From Eledone cirrhosa (taxonomy: Eukaryota): a stretch of 64,000 nucleotides of DNA. The DNA is taken from positions 30,814,001 through 30,878,000 of the forward strand of contig OZ024759.1 of NCBI GenBank assembly GCA_964016885.1, written 5' to 3'. A program made the translations under genes and the position numbers. Positions 1 through 64,000 of the stretch are shown here, one piece after another (positions within the stretch are counted from its first letter, which is position 1; the number at the start of each line of letters is the position of its first letter). The notes below the pieces were generated by a model, which was given only the letters and a program-made list of their open reading frames with translations, was not told the DNA's origin and searched no databases.

Positions 1-150
1 TATTATCTGAGTTCAAATCCCGCCAAGGTTAACTTTGCCTTTCATCCTTACGGGGTCGATACAATAAAGTACCAGTCACGCACTGGGGTCGATTTAATCG
101 ACTTCCCCTCCCCCAAAATTGCTGGCCTTGTGCCTATACTAGAAATCAGT
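1..150 (+). mobile_element. tRNA-derived SINE (octopus-type family A), cut by window start
   Basis: B-box-like GAGTTCAAATCC followed by the conserved body ...ctttcatccttacggggtcgat...aagtaccagt...ctggccttgtgcc. The same body recurs about 20 times in the window. Confidence 0.8.
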
Positions 151-222
151 ATTAGTAGCAGTAGTAGTGGTAGTAGCAGCAGTAGTAGTATTTGTAGTAG
201 TAGTAGTAGTAGTAGTAGCAGC

Positions 223-281
<59 letters not shown>

Positions 282-343
282 CAGCAGTAGTATTTGTAGT
301 AGTAGTAGTTGTAGTAGTAGTAGTATCAGCAGCAGTAGTATTT

Positions 344-383
<40 letters not shown>

Positions 384-501
384 CAGCAGTTGTAGTAGTA
401 GCAGCAGCAGCAGCAGTAGTAGTATTTGTAGTAGTAGTAGTAGTAGTAGTAGTAGCAGCAGCAGTAGTAGTATTTGTAGTAGTAGTAGTAGTAGTAGTAG
501 T

Positions 502-533
<32 letters not shown>

Positions 534-537
534 TAGT

Positions 538-599
<62 letters not shown>

Positions 600-674
600 C
601 AGTAGTAGTATTTGTAGTAGCAGTAGTAGTATTTGTAGTAGTATTTGTAGTAGTAGTAGTAGTAGTAGCAGAAC

Positions 675-715
<41 letters not shown>

Positions 716-845
716 CAGTAGTAGTATTTGTAGTAGCAGTAGTAGTAGCAGTAGTAGTAGTAGTAGTAGTAGCAGTAGTAGTATTTGTAGTAGCAGTAGT
801 AGTAGCAGTAGTAGTAGTAGTAGTAGTAGTAGCAGGAGCAGCAGC

Positions 846-880
<35 letters not shown>

Positions 881-943
881 CAGTAGTAGTATTTGTAGTA
901 GCAGTAGTAGTAGCAGTAGTAGTAGTAGTAGTAGTAGCAGAAC

Positions 944-984
<41 letters not shown>

Positions 985-1012
985 CAGAGCAGTAGTAGTA
1001 GTAGCAGTAGCT
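148..1012. repeat. Compound (AGT/AGC)n trinucleotide microsatellite
   Basis: Directly visible; it explains the poly-S/V/L/T ORFs. Confidence 0.95.
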
Positions 1013-1129
1013 GCTTGTAAAAGAAACCATGAATTATGAAGAGATGTGTGGCCACAATTTTCCATCCCAACATTAAACAAAAACTCATGCTGAAGGAAAG
1101 AAAGAAGTACATTGCTAAGTGATGTGGAA

Positions 1130-1625
1130 TTTGTGTGTGCGTGTTTCTGTCTCTGTGTGTCTGTGTGTATGTGTGCGTGTGTTTGTGTCTGTATGTCTGG
1201 GTGTGCGTGTGTATGTGTGTGTGTGTGGCGTGCGTGTTTTTGTGTATGTCTGTGTGTGTGTGTTTGTGTATATATATATATGTGTATGTGTGCGTGTGTA
1301 TGTGTGTGTATGCTTGTGTATGTCTGTGTATGTATGTGTGTGTGCGTGCGTGTTTTTGTGTTTGTGTGTATGTCTGTGTGTGTGTGTGTTTGTGTATATA
1401 TATGTGTGTGTGCGTGCGTGTGTATGTGTGTGTGTATGCTTGTGTATATCTGTGTGTGTGTGTGTGTGTTTGTGTGTATAATTGTGTGCGTGCGTGTGTA
1501 TGTGTGTGTGTATGCTTGTGTATGTGTATGTGTGTGTGTGTGTGTATGCTTGTGTGTGTGTGTGTGTGTGTGTGTATGCTTGTGTGTGTGTGTGTGTGTT
1601 TGTGTATGCTTGTGTGTGTGCTTGT
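1130..1625. repeat. Degenerate (TG)n microsatellite
   Basis: Directly visible. Confidence 0.9.
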
Positions 1626-2012
1626 ATGCACCATGTATATCAGAAGCAACAGAAGTAAGAATGGAGACCCCAACACCTCGACACTAACAGAGAGATATGT
1701 CCGCTATTACATTTAATCTAAATACACACAGTCATCCTATATCATTATTATAGTAGCTTCAGCTTAACTTTCTTGAAAGATTCCCTCGTGGAGAGCAAAA
1801 TGTATGAAAATCCTCATAACCAGGCATGGCATGATAAATAAACTAACCCATTATTGTCGGTTACGATGCCTCAAGTTGCGATAACAATATATATGATTGT
1901 GTGATATTGCACGGGAATGGTCATCCGTCACTTTCAAAGATGACTGCTATAGTTGTTTGATCAATAAAATATCCTACATGCGAAACTGACGTATAAGTGG
2001 TTGAGCATCCTG

Positions 2013-2444
2013 TTTTTCAACATAGTCGCTGGAAAGAAAGAGTGAGTTGAAATCAGCTGTAAGGTTCAAAGGTCGACCAAGATACACTCGTGGAATGAGG
2101 AAATATGGTTTATTTTTCAACATAGTCCCTGGAAAGAAACAGTGAGTTGAAATCAGCTGTAAGGTTCAAAGGTCGACCAAGATACTCTCATGGAATGAGG
2201 AAATATGGTTTATTTTTCAACATAGTCCCTGGAAAGAAACAGTGAGTTGAAATAAGCTGTAAGGTTCAAAGGTCGACCAAGATACACTCGTGGAATGAGG
2301 AAATATGGTTTATTTTTCAACATAGTCCCTGGAAAGAAAGAGTGAGTTGAAATCAGCTGTAAGGTTCAAAGGTCGACCAAGATACTCTCATGGAATGAGG
2401 AAATATGGTTTATTTTTCAACATAGTCACTGGAAAGAAACAGTG
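2013..2444. repeat. 100-bp tandem repeat, about 4.3 copies
   Basis: CATAGT recurs at 2021, 2121, 2221, 2321 and 2421, and the units are near-identical. Confidence 0.95.
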
Positions 2445-2800
2445 CAGTTATCAATTAAGAGTTGAAATTAATGCATGCATGATTTCACAGCTTTAGCATC
2501 TGTACTTCATATTCAGTTAGACATTTCAGTTGACCCTCGTAATTCCCATCAAAAATTACTGCAGTTATATTTCTACGTGAAGAATATTTGAAATGTGAAG
2601 AAGTCAACATGTATGAAATATTCTCTAGTATTGAAATATCTCGCTCTTTCTTATTCCTCTGCGTCACACCCACATACATTATGTTTTATGAAGTGTTTCC
2701 AAATACCAGCTTGCAACTGCTGTGTCTATAGACACCTATAACTCCGTAACCATTGCAGCAATATGGAGGACATTTTGACAACTTTCATTCTAAATGCTAA

Positions 2801-2903
<103 letters not shown>

Positions 2904-3224
2904 TTGTATGGTACCAGCTTAGAATAGTAAGACCATGTTAAATATTTGATTCTTCGAAAGTAGTGTACGTTCTGTAAACGGTTAGTGCCCGGCGGATGAG
3001 CTTACGCCATTTCAACGACGCCTGGATTATTATATATCCTCACATACTATATATAAGTATATGTCGTCAGTTGTATGCATTATGTAAAGGGACGTAAAAT
3101 ATGTGTTATATAGTACTAGAAGTGTTTTCAACACGCTGTCGCGTATGTGTATATACATTTATATATTTATACGTATAAGTATATGAATATAAACGCGCGA
3201 AGACAGCCACAATTACAGAAATAC

Positions 3225-3790
3225 ACACTCACACACATACATTTACACAAACACACACATTTACACAAACGCACACATACTCACACACAGCGTAGCAAAT
3301 GAAACTCAAGTCGCTGTTTCGCTATAGTTGTTTTCACCACGCCCTTCCTTCCTTTTACACACACATACATTCTTACACACACATACATTCACACACATAC
3401 ATATATTCGCACACTCACATTCATTCACACACACACACACACATTCACACACACACACACATACATTCACAAACACACACACATTCTCACACACACATAC
3501 ATTCACAAACACACACGCATTCACACACACACACACATTCACACACACATATATTCACAAACACATACATTCACACACACACACACATTCACACACACAC
3601 ACATACATACACAAACACACACATACATACACACACACATGCATTCACACACACATACATTCACACACACATACATTCACAAACACAAATATACATTCAC
3701 ACACGCATACATTCACACACACACATGCATTCACACACACATACACACATACATTCACACACACACCCACACACAGTCACACATATACAT
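3225..3790. repeat. Degenerate (CA)n / CACATT microsatellite
   Basis: Directly visible. Confidence 0.9.
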
Positions 3791-4204
3791 TGCTGACGGA
3801 CGGACGTCATTCAAATTTATATATATATATTAGAATATTTAAAGCTATAAATTGCTAGACGTTCTGTGTTTTTTTCTCTGGAGTTGAACCTTGTTACAGA
3901 GTTATTGTCTATGGAACTTTGTTTTCCCTCATCTCTCGACATCTCTCACTTTGCTATTTCAGCGTTAATATCATGTAAAATTATATGTATATTATGTATA
4001 AATAATGTATGAATTATGTCTATGCTTTGGCAAGATTCAATATTCTGGTATAGCCACGTAGATCACCGCAAACGTGGGCGTTAAGAGAGACGACGTAGTG
4101 TTAACTTTGCATTATGCTGCGTATAATGTATATAGACAACAGAAAATGAATATATTGTAAAGTAACAGTCGAGCAACAAGATCCCAGACTTTATTCGCTT
4201 AACG

Positions 4205-4432
4205 AGTGGGGTGAAGCCCGTTAAATCGGACCGAGGAAACAGTGTTTCCGTTGGTCTTTCCCATTGCTAATACTATCTACCGGTCCCAAGTCCAGGTAGG
4301 AGCAGCGTGAAATAAAAAAAAATAAAAAAGTGTCTTGTTCAAGGACATAAAGTATTGCCCGGTCTGGGTATCGAACTCATAACCTCACGATTCCGAATCG
4401 AATTCTATAACCACTCAACCACGATTCTTCAC
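4205..4432 (-). mobile_element. tRNA-derived SINE (family B)
   Basis: The reverse complement has A/B-box-like motifs (gtggttgagtgg...gagttcgatacc) and tgtccttgaacaagacact. It is homologous to 6325-6535. Confidence 0.6.
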
Positions 4433-4584
4433 TCATATATCGTATATGGCATTAATATTGGTTTCTGATTTAGACACAAGGCCAACAATTTCTTTTGTTT
4501 GTAATGATGGTCTCTCTCTCTCAGACCCCTCTCTTTTGACAAGAGGGCGCCTTTCCAATCCAAAATACATTAAAAGTTACGTGT

Positions 4585-4635
<51 letters not shown>

Positions 4636-5379
4636 CAATACCTGCTTTTATATAAGATAAAGAAAGTATTAGAATCTGGTCTTGGTAATGACTGTGCTTA
4701 GTTTATCTGTGAGTGTTGTACGGTTTCTCACTTATATTATTTAAAACATCTATAATGATGGAAACATTAACATTTTGGAAATTCATAGCTTCTGTTAGTA
4801 ACAAAGAACATCACGTTGAAAGTGTTTATTTAATCTATAATCGTAACTTCCTTCTATAGAGGGAGATATTAAATTGAATATGTTAGCTCGGATTTCTATT
4901 GAAAGTTTGGTTGTTGAGATAACTTTGTGATAATATAAGTTATAGATAACTTGGTAAGTATAACTTACTGTTAACTTTATTATAATAAGTGAGAGATAAG
5001 TTTGTACGAATGAAACTTCAACAAAAGACGATGGTATAGCTACACTATAAAGTTTCTCTGTAGTTTTGTCTTGATTTAATCTTTGGTATTAAAATAGAGA
5101 AAAAATATTTTGATGTTAAATATATTGTAAATTGTTGAATACATTCACAATTGTTTCGTATTATTGGGTTTATTATGTACTCGGTACACTTATTTATAGA
5201 ACCTGACTAGACGAAGCGAATGTACTTGTACATGATGCTGTTGGTGGTTGGTGGTAATGGTGTTTATGGTGATAGTAGGGATGGTGTTGATAATAATATA
5301 TGTTAAATTTCGTATATATATATATATATACATTAATCAGTATACACTGAGGATGAAAACTCAGAGTTGTATGGGAGCC

Positions 5380-5635
5380 TCCCAAAAGTCAGGTCAAAAG
5401 TGACACAGGGGAGACTGGGGTTAGCTGGACATGCTCACTGACATCCAGAGTTGACACTGCACTCAGTGCTCCTGTGGGGGCCCCTGCATGGACACACTGG
5501 AAGAGGAAGACCGATGTTAACATATGTTGATGCCCTAAGGACAGACACTGGTCTGTTGGAGACGCAGGACATGGCAGGGACAGAGACCGCTGGAGAGAAC
5601 TCGTCCATGGATCTCGGGAATTTTACCCGTCCTAG
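5380..5635 (+). mobile_element. RTE-like LINE 3' fragment
   Basis: Decayed translation ...LAGHAH...LLW.PLHG..GRGRPMLTYVDAL resembles an RTE C-terminus. Confidence 0.55.
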
Positions 5636-5654
5636 ATAGATATGTGTGTGTGTG

Positions 5655-5875
5655 TCCGGCCGTTTCGACAGCTAGGTCTGAACTAACGGGGTATTGTTAG
5701 TACAGGAGTAGCCTGGCTGACAATACCGCATTAGCTCAGACCTAGCTATCAAAACGGCTGGAGCTCAGCCGTCGAGGTCCTGACTCTTTTCCTATTACCC
5801 ACTCTTCTACCTAGCATCAAGTACTTTGGTGCGTTATGGTCCACCTGGTTACTTACCACACTTCCTTCGTTATAC
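5655..5875. mobile_element. Short repeat family C with an internal inverted duplication
   Basis: Arms 5655-5701 and 5716-5762 are inverted. The body is homologous to 42837-42965, 43670-43816 and 59207-59335. Confidence 0.65.
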
Positions 5876-6054
5876 TTCGTTATATATATATATATATATA
5901 TATAGACATATAGATTTTTATAGATTTTTATCTCTCTATTTTCAATGACCCATCAGACTATGCTCGTTCTTGCATATGTATCAATGACATCGAATCCTCC
6001 TATATAGTAACGGTTCTACATGGTTAAAAACATCTGACCCTGATGATTCTTTTG

Positions 6055-6720
6055 CCGTCTCCAACGGCTCCTATGACAGTGCTGATATTTGTAATCTTAT
6101 CGGATTATACATCCTTCATACGCTAAAATCTAAATGCCCCAACCATTCCTTTGGTCTATACCGTGACGGCGGACTTTCGTTTTCACATGATTGAAACGGA
6201 CAGACTCTGGACAAACTTCGTAAAAATTTAATTTAGTGCAGTAAGACTTTAAATTATGGTAGATTCTTTTTCTTTAGGAATCGGTTGGCAAATTCCCAAA
6301 CTTCATTCGCTTGCTGTGTGGGGTGGGGTGGCCCTCGTCAAATCGGACCAAATAAACAATGTTTCCATTGGTCTTTCCATTGCTGATACTATCTACCGAT
6401 CGCAACTTATTGGCAGAAAGAGCAACATGAAATATAGTGTCTTGTTGAAGGACACAATGCATCACTCGGTCCGAGATTTGAACACGCAACCTCACGATTG
6501 CGAATCCAACTCTCCAACCACTAAACCACGTCCCTTCATGGTTGACACAAATCTTACTAATGCACATTTTCTAGATGTGAACTTGGATTTAACAAATGCT
6601 TCGTATAAACCATACAATAAGCCGAACGAGAAATTGCCTCATTAATATAGCCTCATGCGGGTATTTTTTTTAGATCTATTAGATAGAAATTTCCCACCAC
6701 AACAACATAGATATAGTAAA
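6055..6720 (+). pseudogene. Penelope-like reverse transcriptase fragment interrupted by a SINE
   Basis: GSYDSADICNLIGLYIL...GLYRDGGL, then after the insert TNL..AHFLDVNLDL.NASYKPYNKPN. This is similar to PLE RT motifs (GSYDGAE, GLYRDDGL, FLDV). Confidence 0.65.
6325..6535 (-). mobile_element. tRNA-derived SINE (family B) nested in the Penelope RT fragment
   Basis: Homologous to 4205-4432, with a tRNA-like head on the minus strand. Confidence 0.6.
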
Positions 6721-6744
6721 ATACTCCCTCTATTTCCTCCGACA

Positions 6745-6783
<39 letters not shown>

Positions 6784-6822
6784 CATATATACACACACAC
6801 ATATGTGTGTGAGTGTGTGTGT

Positions 6823-6888
<66 letters not shown>

Positions 6889-6928
6889 ACATATATACAC
6901 ACACACATATGTGTGTGAGTGTGTGTGT

Positions 6929-6972
<44 letters not shown>

Positions 6973-7119
6973 ATATACATATATATATACATATTTATAT
7001 GTGTGTACATATATATGTGTATATATCAACATATATATATAGAGAGAGAGAGAGAAGCGAGAGAGAGGGAGAGAGATATAGAGTGGGAGGAGATATAGAA
7101 CAGCAGTATTAGTAATTAT

Positions 7120-7292
7120 TGGTTTCTTATATCGACCACAGTGCGTGACTGGTACTTTATTTTATCGACCCCATGACGATGGAAGGCAAAGTTCACCTCG
7201 GCGCGATTTGAACTCAGATCATAAAGGGCAGTAACTCTATGCTGCAAAGCATGACGTCCGACTCTCTACCGATACTGCAATCGACCGCCCTC
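7120..7292 (-). mobile_element. SINE family A
   Basis: Contains ctggtactttattttatcgacccc...ggcaaagt...atttgaactcag. Confidence 0.8.
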
Positions 7293-7692
7293 AGAAGTAT
7301 TAGTAATTATTAAAGTACAAAAATCTATTCGACGTTAGATACCTCATTAGTTCCATCATACATGATATCGTGAGGAGAATGGCTATATTTGTTTACAATA
7401 CATCTAATGTACGTGTGAAAAATGACAATGAATAACCATTAAATGTTGTGTATCTTACATCGAATACATATTTAGCTTGCATCCTTGAAATTTCGTCAGG
7501 CACCTGATCTTATCAAATTTTGACTACATACTCTATATATTTTAATTAAATGCTAAATGAATATTCCACGTTGATAAAGGTTATATAAATCTCTCTATAT
7601 ATATACATAAATCTCTCTCTCTGTCTCCCTCTCTCTCGCCCTCTCTCTGTATCTCTCTGTCTCTCTCTCTCTCTCATCCCTCTTTCTCTCTC

Positions 7693-7737
<45 letters not shown>

Positions 7738-7825
7738 GAGTACTCACATGATGTATGTCCACTCCAGTCTCAACAGCGCAGATTATATATATATATATTT
7801 ATATATGTATGTATATATGTATGTA

Positions 7826-7899
<74 letters not shown>

Positions 7900-7958
7900 A
7901 TATATGTATGTATATAATATATATATATGTATGTGTATAACACACACACACCACACAC

Positions 7959-7989
<31 letters not shown>

Positions 7990-8982
7990 TGCATACGTGT
8001 GTTTCTGTGAAGGTGTTTGTGCGCGTACGAACGATCATGTAGCTGTTATTATGAAATTACCCATAGCAGACTCTATACGCATTTCTATAGTATCTGTTGT
8101 GCATTAAATGATATAATCTGGTGCAAAATGCTTCGTCAAGCATTTTAGTAAAGACAAATAAAAGAATTACATCGTGTGAGTGACACTATATTCTGATGGT
8201 TCTCTGGATATCTGGATTTGTCTACGTTTAATACATTAACAACATAGGGCTTCTACTCGTGGTGAATGGATACGATTTTTATTTCTTTGTTAAGCATAGA
8301 ACTACGTTGATCTTGGATATATACATACATTCATACATACATATATATATATATATATAAATATATATTCAGTGAGAATCGTATTTCATTGATTTGTCTC
8401 TCTTTTCCTCTCTTTACGTTGCATTACTACCATGTTGTTTATTTCCTTTCCTCTGTTTTTCTCTGTCCCGATAACTTAATTTAGTTATCCCTCGCACTGA
8501 TTTTAGGTATCTAGTCTCTAATGCGAAGAAATACCAATGATAATCAGCAGGCTACTGCTGAAGGACATTCTTGTTTCTCGATCTATTTTTATTTATATAT
8601 ATATCATTATAATGATTTTTATCATTATCTAATTGTTGTTAACTGACATAGAGAAATGAATAATACACAGTAAGAAAGTCTTCCATATTTATGTCTGCCT
8701 TCAGATATCTGCAGATGTTAATTGACACATAATTTTAGAAATGAGGAGAATTTGAAAGGTTTAGGGTCATTTTACATTATAATTTAATTCTATATCCTTT
8801 CGTATGACAATGGAATTCTCTTCCGAAATTACTCACTATTTTATTCATGAGGAGGAACCATACTTTACTTTAATTCTTATCTCGTATGAATATATCTCGT
8901 TTTGCATTCTATATCTACCAATTTATATTGTTTATCTATATCTAAAACGTAAATATATAGATATATGCGTGGCTGGGTGTAT

Positions 8983-9028
<46 letters not shown>

Positions 9029-9274
9029 TAAATCATGTCCTTAGAATTATTAGATAAAATATATACAATTTCCTCTCCCAATTAGCATAATTAACCATAT
9101 AAAAAATCAATTAGACCAGGCTATAAGAATAAAGGCTCCTATGAAGAAATATTTTATAAATAACCGAATGCAGCCTTTTCGCGGTTGACTACAATAGAAT
9201 GACCAAATATATCGTCAACCATACGCATTAGGTATAAATTTAAAGTTAGAAGAAATGTGTACATACGGTAATTA

Positions 9275-9311
<37 letters not shown>

Positions 9312-9660
9312 CCTGACTAAATAAAGATGGCGTAGGCATACAATACAACGGGAGGAAACATAATAGCACCACTGACGATGTTGCAGAAAGAAGTTTGTTA
9401 GACTATATATATATGTGTTTGTGTCTATATTGTATCTGTATTTTTGACCGTTGGTCAGTCAATGGTAACATTGAGGACCGAATAAATTAGATTACGATAT
9501 AAAAGACACAGAAGCGAAAACCAACCAAACAGTGAGTGTGTTCTGTTATTAATTCTGGCAATATTATTACAGAAATATGACCCTCCCTAAGTATAACAAT
9601 ATTTGTTTCGACACACGATTTCATATAAAAAACCTGGCAAAAATAATATATATATATACG

Positions 9661-9706
<46 letters not shown>

Positions 9707-9898
9707 GAAAAATCTACCAAAAGTTTACGGTAGTGTCCAATCCGTATGAAGAACTCAATGTAATCCGGATATCATGAAAAGAGAAGATGCATTCAAAAAC
9801 TACTTTCGGTGAAAAATAAACGGAAAACAGAGTCAAGATAAATTATTAAAAAAATAATGAATAAACAAAGAAACAGTTCCTTATATTAAAAAAATTTC

Positions 9899-10036
9899 AT
9901 TATTTTACGATCGTTTCTAGGATATATATGTGTTAGAGTTGGTATGCATATTCTATAGATCTATGTACAATATTTATACAAACTATCAGAGGGAATATAC
10001 ATACCTACACATATATATGCCGTCTTCAGAAATAAT
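9899..10036 (-). ncRNA. Type I hammerhead ribozyme with long stem II
   Basis: Minus strand reads ATTATTT-CTGAAGA-(about 105-nt stem II)-GAA-ACGATCGT-A-AAATAAT. Stem I is 7 bp, stem III is palindromic and the cleavage triplet is GUA. Confidence 0.7.
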
Positions 10037-10060
10037 CATTATTTCTGATTATTATTTCAG

Positions 10061-10198
10061 ATTATTTCTGAAGACGGCATATATATGTGTTGGTATGTAT
10101 ATTTAATTTTGATAGTTTGTATAATTTTGTACATAGATCTGTTGAATATGCATGCCAATTCTAACACATATATATCCTAGAAACGATCGTTAAATAAT
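10061..10198 (+). ncRNA. Type I hammerhead ribozyme with long stem II
   Basis: ATTATTT(10061)-CTGAAGA(10068)...GAA(10180)-ACGATCGT-T-AAATAAT. Stem II pairs atatatatgtgtt with aacacatatatat and ggtatgtatatt with aatatgcatgcc. Confidence 0.7.
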
Positions 10199-10395
10199 GA
10201 ACTTTTTTTGTTTAATATAAGGAACTGTTTCATTGTTTTATTCATTATTTTTTTTATATTTTATCTTGACTCTGTATTCCGTTTATCTTTCACCGAAAGT
10301 GATTTTTCATTGCATCTCTTCTTTCCATGATATCCGGATTACATTGAGTTCTTCATACGGATTGGACACTACCGTAAAATCTTGGTAGATTTATC

Positions 10396-10497
<102 letters not shown>

Positions 10498-10982
10498 TAT
10501 ACATATACATTGTTTTGGAAGATTCTTGACGTGAAATCCTGTGTTGAAATAGATATTTTTATACTTTGGGAATTCATGATTCCAATATAAACAGACACAC
10601 CAATTGAGATCACTTCAGTTTTTTTGGCCCTGTGGCTGTTTACTTTGCTTGCTAATGGTGAAAGGTCTTTTGTCACACATCTTATGATCTTCTTAATTAG
10701 CATTCTTCCACATCTTTGTCTCCACATGTCATCATTGATTTGATCTTGTTCTATCTACTCGAAACGTTTTTCATTCGTGGCTGGATATTGCTGACACGTA
10801 TGTCAGCAGCTAATCAACCCCAGCTCTGTCACGTGGACAATTTGTTTGTATCTTTATGCATATAATTTGACAATAATACGTCTTCAAGGTTTATATGTGA
10901 ACCCAGTTTCATACTCACTGTTTAACTGATTACCTTACTGTACATATATATGTGTGTGTGTATGTATGTATGTATATATGTA

Positions 10983-11072
<90 letters not shown>

Positions 11073-11075
<3 letters not shown>

Positions 11076-11162
11076 TTAATATAGATGAGATTCTACAGGA
11101 CCAGAACTGTTTCACTCATTAGAAACCATCAGGTTACCTCCGATTCAACCCGGAATAACGTA
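11073..11162 (-). mobile_element. Internally deleted copy of hammerhead element family H1
   Basis: Matches 30817-30950 but lacks about 45 bp including the 5' strand of stem I. The core reads CTGATGG. Confidence 0.75.
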
Positions 11163-11163
11163 G

Positions 11164-11198
<35 letters not shown>

Positions 11199-11654
11199 GC
11201 GTGTGGAGTTACTGTATGTGTGCGTTTATATATATATACACGCACACATACAGTAACTCCGCGTCACCCTCCCTGGATATATATATGAGAGACAACGAGA
11301 TCTCTTGTATTAATTATGGTGTCCTTTAGGTACAGTAGTTTCTGTGGTTGTCTAATTCTGAATTTCACTGAGACAGGCTCCAGGTAATCAGCCTCTTTTT
11401 TTCTTTTTCCACTTTATTTTTGTCTGAGTGCGTGTATGTGGAGTTGTAGAGGCGATAAGAAAATACAAACAACACAGAACAAAGAGTGGATTGATCAATG
11501 CATCGATGGCGTTTATCGGGCTCTCTGAAAGAAATAACTGAGATGAACAGAGAAAGCGGAAAGGAGATGTAGTGATAGAGAAGCAGAGAGGAGGACAGAG
11601 ATAGAAAGATAATGACAGAAGCTGGGAGATATTGTTTACAGAGAAGGGAAGTGA

Positions 11655-12628
11655 GAAAGAAAATGGGAGAGAGGCAGGGAATGGGAGAGAGAAAGAAAAT
11701 GGGAGAGAGGCAGGGAATAGAAGAGAGAAAGAGAATGGGAGAGAGGCAGGGAATGGAAGAGAGAAAGAAAATGGGAGAGGGGCAGGGAATGGAAGAGAGA
11801 AAGAAAATGGGAGAGAGGCAGGGAATGGAAGAGAGAAATAGAATGGGAGAGAGAAAGAAAATGGGAGAGAGGCAGGGAATGGAAGAGAGAAAGAAAATGG
11901 GAGAGAGGCAGGGAATGGAAGAGAGAAAGCAAATGGGAGAATGGCAGGGAATGGGAGAGAGAAAGAGAATGGGAGAGAGGCAGGGAATGGAAGAGAGGAA
12001 GAAAATGGGAGAGAGGCAGGGAATGGAAGAGAGAAAGAAAATGGGAGAGAGGCAGGGAATGGAAGAGAGAAAGAAAATGGGAGAGAGGCAGGGAATGGGA
12101 GAGAGAAAGAGAATGGGAGAGAGGCAGGGAATGGAAGAGAGAAAGAAAATGGGAGAGAGGCAGGGAATGGAAGAGAGAAAGAAAATGGGAGAGAGGCAGG
12201 GAATGGGAGAGAGAAAAAGAATGGGAGAGAGGCAGGGAATGGGAGAGAGAAAGAAAATGGGAGAGAGGCAGGGAATGGAAGAGAGAAAGAAAATGGGAGA
12301 GAGGCAGGCAATGGAAGAGAGAAAGAGAATGGGAGAGAGAAAGAAAATGGGAGAGAGGCAGGGAATGGGAGAGAGAAAGAGAATGGGAGAGAGGCAGGGA
12401 ATGGAAGAGAGAAAGAAAATGGGAGAGAGAAAGAAAATGGGAGAGAGGCAGGGAATGGGAGAGAGGCAGGGAATGGAAGAGAGAAAGAGAATGGTAGAGA
12501 GGCAGGGAATGGAAGAGAGAAAGAGAATGGGAGAGAGGCAGGGAATGGAAGAGAGAAAGAGAATGGGAGAGAGGCAGGGAATGGGAGAGAGAAAGAGAAT
12601 GGGAGAGAGGCAGGGAATGGGAGAGAGG
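11655..12628. repeat. Purine-rich 36-bp minisatellite made of two alternating 18-mers
   Basis: ATGGGAGAGAGGCAGGGA alternates with ATGGAAGAGAGAAAGAAA; this explains the MGERQG/MEERKK ORFs. Confidence 0.95.
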
Positions 12629-13195
12629 TAGGGACAGAGAATCATTGAAAAAGAGAATTGGAGAGCGAAACAGAGACAGAAAGAGGGGGGAGAGAGATAG
12701 AGAGAGAGAGGGACGGATGGAGAGACATTGATAATGATAATAGAAGAGAGACATATATAGTGATAGAAAAGAAGAGAGAAAGAGAGACATAAAGACAATG
12801 AGAGAAGCTGGGAGACATTGAGACAGAGAATGGGAGTGAGAGGGAGAGAGAGAGAGGCTGACAGAGAGCTAGAAAAAAAAGAATAAGAAGAGAGAGAGGG
12901 AGAGAGAGAGAGGGGGGGGGCAGGGAGAAAGATATGAAGTTAGAAAACAAGAATGAGAGAGAGATATAGAGAGAAAGAAAGAAAGAGAGAGAGAGGGGAG
13001 AGCGACAGACTGACAAAAACAGCTAGAAAAAAGAATGACAGATAGCGAGATTGAGAGAAAGGGGGGAGAAAGAGATAGTTAGAGAGAGAGAGAGAGAGAG
13101 GGGGGGAGAGAAAGAGATAGAGAGAAAAAAGAGAGAGGAGAGCGAGAGAGAGACTGACAGAAACAACTAGAAAAATAGAATAAGGGGAGAGCAAG

Positions 13196-13233
<38 letters not shown>

Positions 13234-13977
13234 AATAAAAAGATAGAGTTAGAGAGAGAGAGAGAGGGAGAGAGAGAAAGAGAGAAAGAAAGAAATAGAG
13301 AGAGAGAGATGTAGATTCGTTTCATATAATATGAAAGCTACTTGAGTGAAAATGAAAACCAAAATAAATAGAATCCCTGTGACAGTATGAAATAGCATAG
13401 CTAAGAAGTTATAATCAGAACAGAAAGAAACAACAAACCACATCAATATTCCTGACAGCCCTGTCCTATTGATATCTTTATTTTCTTTCATTTTGTTTTC
13501 TTTGAGGGTTTTTTCTTTCATTCATTTATGTATTATTGTTGTTTTTTAGTAGTTTTTGTTTGTTGTTGTTGGTTTGTTTGTTTCTTTTTTGGTTGTTGTG
13601 GTATGGTGTGTGTGTGTGTGTGTGTGTGTTTTCTTTTCAAAATATGATGTTAAGGTTGTGATGATGTTATATCTAATTACTGCCATTGTTCTGTTCATAG
13701 TGTGATCGTTGGTTAGCTTGTGTGTATGTATATATGTATGTATGTATGCATGTTGTGTGTGTGTATGTATGCATGTTTGTATGTATGTGTGTATAAATGT
13801 GTGTGTGTGTGTGTGTGTGTACGTATGTGCGTACGTATGTGTGTATGTATGATGGTGTTTATGTTGGTGTAATGGTTGGTCGTTTTTTGTGTATTTCTGT
13901 TTATATTATTGTGATGGAATGTGGTCTAATTTTGTTGGTGTAATGGTTTGGTTGTGTTTTTATGTTCGCCTGTAATG

Positions 13978-14245
13978 GTGGAGGCATGTGGCCTAGCGGT
14001 AAGGTTGTTGAACTTACGATCATAATGTCGTGGGTTCGATTCCTGGGTGGCGCGTTGTGTTCTTGTACAAAACACTTCATTTCACGTTGCTCCAGTTTAC
14101 TCATCTGAAAATGAGTACCAGTAATAGTTGGGGTTTAACCCTGCAATGGTCTGGCATCCTGTCCAAGGGGAAGTCATGTACTCTCAGTCGCTCCACGCCA
14201 TGAAACCGGGATAAGCACCGGCCAAATGAGCCTTCTGGCTTAAGA
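13978..14245 (+). mobile_element. tRNA-derived SINE (family B-like)
   Basis: A box tggcctagcgg and B box gggttcgattcc, followed by ttgtgttcttgtacaaaacactt. Confidence 0.7.
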
Positions 14246-14989
14246 CAGACTTTAGACTTTTAGAATGGTTGGAGGTATAGTTAAGTCGGTGTGATTGTTT
14301 GTGGTGTAAGTTTATTGGTGCAATGGTTGGTGATATAGTTATGATGTTGTAATGGTTGTTGGTGTAGTTATTTTGCTGTGATGTTTGGTAATAAATAATT
14401 CTTCTTTGTTGTTGTTGCTGGTAATAACTGAAACAGCGGTGATTAGTTTCTTTCATTTCAAGCAATTTAATTTGTTTATTATTATTATTATTATTGTTCT
14501 TTGAGTCTCAGTCATTGATGTTAGTTAACTGGAAAGTTTGTTGAAATAAATACCAAACCACTACCTGTAAAACACCTACAAGTTTCAAAAAGCCGGTACG
14601 ACGCGATAGAAATATATAAAGGGCAAAGGATGACAAGTAAAACGAAATAAAGTAATGTTTTAACCAACACATTTCAACATAATATTTCAGGGCTAATACC
14701 CTCTACTCAATTATGAAGTAGAATCGGCTCAACTAACACTGTCCGTTTGAGGGGCTTCCAACCGATTTCCGTCTACCCATCTTTACTCATGAGATATGTG
14801 TCAATCTGAGGCTATTGTAAATACGACTTTCCCAACATGCCATCCGAAGGAACTCTAGATCTTATCATTTTAAAGCAAAATTCTTATCAACTCGTCCATG
14901 CAACGCCCAGTCTACGCCCACACGCAAACAATTCCAAGCATACACAGACGAAACGAACGCAAACAAATACGCATTTATAATTATTGTCT

Positions 14990-15225
14990 AATGGTTAAGT
15001 CTTAGGAAAGAATCACTGGACAGATTTTATGGGAAAAACTAACCAGCGGGGGACTCAGTGGTAGAGCTCCAGCAAGTTGTTTGGATAAGATCCATGAGCT
15101 TGACAGGTCTCGCTTAGGGAGCCAACCAGATCAGTTGAAGACAGTTGCTTCTGACAAGAAATGCTGGAAGGAATGTTTGAGGACTCTGCCCCCATGACCC
15201 TCTCTGGAATAATTGGGTGAAACAG
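14990..15225 (+). mobile_element. RTE LINE 3' fragment
   Basis: Homologous to 29355-29610 and 47290-47530. Confidence 0.7.
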
Positions 15226-15710
15226 AAAGGAAACAGATTAGGAGAAGTAAGAGGAGAAGGGGAGGAAGGAGAGAAAACTAGGAAGGAGACAGGAGAAGAC
15301 AGAAGAAAAAAGCAGATAAAAGAAGTGGGCGAAGAAGAAGTAGGAGGAGGTTTATTCTGGCCTAGTGTTAACTTATTCGTCCGCCTTCTTTAAGAATAGA
15401 ACAGAAGTAGATCAGTAGGATTGATGAATTAAATAAGTGAATATGTCTGCTCTGGACAATGTGATGATTTCCTTACTTTAATTGTGACTCTTAATAGTTT
15501 CCTAACGGGAACATTAACAACTACTGTGTATAAAGTTATATACAGACACACACACGTACGTCTGTGTATATATGTGGGCATATGTATATATATATATATA
15601 TATATGTATATGTATATGTATATATGTATATATGTATATATATATATATGTATATATATATATACACACACATACATATAATGTATATATTTATATATAA
15701 ATATATATAC

Positions 15711-15795
<85 letters not shown>

Positions 15796-15937
15796 GATTT
15801 TACGTATATAAACATATACATACATATAAGCATACGTATTTATTCATATACGTATATATAAGCATATGTATACATATATATACATATAAAATTATATATT
15901 ATATGTATATATATGTGTGTATCTATATCTATCCATA

Positions 15938-15980
<43 letters not shown>

Positions 15981-16507
15981 ACGTATATATATATGTATAT
16001 ATATCTAATATCTACGTGTATATATATGTGTGTGTGTGTGTCTATATATACGTGCAAGGATGTATATTCAAATGAGACGAAATTAAAATAAAACTAAAGA
16101 CAAAAAACAAGTAGCAACAAGAAATAAAAATAAAAGCTAACACGATTGGGAGATCAATTACTTAGCTTGATGATACGTGCCTTGAATCGTTAAATACACA
16201 CCTAAAGTGTATCCTAAATTATACACAGAAGCTAGTTATTCCACAACACCTCATTCTATTTTTCTTTAGACAAAGCTATTAACTTACTTCAAAGGTATAA
16301 TACTCAATCTCTAGCCATTTATTTAATGATAATATTCCCTCCTAAGTTTACACGGCAATGCGTTATTTGATTTTCACAACCTCTAATAAAAGAGTTGAAC
16401 GTCTTCTCCATATAGTTTACTATTCAAGATTTATGAGAGTTTTGTTATTATTATTACTATCATTGTTTTTATTATTTTCATTAATAATTATTACTATTAC
16501 GAGTAAT

Positions 16508-17110
16508 GGCGGTAGGTTGACAGTAATCGGTAGAGCATCGGATAAATGTGCTTTTCGGCACAGGGTTAAATGCACCCATTTGCGTTCTGAGTTCAAGTCC
16601 CGCTGAGGTTAGCTTGAGCTTTCATCCTTTCGGGGTCGATAAAATAAAGTACCAGTAATACATTGTCGATTTAATCGAAATTCACCTTCCCTTTTTAAAT
16701 TGCTGGCCTTGTGACATAAGCAAAACGGTGGATTAGCAGTATCGGTGGAGGGTCGGATGCCATCCTTTGCAGCGTCGAGTTAGGGCCCTTCACGTTCTGG
16801 GTTCAAACCCCGGTGAGGTTAGCTTTACGGCATCGATAAAATAAAGTACCAGTAATGCACTGGACTAATTGCTGGCCTTGTGCCTAAAGTAGAAACAATT
16901 ATTATTATAATTATTTGTGGATTGGCAGCATCGTTAGAGCGTGGGACAACATGCTTTGCAGCACAGAGTTACGGCTCTTTACGTTATCTTTGATTTTCAT
17001 CCTTACGGGGTCGATAAAATAATGTACCAGTTACGCTCTGAGGCCATTTAATCGACAGTCCCCTCCCCTTTTAAATTGCTGGCCCTGTACCACAAGGAAA
17101 AAACAATTAT
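16508..17110 (+). mobile_element. Three head-to-tail SINE family A copies
   Basis: gtcgataaaataaagtaccagt-like cores occur at about 16635, 16833 and 17010. Confidence 0.8.
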
Positions 17111-17226
17111 TTCATTAATAATAGTTGCAAATGATTTTAATGCTTTTCTTTCTGTTTCATTTCAATAGAAATAATTTGTTCTAGATATAAAAAGACATGT
17201 TCAGCCACTGTAGCGATTCATTGGTA

Positions 17227-18398
<1,172 letters not shown>

Positions 18399-18547
18399 GT
18401 TACTGTTATTAATGAAAATAAATATATAATGCTAAACATTAAACATAACAAAATAAATGCAAGAACTTAATAAAAGCCCGCAATATAACTAATTGGGTAT
18501 TAGTATGCAAAATACAATCTGGTTCTGGTAATATACAAATCTGGTCG

Positions 18548-19187
18548 TCTCAGTCTTCCACAATTTTACTGTTGAGGGAAAAAATGCTGAGATCTAAGCA
18601 AAAAAAGCGGAGTCTCAGTCTTCCACTATTTTACTGTTGAGGGAAAAATGCTGAGATCTAAGCAAAAAAGCGGAGTCTCAGTCTTCCACTATTTTACTGT
18701 TGAGGGAAAAAATGCTGAGATCTAAGCAAAAAAAGCGGAGTCTCAGTCTTCCACTATTTTACTGTTGAGGGAAAAAATGCTGAGATCTAAGCAAAAAAGC
18801 GGAGTCTCAGTCTTCCACTATTTTACTGTTGAGGGAAAAAATGCTGAGATCTAAGCAAAAAAGGGGAGTCTCAGTCTTCTACTATTTTACTGTTGAGGGA
18901 AAAAATGCTGAGATCCAAGCAAAAAAGCGGAGTCTCAGTCTTCCACTATTTTACTGTTGAGGGAAAAAATGCTGAGATCTAAGCAAAAAAAGGGAGTCTC
19001 AGTCTTCCACTATTTTACTGTTGAGGGAAAAAATGCTGAGATACAAGCAAAAAAAGGGAGTCTCAGTCTTCCACTATTTTACTGTTGAGGGAAAAAATGC
19101 TGAGATCCAAGCAAAAAAAGGGAGTCTCAGTCTTCCACTATTTTACTGTTGAGGGAAAAATGCTGAGATCTAAGCAAAAAAAGGGAG
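18548..19187. repeat. Tandem repeat of about 64 bp, about 10 copies
   Basis: Unit tctcagtcttccactattttactgttgagggaaaaaatgctgagatctaagcaaaaaa(a)g(c/g)ggag. Confidence 0.95.
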
Positions 19188-20559
19188 GTAACCTGGACAA
19201 AACAACAAAAATAGCCAAATGAATTTTGGGACAATTTTAACTTCGTAATTTCATCATTTCCTTATCTTCTCATTAGAGCCTATTGTCTTTTATAATTTAT
19301 GACACTAGACATTTTTTTAACATGCTGTCGCGTATGTGTATATATGTGTGAATGTTCATATGTATATATTTATATGTAGATGTATATAAATATGAAGGCG
19401 CAATCGCAGACACACTTACAAAAATACACACTCACATATATACATTCACACAATCATAGAAACACACACACTCACACAAACACACATACACACACACATA
19501 CATTGACACAAACACACACACATACATTCACACAAACACACACATACATCTACACAAACACACATACATACATTTATACAAACTCAGCCATACATTCACA
19601 CAAACACACACACGTACATTCACACAAACACACACATACATAGATTTACACAAACTCAGACATACATTCACACAAACACACACACATACATTCACACAAA
19701 CACACACACAGATACATTCACACAAACACACACACATATATTCACAAAAACACACACAAATACATTCACACAAACACACACACATACATTCACATAAACA
19801 CACACACATACATACACACAAACACATACACACACACAAGCAGACATACACAAACATATACAGACACAAACACATACAGACACACACAAGCACATACAGA
19901 TATAAATACACACATACAAACACACACAAGCATACATACACATACATATACAGACACAAACACATACAGACACACACAAGCACATACAGATATAAATACA
20001 CACATACAAACACACACAAGCACACACATACATATACAAACACAAATATGCACACAAACATACACACATACATACAAACATACACACATACATACAAATA
20101 CATACATATACAAATACACACTCATCCAAATATATGCATATACAAATACACACACACATGCACACACACATAGAAATACACACACAAAGAGTAAAATTAA
20201 ATTTTTACTAGCAATAAGTGCGGTTTCTATGATTTTTACCGAGCTTGGAGCGATGAAACACAATTTTTATTAAATTTGCATTTCATTGAAATAATTTGAG
20301 GTCAACAAAATATAATATTTCTCCAGAGGCTACCGCTGTACTAAATATGCAATATGTTGCGATGCATTGGTGTGCACCAGCAACTACTCATGGTCCGCAG
20401 TTCGATTATGGCATTTAGAATTTGTCTGATCAAAAATATTGGTTATTTTTATGATCAGTGTGTGAATATAAAAACGATCACTTGACTGTATGACTGAAAG
20501 CAAACGATACATTTAGGAAAACAACGATCAAAGCGCTGATTTTTGTCGTTCTTATTACT

Positions 20560-21000
20560 GTTGTTGAACCTCGTCTCAACCCTGATAAAGCACATCTCTG
20601 ATCAAAGATAAAACTACAGTGACCATCTTGTTCAGGTAATTTTTAAACTCTATGTTAAATGCATGGTATAAAGAACTGATTTTATGTAGAACACATATAA
20701 TGTAGCTTAATGGTTTTGTCGTTCTCTCAACCCTGATAAAGAACATCTCTAATCAAAGATAAAACTACAGTGACCATCTTGTTCAGGAAATTTTTAAACG
20801 CTATATTAAATATATGGTATAAAGAACTGGTTTTATGTAGAACTCATATACACGTAGCTTAATGGTTTTGTCGTTCCTGTTACTGTTGTTTAACTCTCAC
20901 AAAGAACATCTCTGATCAAATATAAAACTATAGTGATCATCTCATTTAGGAGATTTGTAAACGCGGTGTTAAGAATATTAGATTTGTTTTCAACACACTT
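20560..21000. repeat. Diverged tandem duplication, about 2.5 units of 150-170 bp
   Basis: catctct(g/a)atcaaa(g/t)ataaaacta(c/t)agtga recurs at about 20593, 20743 and 20907. Confidence 0.75.
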
Positions 21001-21017
21001 ACACGTATGTGTATATA

Positions 21018-21089
<72 letters not shown>

Positions 21090-21364
21090 CATACATTTAT
21101 ATGTATGAATATATAAATATAAACTCACAAACACAGGCACACTTACAAAAATATACACTCACAGACATACATTCACACAAACACACGCACATACATTTAC
21201 ACAAACACACACATACATTTATACACAGCGTAGCAAATGGAATACCAGCCACTGTTTTGCTATAGCTTTTTCACCATCGCCTTCCTTTATGTTCAGCAGA
21301 TTTCTTCTAGAGAAAGATAAAAACAAAGAGAGAAAGAGGAAATGAAAACGATATATGAAGGAAG

Positions 21365-21525
21365 AATCGACCCCAGTACTAGACTGGTACTTTTTTTTAT
21401 CGAACTGGAAAGGATAAAAAGCACAGTTGACCTCGACGGGATTTGAACTCAGAGAGCAGAGATCCGGAGCAAATACCATAAAACATTATATCCGACGTTC
21501 TAATGACTCTGCCAATTTACCGTCT
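21365..21525 (-). mobile_element. SINE family A, diverged
   Basis: Contains tcgaccccagt...ctggtact...atttgaactcag. Confidence 0.7.
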
Positions 21526-21920
21526 TATGTCTATATTACACTGGTAAAAAGCAGAACGTGTTTCAAAGAAACCATTTCATTTATGTACACAAGAAATTGG
21601 AGTAATTCCCATATATTACGCAATAGATCACAGTCATTCTGCAGATATAACATTGAAATATTGTATAGTCTATTAGTTATATGAGAAAAAATAAACACAC
21701 ATCTCAAGTATTTGAATATCACGATAGAATTATTTGAAAGGTTACAACAGAATACCAAGAATTCTGGAGCCGTTAATGGCAGGTCTTTTTATAAATCATG
21801 CATATATATAGATTTAATTTGTGAGCTAATATTATTGCATATGGCAAAAAGGTTTACAAGATAAAATTATCCGTCTTGAAGTAGGATGGAAAGGACAAAA
21901 TGTATATATTTATTTATATA

Positions 21921-21989
<69 letters not shown>

Positions 21990-22054
21990 CTTATATATAT
22001 ATATATATGTCCTATATATATATATATATAATACTAATATATACCTATCTCTCC

Positions 22055-22104
<50 letters not shown>

Positions 22105-22306
22105 AATAAGCATGGCGAGAAAAGAAAATATTTGAATTAAAGTTACATTGGATGGGTATCGCAAGTTTGTTATATAAAAGGACTCTTGAGAAACATAAAT
22201 TATATAAAATAATATCAGCCTGTCCTGCATTTTCATAATACATTGTATAGATTCTCAGAACTGTATAGATGCTGAAAATATAACGCAGAACGCACACAAA
22301 CATATA

Positions 22307-22385
22307 TACAGGGTGTCGACAAAGGCACTAGTCAATTGTATACATATATATTCGTATCAAATTGTCTATTGACTTTATGGACACC

Positions 22386-22390
<5 letters not shown>
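22307..22390. mobile_element. Tiny Tc1/mariner-type MITE
   Basis: Imperfect TIRs TA-CAGGGTGTC...GACACCGTG-TA. Confidence 0.5.
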
Positions 22391-22460
<70 letters not shown>

Positions 22461-22532
22461 AAGAAAAAGAGATGAAATCGAAAATGCAACTGGAGTCTTA
22501 TTTTTTTTTTAAATATATATATTTATTTGGTT

Positions 22533-22570
22533 CCTTTACCGGTTTCGCAGTTCTTCTGCTTTTCAAAAGG
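22533..22570 (-). ncRNA. Minimal type I hammerhead, U3-A8 core variant
   Basis: Minus strand reads CCTT-TTGAAAA-GCAG aagaa CTGC-GAA-ACCGGT-A-AAGG. All three stems pair and the triplet is GUA. Confidence 0.7.
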
Positions 22571-23073
22571 TGAGTTGAGATGGGGGGTCTGTGGTTTTTC
22601 TCAGATACGCTTCTGTATCTTTTATATCTCCATATTTAATTTATTTGGCAATCAATGTTTATCATTGATTGACCAACGGTTAAAAATATAGATATAAATA
22701 TATATAGTCTTTGAAAGTTCTTTCGTTGCACATCTGCGACATCATCAGTGGTACTATTATGTTTCCTCCCATTGTATTGTAATGTAATGTCTACGCTATT
22801 TTATATATATATATATAGTATATTTATGGTGATGTTGGGGTTTTCCAATATAGATCCTGGTAAAGACGAGAGAACCTCGTTGTTAACCAAATTCCTTCAT
22901 ACAGCACTAATTCAAAATCGGCTGAAGAATTTCCAAGCTGGTGAAGATTCTGTTGTAGACTATAAGGCTACGGGTTGCAGAGGTTAAAGTTTAAATATAT
23001 AAGAACCGTAGAGTTTCAGAAGATCTCATTAAGGGAGAAAGCAGCGATTCTTTGGTTAAACTTTAATCTGTTA

Positions 23074-23160
<87 letters not shown>

Positions 23161-23163
23161 GTG

Positions 23164-23209
<46 letters not shown>

Positions 23210-23426
23210 TGTATGTATGTATGTATGTATGTATGTATGTATATATATGAATGCATATATATATAAAGAGAGAGTGAGTGAGAAACATACGCGCATATAT
23301 ATACTATATATATATATAGACATATATATATGCATATATATATATATGTATATATATAGACATATATATATGTATATATAGTATATATATATATATATAT
23401 GTATATATATGCATATATATATATAC

Positions 23427-23554
<128 letters not shown>

Positions 23555-23636
23555 GTTATTCCGGGTTGAATCGGAGGTAACCACAGTAAGTAAGGTACTC
23601 AATACATAGCAGAGTATAACAGTTTTAATATAGATG

Positions 23637-23687
23637 AGATTCTACAGGACTAGAACTGTTTCATTCATTAGAAATCATCAGGAATCT
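23637..23687 (-). ncRNA. Type I hammerhead ribozyme (H1)
   Basis: AGATTC-CTGATGA-tTTC taat GAAt-GAA-ACAG ttctagtc CTGT-A-GAATCT. Confidence 0.75.
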
Positions 23688-23736
23688 GATTCCTGATGAT
23701 TTCTAATGAATGAAACAGTTCTAGTCCTGTAGAATC
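23688..23736 (+). ncRNA. Type I hammerhead ribozyme (H1)
   Basis: GATTC-CTGATGA(23693)-tTTCtaatGAAt-GAAACAG...CTGTA(23731)-GAATC. Confidence 0.75.
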
Positions 23737-23749
23737 TCATCTATATTAA

Positions 23750-23816
<67 letters not shown>

Positions 23817-24109
23817 TACACACACACTCGTTCTCGCTGCATTTGCTAATATCTATTACCTTCTTTATACTTGACAAAATGCTACGTTCATATTTAGTAT
23901 GGATGGCTAAAATTAAAGAGGATTAGTGTAGTGAATATGCAGCAATTAGCAACCTAGCTCTACCATACGTCAGCTTACTCATGACAAAATAATTGATTCT
24001 ATTTCACAAAGATGGCGGCTTTTCTTTCCTTATTCTTTACTCTACGTCAGTTCAGTTCATAACCAACTTACTCACATTTTATACGCTCACTTTGAAGATA
24101 TATCTAGTT

Positions 24110-24932
<823 letters not shown>

Positions 24933-25304
24933 CAAAAACCAGTAGCGGTTATTCGTAATTGGGTTTGAATGTAATATATTAATTGAACATATCATTTTCA
25001 CTCGATCTAGTCATATGTAATTGGTTATAGAATTATATTAAATATTGAATTATAAATATAGGCCGTTAGTTCTCAAGATTTTCAGAAGAGAAAGATTGAT
25101 AAGAATTTTTGATATTCTTTGATATTTAAGCATTCTCCAACATATCTATTAACTATCTATGGAAGCTCTATAAAATTGTTGTAAAGTTTTATGTTAAAAG
25201 TATAGAACATTTTAATGTATGAAACGTATAATGTCATTGCTTTCATGTATTTCTGAAGATTATAAACAGTCGAAATATTTTTTGTTTCTGTACATAGATT
25301 ACGA

Positions 25305-25445
25305 AGGCGTTAGAACGTGGGATAGAATATTTTGAGGAATTAGTTTCGTTTCTCTTCTCACTGAGTTCAAATTCCGCCGATGTCAATTTTGTCTTTCCGC
25401 GATTCAAGGTCGATAAAACAAAAAACCAGTTTATTGCTGTGGTCC
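25305..25445 (+). mobile_element. SINE family A, diverged
   Basis: Contains ctgagttcaaattccgccga...ggtcgataaaa. Confidence 0.6.
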
Positions 25446-26309
25446 CTCCTTCCTCTCTATATCTTTCTCACTTCCATTCCTTCTCTGGAAGAAGTCTTCT
25501 GTATTAAGGCCTGGGTAGGAAATGAGCTCCGATAGGTTTTAATATGCCGTAGAACGTCTGTATGTCACTACAGCGCCCCAACATCTTTCCCAGGAGGTAT
25601 GGGACCATGCATACATCCATAGTTTGATTTTATTAAATTTGAAATTACAGCAGATCTATTTAACGCTATACTTGTCTGTGTATAGTATAAACAGATGTTT
25701 GATATTATAGTTTCTGTTATTAGGAATATGTTAAAACGGCTAAAGAAAGAATCACTCGACAAATTTTATAGTCGAAACCAACCGGTAGGAAACACAGAAT
25801 GAGTCCCTGAGTATGATGTTTGGATAACATTCAATAGCTCAGCTGATTTTATTTGGGGATACAGCCAGATTAATTGAAGACGTTGGCTTCTGACAGGAGC
25901 CGCTGGAAGGTGGTACAATGCGGTAGAAATATATGAAGCATAAATGATGACAAATAAAACAAAACAAAGTAATGATTTTACCCAATATATTTCAACATGA
26001 TTTCTCAGGACTATAACCCTGTTTTCAAATGTGAAACGAAAACTGTTTAAAACAAAAATGAACGATCGAAGTGAACCCCAAAAAATGTTGAATGTTTTTA
26101 ATTAAAGCCGCAATTGTGAGGAAATGTAATTATATCTTGTCTATTTGCTGTTAACTATCATACGATTATCATAGGAAACAATGAAATGTATTGTGGCCCT
26201 CGGCGGGATTTGAACGCAACGCATAACGTAGTGAGCGGGACTGAATACCGAAGCAATTCGTTTCCAAATCAGTTGTTAAGTGTTGATTTCTTGAAGAGTC
26301 ATAGAATAT

Positions 26310-26450
26310 AATTGTTTCTACTTTAGGCACAAGGCCAGCAATTATCCCAGTGTATTACTGGTACCTTATTTTATCGACCCCGTAAGGATGAAAAGCAAAG
26401 TTAACCTCGGCGGGATTTGAACTCTACCGATACTGCCAATCTACCGCTCT
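26310..26450 (-). mobile_element. SINE family A, internally deleted
   Basis: Contains aattgtttctactttaggcacaaggccagc...atttgaactc. Confidence 0.75.
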
Positions 26451-27499
26451 TTAGTCATAGAATATAATGCGTGCACTGTGTAGTAGCTGCAGCGAGAGAA
26501 ATAAATTCAATTCTGTGTGCGCTTGTCCTCTAACAGTAATTTCCTGTTAACGTCAGAAGCGTGCGGATGGGGGATCGATCCTAACAGCATTTGTTCCTGA
26601 CACATGTCAAGAATTTTAAATCTTTTATCTTCATTCAAAGAATCATTAGCATGTACGTTGAATAATATTTTTCAATTTTCTTGGTTATTAAACCACAATT
26701 GCGAAATCAAGTACGTTTATTTCATACCATATCCTCGACAATTTAGAAAATGAATCTTGCATTTCATAGCCAATAAATTCGGCCGATTATCCGCAAAATA
26801 CAACAGCATGACTAGTAATTGCATAATTGATGCTTTAGAGTAATATCATTGCTTTGATTAAAAGATTCAAATTTAATGTCTTCACAAAATACCAGGCAAG
26901 TAACAGTATAATACATGCAATTCAATTAACCAAGTATCTGAAAACGAATATAATCGACTAATGAGGCATTTTAAAATAATGTAGTCGCGAAACAGGCATA
27001 AAATATTGATATATTCCTCATGATAAAAATTGCGAAAGGTTTTGTTGCATATATTTTTGCGTCATAGTTATGCAGACGTATTATTTTTTGCATAAAATTT
27101 GGCTGATGTTATTTTGGATAAAAACGGTTGTATTTTTTATGTTGATGTTGGTGTTGATGTTAATGTTTCTGTTGTTCATAGTGAATATTTCTTTATTGAT
27201 ACCATACGAGGTATTGTTTTGGTTATTGCCAACGTAATTTATTTCTTCATTTTTTATACACTATTGGTAAAGTTAGATGGAATACAAGTTTCACTGCAGT
27301 TGTTACCGCTTTATTTTATGTTGCTTCAGCTGTAGAAATGAATAGCGATATCACTAGTCTCTAGTTGTATTAACAATTACCTTTCTCTTCGATGGTGTAT
27401 ATATATAATATATAGTGCATATATACTGTATATATGAGTTGGGATTTCATTTCTCCCAAGCTGTATTGGCCTTTGTCTTTCCCTTGGACAACATCATAT

Positions 27500-28066
<567 letters not shown>

Positions 28067-28774
28067 GAATCGCGACGTCATTGGGACCAATTTTTATCAC
28101 ACTTTGCCTTTCCCTTGGAGGACATTGGTGATGTTAAGTGGAGGAGACTGGTATACACGGGCGACAGTTGGCTTTCCACAAAAACACCTTCCACGTGCTT
28201 GTACCTCGGAGGCGAACTTTCTAGGTGCAACTCCCATGCTCATTCGTGAACGAATACGGTCTTTACCTTTTATTAAACAAACAAGCGTTTGGCTGTAAAT
28301 ATTTTTAATCTATTATCATATCATAGTTATCGCAGTAGCCGTGTGAGAACGTCAGACATCTAGAGACTCGTGTACGTTTATTATATATAAACAAATGTTA
28401 TACCCCTTTATATAAACCTCTAATAAGAATCATGCCATATGCTATGTTATTGCTACTGATAGTTATTCTGATATCTTGAGATTCGGATGAAAAGAGAAAA
28501 ACAAGATAATTATATAGTATACAGAAAACTAATGCAAAATAAGATCAGAATGAACAGAAAATTGGACAACGTAACTGAAGGTTATTACATCTGAGTGGTT
28601 ATAAAAAGTACAGAGACAAGGATGAGAAAAACCGCAGCTACACATTTAGAATGGATTGAAAGACAACACTTATGAAAACATTGCAATCACCCATCAAACA
28701 ATTCGTTTACAAGAGATATATCACATACAGTCGAACATTTATTATACATAGCCAGCAAATATAAAGAATTGGAA

Positions 28775-28880
28775 ATATCCCGCCGAGGTTAACTTTGCCT
28801 TTCATCCTTACCGGGTCGATAAAATAAAGTACCAGTAATACACTGGGCAATTGCTGGTCTTGTGCCAAAAGTAGAAACAA
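28775..28880 (+). mobile_element. SINE family A 3' part
   Basis: Contains cccgccgaggttaactttgcctttcatcc...gtagaaacaa. Confidence 0.75.
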
Positions 28881-29354
28881 ATATATTACATCACCCATCT
28901 AGATACAAAATACTTCTTACTGGTACAGATGTATTGTTGATGTTACTTTAAATCGGTCAGATATCGAGAAAAAGAAAGTAGTATTGGAAAAGACTATAAA
29001 TGTCATAAATGAGAGGAAAAGAAGGAGAGACAGGACTACTAGACATAGGAAGAAAGAAAAGGGGAAGGAAGACGGTGACAAGCCCTACAGCTAGGTCAGA
29101 GCAGTGTTTCGGCTGCGCCCCGCCGATAAAAATGACAAAGGCATTTGGGATTCGATAGGCTGTGACATGTTCTCCGCATCCAGTTTAGTCTCCTCGGTCA
29201 CAAACCCCGATACCACGACCTGCAATGCGGAGGACAGGAAGAGAAGCAAATACTGGGGTTTGTCCAGCCGCTTCTTCTTTGCACCGGTCGCCGTCGGGGC
29301 CTCAAGCATCCTCGGACCCCGGACAGCTCACCTCCTCTTTAAAATCGGATCGAT

Positions 29355-29610
29355 AGGATACTATAGTCATGTGGTTACAATATCCCAGGAAAGAATCGTT
29401 GGACAGATTTTACGGGAAAACCAAACCGGCAAGAGACCCAGAGGTAGACCCCGAGCAAGATGATTGGATAACATCCACAAGCTTGGCTCGTCACGCTTGG
29501 GGATCCAGCCGGATCAGTTGGAGACGGTTGTTTCTGATAGGATCCGCTGGAATGGATGTTTAAGGACCCTGCCCCCATGGTTCTCAGGAATAAGTGGGCG
29601 AAGAAGAAGA
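29355..29610 (+). mobile_element. RTE LINE 3' fragment with (GAA)n tail
   Basis: YYSHVV..SQERIVGQIL....GKRPRGRPRAR*LDNIHKLG..RLGIQPDQLETVVSDR, ending in gggcgaagaagaaga. Confidence 0.8.
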
Positions 29611-30781
29611 GGTATACAAACATACAGAAAAAGAGAGAAGTATTGGAAAAGCCTATAACTACCATTAAATTAGAGGAAAATGAGGGGAAGAATAACAGCC
29701 ACTACTAGACAAAGAAAGAAGGAAAGGGGGAAGTGTTTGAAGGTGAAGTGGGCGAAGAAGAAGAAGGATCTGAACTGAAAATGCAAAAGAATGAAAATCA
29801 TCATAAACAACTGGCTTCCTGTTCTCTGTACATTTGTGACAATGGACTAATGTTAGAAATCAGCGTAAATGTTATTTATGCTAATATTTAAGTATATTTT
29901 TATAAGTTACACTTTACTAGTTTCCATTCAATTTACCTTGTATAGAAATCATAGGAAGTTTTAAATCAGGACAACAAATTACACCTGACTATTATATTTG
30001 ATTTGATAGTGTGAATGTAAATAATTTAAACTTTGAAATACTCGGATACCAAAATAAAAACGTTATTATGTTGAATTAGAATATTTATATAGTCTTATAC
30101 AAAATGTCTGTTTATGAGCTATTTCCATTTTCCATTTTCAATTTTAAGTTTTCAGTGATTTTTATATATTGTATGATTATTATTTTTTTCCTTTTATCCA
30201 CTGACATAAATATGATATAAATATTAGAGTTGTTAAAGTGTACATATACAGACTCGAATCACTTGAAAACAGAACATTTTATAGAAAATGTGATAAAGCA
30301 AGTATTGCTTAGAACCAGTTCTTGCAAGACTCAGTGGTTGGGTAATTCTCATAGTAATCATCAGTTTGTGAGTTCGATACCGGAAAGTTATGTTAGCTTT
30401 ATTCTATTGGGCTTATCCACAACTTTTCGCCGGTTTTAGGGAGTTTTTCTTAGTTGTATGCTAACGGGCCTATACACAATTTTCCGCCTAATTTAAGGCT
30501 TTTTTTCTTAGCTTCCCACCAATGGGCTTAGCCACGAATTTCCGTCTAACTTTGATAAGTTTCGGCCAGTATTGACCCAGGCCATGTCTAACTTAATAGT
30601 ACCACCTATGACTAGGACAGAACAAAAGAGAGACACGAAATAAGAACCTAGTCACTGAAGAAGTCAGTGAATGTACAACCATCCGGTTATCGAACCAACC
30701 AACCAGAAATTTATAATAAATTAACGTGAAAACAGCAGGTGCGTGTGTTTTTATTGGTAGCATGACCCTCCCAAAGTATTA

Positions 30782-30812
<31 letters not shown>

Positions 30813-30816
30813 TATA

Positions 30817-30948
30817 GTTTTAATATAGATGAGATTCTACAGGACTAGAACTGTTTCATTCTTTAGAAATCATCAGGAATCTTTTATACTCTGCTATGTA
30901 TTGAGTACCTTACTTACTGTGGTTACCTCCGATTCAACCCGAAATAAC

Positions 30949-30950
<2 letters not shown>
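30817..30950 (-). mobile_element. Full-length hammerhead element H1 (about 134 bp) between two (TA)n tracts
   Basis: Bounded by TA repeats on both sides, with multiple copies in the window. Confidence 0.85.
30832..30882 (-). ncRNA. Type I hammerhead ribozyme (H1)
   Basis: AGATTC-CTGATGA-tTTC taaa GAAt-GAA-ACAG ttctagtc CTGT-A-GAATCT. Confidence 0.78.
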
Positions 30951-30997
<47 letters not shown>

Positions 30998-31000
<3 letters not shown>

Positions 31001-31052
31001 TTAATATAGATGAGATTCTACAGGACTAGAACTGTTTCATTCTTTAGAAATC
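30998..31052 (-). mobile_element. Truncated tandem H1 copy
   Basis: Identical to 30817-30871 and stops before the CTGATGA core is complete. Confidence 0.8.
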
Positions 31053-31272
31053 TTTATTATATATATTTCAAGGGGACTGTGTTGTTTTTTCACTACGTCA
31101 TCATCAGACAAATTATATGTAATAAAGTATATATTATATATTATTCAAAATATTCTCATAATCAAAATATATACTTTATTACATATAATTTGTCTGATGA
31201 CGACGTAGTGAAAAAACAACACAGTCCCTTTGAAATATATATAATAAAGTATATATTTTGATTATGAGAATA
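31053..31272. repeat. Inverted repeat with a hammerhead-like fold in each arm
   Basis: Arms at about 31053-31135 and 31164-31248. The plus arm reads ataatttgt-CTGATGA...GAA-ATATATAT-A-ataaagtat; stem II pairs poorly. Confidence 0.6.
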
Positions 31273-31392
31273 TTTTTCATTTGTTAACATTTTGAATAAT
31301 ATTAAAAACTCCAGGAAAACAACTGTTGAGTGCTTCTAATCTATTGTAAAATTGCATTCGTTGAGTAATCAACGAACCATACTAATCTTTGG

Positions 31393-31428
<36 letters not shown>

Positions 31429-31442
31429 ACACATTGTACATG

Positions 31443-31496
<54 letters not shown>

Positions 31497-31605
31497 CATG
31501 TACAATGTGTCAAGGTTGTATCATGTACAAACTGCATTCACATATGACAATTGTTTCGATATCGATCAAGAATCAATCATTATGACTGAGGCCCGTCTCT
31601 AATTG

Positions 31606-31664
<59 letters not shown>

Positions 31665-32142
31665 AATATGCGTGAATTAACCATTGTTTAAATATGATTA
31701 GATGTTTAATTAATCATTTAAAAATTGAGATCAATATATTTAAAATTGGGATCTATATATTAAGAAATCCATATATTACTAGAGAACTACATATCATATA
31801 ATACGTATACACACGCAAAAATACATATAAATATATATACACACTTATAAAATACATATACATATCTAACTACGTATATAATATATACACACTCTATCTA
31901 TATCTTTCTCTCTCTGTTGTTTTGGTATCTCTCTCTCTCTCTCTCTTTTCCCTCTCTCTCTCTTTTTCTCTCTCTCCTTCTTTATCTTTCTCTTTCTCCG
32001 TAACGCAACGGCTTATTTTAAAAATAAAAATATCCAATACTAATAATAATATAATTAAAGCTACAACTCCACTATCCGGGAGCTTCCAACAGTAATGGTT
32101 TAAGGGTATGTCAATATTTATTTATAAAACTGATTTATATTA

Positions 32143-32207
32143 TATTTTATCTGATGAAAGCACACCATAATTTAACTTGGTGTCCTTGAAATATGTATAA
32201 TGAAATA
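32143..32207 (+). ncRNA. Type I hammerhead ribozyme
   Basis: TATTTTAT-CTGATGA-AAGcACACCA taatttaact TGGTGTcCTT-GAA-ATATGTAT-A-ATGAAATA. Stem I is 8 bp with one GU, stem II pairs 9 of 10, and AATAAA overlaps the end. Confidence 0.72.
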
Positions 32208-32448
32208 AATATGGTTTTATAAATATAGTTTTCATTTGTTAATATCGTATTTTTACTCCAAATATTTGTTGAGTGGTTTATATTAGTTATAAAAATATTT
32301 GCTTGTTGTATCCCAACAATTTAAACAGAAATTTTAAATATATATATTTATATATATATGTATTTTTATATATATATGTATGTATATATATATATAATAC
32401 ATATATATATATGTATATACATATATATATATATATGTATATATATAC

Positions 32449-32485
<37 letters not shown>

Positions 32486-32755
32486 TAGATATATTTCTTT
32501 TATTTGCCACTAGGGCATCAAAAGTGGGACAAGTACAAAGGGGGGAGTTTACACAAAAAGGCGTCCTCAATAAGGAGGAGGCAATAACAAAATATAAAAA
32601 TAAAATAAGATATAACAAAAAATAACATTTTTAACAAAATCCTCAATAGAGAGGAGGCGCCTTGGGGGGTCGCACACACCCCCGAAAAAAGTGTGCAACC
32701 CTTCTCCTCAGGAGCACAGAGAAGGGGTGCTCCCTTGGTCTTTCATCTTCCTCAC

Positions 32756-35700
32756 CTATAGTCTGATGTAGAGTGAAGGCCCATTCACACGGGCCATTCT
32801 CGCCACTTTCACCCATCTTTCATAGAAACGGCTGGGGTGCAGCACCTCTCTCTCCATCCTGATCCTTCTTCCGAAATGATATCGGAAGAAACGGACCAGT
32901 TGTTGGCCAGAGAGAAAGGTGCCCGACCTCAGTCCTTTCAGACGCGTCCACCATACAACCTCTTTCGCCATGGCTATTACGCACAGAAACACCGCCTCTG
33001 CTTCATCTTTGAAGGGGGGAGGCGGCTTGATCATTACAATAGACTCGGTGGTCAACCGGATCGGTCCCACCCTTGACAGCAGTTGTTCGACATAGCCCCA
33101 CAGATCGGCTACGCCCGAGCAGTGTACTAATGCGTGTGCAACGGTTTCCTCGTCGCACACGCATCTGGGACAGATCTTTTTGGCGGGGTCCCTACCCGGG
33201 CGCCCGTGTCTGTAGAGCCTTTCTCGAACGGGTAAAGCCCCTCGGTAGCACTGCCAGGCCAGGGACTTCTGGAAGTTGTCCATAGGTCCCGGGCTGAATG
33301 TCCTACCGAAAAGGCTGGCCAGTTCGTCCTCCTCCATGTCTAGGGCTTCTCCGAGGGCGTCGTCGCACCTGCTGCGTACCAGCCCTCTATAGAATGTTGC
33401 GGTGGAGTCTCCACTGATAACCGGATCCGCCTGCCAGAGGGCGGTGAGCGCCTGGGCACACTCAGTGTGCCAGGCGCCCAGTTTTCTCGGTCTTTGCTTG
33501 ACCCAGGATTGCAGCTCGGTGAGTGAGACGAGTCTGGGAAAGGTTCGTCTCACAAACGAGGCCCACACCGGTTGTCCGGTGAGGAATACGTAGAGGTGCC
33601 GTAGCCTTAATGCGTGTTTACGCATCATTAGCCACGGCATCCCCAGCCCTCCTTTCGAAGGGTGTTGACAGCAGATGGATCTCCTCACCATAGGAGCCCG
33701 CCTCTTCCAAAGGAATTGGAAGAGCGCGCGCTCCATCTTGGTGAGGGTTTCCCTTGGGCAGGGCACTACGGTCAGGCGGTAGTAGATGACGGACGCTATG
33801 TAGGTGTTCGCCACCTCCGCCCGACCTTTCAGGGATAGTTTGCAACTGGCCCACTTCTGGGTCAGTGCAAACACTCTGTTCGTAACCTCCGCCCAGTTTT
33901 TCTCCACCTGGAGGTCCGGTCCGAACCAGACCCCGAGCAACTTCACCGGGCCCTCCGTCCAGCGTCCGACGACGCTATCGGAGGGCATCGGTCTGCCCCT
34001 CCACGTGCCGAGTTGCAAACCGATCGACTTGTCCCGGTTCAGCTTAGCCCCTGTGAACTTTTCGTACTCCTCCAGTAAGGTGCCGACCGCCTCGATTTCG
34101 GAGGCCGTCGACACCATTACTGTCACGTCATCGGCGTAGGCCGACACCGCTTTCCGCAATCCCGGTTCCAAAGGGATGCCCTGCAACAACTCCAACTTCC
34201 GCAGTAGTGGCTCGAGAGTCAATACATACAGAAGGGAGGAGAGAGGGCACCCTTGTCGGATGGACCGCGCGATTTTGAACGGCTCCGAGAGGTAGCCGTT
34301 CACCTTGACCCTAGAGCAGATGCGGCTGCTGTGCATAGCAGTGATCCAGCCCCTGAAAACGGCTCCGAAGCCTGCCGCCGCTAGCACCGCATCCAGGTAA
34401 CCATGGTCGACCCTATCGAACGCCTTAGATTGATCCAAGTTGATCAGAGCCCCACCAAAGCCGGGTTCGTTCCCAACCCTCTCTATGATGTATCGCATGA
34501 GGTGGAGGTTGTCATGGATGGACCTGGACGGGATAGCGCATGTCTGCGCATCTCCCACCAGGTTGCCCACGACAAGCGCCAACCTCTTTGCTAGCACCTT
34601 GGCCAAAATCTGTAACTCTGTATTTAGCAGTGTTATGGGCCTGAAGTTACTTATTTCGTCCCCCTTGTTCTCGTCCTTCCTCACTAGCGTGACTACGCCC
34701 TTGGTCACAGTACAGGGAATTCTCCCGTTCTGTTGCCAGTTGCAGTAGACCGCCTCGAGGAGATCGGGGAACAAGTCCGGCATAGCTAGATATAATTCGT
34801 AAGGAAGACCATCGAGACCCGGGGATTTGCGTTTGCCGCATTGGCTCAGCACGTCCTCTATCTCAGCGGCCGAAATCGGCTCCTCGCAGGACTTCGCCTC
34901 CCTGTCCGAGAGGCGCGGCAGGCCGTCGAGGTATGGACCGAAGTCCACGTTCCCAACCGGCTCCCCGCCCCTCCCGAACAGTCGGGCAAAGTGCCTTTGA
35001 AAGGCCTCACACATCTGCTTAGGCTCAAGAATCGCCCGTCCATCCAGGTCTCGCAAAGACCGGATGGTGGATTTAGTTCCACTGTTGGCCTCTGTCACGC
35101 GGGCCCAGCTAACAGCTTTGGTCCCCTCGTTCCCTAGAGCACGTATTTTACTTCGGACAACGCAGCCTTCGTGCTTCGCGTCGAAAAACTGGCTCAAAGC
35201 CGTTCTCGACGCTAGCACTCTGGCCACGTCGCCGCTTCTAATTGCCTCTTCTACTCTATCTATTAGCTCCCTTTCCTTCCTATTCCTATCCGCAGCTAGA
35301 ACCTTACTAAATTCTATCGAGACTACTCTAATCTCTCTCTTTAGAGATACCCACCACCTGCTGTTGACGATCGCTCCAGTCAACCGTTCCTTAACTAACG
35401 TACTAATCCGATTCCTGTAGGCTCTACTTGCCGGCAAGGACAAGTTGAGCTTCCAGTAACCGGGGCCCTGTCTATGAGTTCTGTCAAGGTTGACCATGCA
35501 GGTCACTAATTTGTGGTCTGAATAGCCAACAATGCGCATTTTTGGACAACTTAAAAAGTCCTTATCCTTAATTCTAACTAAGAACCTATCTAGGTACGAC
35601 CTAGATGATCCGCTACGATTTGCCCAAGTCCAGGTTGGCGCAGTCGGAAAATCTAGTCGATATCTATCGGCCAGGTCAAATCGACCGATTAACCCTTTGA

Positions 35701-36193
35701 GGCTATTACACCCCTCTCTATCGGGGCAGGCCCCTACGTAGTCCCAGCGTGCATCTAGGATACCATTCCAGTCCCCCACTAATAGCAAGGAGCGGGACGT
35801 CCCTAGAAAAGTTTCCAGACGATGGAAGAAGTCCGGCCGCATTGACCCGAAAGGGCCGTAGGCGGCTACCAACCTAAACGCTCCGCCTTTACCACTGCCA
35901 AGGTCCAGAACCACTAGTCGACCCTCCGGGTCCAAATGTACCATCTGTGTTGCGAGACCCAGATGTTTTTGCAGCAGAACGACAACTCCACCCCCACCTC
36001 CAGGCTGACAGAGAGATGCGTGCATCTCAAAGTCATCAAAGGTGGGGGCCAGCTGTCGCACGCTGCTGATCCGGGCCTCGCAAATAACCATCACATCTAT
36101 ACGTTGTGACCTGAGGTCATTTAGAAGCATTGCTTGCTTCCAAGTTGAGCCCAGGCCACGCGCATTTAAACAGCCTACTCTTAGCATAGCCAT
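32756..36193 (-). CDS. LINE ORF2: APE endonuclease, reverse transcriptase and C-terminal Cys/His domain (first ATG 36193; frame open from 36217)
   Basis: Motifs CLNARG, GDWN, SDH, GYWKLN, KSPGLDG, RPITLLN, DQSKAFDRV, RQGCPLS, YADD and CPRC...HALVHC. Confidence 0.95.
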   Translation of the reverse strand: MAMLRVGCLNARGLGSTWKQAMLLNDLRSQRIDVMVICEARISSVRQLAPTFDDFEMHASLCQPGGGGGVVVLLQKHLGLATQMVHLDPEGRLVVLDLGSGKGGAFRLVAAYGPFGSMRPDFFHRLETFLGTSRSLLLVGDWNGILDARWDYVGACPDREGCNSLKGLIGRFDLADRYRLDFPTAPTWTWANRSGSSRSYLDRFLVRIKDKDFLSCPKMRIVGYSDHKLVTCMVNLDRTHRQGPGYWKLNLSLPASRAYRNRISTLVKERLTGAIVNSRWWVSLKREIRVVSIEFSKVLAADRNRKERELIDRVEEAIRSGDVARVLASRTALSQFFDAKHEGCVVRSKIRALGNEGTKAVSWARVTEANSGTKSTIRSLRDLDGRAILEPKQMCEAFQRHFARLFGRGGEPVGNVDFGPYLDGLPRLSDREAKSCEEPISAAEIEDVLSQCGKRKSPGLDGLPYELYLAMPDLFPDLLEAVYCNWQQNGRIPCTVTKGVVTLVRKDENKGDEISNFRPITLLNTELQILAKVLAKRLALVVGNLVGDAQTCAIPSRSIHDNLHLMRYIIERVGNEPGFGGALINLDQSKAFDRVDHGYLDAVLAAAGFGAVFRGWITAMHSSRICSRVKVNGYLSEPFKIARSIRQGCPLSSLLYVLTLEPLLRKLELLQGIPLEPGLRKAVSAYADDVTVMVSTASEIEAVGTLLEEYEKFTGAKLNRDKSIGLQLGTWRGRPMPSDSVVGRWTEGPVKLLGVWFGPDLQVEKNWAEVTNRVFALTQKWASCKLSLKGRAEVANTYIASVIYYRLTVVPCPRETLTKMERALFQFLWKRRAPMVRRSICCQHPSKGGLGMPWLMMRKHALRLRHLYVFLTGQPVWASFVRRTFPRLVSLTELQSWVKQRPRKLGAWHTECAQALTALWQADPVISGDSTATFYRGLVRSRCDDALGEALDMEEDELASLFGRTFSPGPMDNFQKSLAWQCYRGALPVRERLYRHGRPGRDPAKKICPRCVCDEETVAHALVHCSGVADLWGYVEQLLSRVGPIRLTTESIVMIKPPPPFKDEAEAVFLCVIAMAKEVVWWTRLKGLRSGTFLSGQQLVRFFRYHFGRRIRMEREVLHPSRFYERWVKVARMARVNGPSLYIRL

Positions 36194-36217
36194 GTTGGTG
36201 GTGAAGAGAAAAGGCAC

Positions 36218-37999
36218 TTACCTCTCTGCGTCCCGGGTATCGGGCTGCACAATTTCCATTAGGGTGGGGGATGGGTTGTTGGGTGGGGTGGTGGTTTGTG
36301 GAAGTGTGGGGGCATCAGTGTGTTGTGTGGTTGGGGAGCTTGGAGTTGTGAGGGTGTTTGGGGAGGGGGTGGGATAGTTTTTTAGGAGGACTCGGTTAAT
36401 GGGCCCGACGCAGGGGGGACCCACGTCCTCTTTAAAATTGTTTTTTAAAGTTTTATAGGTGTCCTGTGGGGCCTTAATCATTTTGAGGTGGGGGAAATCC
36501 CCTGCCTGGGTGAAGTTAGGCCCTTGTGTTTTTATTAGATTGTTGTTGTACACAATGTTTAACAGTTTTTTGTTTCTTGTATTTATGTATGTGTATGCAT
36601 GTTTTTGTTTTTGTGTGGTGTTTTTTGTTTGCTGTTGTGAGCTCTTTTGTGTTGGTGTCAGTGTTATGTTTTGGGGAGGGGTTTTTTTCATTTGTGTGTC
36701 TGAGGTGTGTTTTCTTTTTTTTCTTTTGATTGTGTGGAAGTGCTCCTCCTCGTCTGACGACGAACTAGGGTCATCTTCCGCGTTGGAGGGGAGGGGTATA
36801 TTTTCGGGTTGTGTTTGCGGTACGGGTGTTTTGGAAATTGTTTTTGTTTTTTGAGTGGAGGGGATGGGTTGGACATTGTTTTGTTTTGGTTTGAGCTGTG
36901 GTGGTTGTTTTTGTAGTGGTTGTTGTGGTGATTGTGTTGGTTGTGCAGTTGTTGGTGGTGTAGGCAGGATTGGGGTTTTCTTATTAAGTTGGGGACAGAC
37001 AGCCCTCAGGTGACCTCTGGTTCCGCAGAGGTAACACGAGGGCCGTCTACCCTCAACGGTAATGTTGATGAAGGTTAGATCATCCAGTATGACGCGTTCA
37101 GGGATCTGGGCGATCCTTTCGGGCCTCATTTGAACTACAAGTTCGAGGCTCGTTCCACTGAACGCGTCACCCGATGCCTTTCCCATGGACACCAGCATGT
37201 CATCCTCCAGGTCCAGAAAACCTGTCAAAACCCACCATATGTCCATAATCGGCAGGATGGTGTGGATTTTTATTTTTTGTGTTCTTCTACCCATGTACGT
37301 AGGGTAGAAGGTGTATGCGGTGGATGTGATTGGTTTGATGGACAGTTTCACTGCTGTGTCCCTGTCCTTCATGAGAATGGATAGACTCCCGTAGAGTCTA
37401 TCCTTCTGAATGAAGGTGATGTCCTTCATGACGTCTTTTAAAACCAGCTCTATCTCGCTCTGTGATGGTTGAGCTGGTTTTTTACTTTTGTTCGAGATTG
37501 TCCTAAACATGACCGTGTTTAGGAGTCTCTGGCTTTTTAGTTCCGGGGGGGAATGGATTGTGAATGAACCATTTTCCCCGTACACTATATATTTTTTCGC
37601 ATCCGCCAGTAGCTCCTTCGCTTTTGTTATATCTACTGGCAGATAGTCGAGGGTTTTCCTTGTCGTCTCGGCGAAGGAGAAATTTTGTTTGTTTGTGTTG
37701 TTGTTGTCGTTGGTGGTGTTGTTGTTATCATTGTTGTTGTTGTCACCGTTATTGGTCTTGTTGTTGTTATTGTTATTGTTATTGGTGTTGTTTTCTACCG
37801 TCGCATTGTTGTTGTTGTTGCTGTTGGTTCTTTGGGTTGTTGCCATGGTAACGTCAAGTTGTCGGTTAACAGGTGGAGAGAATTCTTCCTCTGGCTGACC
37901 TATCTTCTTGACCTCTGCTACTGTGACAGTGGCAGGGGGAAGCTGTAAGTTCATCTTCCCCTTTCCTCCTTCGAATTTTGGTGAAGAAGCTTCGGCCAT
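36218..37999 (-). CDS. LINE ORF1, gag-like nucleic-acid-binding protein with a CCHC knuckle
   Basis: 593-aa ORF directly upstream of ORF2 containing CYLCGTRGHLRAVC (CX2CX4HX4C). Confidence 0.88.
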   Translation of the reverse strand: MAEASSPKFEGGKGKMNLQLPPATVTVAEVKKIGQPEEEFSPPVNRQLDVTMATTQRTNSNNNNNATVENNTNNNNNNNNKTNNGDNNNNDNNNTTNDNNNTNKQNFSFAETTRKTLDYLPVDITKAKELLADAKKYIVYGENGSFTIHSPPELKSQRLLNTVMFRTISNKSKKPAQPSQSEIELVLKDVMKDITFIQKDRLYGSLSILMKDRDTAVKLSIKPITSTAYTFYPTYMGRRTQKIKIHTILPIMDIWWVLTGFLDLEDDMLVSMGKASGDAFSGTSLELVVQMRPERIAQIPERVILDDLTFINITVEGRRPSCYLCGTRGHLRAVCPQLNKKTPILPTPPTTAQPTQSPQQPLQKQPPQLKPKQNNVQPIPSTQKTKTISKTPVPQTQPENIPLPSNAEDDPSSSSDEEEHFHTIKRKKRKHTSDTQMKKTPPQNITLTPTQKSSQQQTKNTTQKQKHAYTYINTRNKKLLNIVYNNNLIKTQGPNFTQAGDFPHLKMIKAPQDTYKTLKNNFKEDVGPPCVGPINRVLLKNYPTPSPNTLTTPSSPTTQHTDAPTLPQTTTPPNNPSPTLMEIVQPDTRDAER

Positions 38000-38222
38000 T
38001 TAAAAAAATATTGACTTTTCAACAAGAAAAAACTTTTTTTTTTAACTATTTCGCCTAAAGGCGTAGAATATTTTGAGAGACTGACCAGATCAAAGTTTGA
38101 CCTGGCAGTCCCTCTACAAAATGGTACAAAATTTAAAGTTATCAGACAAGAATTTCTATAGAAATTTAAACAGAACTTACTCAGCAAGTTATACGCGTGT
38201 GTCCATCCCAGATGATATACGA

Positions 38223-38253
<31 letters not shown>

Positions 38254-38454
38254 TATATAGATATACATATATATATATTCATATATATATATACATATAT
38301 ATACATATACATATATATATATACATATATATATATTCATATAAATACAAATATAAATTCAGCGAGAATCGCATTTCGGCGGGTAGAAAAAGCAGAACAT
38401 AACGCAATATATATATATATATATTTATATATATATTTATATATATATATATAT

Positions 38455-38882
38455 ATATCATAAATCATGTCTATAGAATCAATCAGATATTAAAATATAT
38501 ACTATTTCTTCTTCTAATCAGCATAATTAACCATATACATAATCAAATCTAGCAAGCTTTAAGAGTAAATTTTCTAACGGGGAAATCTCCGACAAACAAT
38601 TGATCGCAGCTAGTTCGCGGTAACTCCGTTCCATTATTTATCAAACACTTCGGCAGCATATTTGATCGGATTCTGCATGCTGCCGAAGTGTTTGATAAAT
38701 AATGGAACGGAGTTACCGCGAACTAGCTGCGATCAATTGTTTGTCGGAGATTTCCCCGTTAGAAAATTTACTCTTAAAGCTTGCTAGATTTGATTATGTA
38801 TATGGTTAATTATGCTGATTAGAAGAAGAAATAGTATATATTTTAATATCTGATTGATTCTATAGACATGATTTATGATATA
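38455..38882. repeat. Apparently perfect inverted repeat with arms of about 205 bp and a 17-nt spacer
   Basis: 38455-38659 is the reverse complement of 38677-38882. The arm is related to 9025-9190. Confidence 0.9.
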
Positions 38883-38999
38883 ATGCTCTGATTTTTTTAA
38901 TTTTAATTTATTAATTCTTCATTGAGCTTAAAAGTGAACAGTTGCAACACATATATGTATCCTTGATTTAATTTAATTTAATTTTATGTATGTGATAAC

Positions 39000-39067
<68 letters not shown>

Positions 39068-39399
39068 CTGCATCTAATATACATCAGAATAAGACAACAT
39101 AATTCTTTATATTTAGTTAATTATATAACCTTCTTATGTGGTCAATTGAAATGTGCAACTCAATCGTGTGATATAATATATTCTATGCCAGTCTTTGTCG
39201 GGAATCAATAAGCCATTTGATACTGGTGACCATCACTGAAATTAATGAAATACATTTCCGTTAAGTCTCTAATGTAATAGTGGATATGAAATGGAGAATG
39301 AAATAAACATACATATATGCATATGTATGTATGCATATGTGCGTGCGTACGTATATATATATATATACGCCCATATATTCACACAGATAATATACCTAA

Positions 39400-39437
<38 letters not shown>

Positions 39438-39500
39438 GCATATATTCACACGGATAATACATGCAACCATATATATATACACACACAGAAACACAGACAT

Positions 39501-39560
<60 letters not shown>

Positions 39561-39825
39561 CTATTTACATACCTATATTCACAGACATGATATATACAAT
39601 CATATATATATATATATTATATATATATATAGGGAGAGAAAGAGAAACAGAGAGTGAGAGAGAGAGAGGAAATCGGCTTGTTTTAATTAACTAACGGCAT
39701 AAGAATCCAATTTTAATTCCTGACTTTTAACATACATGATACATATTACTGTGTAATATGTATCCGTGTATTTACATTTATGAGACGAAAGTAATAAATT
39801 CTTTGACGTTAATCAGGGAAACTAA

Positions 39826-40780
39826 TAATTGTTTCTACTTTAGGCACAAGGCCAGCAATTACTCAGTACATTACTGGTACTTTATTTTATCTACCCCGTA
39901 AATCAGGGAAACTAATAATGAATGATTGACAGAGAATATGTCCAAGAGATTCTTTTGATTGTGTATCTGATTAAGTTCAACATTTTATATAATTAAATTT
40001 GACACTGGTGTCAACTTTTCCCTCGTGGTTTCAGTTTAATATGTTCTCTATGTTCTCTGATTTAGTCTCAAGGGAAGCGATTTTCGGGGAGAGAGAAAGT
40101 CAATCAAATCGACCCCAGGGCATTACTGGTACTTTATTTTATCGACTCCGAAAGGTTGAAAAATAAACAATAATAATAATAATAGTTTCTAATTTTGGCA
40201 CAAGGCCAGTAATTTTTTTATTTTATCGAGCCTGTAAGGATGAAAGGCAAAGTTAACTTCGATGGGTTTTCAACTCAGATCATAAAGGGCCGTAACTCTA
40301 TTCTGCAAAGCATGGCGACCGACCCTCTGCTGATACTGCCAATCCAATAGTAACAATTGTTTCTACTTTAGGCACAAGGCCAGCAATTACCCAGTGCATT
40401 ACTGGTACTTTATTTTATCGACCCCGTAAGGATGAAAGGCAAAGTCAACCTCGGCGGGATTTGAACTCAGATCGTAAAGGGACGTAACTATGCTGGAAAG
40501 CATGGCGTCCGACCCTCTACCGATACTGCCAATCCACTGCCCTCAGTAATAATGGTTTCTGATTATACACAAGGCCAATTTTGGGAGGAGGGGAAAGTCG
40601 ATGAAATTGACCCCAGTGCGTAACTGGTACTTTATTTTATCTACCCCGAATGGATGAAAAGTAAATGATAATAATAATGGTTACTAATTTAGGCATAAGT
40701 CCAGCAATTTGGGGAAAGTGGAAAGTCAATCAAATCGACCCCAGTATGGTTACGGGTACTTTATTTTATCAACCCCGTAA
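39826..40780 (-). mobile_element. Cluster of about 6 SINE family A copies and fragments
   Basis: ggtactttattttatc cores at about 39876, 40128, 40405, 40626 and 40756. The near-complete copy is 40356-40543. Confidence 0.8.
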
Positions 40781-41399
40781 ATGATATATTTTCAGGCGAC
40801 TCTCTGCCAAAACAAACCCTCAAAACAACAGCACAGAAAATCCTACTTGCTTTTTCAGAACGTTTAAACAACATCAATATTATTTTTCAGTATGGTACAA
40901 TTTCCAGTAAGAACGCCCAACGGGAAGCATGTTTTTTTCAGTGGACCCTACCCCCTGCCATAAAAAAATAAAATAGTAATAACTTTCAGCAGACACCCTC
41001 CCCTGCCCCCCAAAAGCCCATAAAACGACAACTAAAACAAAACTATTTGCCTTTCAGTAGTTCCAAAACAGCAACAATAACATGTGTAAATTGAAGACCA
41101 ATATTGCAAATGGCGCTTGTTTAATTTGATGTTCCTCTTCGATATATTTACAATATATTTTTTATTGATTATAACAGAATGAACATGGTAAATCTTGGTT
41201 CTGTTGGATTTCAACCCTAAAGTAAATGGAACTGAATTCTCTAAAATTGTAAGTTATATTTTATTATTTTTCATGAAAAATAACAGCACATAGATTTCTT
41301 TTAAATGTTGTTACAAAAAGTAAAAAAAAAAATCAGAAAAATGTAAGGAAGTTTACATTTCTCCTGGAAATAACGTATATACGTGTCTCTGTGTATGTG

Positions 41400-41440
<41 letters not shown>

Positions 41441-41677
41441 GTATTGAAATTCAAGTAACATACAAACACATGTATATATATAAATATATAAAATGCATGT
41501 ATATATATACGTATATACATGTGTGTATGTAAATGTATATGTGAGTATATATGTAGATATGTATATTATATATGGAAATATATATATAGAGAGAGAGAGA
41601 GAGAAATAGAGAGAGAGGGAGATGTATATATAAGTGTGATTTTCTTTAAGATATATATTCACCCCTATCTCTCTCGT

Positions 41678-41764
<87 letters not shown>

Positions 41765-41767
41765 ATT

Positions 41768-41823
<56 letters not shown>

Positions 41824-42384
41824 CAAATCTCAACTCCTGTGAGATAACAAAAATCCACTTGATTTAACTTAATCCGGTTTGCATGATTTTAATATTTACA
41901 GCAGCGATTTCTTTATCAAAATATCAGAGATTTGAGTGCAATTGAAGTAAATACTATTCAACTATGTAAACAGTTGACTTGAGATAGGGAAGATAAAAAC
42001 ATTGAATGCTGCCTAACAATGTATAGATTTTAATACTTTTTTTTACAGTCGAAGCAAATGAATAGAAGTTGATGGATGAACTTTAGAAATACAGATGAGT
42101 GTATGTGTGTGTAGAACCGAATGTAAAGAGCAGACGACACATTATGTGGGAGCTGAGAATAATTATTTTAATAATTTGGAGAATTATTCTCGAACTACCA
42201 AATGGCTTGATCGACGTAAAAACGTTTATGAAACCAATGGCATATACTCATCTTTTTCCATTTCTCCGAGGGTTCTTAACCCCACTATCAGGCTAAATAA
42301 TTTCTTTAATTTCTTTAGTCAAAATACGGCGATAGCTTACATTTCTAATAATTTCAAACGAACTCGCTGTCTCGAAAATACCCT

Positions 42385-42421
<37 letters not shown>

Positions 42422-42550
42422 CGAACACACATGCATGCATACATACATACATACATACATACATACATACATACATACATACATACATACATACATACAT
42501 ACATACATACATACATACATTCATACATACATATATATATAGAGAGAGAG

Positions 42551-42703
42551 AGAAGTCGTTACACAACAGTTAGTTCACCATACCGTGAACAATTGTTTCA
42601 CCTTCGCGGGTCTTCGGCTCGGGATCTGCGAGGTGAAGATCCGCGAAGGTGAAACAATTGTTCACGGTATGGTGAACTAACTGTTGTGTAGTAACCACTT
42701 CTA
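42551..42703. repeat. Inverted repeat with a truncated hammerhead-like motif in each arm
   Basis: Arms at about 42551-42615 and 42635-42703. Each reads (CC/GT)GAAGA-(c/t)ccgcgaaggt-GAA-ACAATTGT-T. Confidence 0.65.
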
Positions 42704-42776
42704 TCTAACTCGTCCCTTGGACTGAGTGCTCTACCACTACGGATATTACCTTCCAGTGTTCCACCACTATATATAA

Positions 42777-42836
<60 letters not shown>

Positions 42837-42838
<2 letters not shown>

Positions 42839-43054
42839 CGAAGGAAATGTGGTAAGGAACCAGGTGGACCATAACGCACCAAAGTACTCAATACTTGGGG
42901 TAGTAGAGTGGGTAATAGGAACCAGTAAGACCCCGACGGCTGAGCTCAAGCCGTTTCGACAGCTAATTCTTTCTATCTCTCCTTTATCTTTCTCTTTCTC
43001 TTTCTCTTTCTCTGTCGAAACGGCTTGAGCTCAGCCGTCGGGGTCTTACTGGTT

Positions 43055-43060
<6 letters not shown>
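42837..43060. mobile_element. Family C element with an inverted partial copy
   Basis: 42915-42962 is inverted relative to 43013-43059 around a CT-rich spacer, with TA flanks. Confidence 0.65.
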
Positions 43061-43089
<29 letters not shown>

Positions 43090-43230
43090 GGAGTGTAGAG
43101 AAGTGACACACGAGTTGATATATATAAACAAATAGTAAAAAGCAAAAGAATACAGTAGAAAATTGTAGGGGGATTTTTTTCAGTTTAACATCAAAACATT
43201 TATTTATAAAGTGGGGATTTCCGCATTTAA

Positions 43231-43271
43231 TCGTGTACCGGTTTCAGATCTATATGCTGCTTCAGCGACGA
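43231..43271 (-). ncRNA. Degenerate minimal hammerhead-like motif
   Basis: tcgtcg-CTGAAGC-AG catatagat CT-GAA-ACCGGT-A-cacga. A9 is changed and stem II is weak. Confidence 0.4.
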
Positions 43272-43408
43272 AAGTTTATAGTGCAGTTAAATCGCATATT
43301 ATACGAATAATAAGAAGATGGATAAAAAATGTTTAGTTTGTATATACATATTTAGAGAGGAAAGCTTTTTGTCCGAGGTTTTCTTTCGTTCTCTGTTAGT
43401 GTTCTCTT

Positions 43409-43501
<93 letters not shown>

Positions 43502-43631
43502 CCTTGTTTTAACTACTCTTCAACTCTTAGCTGGGATAAACTACTGGTGTGAAGTGCTTTGGATCACTCAGACCGTCTTATCCTCAAGAAGTTACAACGG
43601 AACGACCAAGTATAAACAACTTATCTTCTGC

Positions 43632-43668
<37 letters not shown>

Positions 43669-43944
43669 AAAGAAGGTGTGGTAAGATACCAGGTGGACCA
43701 TAACGCACCCAGAGTACTCAATACTTACGGTGGTAGAGTGTGTAATAGGAAACGAGTCATGGCCGCGACGGTTGAGGTCCGGCCGTTTCGACGTCGCGGT
43801 CCTGACTCTTTTCCTATATTATACATAGTCAAGTGTTCCCGTAGAATATGTAAAACAAAAAAGTGTGCTGTATCTTAAATAAAGAGCCAAAATATAAATA
43901 AATTTTTATCACAGCTGTATTCTACCTAATGTTCCAAAGCCTGC

Positions 43945-44152
43945 TCTAACATAGATCTTAGAGACCGTATATTCGCTGTTTATGTTTCATTACTATTTTT
44001 ATAATGGTGATTCAAGTATCTAACATGTATTATGCTACCTTAGGGTGCAGTTTTCTAACATAGATCTTAGAAACCGTATATTCGCTGCTTATGTTTCATT
44101 GCTATTTTTATAATGGTGGTTTAAATATCTAATATGTATTATGCTTCCTTGG
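43945..44152. repeat. Tandem duplication of about 108 bp
   Basis: tctaacatagatcttaga(g/a)accgtatattcgctg occurs twice. Confidence 0.85.
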
Positions 44153-44700
44153 GGTACCAATCCTAGATATGGCAGAATCAGCAGATTTTACACGGTGGTG
44201 TATTAAACTCACGACCTTACAATTGTGCGTGCTAAATTCTTAGCAACTCTTCTACTGGAACAAGATCTACGATCAATTTCTGAATAACATAAACAGTTAT
44301 TAGGAATCAACTCTATTTATCTAAGTATTCTTTCGGATTTGTTTGTGTTCCATGTTTCACAATATGGCAAACATCATTCGTTATCTTATCATTCGTTATT
44401 ATTATTATTTGCATACGGAATGTCATTGAATATTTCTGATTTGTCTCAGTGAGACTTATGGTGTCGATGGTGGTGGGCCCAGATTAGATGCTGCGTCAAA
44501 ATGGCGCCCAGGTCGAATTCGCTTTACATTTTCCTACAGATATGAAGTTAATAATATTTCAGTTGATACAAACAAGGCTATTGATCGTTTAAACCTAGGA
44601 TCTATGTATTTCTCTCTATTCAGTTTCACCTTGGTTCAGAAAGTTTTCCTTCTGAAATACGTCAATAATTCTCATTCTCTCTCCCACTCATTCTCTCTTT

Positions 44701-44782
<82 letters not shown>

Positions 44783-44836
44783 GTGGTTACACAACAGTTA
44801 GTATATATATACCTCACTCTCCTTTTCTATATATAA

Positions 44837-44872
<36 letters not shown>

Positions 44873-44950
44873 GTCTCTTCTTGTTTCACTCTCCCTCATG
44901 TCTCTCTGCCTGTTTCTCTGTCTGTCTCTTTCTCTCTTTGATTGCTTGTT

Positions 44951-45055
<105 letters not shown>

Positions 45056-45825
45056 GATTGTATGTCTGTCTCTCTCCCTCTCTCTCTCTCTCATTGTCTG
45101 TCTCTGCCTCTCTTTCTACCTTTCTTTCTCTTCCCCCTCTTACTCTCATTTTCATTCTTTCGTCGCTCAACAAATAAAAATGCAAGCAACGAAACTCAAA
45201 TGAAACAAAATGAATTCCGTAGAAAATTCTTTTGTAAGATCTCTGTTAACTACACGGCAATAACAATCCCCTACTTGACATTGCTATATCTTACAAATCT
45301 AGATTACAGTAACTGAAATGGTTCGATGTATTCCGATATTTTCAAGAAGACAGTTACAGCAATGTTAAAACAACAGTGCATAATAGAATACTTAAACCCT
45401 TATAGAGAACTTGGTCACGCATAATGTTCAAATGTTTCGAATGTAAAATGAGTATTTGTAAGATAATGACAGCACGTCTCGTTAAACAAACCTGTCAGCA
45501 GCCGACACCATCTTTCTTAAATTGAATGTTCTTACAATATATTTGATAGGGACATCAAGTGGTTGAAGGGGGTTAATATATCAATGATAATGTATTGTAA
45601 TATGAATGATACATTTAGAAAATGAAGTTTCAATCGTTAAATCAAACATATAACTGTTTCTTCTTTTGAGCGTAAAACGCCGTAACTATGCTGCAAAGTA
45701 TGGCGTCCGACCCTCCACCGATGCTGCCAAACAAATGTCAGATAATGTTAGGGAAGCGGGATTTTAGGGTTGTTTCTTAAGCAGGATTAAACACCAAATG
45801 AAAGCTAATAAAAAAAAAATAATAA

Positions 45826-46130
45826 TAATTGTTTCTACTTTTGGAACAAGGCTAGCAATTACCCCAGTGCATTACTGGTACTTTATTTTATCGACCCCGT
45901 AAGGATGAAAGGCAAAGTTAACCTCGGCGGGATTTGAACTCAGAATGGCAAGGGCCGTAACACTTTGCTGCAAACCAAGGCGTCCGGCTCTCTACCGATA
46001 GTGCCAATCCACTGCCCCTTATAGTAATACCCCCCCCCCCCCCAATAAAATAATAATAATAATAATAATTGTTTCTACTTTTGGCACAAGGCCAGAAATT
46101 ACCAAGTGCATTACTGGTACTTTATTGGTA
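45826..46130 (-). mobile_element. SINE family A, near-complete copy plus a fragment
   Basis: Full body at 45826-46018 and a partial copy at 46066-46130. Confidence 0.8.
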
Positions 46131-47009
46131 CTGGTAATATAATAATAGTAATAAAACAAGAATTAACATTTGAAATTCTTCAGTGATGGCAACTCATGAT
46201 TGTTACCTAATTGTCTGCACCTCGTTCTAATATCTCATCACCTCGTCTGATATGAAGTTATTGCAATTTATAAAAATACACCTTTCTTTTTATATTAGGT
46301 GGAATTCTTTACTTTAATGTCGCAATGAAAAGTTGTTCACCAATTATTTATTTACTGTAACTCTACTTCTACACGATATATTAAATATAACCGAGTCAGG
46401 AAATCAATTATGCTGATTGGACTTAATGTTAAATTGAATATATATTACCTCGGCGTTATGAACAGACGCTCGTCTTTTATTCTCACAATTTTCATCATTT
46501 TTTCCTCTCTCTCTCTCTATTCTGCTTTCTATACTTCTGTAGATAATGAAACTTCCTGCACCGGGGATTATTCAATTAGTCGATGAATTGTCGTTTCTCT
46601 TTTCATAAGTTTCTAACGAAAACTTATTGAACCTAACTTTCTCTATGTCAAGCAATGGTATTTTAGAACCGCATCTCCAAAGATCTACAACAATAGCGTA
46701 TAGCTTTAATTGTAAATCTTTCATTGAAGAAGTAAAATAATTTTCTATGTGTAACTAACTGTTCAAATGTCAGAAACAGTAATTTTCTCGATTATCTTAT
46801 CTTTTTAAAAAATCTTTTGCCTATTTAGCCCATGTCTTGAGGTCATGCTGGGGCAAGGTCTTTGTGCTGTGTCACCGTAATGTGTTTCATATAATGATCT
46901 ATATTCGATTAAATCGATAAAATTTTATAATTGTTGCACGGAGATATAGGAAAATCGATATGATTTGTTGATAGTATATTCTAATCGATAGATAATATAT
47001 TCAATTCAA

Positions 47010-47530
47010 TCTTGGGTAATGACGGAAAGAATACGATCGCAAACACAAGCTACCGAAATGGGGTTCCTTCGAAGGGTCTCTGGAGTAATGTTACTCGATA
47101 GATTGCGTAGCTCGAAGATCAGAAAGTCACTCCAAGTAGAGCCACTACTTCTCCGATTTGAGAGATCACAGCTCCGATACTATGGGCATGTGGTTAGAAC
47201 GTCTCAGGAAAGAATTTCTGGAGAATAGCTCCAGGTAGAGCTGCTATTTCTCCGAATTGAGAGATCACAGCTCCGATATTGTGGGCATGTGGTTGGAATG
47301 TCTCAAGAAAGGATCGCTGGACAGATTTTACGAGCAAAACCAATCGATAGGAGAGCCAGGGGTAGATCGCGAGCAAGTTGGTTGGATAACATCCATAAGC
47401 TTGGCTGGTCAAGGTTAAGGATCCAGCCGGATCAGTTGGAGACCGTTGCTTCAGACAGGAGCCTTGGAAGGAGTTTTTGAGTACTCTGCCTCCACTATTC
47501 TCTCAGGATTAAGTGGGCGAAGAAGAAGAA
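47010..47530 (+). mobile_element. RTE LINE 3' fragment with an internal duplication and GAA tail
   Basis: SWVMTERIRSQTQATEMGFLRRVSG...RSQLRYYGHVVR...RARGRSRASWLDNI is a typical RTE C-terminus. Confidence 0.85.
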
Positions 47531-47847
47531 TCAAATAAATAAACAACAACAAAAACGATAAATATTTCAAAGAAACTGTAAAGAAAGTCTATCAACTCAG
47601 ACTTAGGAAATATAAACATAGATATGTATCTATGGCTTCGTAACAAGTGGTAAAATGAATGGGTGTCCATTGCTTTCAGAGATTTCTACCAAAGGAGAAA
47701 AAGGAAAGTGACATCTTCTCATCTTGTCTCCAGAAAACATAACAATAGGTGATCATGCCTTTGTTACCGACTCCGACCCAAACAGGCATCATTCACTATT
47801 GATTAAGAAAATATTTTTCCTTAGGAGTCGTTTTCTTCGCAGAATCG

Positions 47848-47932
<85 letters not shown>

Positions 47933-48194
47933 AAGATTGAAGAATAACATGTCAGCTGTACAAAAAGGTTTTATTTCTAGTATTACCAATTGTTTCATTG
48001 ATCAGGTGAGTCTAAAGGTTGCTAATCACTCGAAATTGCCTCACTCGACCTCAAATCATCGGAATACTGGAGGTTTTACATATGGCATTGGTATTTATAG
48101 ATACTACGGAGAATCAAAACAATAACATCAATAATAAAGAGGTAAAGAAGTTAGAATGAAGAGGATAAAGATGTAAAAGATAAGTAAAAAAAAT

Positions 48195-48375
48195 AATTGT
48201 TTCTACTTTTGGCACAAGGCCAGCAATTACCCAATGCATTACTGGTACTTTATTTTATCGACCCTGGAAGGATGAAAGGCAAAGTTAACCTCGGCGGGAT
48301 TTGAACTCAGATCATACAGGGAGGTAACTCTATGCTTCAAAGCATGGCATCCGACCCTCTACCGATACTGCCAAT
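48195..48375 (-). mobile_element. SINE family A
   Basis: Near-complete body. Confidence 0.8.
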
Positions 48376-48706
48376 AAAAAATAATAAGTACAGAATACGA
48401 TTGCTGATAATATTGGTGGTGGTGGTGAATTGTTAATACTAGAAATAAAGCCTTTTTGTACAGCCGACCATGTTATTCTTCAATCTTTCACTATTATTAC
48501 TCCAAGAATAACCTGCATAAGAAGTCTCGCGAACTCACTGCCTAACGATGGAAACCTCTTGTTGAGTCAAACAACACTGTACGTTAAAACTATCCACATT
48601 TTATCCCGGGTTCAATCGGGGCAAACCACAGGGGTAATCATCAGGAAGCTCTGATGCTTTCTCCGGAATGTATATGTGTGTGTGTGTGTGTGTATGAGTG
48701 TGTGTA

Positions 48707-48792
<86 letters not shown>

Positions 48793-48996
48793 TTAAAGTC
48801 CTTTATTGATAATGCTGTAATACATATTTCAATGACGACAGTGGCCACACGATTCCGTGTACCCAGTGCCGTGAATCATCAGACAGCTTCTTACATAATA
48901 AGGTTACGCTTCCAAGGCAATCCAGACAGACAAGACAAGGGAACGGACAAGGTGCGTATTCTTGAATTCCTCGGCCGTTCCCCTGTTTGTATTAGG

Positions 48997-49092
<96 letters not shown>

Positions 49093-49196
49093 GTAAACAG
49101 AAATAACAATACAATCGGTACAGTACATGAAAGGGATATATTAGGTTAACGCTTGATATAGCAGGAAGACGGTCTTAAATTTTCGCACGCTAGTCC

Positions 49197-49394
<198 letters not shown>

Positions 49395-49635
49395 CATATA
49401 TATATAAATATACCACACACATAAATACATAAGATGAAGATTACATGTACATTTATATATGGAATTATAACTACTAGCTAGCGGCTAAGTATGTTTGCAA
49501 TTATCGTAGTGTTTGGAGTATAAAATAGATCAACGAAAATAGCTTTGTAATATAATCGAAAAGTTGTTCAGTCCGCAAATCAGAAATGCCATTGTTGGCT
49601 TTCGGACTAAAATTAGAGGGCATAATATATATACA

Positions 49636-49703
<68 letters not shown>

Positions 49704-49771
49704 GACACACACACATATATGTATACATTATATATATATATGTTTGTGTGTGTGTGTACATATGTATATGA

Positions 49772-49844
<73 letters not shown>

Positions 49845-49956
49845 CGTAAATATATATGTATATATTTATGTATATATATATATGTCTGTATGTATATACA
49901 TGTATATGTATATATATGTGTATGTATATACATGTATGTATATATATATATATAAA

Positions 49957-50538
49957 TATATTGGTAAACGGAATAGAAAATGCTGACAAATTGTTAACAG
50001 TTGAAAAATGGTTTAATTAGGAATAAAAGAGTATTAGTGATTGTATGAGTTAGTTTTTAAGTTTTTACCGGTTGCGCATTTCTAAATGCTTTTCAAAAAT
50101 AATTTTGAGATAGAGTGTCCGTGCTGTTTGCTCTGATCTGTAAATATATATATATATATTGGTAAACGGAAAAGAAAATGCTGACAAATTGTTCACAGTG
50201 AAAAATAGTTTAATTAGGAATAAGTGAAAATTAGTAATAGTATTGGTTAGTATTCAGTTTTGGTTTTAAGTTTTACCGGTTGCGCATTTCTAATGCTTTT
50301 CAAAAATAATTTTGAGATAGAGCGCCAGTGATGTTTTCTCTAATCTGATTAGAGCAAACATCACGGGCGTTCTATCTCAAAATTATTTTTGAAAAGCATT
50401 AGAAATGCGCAACCGGTAAAGCTTAAAACCAAATCTGAATACTAACCAATACTATTACTAATTTTCACTTATTCCTAATTAAACTATTTTTCACTGTGAA
50501 CAATTTGTCAGCATTTTCTTTTCCGTTTACCAATATAT
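49957..50538. mobile_element. Element of about 190 bp in direct plus inverted arrangement, each copy with a U3-A8 hammerhead-like motif
   Basis: Copies at 49957-50140 (-), 50154-50345 (-) and 50347-50538 (+). The motif is TTGAAAA-GCATT aga AATGC-GCA-ACCGGT-A. Confidence 0.7.
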
Positions 50539-50571
50539 CATAACTCGTGTGTTACACCTCTATTCTTTTAA

Positions 50572-50633
<62 letters not shown>

Positions 50634-50999
50634 TTATATATGTGTGAGTGTATATCTATGTATATACATACATCACTGTGTTTAGGAGGGGGTAGGTGCA
50701 GGTATATATGTATGCTTCCTAAAGTGTATATTTGCTTGTATTTATAGGTCTCTATGTGTAGACGAGTGTTTCTCTTTCAAACTCAGTGGGTTTTCTCAAC
50801 TGATACAACCAAAATTAACGTAACTGTCATTCAAATGTACGACCAACATCAAAGAAGCCCAGTTTCATATATAAATGTCAACTCTCGTTTCGCAGTCAGT
50901 GTACCTAGGAATGAAAGTGTTAGAACCTCAGATAGAATGATTTTCACGTAGTGAGTGATGGATGGGTAATATTTGTGTCACTCATTTATCATTATTTGT

Positions 51000-51370
51000 G
51001 AATTGGTAGTATCGGTAGAGGGTCGGACGCCATGCTTTCTAGCATAGTTACGTTCCTTTACGGTCTGCGCTCAAATCCCGTCGAGGTTAACTTTGCCTTT
51101 CATCCGTACGGGGTCGATAAAATAATGCACCAGTAACGGACTGGGGTCGATTTAATTGACTTTCTCCTCTCCCTAAATTACTGGCTTTGTGCTTATACTA
51201 GAAATCATTATTTGTGAATTGGCAGTATCGGTAGAGGGTCGGACGCCATGCTTTCTAGCATAGTTACGTCCCTTTACGGTCTGCGCTCAAATCCCGTCGA
51301 GGTTAAGTTTGCCTTTCATCCTTACGGGGCCGATAAAATAAAGTTCCAGTAATGTATTGGGTAATTGCTC
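51000..51370 (+). mobile_element. Two tandem SINE family A copies
   Basis: Near-identical heads at about 51000 and 51216. Confidence 0.8.
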
Positions 51371-52123
51371 TGCCTCACTGAATCAGCACGCAATATACAT
51401 GTAGCCACATATGCAAGATATCCTATAGTTATTATGAATTAGATCTTTTGGATTTAATGAACAGCCAGTACAAGAGTAAGATATTAACAGTGTATGTATT
51501 GTAGGGACCACCCGTAACTCCCGAGGTAGTCGTAGGGGCGCCGCATTCATATACCGGAGTTTCTTTCGAGGGCATTTTTTTCTTTCCTTGTTTATGCCTG
51601 GCAAAGCTCATCTCTCCTCCATTATTGGACCTGTATGTCCTGACACAGTCGTAGGGCTGCCGCAGAGACATTGGCACTTTAAAACTTAGTCCCTTCAAGG
51701 GTGAAAGATAAAGTGGGCCTCTGATGGATTTGATATCAGAGAGCGCAGAGTGGCTTTACTAATGAAACAAAGTGTTGTATCCTTCATTCTAAAAGCTGTG
51801 CCAATACTCCACTTCTCGGATTTTCTATAACAATTATAGATTGTAATATTTGCATGTATAAACAAAACTGCTCTGTGTGAGCAGCTTATACATACTTATG
51901 AAATGTTAGTGTAAATTCTAATGTGTAAATGTATAATTGCCATACTATGGTAATACCGTATAAGATACTGAATGTTATGAAAGGAAGTTAATCCGTTTTA
52001 CCAAAAACATGTTTTCATCGCCGAGAGTCGCCAAATATTTTATCGTCAATCAGGAAGCCATATTAACTGTTTAATCCGGTTAACAACGATAAAATATATC
52101 AATTCATTTTGTACACACACACA

Positions 52124-52156
<33 letters not shown>

Positions 52157-52163
52157 GCAGGTG

Positions 52164-52205
<42 letters not shown>

Positions 52206-52338
52206 CATATACATGGCATATATATATGCATATACATGGCATATATATATATACATATACATGCCATATACATATGTATGCCATTTATATATGCTTATAC
52301 ATAAGATATATATGTATGTGCATATATATATATATGCG

Positions 52339-52380
<42 letters not shown>

Positions 52381-53062
52381 TCGCATACAGACGCACGGAC
52401 ATGCAAGCATATGCAAACACAGTCATCCATACTTCACATAGTAAGCAACAGAACTGGGAGTATCTTTGTAATGCCATAAATAAAACAGTATTAGATTTTT
52501 TTTTTTTAAACTCTCTTCTATAGGAAAGTCTGGTTTGAAAATTGGAATCAAAACCTCAGTAAATGTTCCCACTACTGTGTACTGAGATCAAATTCCACCG
52601 AGATCAACTTGAATATGAACAGGGGAGGTGATTGTGCAAAGACTTGGAAATATCTGACAACCATATTGAATGGTTTCCTCATCTCTCCAAACACAAATAT
52701 TGAGACATTCCTATAGGGAATTCTAGGCAACAAGAAACTATCCATTGATTTCATATATCTGTAGAACCTTCCTCAATAAGTCCCGTGAAATACTCTCATA
52801 TCCCTTCTCAAGGAAATTATCCCAGGTTCGTCTCTCTTCAAAGAGGTGCACCCTCGTGGGTTGTAGCTGATACTTTGCTTATCTCTTAAATCCAGTCACA
52901 ACAGCATCTTCTGATGTACATGAGGTGTATTTAGGTGTGAAGTGTATCTTCTCTGTGACTTATCTCACCAGAGCAATTAAAGAGCTTGAATGCGACAAGA
53001 CCTCTGGAGAAGATGAAGCACGTTCCGAGACAATAAAAGACTTAAATAGAGAAGTTATTATG

Positions 53063-53250
53063 GTGGATTGGCAGTATCGGTAGAGGATCGGACGCCATGC
53101 TTTGACGCATAGAGTTACGGCCCTTGCCATTCTGAGTTCAAATCCCGCCAAGGTTAACTTTGCCTTTCATCCTTACGGGGTCGTTAAAATAAGGTACCAG
53201 TAATACACTGGTTAATTGCTGGCCTTGTGCCAAAAGTAGAAACAATTATT
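53063..53250 (+). mobile_element. SINE family A, complete
   Basis: tggcagtatcggtagag...gagttcaaatcc...gtagaaacaattatt. Confidence 0.85.
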
Positions 53251-53341
53251 TAGCTGGATCTGTTATTACACCCAAGCAATGACAATTGAGAGCGATAATT
53301 GCAATTTTTATATATGTATATACATATATACATATATATAC

Positions 53342-53444
<103 letters not shown>

Positions 53445-53675
53445 AAAAAATGAAATGAAATTTCATTTCTCACTCTTAGTACGGCTGTTACTTAAATATA
53501 AGTATGTATACGTACATTACATATATGTATACAGCCGTACAGTAGTATGTATATATATATGTACGTATGGGTTTTTATATATAATATATATATATATATA
53601 TATATGGCATGTATATGCATATATATGTTTACGACATTTATATGCATATTATATATATATATATATAAATATAAG

Positions 53676-53795
53676 TTTATCCCGGGTTCAATCGGGGGGT
53701 AACAACAGTAAGTAAGGTACTCAATACTCGTCTTTCTGATGATTTCTCCCGAATGAAACCATTCTAGTCCTGTAGAAGCCATTTCTATATTAAAT
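53676..53795 (+). mobile_element. Diverged H1 subfamily copy with a hammerhead core
   Basis: cttt-CTGATGA-tTTC tccc GAAt-GAAAC...GTA-gaag. Stem III is weakened. Confidence 0.65.
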
Positions 53796-53827
53796 ATATA
53801 TACACCCAACTGATCAAAATTTTTTTA

Positions 53828-54285
53828 TAGGGTCCTTGGAGTAACGTTGCTCGATAAAGTGCGTAGCTCGGAGATCAGGGAGTCACTCCAGGTAGAGCTG
53901 CTACTTCTCCAAATCAAGAGATCACAGCTCTGATACTATGGGCATGTGGCTAGAATGTCTCAGAAAGAATCAGTGGAGCGTCACTCCAGGTAGAGTTACT
54001 ACTTCTCCAAATCAAGAGATCGCAGCTCTGATACTATGGGCATGTGGCTAGAATGTCTCAGGAAAGAATCGCTGGACAGATTTTACGGGTGAAACCAACA
54101 GGCACGGAGGCCAGTGGTAGGGCCTGAGCAAAATGGTTGGATAACAACCCTGAGCTTGGCTGGTCTCGCTTGGGGATCGAACCGAATGAGCTGGAGACGG
54201 TTGCTCTCTGACAGGAACCCCGTGGAGGGAGTGTTTGAGGAGTCTGGCCCATGACATTCCCAGGAATAGTGGATGAAAAAGAAGG
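53828..54285 (+). mobile_element. RTE LINE 3' fragment with an internal duplication
   Basis: Homologous to 47075-47530. Confidence 0.8.
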
Positions 54286-55008
54286 GAGGACGAGAGATTG
54301 ATCTGACTCTATCCGAATATCCCTGTTAATCCTTCCTGGTAAAAATCTATGCTAACTGTTCGACAAAAAGCTGTAGGGGTATTGACCCAGTCTATGCTAG
54401 GAGACAAACAGTGTGGCTTTTGCCCCAGACATAACACAACTGACTAAATATTGACAATTACTCTGTGGCACCTCTTTGATAGCTAATGGGTCTATAATTT
54501 ATTTTTATTTGCTCCAGTTCATTATATTTGATGGCTTGATGCCATCACTGAACAACTTACCACAGCACAAACACACATAAAGCAACACACAACTCACACA
54601 CACTTCACACTCACAGACACTCACAGACACACATACACACATTAAAATGTGAACCACAAAATCAATTTCTTTATCTTCAGTTATTACTCAAAATAATTAA
54701 ACTCGCAATCGCAACATCTGCATTAGCAATTACAAAATTAACAACATTGTTTCCATTATTCCAACAAACCCATTACCGACATAATTCTAATTATTTTCAA
54801 TCGACCTAATATAAGGAAAATTGTACTCTTATCTTCCAAAGAACTCGAGGGAAATTAAACTGTAATGAGAATCCAGTTGCGGGACACTTTAATAATGAAC
54901 TCGATGCATCTATAGCTCTTTGAACCCTGCTATTGGTGATCGAACTTTGGGGAGAGAGATATCACATGTTAATGTGCAGTCTGCAACTGGCGGAGTTTAG
55001 CGTCACAG

Positions 55009-55188
55009 GAAGAAGAAGAAGAAGAAGAAGAAGAAGAAGAAGAAGAAGAAGAAGAAGAAGAAGAAGAAGAAGAAGAAGAAGAAGAAGAAGAAGAAGAAGA
55101 AGAAGAAGAAGAAGAAGAAGAAGAAGAAGAAGAAGAAGAAGAAGAAGAAGAAGAAGAAGAAGAAGAAGAAGAAGAAGAAGAAGAAGAA
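55009..55188. repeat. Pure (GAA)n tract, about 60 units
   Basis: Directly visible. Confidence 0.97.
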
Positions 55189-55189
55189 T

Positions 55190-55500
55190 GACACTGTTGG
55201 ATGAAACACTTTATGCTGTTGAGGCATTCCCTGAAGCATGGTAGAGTCGTTTGGGGTGGTCTATAGATCCCAACTCTTAGTAAGTTGTTAGTTTTACTGT
55301 ACACGGACATTGCTTCATCACAGTATCCATTGGAAAATATGTCCTTAGCCTCTGTCGAATAAGAATCATGTACAAAAATGGTAGTTCTGCCCTTTCTTCT
55401 GCCAGCATGACCTGTACGGATAGCTTTGAAATTCTTCACTCTCACCTCGGCTTCCAAGTGGAGGTTATTGAGATGAAGAAACGAATGTCTTGAGGATGGT
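55190..55500 (-). pseudogene. APE/EEP endonuclease fragment of a LINE
   Basis: ...ITSTW...AIR...GRRKGRTTIFVH...LLRVGIYRPP...FRECL resembles the ITETW, RKGGGV and YRPP motifs. Confidence 0.6.
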
Positions 55501-55556
55501 CATTAACCCAATCATCAATATGTATATATATGTATATATAAATGTATATATATATG

Positions 55557-55675
<119 letters not shown>

Positions 55676-55768
55676 ATGTATATATAAATGTATATATATA
55701 TATATATACATGTATACAATATATAAATGTACATCTATATATAAATGTATATAAGTTTTAATATAGAT

Positions 55769-55821
55769 GAGATTCTACAGGACTAGAACTGTTTCATTCT
55801 TTAGAAATCATCAGGAATCTC
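55769..55821 (-). ncRNA. Type I hammerhead ribozyme (H1); element truncated at the stem I edge
   Basis: GAGATTC-CTGATGA-tTTCtaaaGAAt-GAAACAG...CTGTA-GAATCTC, with a 7-bp stem I. Confidence 0.78.
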
Positions 55822-55923
55822 TAAATGTATATATATATATATATATATAAACAGTATATATATAGGTATACGTATATATAAATATATCATGAATGTATAT
55901 ATGTATATATATGTATACAAATG

Positions 55924-55955
<32 letters not shown>

Positions 55956-56094
55956 TGTATGTATATATATATATATGTGTGTGTGTAAGACGTAACAGCT
56001 TCCCTACACGTTCTCTTCAGACAACAATGTGAACAGAAGTGAATAACACGTATGACCGGTAACATATCAATGGATATTTACATCTCGTTTGGAT

Positions 56095-56166
56095 TTTTGT
56101 CTGAAGTGAACACGTAAGGCAGTTGTTGTACAACTGCCTTACATCTTTGAAATACGTATAACAAAA
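56095..56166 (+). ncRNA. Type I hammerhead-like fold with core A9 altered
   Basis: TTTTGT-CTGAAGT-...GTAAGGCAGTTGT tg(t) ACAACTGCCTTAC...-GAA-ATACGTAT-A-ACAAAA, overlapping AATAAA. Confidence 0.55.
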
Positions 56167-56489
56167 TAAATAGGGATGTACAAATTAAACTTTCTTGTTT
56201 ATTATTATAATAAACTCCGGATGCACAAACACCTTTGAGTGATTTACGTCTGTTAAGAAAAAAAAGGGCAGATTTTCAATTAACCAACTTTCCTCATTCT
56301 ACATGTCTGTATATGTGTGTATCTATATGTATGTATGTATGTATATATATGTATGTATGCATATGAATATGTGTATGTGTATATAAGTATGTATATGTGT
56401 CTATGTATATGTGTGTATATGTATATAGGTATAAATATATGTACATATGTATATCTATATGCATATAGGTATATATATATATGTATATA

Positions 56490-56529
<40 letters not shown>

Positions 56530-56559
56530 GGTATATATATATATATATGTATATATACG

Positions 56560-56599
<40 letters not shown>

Positions 56600-56742
56600 G
56601 GTATATATATATATATATGTATATATACGTATATGTATATAGGTTACATGTTCTTATATATATAAACTCGTGTGTTACTTTTCTACATTCGATATGAATA
56701 TATATATATATTTATATGCATATATATATATATGTGTGTATG

Positions 56743-56775
<33 letters not shown>

Positions 56776-56803
56776 GTATAATGTATATATGTATATATGT
56801 ATA

Positions 56804-56895
<92 letters not shown>

Positions 56896-57959
56896 AATTT
56901 ATTTATACATCCATCCCATACATACATACATACATATTTGTTGTTTCGAGACTTTTCCATTACTGAACAAGATGGCGTAAATTTTAGGAAGTATCTTGCC
57001 TCTGGCATCGATTTATTTTTTGTATTGATAAAAAAAGGAAGAAAAATAAACTGCTGAATGAGATATGTACAGCTTGTGTATTTCATTGATATAGTGTTTA
57101 CATATGTGAAGCATTTTATATTTGCGCTTCTTGTCTGATATTATCTTGAGGGTCATTTTGAATATTGCTGGTATGTCTATCATCTGCATACCAATTTTAC
57201 GTATAGCATTTTTTCTATTGGACTATTTTCTAATGTAAATACAGTACATATAATTCTATACTAATAGAAATGTAGTTTTTATTTTCATATATATTTTTTT
57301 TTCTAGCCGTTCTATTGCGCTGTAATCATAAACACACCGTTGTAGCTCATTTCAATGATTTCAATTGAGAGATATATTTTCTAGAGACGAGATAAACTCA
57401 GCCATTCTTCTCTTTTTATTTTGCCGACAGTAGACAATTTATATATAGCCATGGTGTTTAATACCACCTTTAACAGTCTAACTTGCTGTAAATCTTCATT
57501 TATCCAAGATCATGACCTTTAAATAACTCACAGCTGTATCAGGGGAGCAGCTGATATGTCCGCGAGTTACATTAGGAAAGACCTAATCGATATTATGAAG
57601 TGAATAGGCAACAAATACAGATATAATTCTGGTACGAACATATTCTATCACAAATAGAATTTCAAAAGAAAATTCTGAACGTTTGTTAACTAACAGAGGA
57701 GTGAATAAACGTAAAACAATGAATAAAATATCATTTAATATTAAAGCCAATATTCAAGATATAATGTATATGTTTGGTACCGTAACTTCAGAAGGAGTCC
57801 CAGGGGTATCTTATTGACATATGACGTTTCTTTTAAAGCCCGGTGGACTCCATCTCTTTTCCAGGTCTGAATACAGCAGAGAGAGATAGAGAGTAAGGGA
57901 GTGGAATGACAAAGATATATATATATAATAAATTTATATAAATAAAGAATTATATATAA

Positions 57960-58135
57960 TAATTGTTTCTACGTTTGATACAAGACCAGTAATTACCAGT
58001 GCATTACTGGTACTTTATTTTATCGACCCTGTAAGGATGAAAGGCAAAGTTAACCTCGGCGGGATTTGAACTCAGAATGGCAAGGACCGTAACTCTATAC
58101 GTCAAAGCATGGCGTCCGACCCTCTACCGATACTA
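57960..58135 (-). mobile_element. SINE family A
   Basis: Near-complete body. Confidence 0.8.
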
Positions 58136-58199
58136 TATATATATATAATGGAAAACGAAGAATCGGTGATGCATCGGAACACAATGTGGATTGGCAGTA

Positions 58200-58239
<40 letters not shown>

Positions 58240-58539
58240 ATATATATATGTATGTATAGTATGGGCCCGTAGCTTCCAAAAGCGGCATATTGATATATGG
58301 CGTTTCTAGGGCATTTTTTAAACCTAGCATCTCCTCTCCTGGTCTGAATACATCGGATTTTCTCCGGAGAAGGAGAGAAAGTGATAGAAAGGTAGTGAGA
58401 AATCGATATAGAGGGAGACCCCAATACTAGACTATCGTGTGACGATAAATTCCGCCAGTTGCAGCAGACCGCACATCAACATGAGATATCTCTCTTCACA
58501 AAGTTCGATCACCAGCAGCAGAATTCAAAGAGCAAAGAT

Positions 58540-58700
58540 CAAATCAAGTCCAGTACTAGACTGCTTCTTTTTTTATCGACCTTAAATGGATGAAAGGCAA
58601 AGTTGAACACAGCGGGATTTTAATTCAGACAGCAGAGAGTCGAAACAAATACTACAAAACATTCTATCCGACGTTCTAACGATTCTGACAATTCTCTGCC
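58540..58700 (-). mobile_element. SINE family A, diverged
   Basis: Contains ttttatcgacc...ggatgaaaggcaaagttga. Confidence 0.65.
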
Positions 58701-59337
58701 TATCTTTTATGATAACATCTTGATTAATAAAGCTATATTATCTACCCCCATGTGCTTTAATCATGAATTCATCATCCGTTTAATATGGAAACTGCCGTGA
58801 GTTAACGTTAAATGAAAAACATAAATAATCGGAAAATAGAATCTTAAAAATTGATTATGAATGGTTTTGATTATAGAAATATCACCGCTGATTTCAGAGC
58901 CAAAGGGCTAGAGAGAAATAATACTATTTCTGCAAGCTGCTCTTACAAAAGCACAGATTCAAAATCTAAATCCTCAGACAAGAAGAAAATGAAAACGTGC
59001 TGACAAAATTCAATCAAATACTTAACTACCCTGTCTTGGTTTCAGAAAAAAAAGTGTACGAGTGTCGGTTGAAAGGATTATAAGCCCACTAAGATACTCT
59101 CATGGAATGACCAAATGTAGTTTAATTTTCAACATAAATATCCGTAAGGAAACAATGCAATTATTAGTAAGAAGAATTACGGTTCCATACCATACCATAT
59201 ATATATCTAGCTCTCGAAACGGCCGGAACTCAGCCGTCGGGGTCCTGAATGTTTCCATATTACCCACTCTACTACACCAAATATCGTGTACTCTGATGAG
59301 TAATGGTCTAACTGGTTTTTACCGCCTCCATTCCGAA

Positions 59338-59373
<36 letters not shown>

Positions 59374-59458
59374 AAAAGGTAAACAGAAATAACAACACAA
59401 TCGGTACAGTATTTGGAAGGGATATATTAGGTTAACGCTTGATATAGCAGGAAGAGGG

Positions 59459-59494
59459 TCTTAACGTTTCGGACGCTAGTCCTTCATCAGAAGA
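59459..59494 (-). ncRNA. Minimal type I hammerhead with loopless palindromic stem III
   Basis: TCTT-CTGATGA-a-GGAC tagc GTCC-GAA-ACGT-T-AAGA. A decayed sister copy lies at 49086-49197. Confidence 0.72.
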
Positions 59495-59958
59495 AAGAAT
59501 GAGAAATAGAATAGATTAAGGGGACGGGCGGGATGTAATTGGAAAAAATGTCTTTAGATAAAAATAATAGGTCCATTTATGTTGACATCTCTTGCAAAAC
59601 TGTTGGTGTATATATATATATATATATACCTTTGTATCTTTACTCATTAAAACGTTCTACATAGTTGTTTAAACATAGGTTCTTCAACATATGAATTACC
59701 CTATTTGCTGGCCTATTGGACGCCCCATCCTATAAGACGTCCCTTGCTTTACAAGGGCATTTTTAAGGAAAAAAGGATTTTAGCACTTGATATATTTAGA
59801 GAGGTTCATGTTGTCCTAATACTGTCAAAACATGGTAAAACGCACTCACTGCTTGTGTGTATATATGTGTGTATGTGTGTATGTGCGTACATATACATAC
59901 ATACATACATACATACATACATACATACATACATACATACATACATACATACATACAT

Positions 59959-62030
59959 TATGTTCCCCACTCTTGGATGATAGAAGCCCTCCAACTTGCT
60001 AAAGTCCCAGACATTATTATCAGAGCCATAGAGAGGATGTCTTCTTCTTGGGCTACTATCCTAAGGTTAAAGACAGAGAGGGAGGACTCTATTTTCACTG
60101 ATAAAATAAAATATTGCAGGGGTATATTTCATGGGGACAGGCTCTCTGTGATATTATTCATCTTGTCATTAAACCCCTTGTCCTTTCTGCTCAAGAAATG
60201 TGAGGGATACATCATTGGCTCACAGGAGGACAGAAATACGAACCTAACCCATAATTTCTTTCTGGATGATCTGAAACTCTACGCCAAGAACATGGATGGG
60301 ATGAAGAAAAATCTTGACCTGATTACAACGTTCTCAAAGGATATAGGAATGGAGTTTGGCCAGGATAAATGCTCATAGATGACTGTAAAGCGGGGGAAAA
60401 CAACAACCCAATCTAGCAACATTGTCATCAATGGCCTAACTGTTTCACCGATATCTGATGAAGACTGCTACAGATACCTGGGGATAGATGAGAACATATC
60501 CTATAATGGTATCTGTAATAAAGAACGCGTAACCAAGGAATACTACACCCGATTAAGAAAGATCTGGTCATCGTTCCGATGATCTCTGCGCAAAACAAAA
60601 CAGTGGCTCACAATGTGTTTGCTGTGTCTGTCCTAACACCAACGTTTGGAATACTCAATTGGACGATAGACATCCGAGCAGTTGATGTTGGAACTCGAAA
60701 AATACTGAACAACACCGGAAACTTCCACATCAACAGTGACATAAACCGCCTTTACTTGAAACGTAAGCAGGGAGGCAGGGGCCTAACATCAATCCAGACA
60801 TTTGAATATCGCATCAAATCTCTCCGACAACATCTGCGAACCTCGAAGCGTAGGAGCCCGTTTCTCGAACATCTGCATGAAACAGATAAGATCATGAGAG
60901 TTGGGAAGGAACTCCTCGAGAGATATTCCCTGTGTGATAATCAAAAACTCACACCCAGGGATGTCGCAAAGCAGTATCGCAGTGAATCCATGGATGAAAA
61001 ACTGCATGGCTATCAGCAAAAAATCATGCATGGATATGTTGCCAGGAAGCTCCAGAGTGAGAGTAATATAGATAAGGAAAGTAGTCTTTCTTGGACCAAC
61101 GACCGCTATATTGGCTCCCACTTTGAAGGATACGCTTTTGCAATCCATGATTGATTCCCAAAAAGATAGGGATGCAGGCAAAACACCTAGATGTGATAAC
61201 AAGTGCAGACTCTGCAGAACTAACATCGAGGATATCACCCATGTCATCAACAGCTGTCCAAAGATGTCATCGCGGTACTATCTACCTATGAGGCATGATG
61301 TAGTGACCAAAACACTGAACAATGCAGTTCGTAAAAAAGATAGCCCCGAAAATAAACACATTAAAAGCTACAGCAATGTGGAAGAACTCCATGTACATAA
61401 TATGAAAGAGTACTGGTGGAATGTTCCAGTAAAAACCCCAATAAAATGCAAGCATAACAGACCAGATATTATGATATGGGACAGGGAGAAGAAAGCATGC
61501 ACAGTAGTGGAAATTAGCTGCCCAGCAGATGCCAATATAATATCAAAGATTAGTGGAAAGGAGAACATTTATGCAGAACTGATGAGAAATCTGCAGATAC
61601 TCCACCCTGATTATACCTTCAGATTTATACCTGTGATTATTGGGGCACTGGGATATGTTAGTAACTGCCTCAGTACAAATCTTGAGAAGCTGGGATTCAC
61701 TGGAACAGAAAGAACACAACTAGTTAGGAAATTACAAGTACAATCCATTAATGGAACAGTAAAAATATGTAAGACATTCCCAAAATTTTGCATCTAATAA
61801 TTGCATATACACATATACAGATGCAAAGCATATACACATGCACACATACAACTCAAAACATCCACATACACACATACAATAACATCCATATCTACACATG
61901 CATGCATATATGCATACATACATACCTACCTAGTTGATGTGTAAATTCCAATGAGAGAGTCTTGTGTCTATGTTAGAAAGCGACTCTCTCTCTATTGGTA
62001 AAACTTTGTGAAATTATAAAACCAGAAGAA
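59959..62030 (+). mobile_element. 5'-truncated R4/Dong-like non-LTR retrotransposon with RLE endonuclease, decayed, inserted in (TACA)n
   Basis: VPHSW, GIFHGDRLS, FLDDLKLY, YRYLG, GGRGL, CRLC...HVINSC, RHD, RPDI and VVEISCP motifs, with stops and frameshifts. (CATA)n lies on both flanks. Confidence 0.85.
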
Positions 62031-62044
62031 CATACATACATACA

Positions 62045-62075
<31 letters not shown>

Positions 62076-62612
62076 TTATATATATATAACTTATGTGGGT
62101 GTAATAAATGAAACTGAAAAAAAGAAGCAATGAAATTCCAGTGGAGTTGTACTTATATGAAAAATAATGGAATAATAGTAAAAATATAGTAGAACTGATG
62201 ACTGTTGTATAGCCTGAATGATTCCTTCTTAATGGAGTTTGTTTTTCTTTTAAATTTCTCTTGAATTTAAATTACCTATAACATTAGGATGCTATTTATA
62301 AACACATTATTGTTGCATGCATTTTCTCTCTCTCTGTTCAACAGCCTTTCATATTTTATCGATCTTTTTGTATATTTTTTAAAGATAATCATTATGAAAT
62401 GTGTTGAAAAATCAATTAAGATATGTATTTATTAATGTTCTGCTTTGATTTTACTGTGTCAGGTTAGTGGGCGGAACAGAATTATCCTTCAGTAAAATAC
62501 ATTACTGTAAATTTTTATCATCCATCTTTGAAATATTCATCTATGTTGCTCTTATAAATATGTTGTACGGTCTGTAATAATAGATTTTTAGCAGACTGAT
62601 ACATCACTGTTA

Positions 62613-62806
62613 CAGACCTGCCAACCTCTAAAAACCAAACGGGGAGTACCATGAAAAAAAGTACCGCAAAACGTGGAGAAATGAGGCAAAATGGGGAGAT
62701 TTTATATAATGAAAGCTATATCCATTTTCACAAGAGAAGACATATTTTAGTCACTCCAAAGTGGGTGGGAGATCTCGCCGTCGGACGGGGAGAGTTGACA
62801 GGTCTG
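62613..62806. mobile_element. Non-autonomous DNA transposon (MITE)
   Basis: TIRs CAGACCTGCCAAC and GTTGACAGGTCTG match at 12 of 13 positions. No clear TSD. Confidence 0.55.
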
Positions 62807-63747
62807 CAGTTATTAATTTTGGTATTCCAGTAAGGGTTTGCTTGAGTCGAAAACCTGCTCTTCTGGTATCTCTATCGTTCGACTATTAGATTTGATAACT
62901 CAGTAAGGGTTTTCTAATTTGAACACCTGCTCTTGTGGTGTCTCTGTTATTAGAATGACCATTGGTCTTGGTACTTCAGCAAGGCTTATATTAAGACCAG
63001 TTCTTGCAATGTTTCTTTTGAACGACTAATTTAGGTATTTAAGCAAAGGTTTCAGTCGAACACCTGCGCCTGTGGTATTGCTATTCTACAACTATTAATG
63101 GTTATTTGAGCCACACACCTGCTCTTACAGTCTCTATTAAAGGTTAAATGATTTACGTATTGCCGTTAAAGAAATTTCTACTTTCGAACATTTCCCCTGT
63201 TAGAGTCCTCTTTTCAAAATACAATGTAACTTATCTGTTTATTTCATGTTATATTTATCACACTCTCCTGTCATCGACATTTGAGTTATGTGTATAGTTT
63301 CTTTGGTGTTACATCTGTATCTAAATCTATTGTTCTCATTTATCGATGGTTGAACGCATAAATAGGATACATATGCCATTGTAGCTATTCAGTTTATTGT
63401 TAGTGTTGTAATTGAAAATAGATTTATAAATAGTGTTACAGCATAAATCAAAGACACATTGTAAAATATTATAGTGTTGTTGTTGACTTTATAGATAATT
63501 TCCCTCTCTCACCCACTCACACTCTCTCTTTAACTCTCTTTCTCTCTCTCACTTTCTCTCTCTCTCGTTCTCTCCCTCTGGTCCTCTCTCTATTGCTCTC
63601 TCTATGTATGTATATATCGTATGGAATGCGGTGTTGTAATACAATATATGGTACTATAAATATCTGCTGTAAACATTGTATTATCAATACATAAGAGTAT
63701 GTATATGTGTGTTGTTTATAATTGTGTTTACACACACACGCGCACAA

Positions 63748-63821
<74 letters not shown>

Positions 63822-63842
63822 ATGTGTGTATATATATATATG

Positions 63843-63939
<97 letters not shown>

Positions 63940-63956
63940 CAGAGATAACGAAAACT

Positions 63957-63996
63957 AATATAGAATTGGCTTCTACAAGACTAGAACTGTTTCATT
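63957..63996 (-). mobile_element. H1-family 3' fragment at the window end
   Basis: taatatagaattggcttctacaagactagaactgtttcatt matches the H1 3' end (53676 subtype). Confidence 0.6.
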
Positions 63997-64000
63997 GTAT

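What the first reader, a model, noticed from the sequence alone, without database searches (positions are those of the whole stretch)
30817..30950. Family H1: a 134-bp TA-flanked element whose 3' half is a type I hammerhead
Seen: about eight copies or fragments (11073, 23552 twice, 30817, 30998, 48600, 53676, 55755, 63957). The fold has a 6-bp stem I AGATTC/GAATCT, core CTGATGA, stem II TTC/GAA with a variable loop (TAAT, TAAA, TCCC), a 4-bp stem III ACAG/CTGT and a GUA site. The loop varies while stem II is kept, and the 53676 subtype has a different stem I that still pairs (CTTT/GAAG). The 10.1-11.1 position is an unusual U-U in most copies. Inference: a young, high-copy solo-pLTR or retrozyme-like SINE.
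Basis: partly seen in the sequence, partly recalled or inferred. Interest (0 to 1): 0.75.

Follow-up and report, generated by a model that had tools for sequence, protein, structure and literature searches.

The report
Penelope retrotransposon end-stub with hammerhead
The 134-base repeat is not an element of its own but two back-to-back pieces of the front end of a Penelope-type jumping gene; it carries a hammerhead RNA motif predicted to cut itself, and the family's copies suggest that the enzyme usually copies an uncut RNA up to its likely capped start.

Summary
The hammerhead is real as drawn, and all listed copies exist. The '134-bp element' is not the unit. It is an inversion product: +67 to +1 (hammerhead) fused to +136 to +68 ('tail') of a Penelope-like pLTR, inserted in (TA)n. 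This exact junction occurs 15 times in the genome; the native order 6,755 times. A full-length 6.0-kb parent has an intact 713-aa RT + GIY-YIG ORF with Hydra-clade motifs. U-U at 10.1-11.1 is the commonest state in published Hydra hammerheads (14 of 25). Stem I shows two compensatory changes between subfamilies. Mechanistic yield: 51 of 153 arms stop at +1 to +3, 30 nt behind a TATA box, often with an extra G; 2 of 153 stop at the cleavage site; both arms of an insertion come from the same RNA region (63 of 63). Short copies are therefore likely run-off copies of uncleaved, capped RNA primed from both target ends. Cleavage and transcription are untested. A 377-kb satellite of this hammerhead exists (the scan noted it, and similar stubs, before on other DNA). 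New member of a known kind.

The parts
30817..30882 (-). Arm 2 of the insertion: pLTR positions +1 (30882) to +66; begins at the predicted transcription start, ends at the +67 priming site in (TA)n
   Evidence: BLAST against a real promoter-linked copy
30832..30882 (-). Type I hammerhead: stem I 30882-30877/30837-30832, core 30876-30870, U10.1 30869, stem II 30868-30866/30861-30859, U11.1 30858, GAAA 30857-30854, stem III 30854-30851/30842-30839, loop III with CUAG palindrome 30850-30843; predicted cut between 30838 and 30837
   Evidence: sequence, descriptor scan, covariation
30883..30951 (+). Arm 1: the 'tail', pLTR positions +68 to +136, inverted relative to arm 2; holds a TACTC/GAGTA hairpin; natively follows the hammerhead and precedes the ORF
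30791..30816 (.). (TA)13 target flank
   Evidence: sequence
30950..30997 (.). (TA)24 target flank
   Evidence: sequence
30998..31052 (-). Second arm, +12 to +66, without stem I 5' strand and core; joined to a foldback of another hammerhead family
23552..23688 (-). Native order copy: hammerhead then tail (+1 to +136), 100% identical to the parent-type pLTR
23688..23750 (+). Inverted arm +2 to +64 of the same insertion (the commonest layout in the genome)
11072..11162 (.). Two-armed stub: +6 to +67 on minus (11133-11072, core A9 changed) and +106 to +136 on plus (11132-11162)
55755..55820 (-). Single arm +1 to +66, complete hammerhead, G in front of +1
53676..53794 (.). Two-armed stub of the GGCTTY/GAAGCC subfamily: tail part on minus (53727-53676), +3 to +64 on plus (53732-53794)
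48600..48670 (.). Degraded stub: tail end (48630-48600), +2 to +15 (48649-48636) and inverted +7 to +26 (48651-48670)
   Evidence: short pieces E 0.04
63956..63996 (-). Fragment +23 to +62 of the divergent subfamily

Best explanation
The 134-bp string is an inverted two-armed stub of the terminal repeat (pLTR) of an autonomous Hydra-clade Penelope-like retrotransposon, likely made when the element's enzyme primed reverse transcription from both ends of a cut (TA)n target on the 5' end of an uncleaved, likely capped transcript. Shown: the native order is CCAAT/TATA region, hammerhead (+1 to +51), tail (to +136), ORF (ATG +182); arms start at +60, +67 or +136/137 next to TA repeats; most short arms stop at +1 to +10; junctions carry microhomology or short fillers. 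Inferred: the TATA box at -30 starts transcription at +1, so the hammerhead is the very 5' end of the RNA; the GIY-YIG domain cuts (TA)n; two RT molecules start at the fixed internal sites and run off the cap after 60-136 nt, sometimes adding a G; the two cDNAs are trimmed and joined by microhomology-mediated end joining. At 30817 arm 1 stopped where arm 2 began, giving one non-overlapping copy of +1 to +136. The hammerhead is predicted to be weak or switched off in this RNA (U-U closing stem II; a competing hairpin with +52 to +70) and to cut only occasionally, where it would free unit-length RNAs that can circularise. Confidence about 0.95 for identity, about 0.65 for the run-off mechanism, about 0.5 for occasional cleavage in vivo.
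For: Native junction 6,755 exact matches, finding's junction 15, run-on into the ORF leader 70. Full-length copy C1:14,211,283-14,205,252 with identical 66-nt repeats at both ends and an open 713-aa ORF with RWR, DKT, YRDD, CxCx5C, YIG, CxxC..E..N..CxH. In the first 90 of the native-junction places fetched: 78 of 90 end at +136/137, 81 of 90 abut TA, 63 of 90 have an inverted arm ending mostly at +60 (21) or +67 (25). 5' ends of 153 arms: 51 at +1 to +3, 34 at +4 to +10, 35 spread over -8 to -470, 2 at +45 to +47. Arm pairs: both upstream of -4 in 10, neither in 53, mixed in 0 (Fisher p 8e-12). TATAAAT at -30 in 37 of 50 promoter-linked copies and at the same spacing in the diverged subfamily. 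In that subfamily native -1 is C (448 matches, 30 of 30 checked scored native), yet G stands there in 299 and A/T in 335; of 30 checked each, 18 G and 14 A/T were not explained by the other arm or the promoter by script, so unexplained G is about twice A in a 66% AT genome. Stem I: 2 compensatory pairs, 41 cells, 96.6% of cells paired, slid controls 34-47%; lineage-level changes hit loop II and +52 onward, none of the core. Multimers with a private repeated junction in one two-armed insertion (191, 210, 259-nt units) fit a circular template.
Against: No RNA data: transcription, start site, cap and cleavage are not observed. No phylogenetic tree with reference PLEs was built. The extra G is modest (about 2:1 over A) and the script classes were noisy; in the main subfamily every G at -1 can also be read as templated from the other arm. 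The two compensatory changes are two events, not 41; stems II and III show no covariation. Pfam gives only a weak GIY-YIG match (E 0.012, below cut-off) and no RT match. The element is about 6 kb, twice the published Hydra size, and its tail is 70 nt, not 30-40. The 90 loci are all from one chromosome arm and were chosen for an intact native junction. Repeated template jumps could also make the multimers.
Confidence: 0.85

Rival explanations
1. The 134-bp string is a self-standing SINE-like or retrozyme master that is transcribed and copied as a unit.
For: The best 30 BLAST places cover nearly the whole 134 bp at 90-99% in (TA)n.
Against: Those hits were ranked for this layout, and their inner junction varies from copy to copy. 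Exact junction 15 versus 6,755 native. The 5' half is antisense tail of the PLE. Of the first 30 tail-anchored loci only 4 have a tail arm stopping 3' of +45 joined to an inverted hammerhead arm, each at a different point.
Confidence: 0.03
2. Inverted arms arise by fold-back or self-priming of one cDNA or of an antisense template (as proposed for Adineta Penelope elements), not by priming from both target ends.
For: Proposed in PMC3846280 (passages). In 19 of 63 pairs the tail-bearing arm reaches further 5' than the inverted arm, as fold-back allows.
Against: In 26 of 63 pairs the inverted arm holds sequence absent from the tail-bearing arm, and at 30817 the arms do not overlap at all, so neither can be a copy of the other. 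An antisense template does not explain the edge at +1 or the extra G.
Confidence: 0.12
3. The edge at +1 to +3 is not the RNA cap but a splice acceptor (TTTTTTGATACCCAG/) or an RT pause at the hammerhead, on a long read-through RNA.
For: The main subfamily has a pyrimidine run and CAG at -1 to +2; in D. virilis Penelope an intron ends at helix I (PMC4209133).
Against: No common upstream exon precedes the ends; the diverged subfamily has C/GG, no AG, at +1; RT moving 3' to 5' would meet stem I at +51, not +1; TATA spacing is kept across subfamilies.
Confidence: 0.1
4. The hammerhead is efficiently cleaved in vivo and cleaved RNA is the normal template.
For: Core intact across subfamilies; +1 to +52 alone folds with stem I at probability 0.57-0.76; multimer insertions.
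Against: 2 of 153 arms end at +45 to +47, and such ends coincide with the 6-nt stem I microhomology; in RNA of 66 nt or more stem I probability falls to 0.02 or less. PAc uses uncleaved RNA in vitro (PMC11167929).
Confidence: 0.1

Closest known systems
Hydra clade of EN+ Penelope-like elements (Craig et al. 2021, PMC8557442; sections 11 and 15, passages, and parts of the supplement read)
   Same: C-terminal GIY-YIG, RW[K/R], DKT, CxCx5C linker, CxxC and CxH around E and N, (TA)n target, type I hammerhead; U-U at 10.1-11.1 in 14 of 25 listed families; ACAG/CTGT stem III in 4.
   Different: Loop III is 8 nt with a CUAG palindrome (1-3 nt there); element about 6 kb with about 3 kb of TG/TA repeats in the 3' UTR (under 3 kb there); full pLTR with TATA box resolved; the published Hydra-1_oBim has a different hammerhead and protein (read by eye).
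PAc (Poseidon of Anolis; Frangieh et al. 2024, PMC11167929; parts 1-2 of 4 read)
   Same: Internal RT starts at fixed adjacent sites that bound the tail; both target strands cut and extended; AT-rich target; uncleaved RNA as template.
   Different: Three start sites here (+60, +67, +136), all upstream of the ATG and with 1-5 nt TA microhomology; PAc starts inside the ORF without homology and its ORF begins in the hammerhead.
L1 twin priming and cap-derived G (PMC11702581, passages read)
   Same: Inverted arms joined by microhomology; extra G at 5' junctions of copies that reach the RNA 5' end.
   Different: In L1 the arms are adjacent and barely overlap and the second site is variable; here the sites are fixed and the arms usually copy the same 60 nt twice.
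Metazoan non-LTR retrozymes (PMC7229834, passages; bioRxiv 10.64898/2026.07.22.740005, parts 1-2 of 5)
   Same: Type I hammerhead, link to PLE pLTRs; axolotl HHR_Amex2 also has U-U at the base of helix II and cleaves weakly as a monomer.
   Different: The finding is a monomeric inverted stub, not a tandem; tandem derivatives of this family exist elsewhere (78, 191, 210, 259, about 1,080 bp units).

Membership tests
Type I hammerhead ribozyme | Core CUGANGA, GAAA, NUH in type I topology with three helices | tested here: met
Type I hammerhead ribozyme | Structure-preserving variation between lineages | tested here: met
   2 compensatory pairs in stem I; no lineage change in the core; two events only
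Type I hammerhead ribozyme | G10.1-C11.1 pair | tested here: not met
   U-U; precedented in Hydra PLEs and axolotl HHR_Amex2
Type I hammerhead ribozyme | Self-cleavage | not testable with these tools
   no assay; fold disfavoured in longer RNA
EN+ Penelope-like element | Single ORF with RT and GIY-YIG between pLTRs | tested here: met
EN+ Penelope-like element | Inverted 5'-truncated pLTR and one-sided tail | tested here: met
   63 of 90 loci; tail 70 nt rather than 30-40
Hydra clade | RWK, DKT, CxCx5C, CxxC/CxH motifs, C-terminal EN | tested here: met
   RWR, DKT, CNCLNKEAC, CDLC..E..N..CMH
Hydra clade | (TA)n insertion | tested here: met
   81 of 90
Hydra clade | Short element (under 3 kb, 'generally') | tested here: not met
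   6,032 bp for the one full copy measured; ORF size is typical
Hydra clade | Monophyly in an RT tree | not tested
   named reference proteins were seen only in a paper supplement and were not used in computations
Non-LTR retrozyme | Tandem units each with a complete hammerhead | tested here: not met
   the 134-bp form is monomeric; neighbour at 30998 lacks the core. Met by other loci of the family
Non-LTR retrozyme | Circular RNA | not testable with these tools
   no RNA reads
SINE | Fixed unit copied from a master | tested here: not met

The most novel reading that the evidence does not exclude
Penelope-like elements have a genomic 'strong-stop' product: the enzyme dimer primes both target ends on the capped 5' pLTR of one uncleaved RNA and runs off the cap, which explains inverted pLTR stubs and their thousand-fold excess over ORFs; the hammerhead sits exactly at the cap as a normally silent decapping switch, and its rare cleavage makes circles that seed retrozyme-like multimers (191-259 nt units seen).
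Probability: 0.45. Interest if true: 0.65.

Novelty: new member of a known kind. Interest (0 to 1): 0.42.

Why it matters
What PLE hammerheads do and how inverted pLTRs and tails form are stated as open in Craig et al. 2021. This family offers thousands of young insertions, an intact ORF and exact coordinates (start +1, cut +45/46, RT starts +60, +67, +136), so both questions become testable in vitro. It also warns that short TA-flanked 'hammerhead SINEs' in animal genomes can be by-products of PLE insertion, and that tandem hammerhead arrays counted as active retrozymes can be neutrally drifting satellites.

Tried and rejected
Rfam on the whole window returned only microsatellite-driven miRNA matches in the 150 rows shown. 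A DNA search with the native order returned nothing because common words are skipped; patterns were used instead. No RNA holder listed; laid contigs say nothing on expression, but one joint led to the satellite. A first guess at the satellite junction found nothing. Searches had a poor reference or a coordinate offset and were redone. Cap-G in the main subfamily was set aside because stem I complementarity and templated TCAGGA explain it. Ends at the cleavage site as evidence of cleavage were rejected for the same microhomology reason. Selection on the satellite core: not found (p 0.19; distinct units p 0.30). Paper searches: 'hammerhead ribozyme' + 'octopus', 'Penelope-like' + 'twin priming' and searches listed no paper that, from title and abstract start, describes run-off at the cap for PLEs; most were seen as listings only, subscription papers and Repbase were not searchable, and bioRxiv supplements are closed. 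PMC9578709 (passages) and PMC2377424 (passages; D. virilis promoter is TATA-less) added little.

Full report
Observation. All listed places carry family sequence, but only five pass a hammerhead descriptor; the rest are fragments. Rfam has no match above threshold and the motif is not the minimum-energy fold. The window lies in a 3.0-Gb animal-type genome; I did not identify the organism.

The unit. The best BLAST copies of the 134-bp string sit in (TA)n, but the join between its halves differs from copy to copy. At 23552-23750 the same halves stand in another order. A pattern for that order has 6,755 exact matches, the finding's junction 15, the tail end 8,565. Following the native order upstream gives a region with CCAAT and TATAAATA, and downstream (70 exact run-ons) an ORF. 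One copy, C1:14,211,283-14,205,252, has identical 66-nt repeats at both ends, an open 713-aa ORF and about 3 kb of TG/TA repeats before a 460-bp promoter region. The protein has RWR, DKT, YRDD, CxCx5C, YIG and CxxC..E..N..CxH, the traits given for the Hydra clade (PMC8557442 section 11); 1,403 homologues of similar length were found, none of the 120 listed with a name; Pfam matched only GIY-YIG weakly. In 390 kb sampled at even steps there were 3 loci, so the window (about 7 insertions in 64 kb) is unusually dense.

The hammerhead. In 84 promoter-linked copies, alleles carried by four or more copies fall at +1, +3, +18 to +21, +40, +49 and +51 onward, none in the core. On the 48 distinct sequences 96.6% of cells pair, and pairs 1-51 (AU/GC) and 3-49 (AU/CG) change on both sides; these are two events between subfamilies, and stems II and III do not covary. 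U-U at 10.1-11.1 is found in 14 of 25 Hydra families in the supplement of PMC8557442 (my count) and in axolotl HHR_Amex2, which cleaves weakly (PMC7229834). Loop III is longer than in published Hydra motifs and holds a CUAG palindrome that would allow dimers (cofold -12.8 kcal/mol against -1.4 for the hairpin). Stem I forms with probability 0.57-0.76 in +1 to +52 but 0.02 or less once +66 is included.

Ends of insertions. I fetched 90 of the first 100 listed native-junction places (all on C1). Tail-bearing arms end at +136/137 in 78 of 90; 63 of 90 have an inverted arm, ending at +60 in 21 and +67 in 25; 81 of 90 abut TA; junctions show microhomology in 25, blunt joins in 6, fillers in 32. Of 153 arms, 51 begin at +1 to +3, 34 at +4 to +10, 10 at -7 to -1, 35 further upstream, 21 at +11 to +44 and 2 at +45 to +47. 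TATAAAT lies at -30 in 37 of 50 promoter-linked copies and likewise in the GGCTTY subfamily (258 matches). Both arms reach upstream in 10 pairs, neither in 53, one only in 0, so both copy the same RNA region. In 26 of 63 the inverted arm holds sequence that the other lacks, which excludes simple fold-back for those. In the GGCTTY subfamily native -1 is C; with -2 not A, counts at -1 were C 448, G 299, A/T 335. Of 30 loci each, the script left 18 G, 8 A and 6 T unexplained; by eye five more G cases abut the TA target directly against one A case. An extra G marks cap copying in L1 (PMC11702581); terminal transferase activity would also need a free RNA 5' end at +1. This evidence is moderate.

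Mechanism. Shown: layout, fixed start sites, 5' edge, concordant arms. Inferred: transcription from +1, double-strand cutting of (TA)n, two RT starts as in PAc (PMC11167929), run-off at the cap, end joining. The finding is the case where arm 1 (+136 to +68) stopped where arm 2 (+67 to +1) began. Cleavage of the 5' hammerhead would remove the cap and cleavage of the 3' one would remove the start sites, so a weak, context-silenced ribozyme fits; two-armed insertions with a private junction repeated in tandem (191, 210 and 259-nt units) suggest circles and so occasional cleavage and ligation, though repeated template jumps are not excluded.

Derivatives. A strand bias in counts and a joint in DNA contigs led to a satellite of 78-bp hammerhead units at C28:30,496,770-30,873,662, about 4,830 units, whose left end is an ordinary two-armed insertion. 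In 1,755 units the core is not better kept than other positions (0.024 against 0.032; p 0.19), 1,351 of 1,780 keep the core. I found it before consulting the scan's notes, which already hold it (e1-8665278).

Verdict. A real hammerhead in the pLTR of a new family of a known clade; the 134-bp 'element' is a rare insertion by-product. The value lies in the end statistics, which give a testable model of how PLE stubs form. Interest 0.42.

Noticed in passing
G000:C28:30,496,770-30,873,662 (L297, L316-L345): 377-kb satellite of about 4,830 78-bp units, each this hammerhead (-12 to +66), grown from one two-armed insertion whose filler made a TATATTAAAA direct repeat; no selection on the core detected; two 498-bp gaps near its right end and another satellite beyond.
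   Followed up: yes
L295 (G000:C1:350,200,2xx): Seven full units and a partial unit of the same satellite on another chromosome, with the array's unit variants and no TA flanks or PLE start sites: likely a DNA-level transfer.
   Followed up: partly
L289-L290 (G000:C1:83.677-83.690 Mb): Twelve tandem units of about 1.08 kb, each promoter + hammerhead + tail + simple repeats.
   Followed up: partly
L350, L349, L162: Two-armed or TA-flanked insertions with tandem 191-, 210- and 259-nt units sharing a private junction between the ORF start and the promoter end: nascent retrozyme-like multimers.
   Followed up: partly
L151: +176 of one copy joined to G plus +1 of the next: looks like a template jump from the RNA 5' end.
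   Followed up: no
window 31053-31260 and 32140-32200: Another hammerhead-like family with long stem II and AT-rich stem III, as an inverted pair at 31107 (-) and 31194 (+), and a relative at 32151 (+).
   Followed up: no
window 59455-59500 (minus) and 59293 (+): Further CTGATGA...GAAAC/T motifs; the one at 59490 reads like a minimal hammerhead of a different repeat family.
   Followed up: no
window 5991-6642: Broken RT fragment related to P0001 (45-59% identity), split by another repeat.
   Followed up: partly
window about 33,000-38,000 (minus) and 59,800-61,800 (+): Long ORFs of two non-LTR retrotransposons (593 and 1,153 aa stop-to-stop with an endonuclease-like start; RT-like fragments); seen in translations only.
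   Followed up: no
L130/L136 3' UTR: About 3 kb of TG/TA simple repeats travel as part of the element; a GTGAGT donor-like word lies about 90 nt after the stop codon.
   Followed up: no
window 30887-30907 (+): TACTC/GAGTA hairpin just behind the +67 start site, present in all three subfamilies (copies were selected by a pattern for it, so this is no test of conservation).
   Followed up: partly
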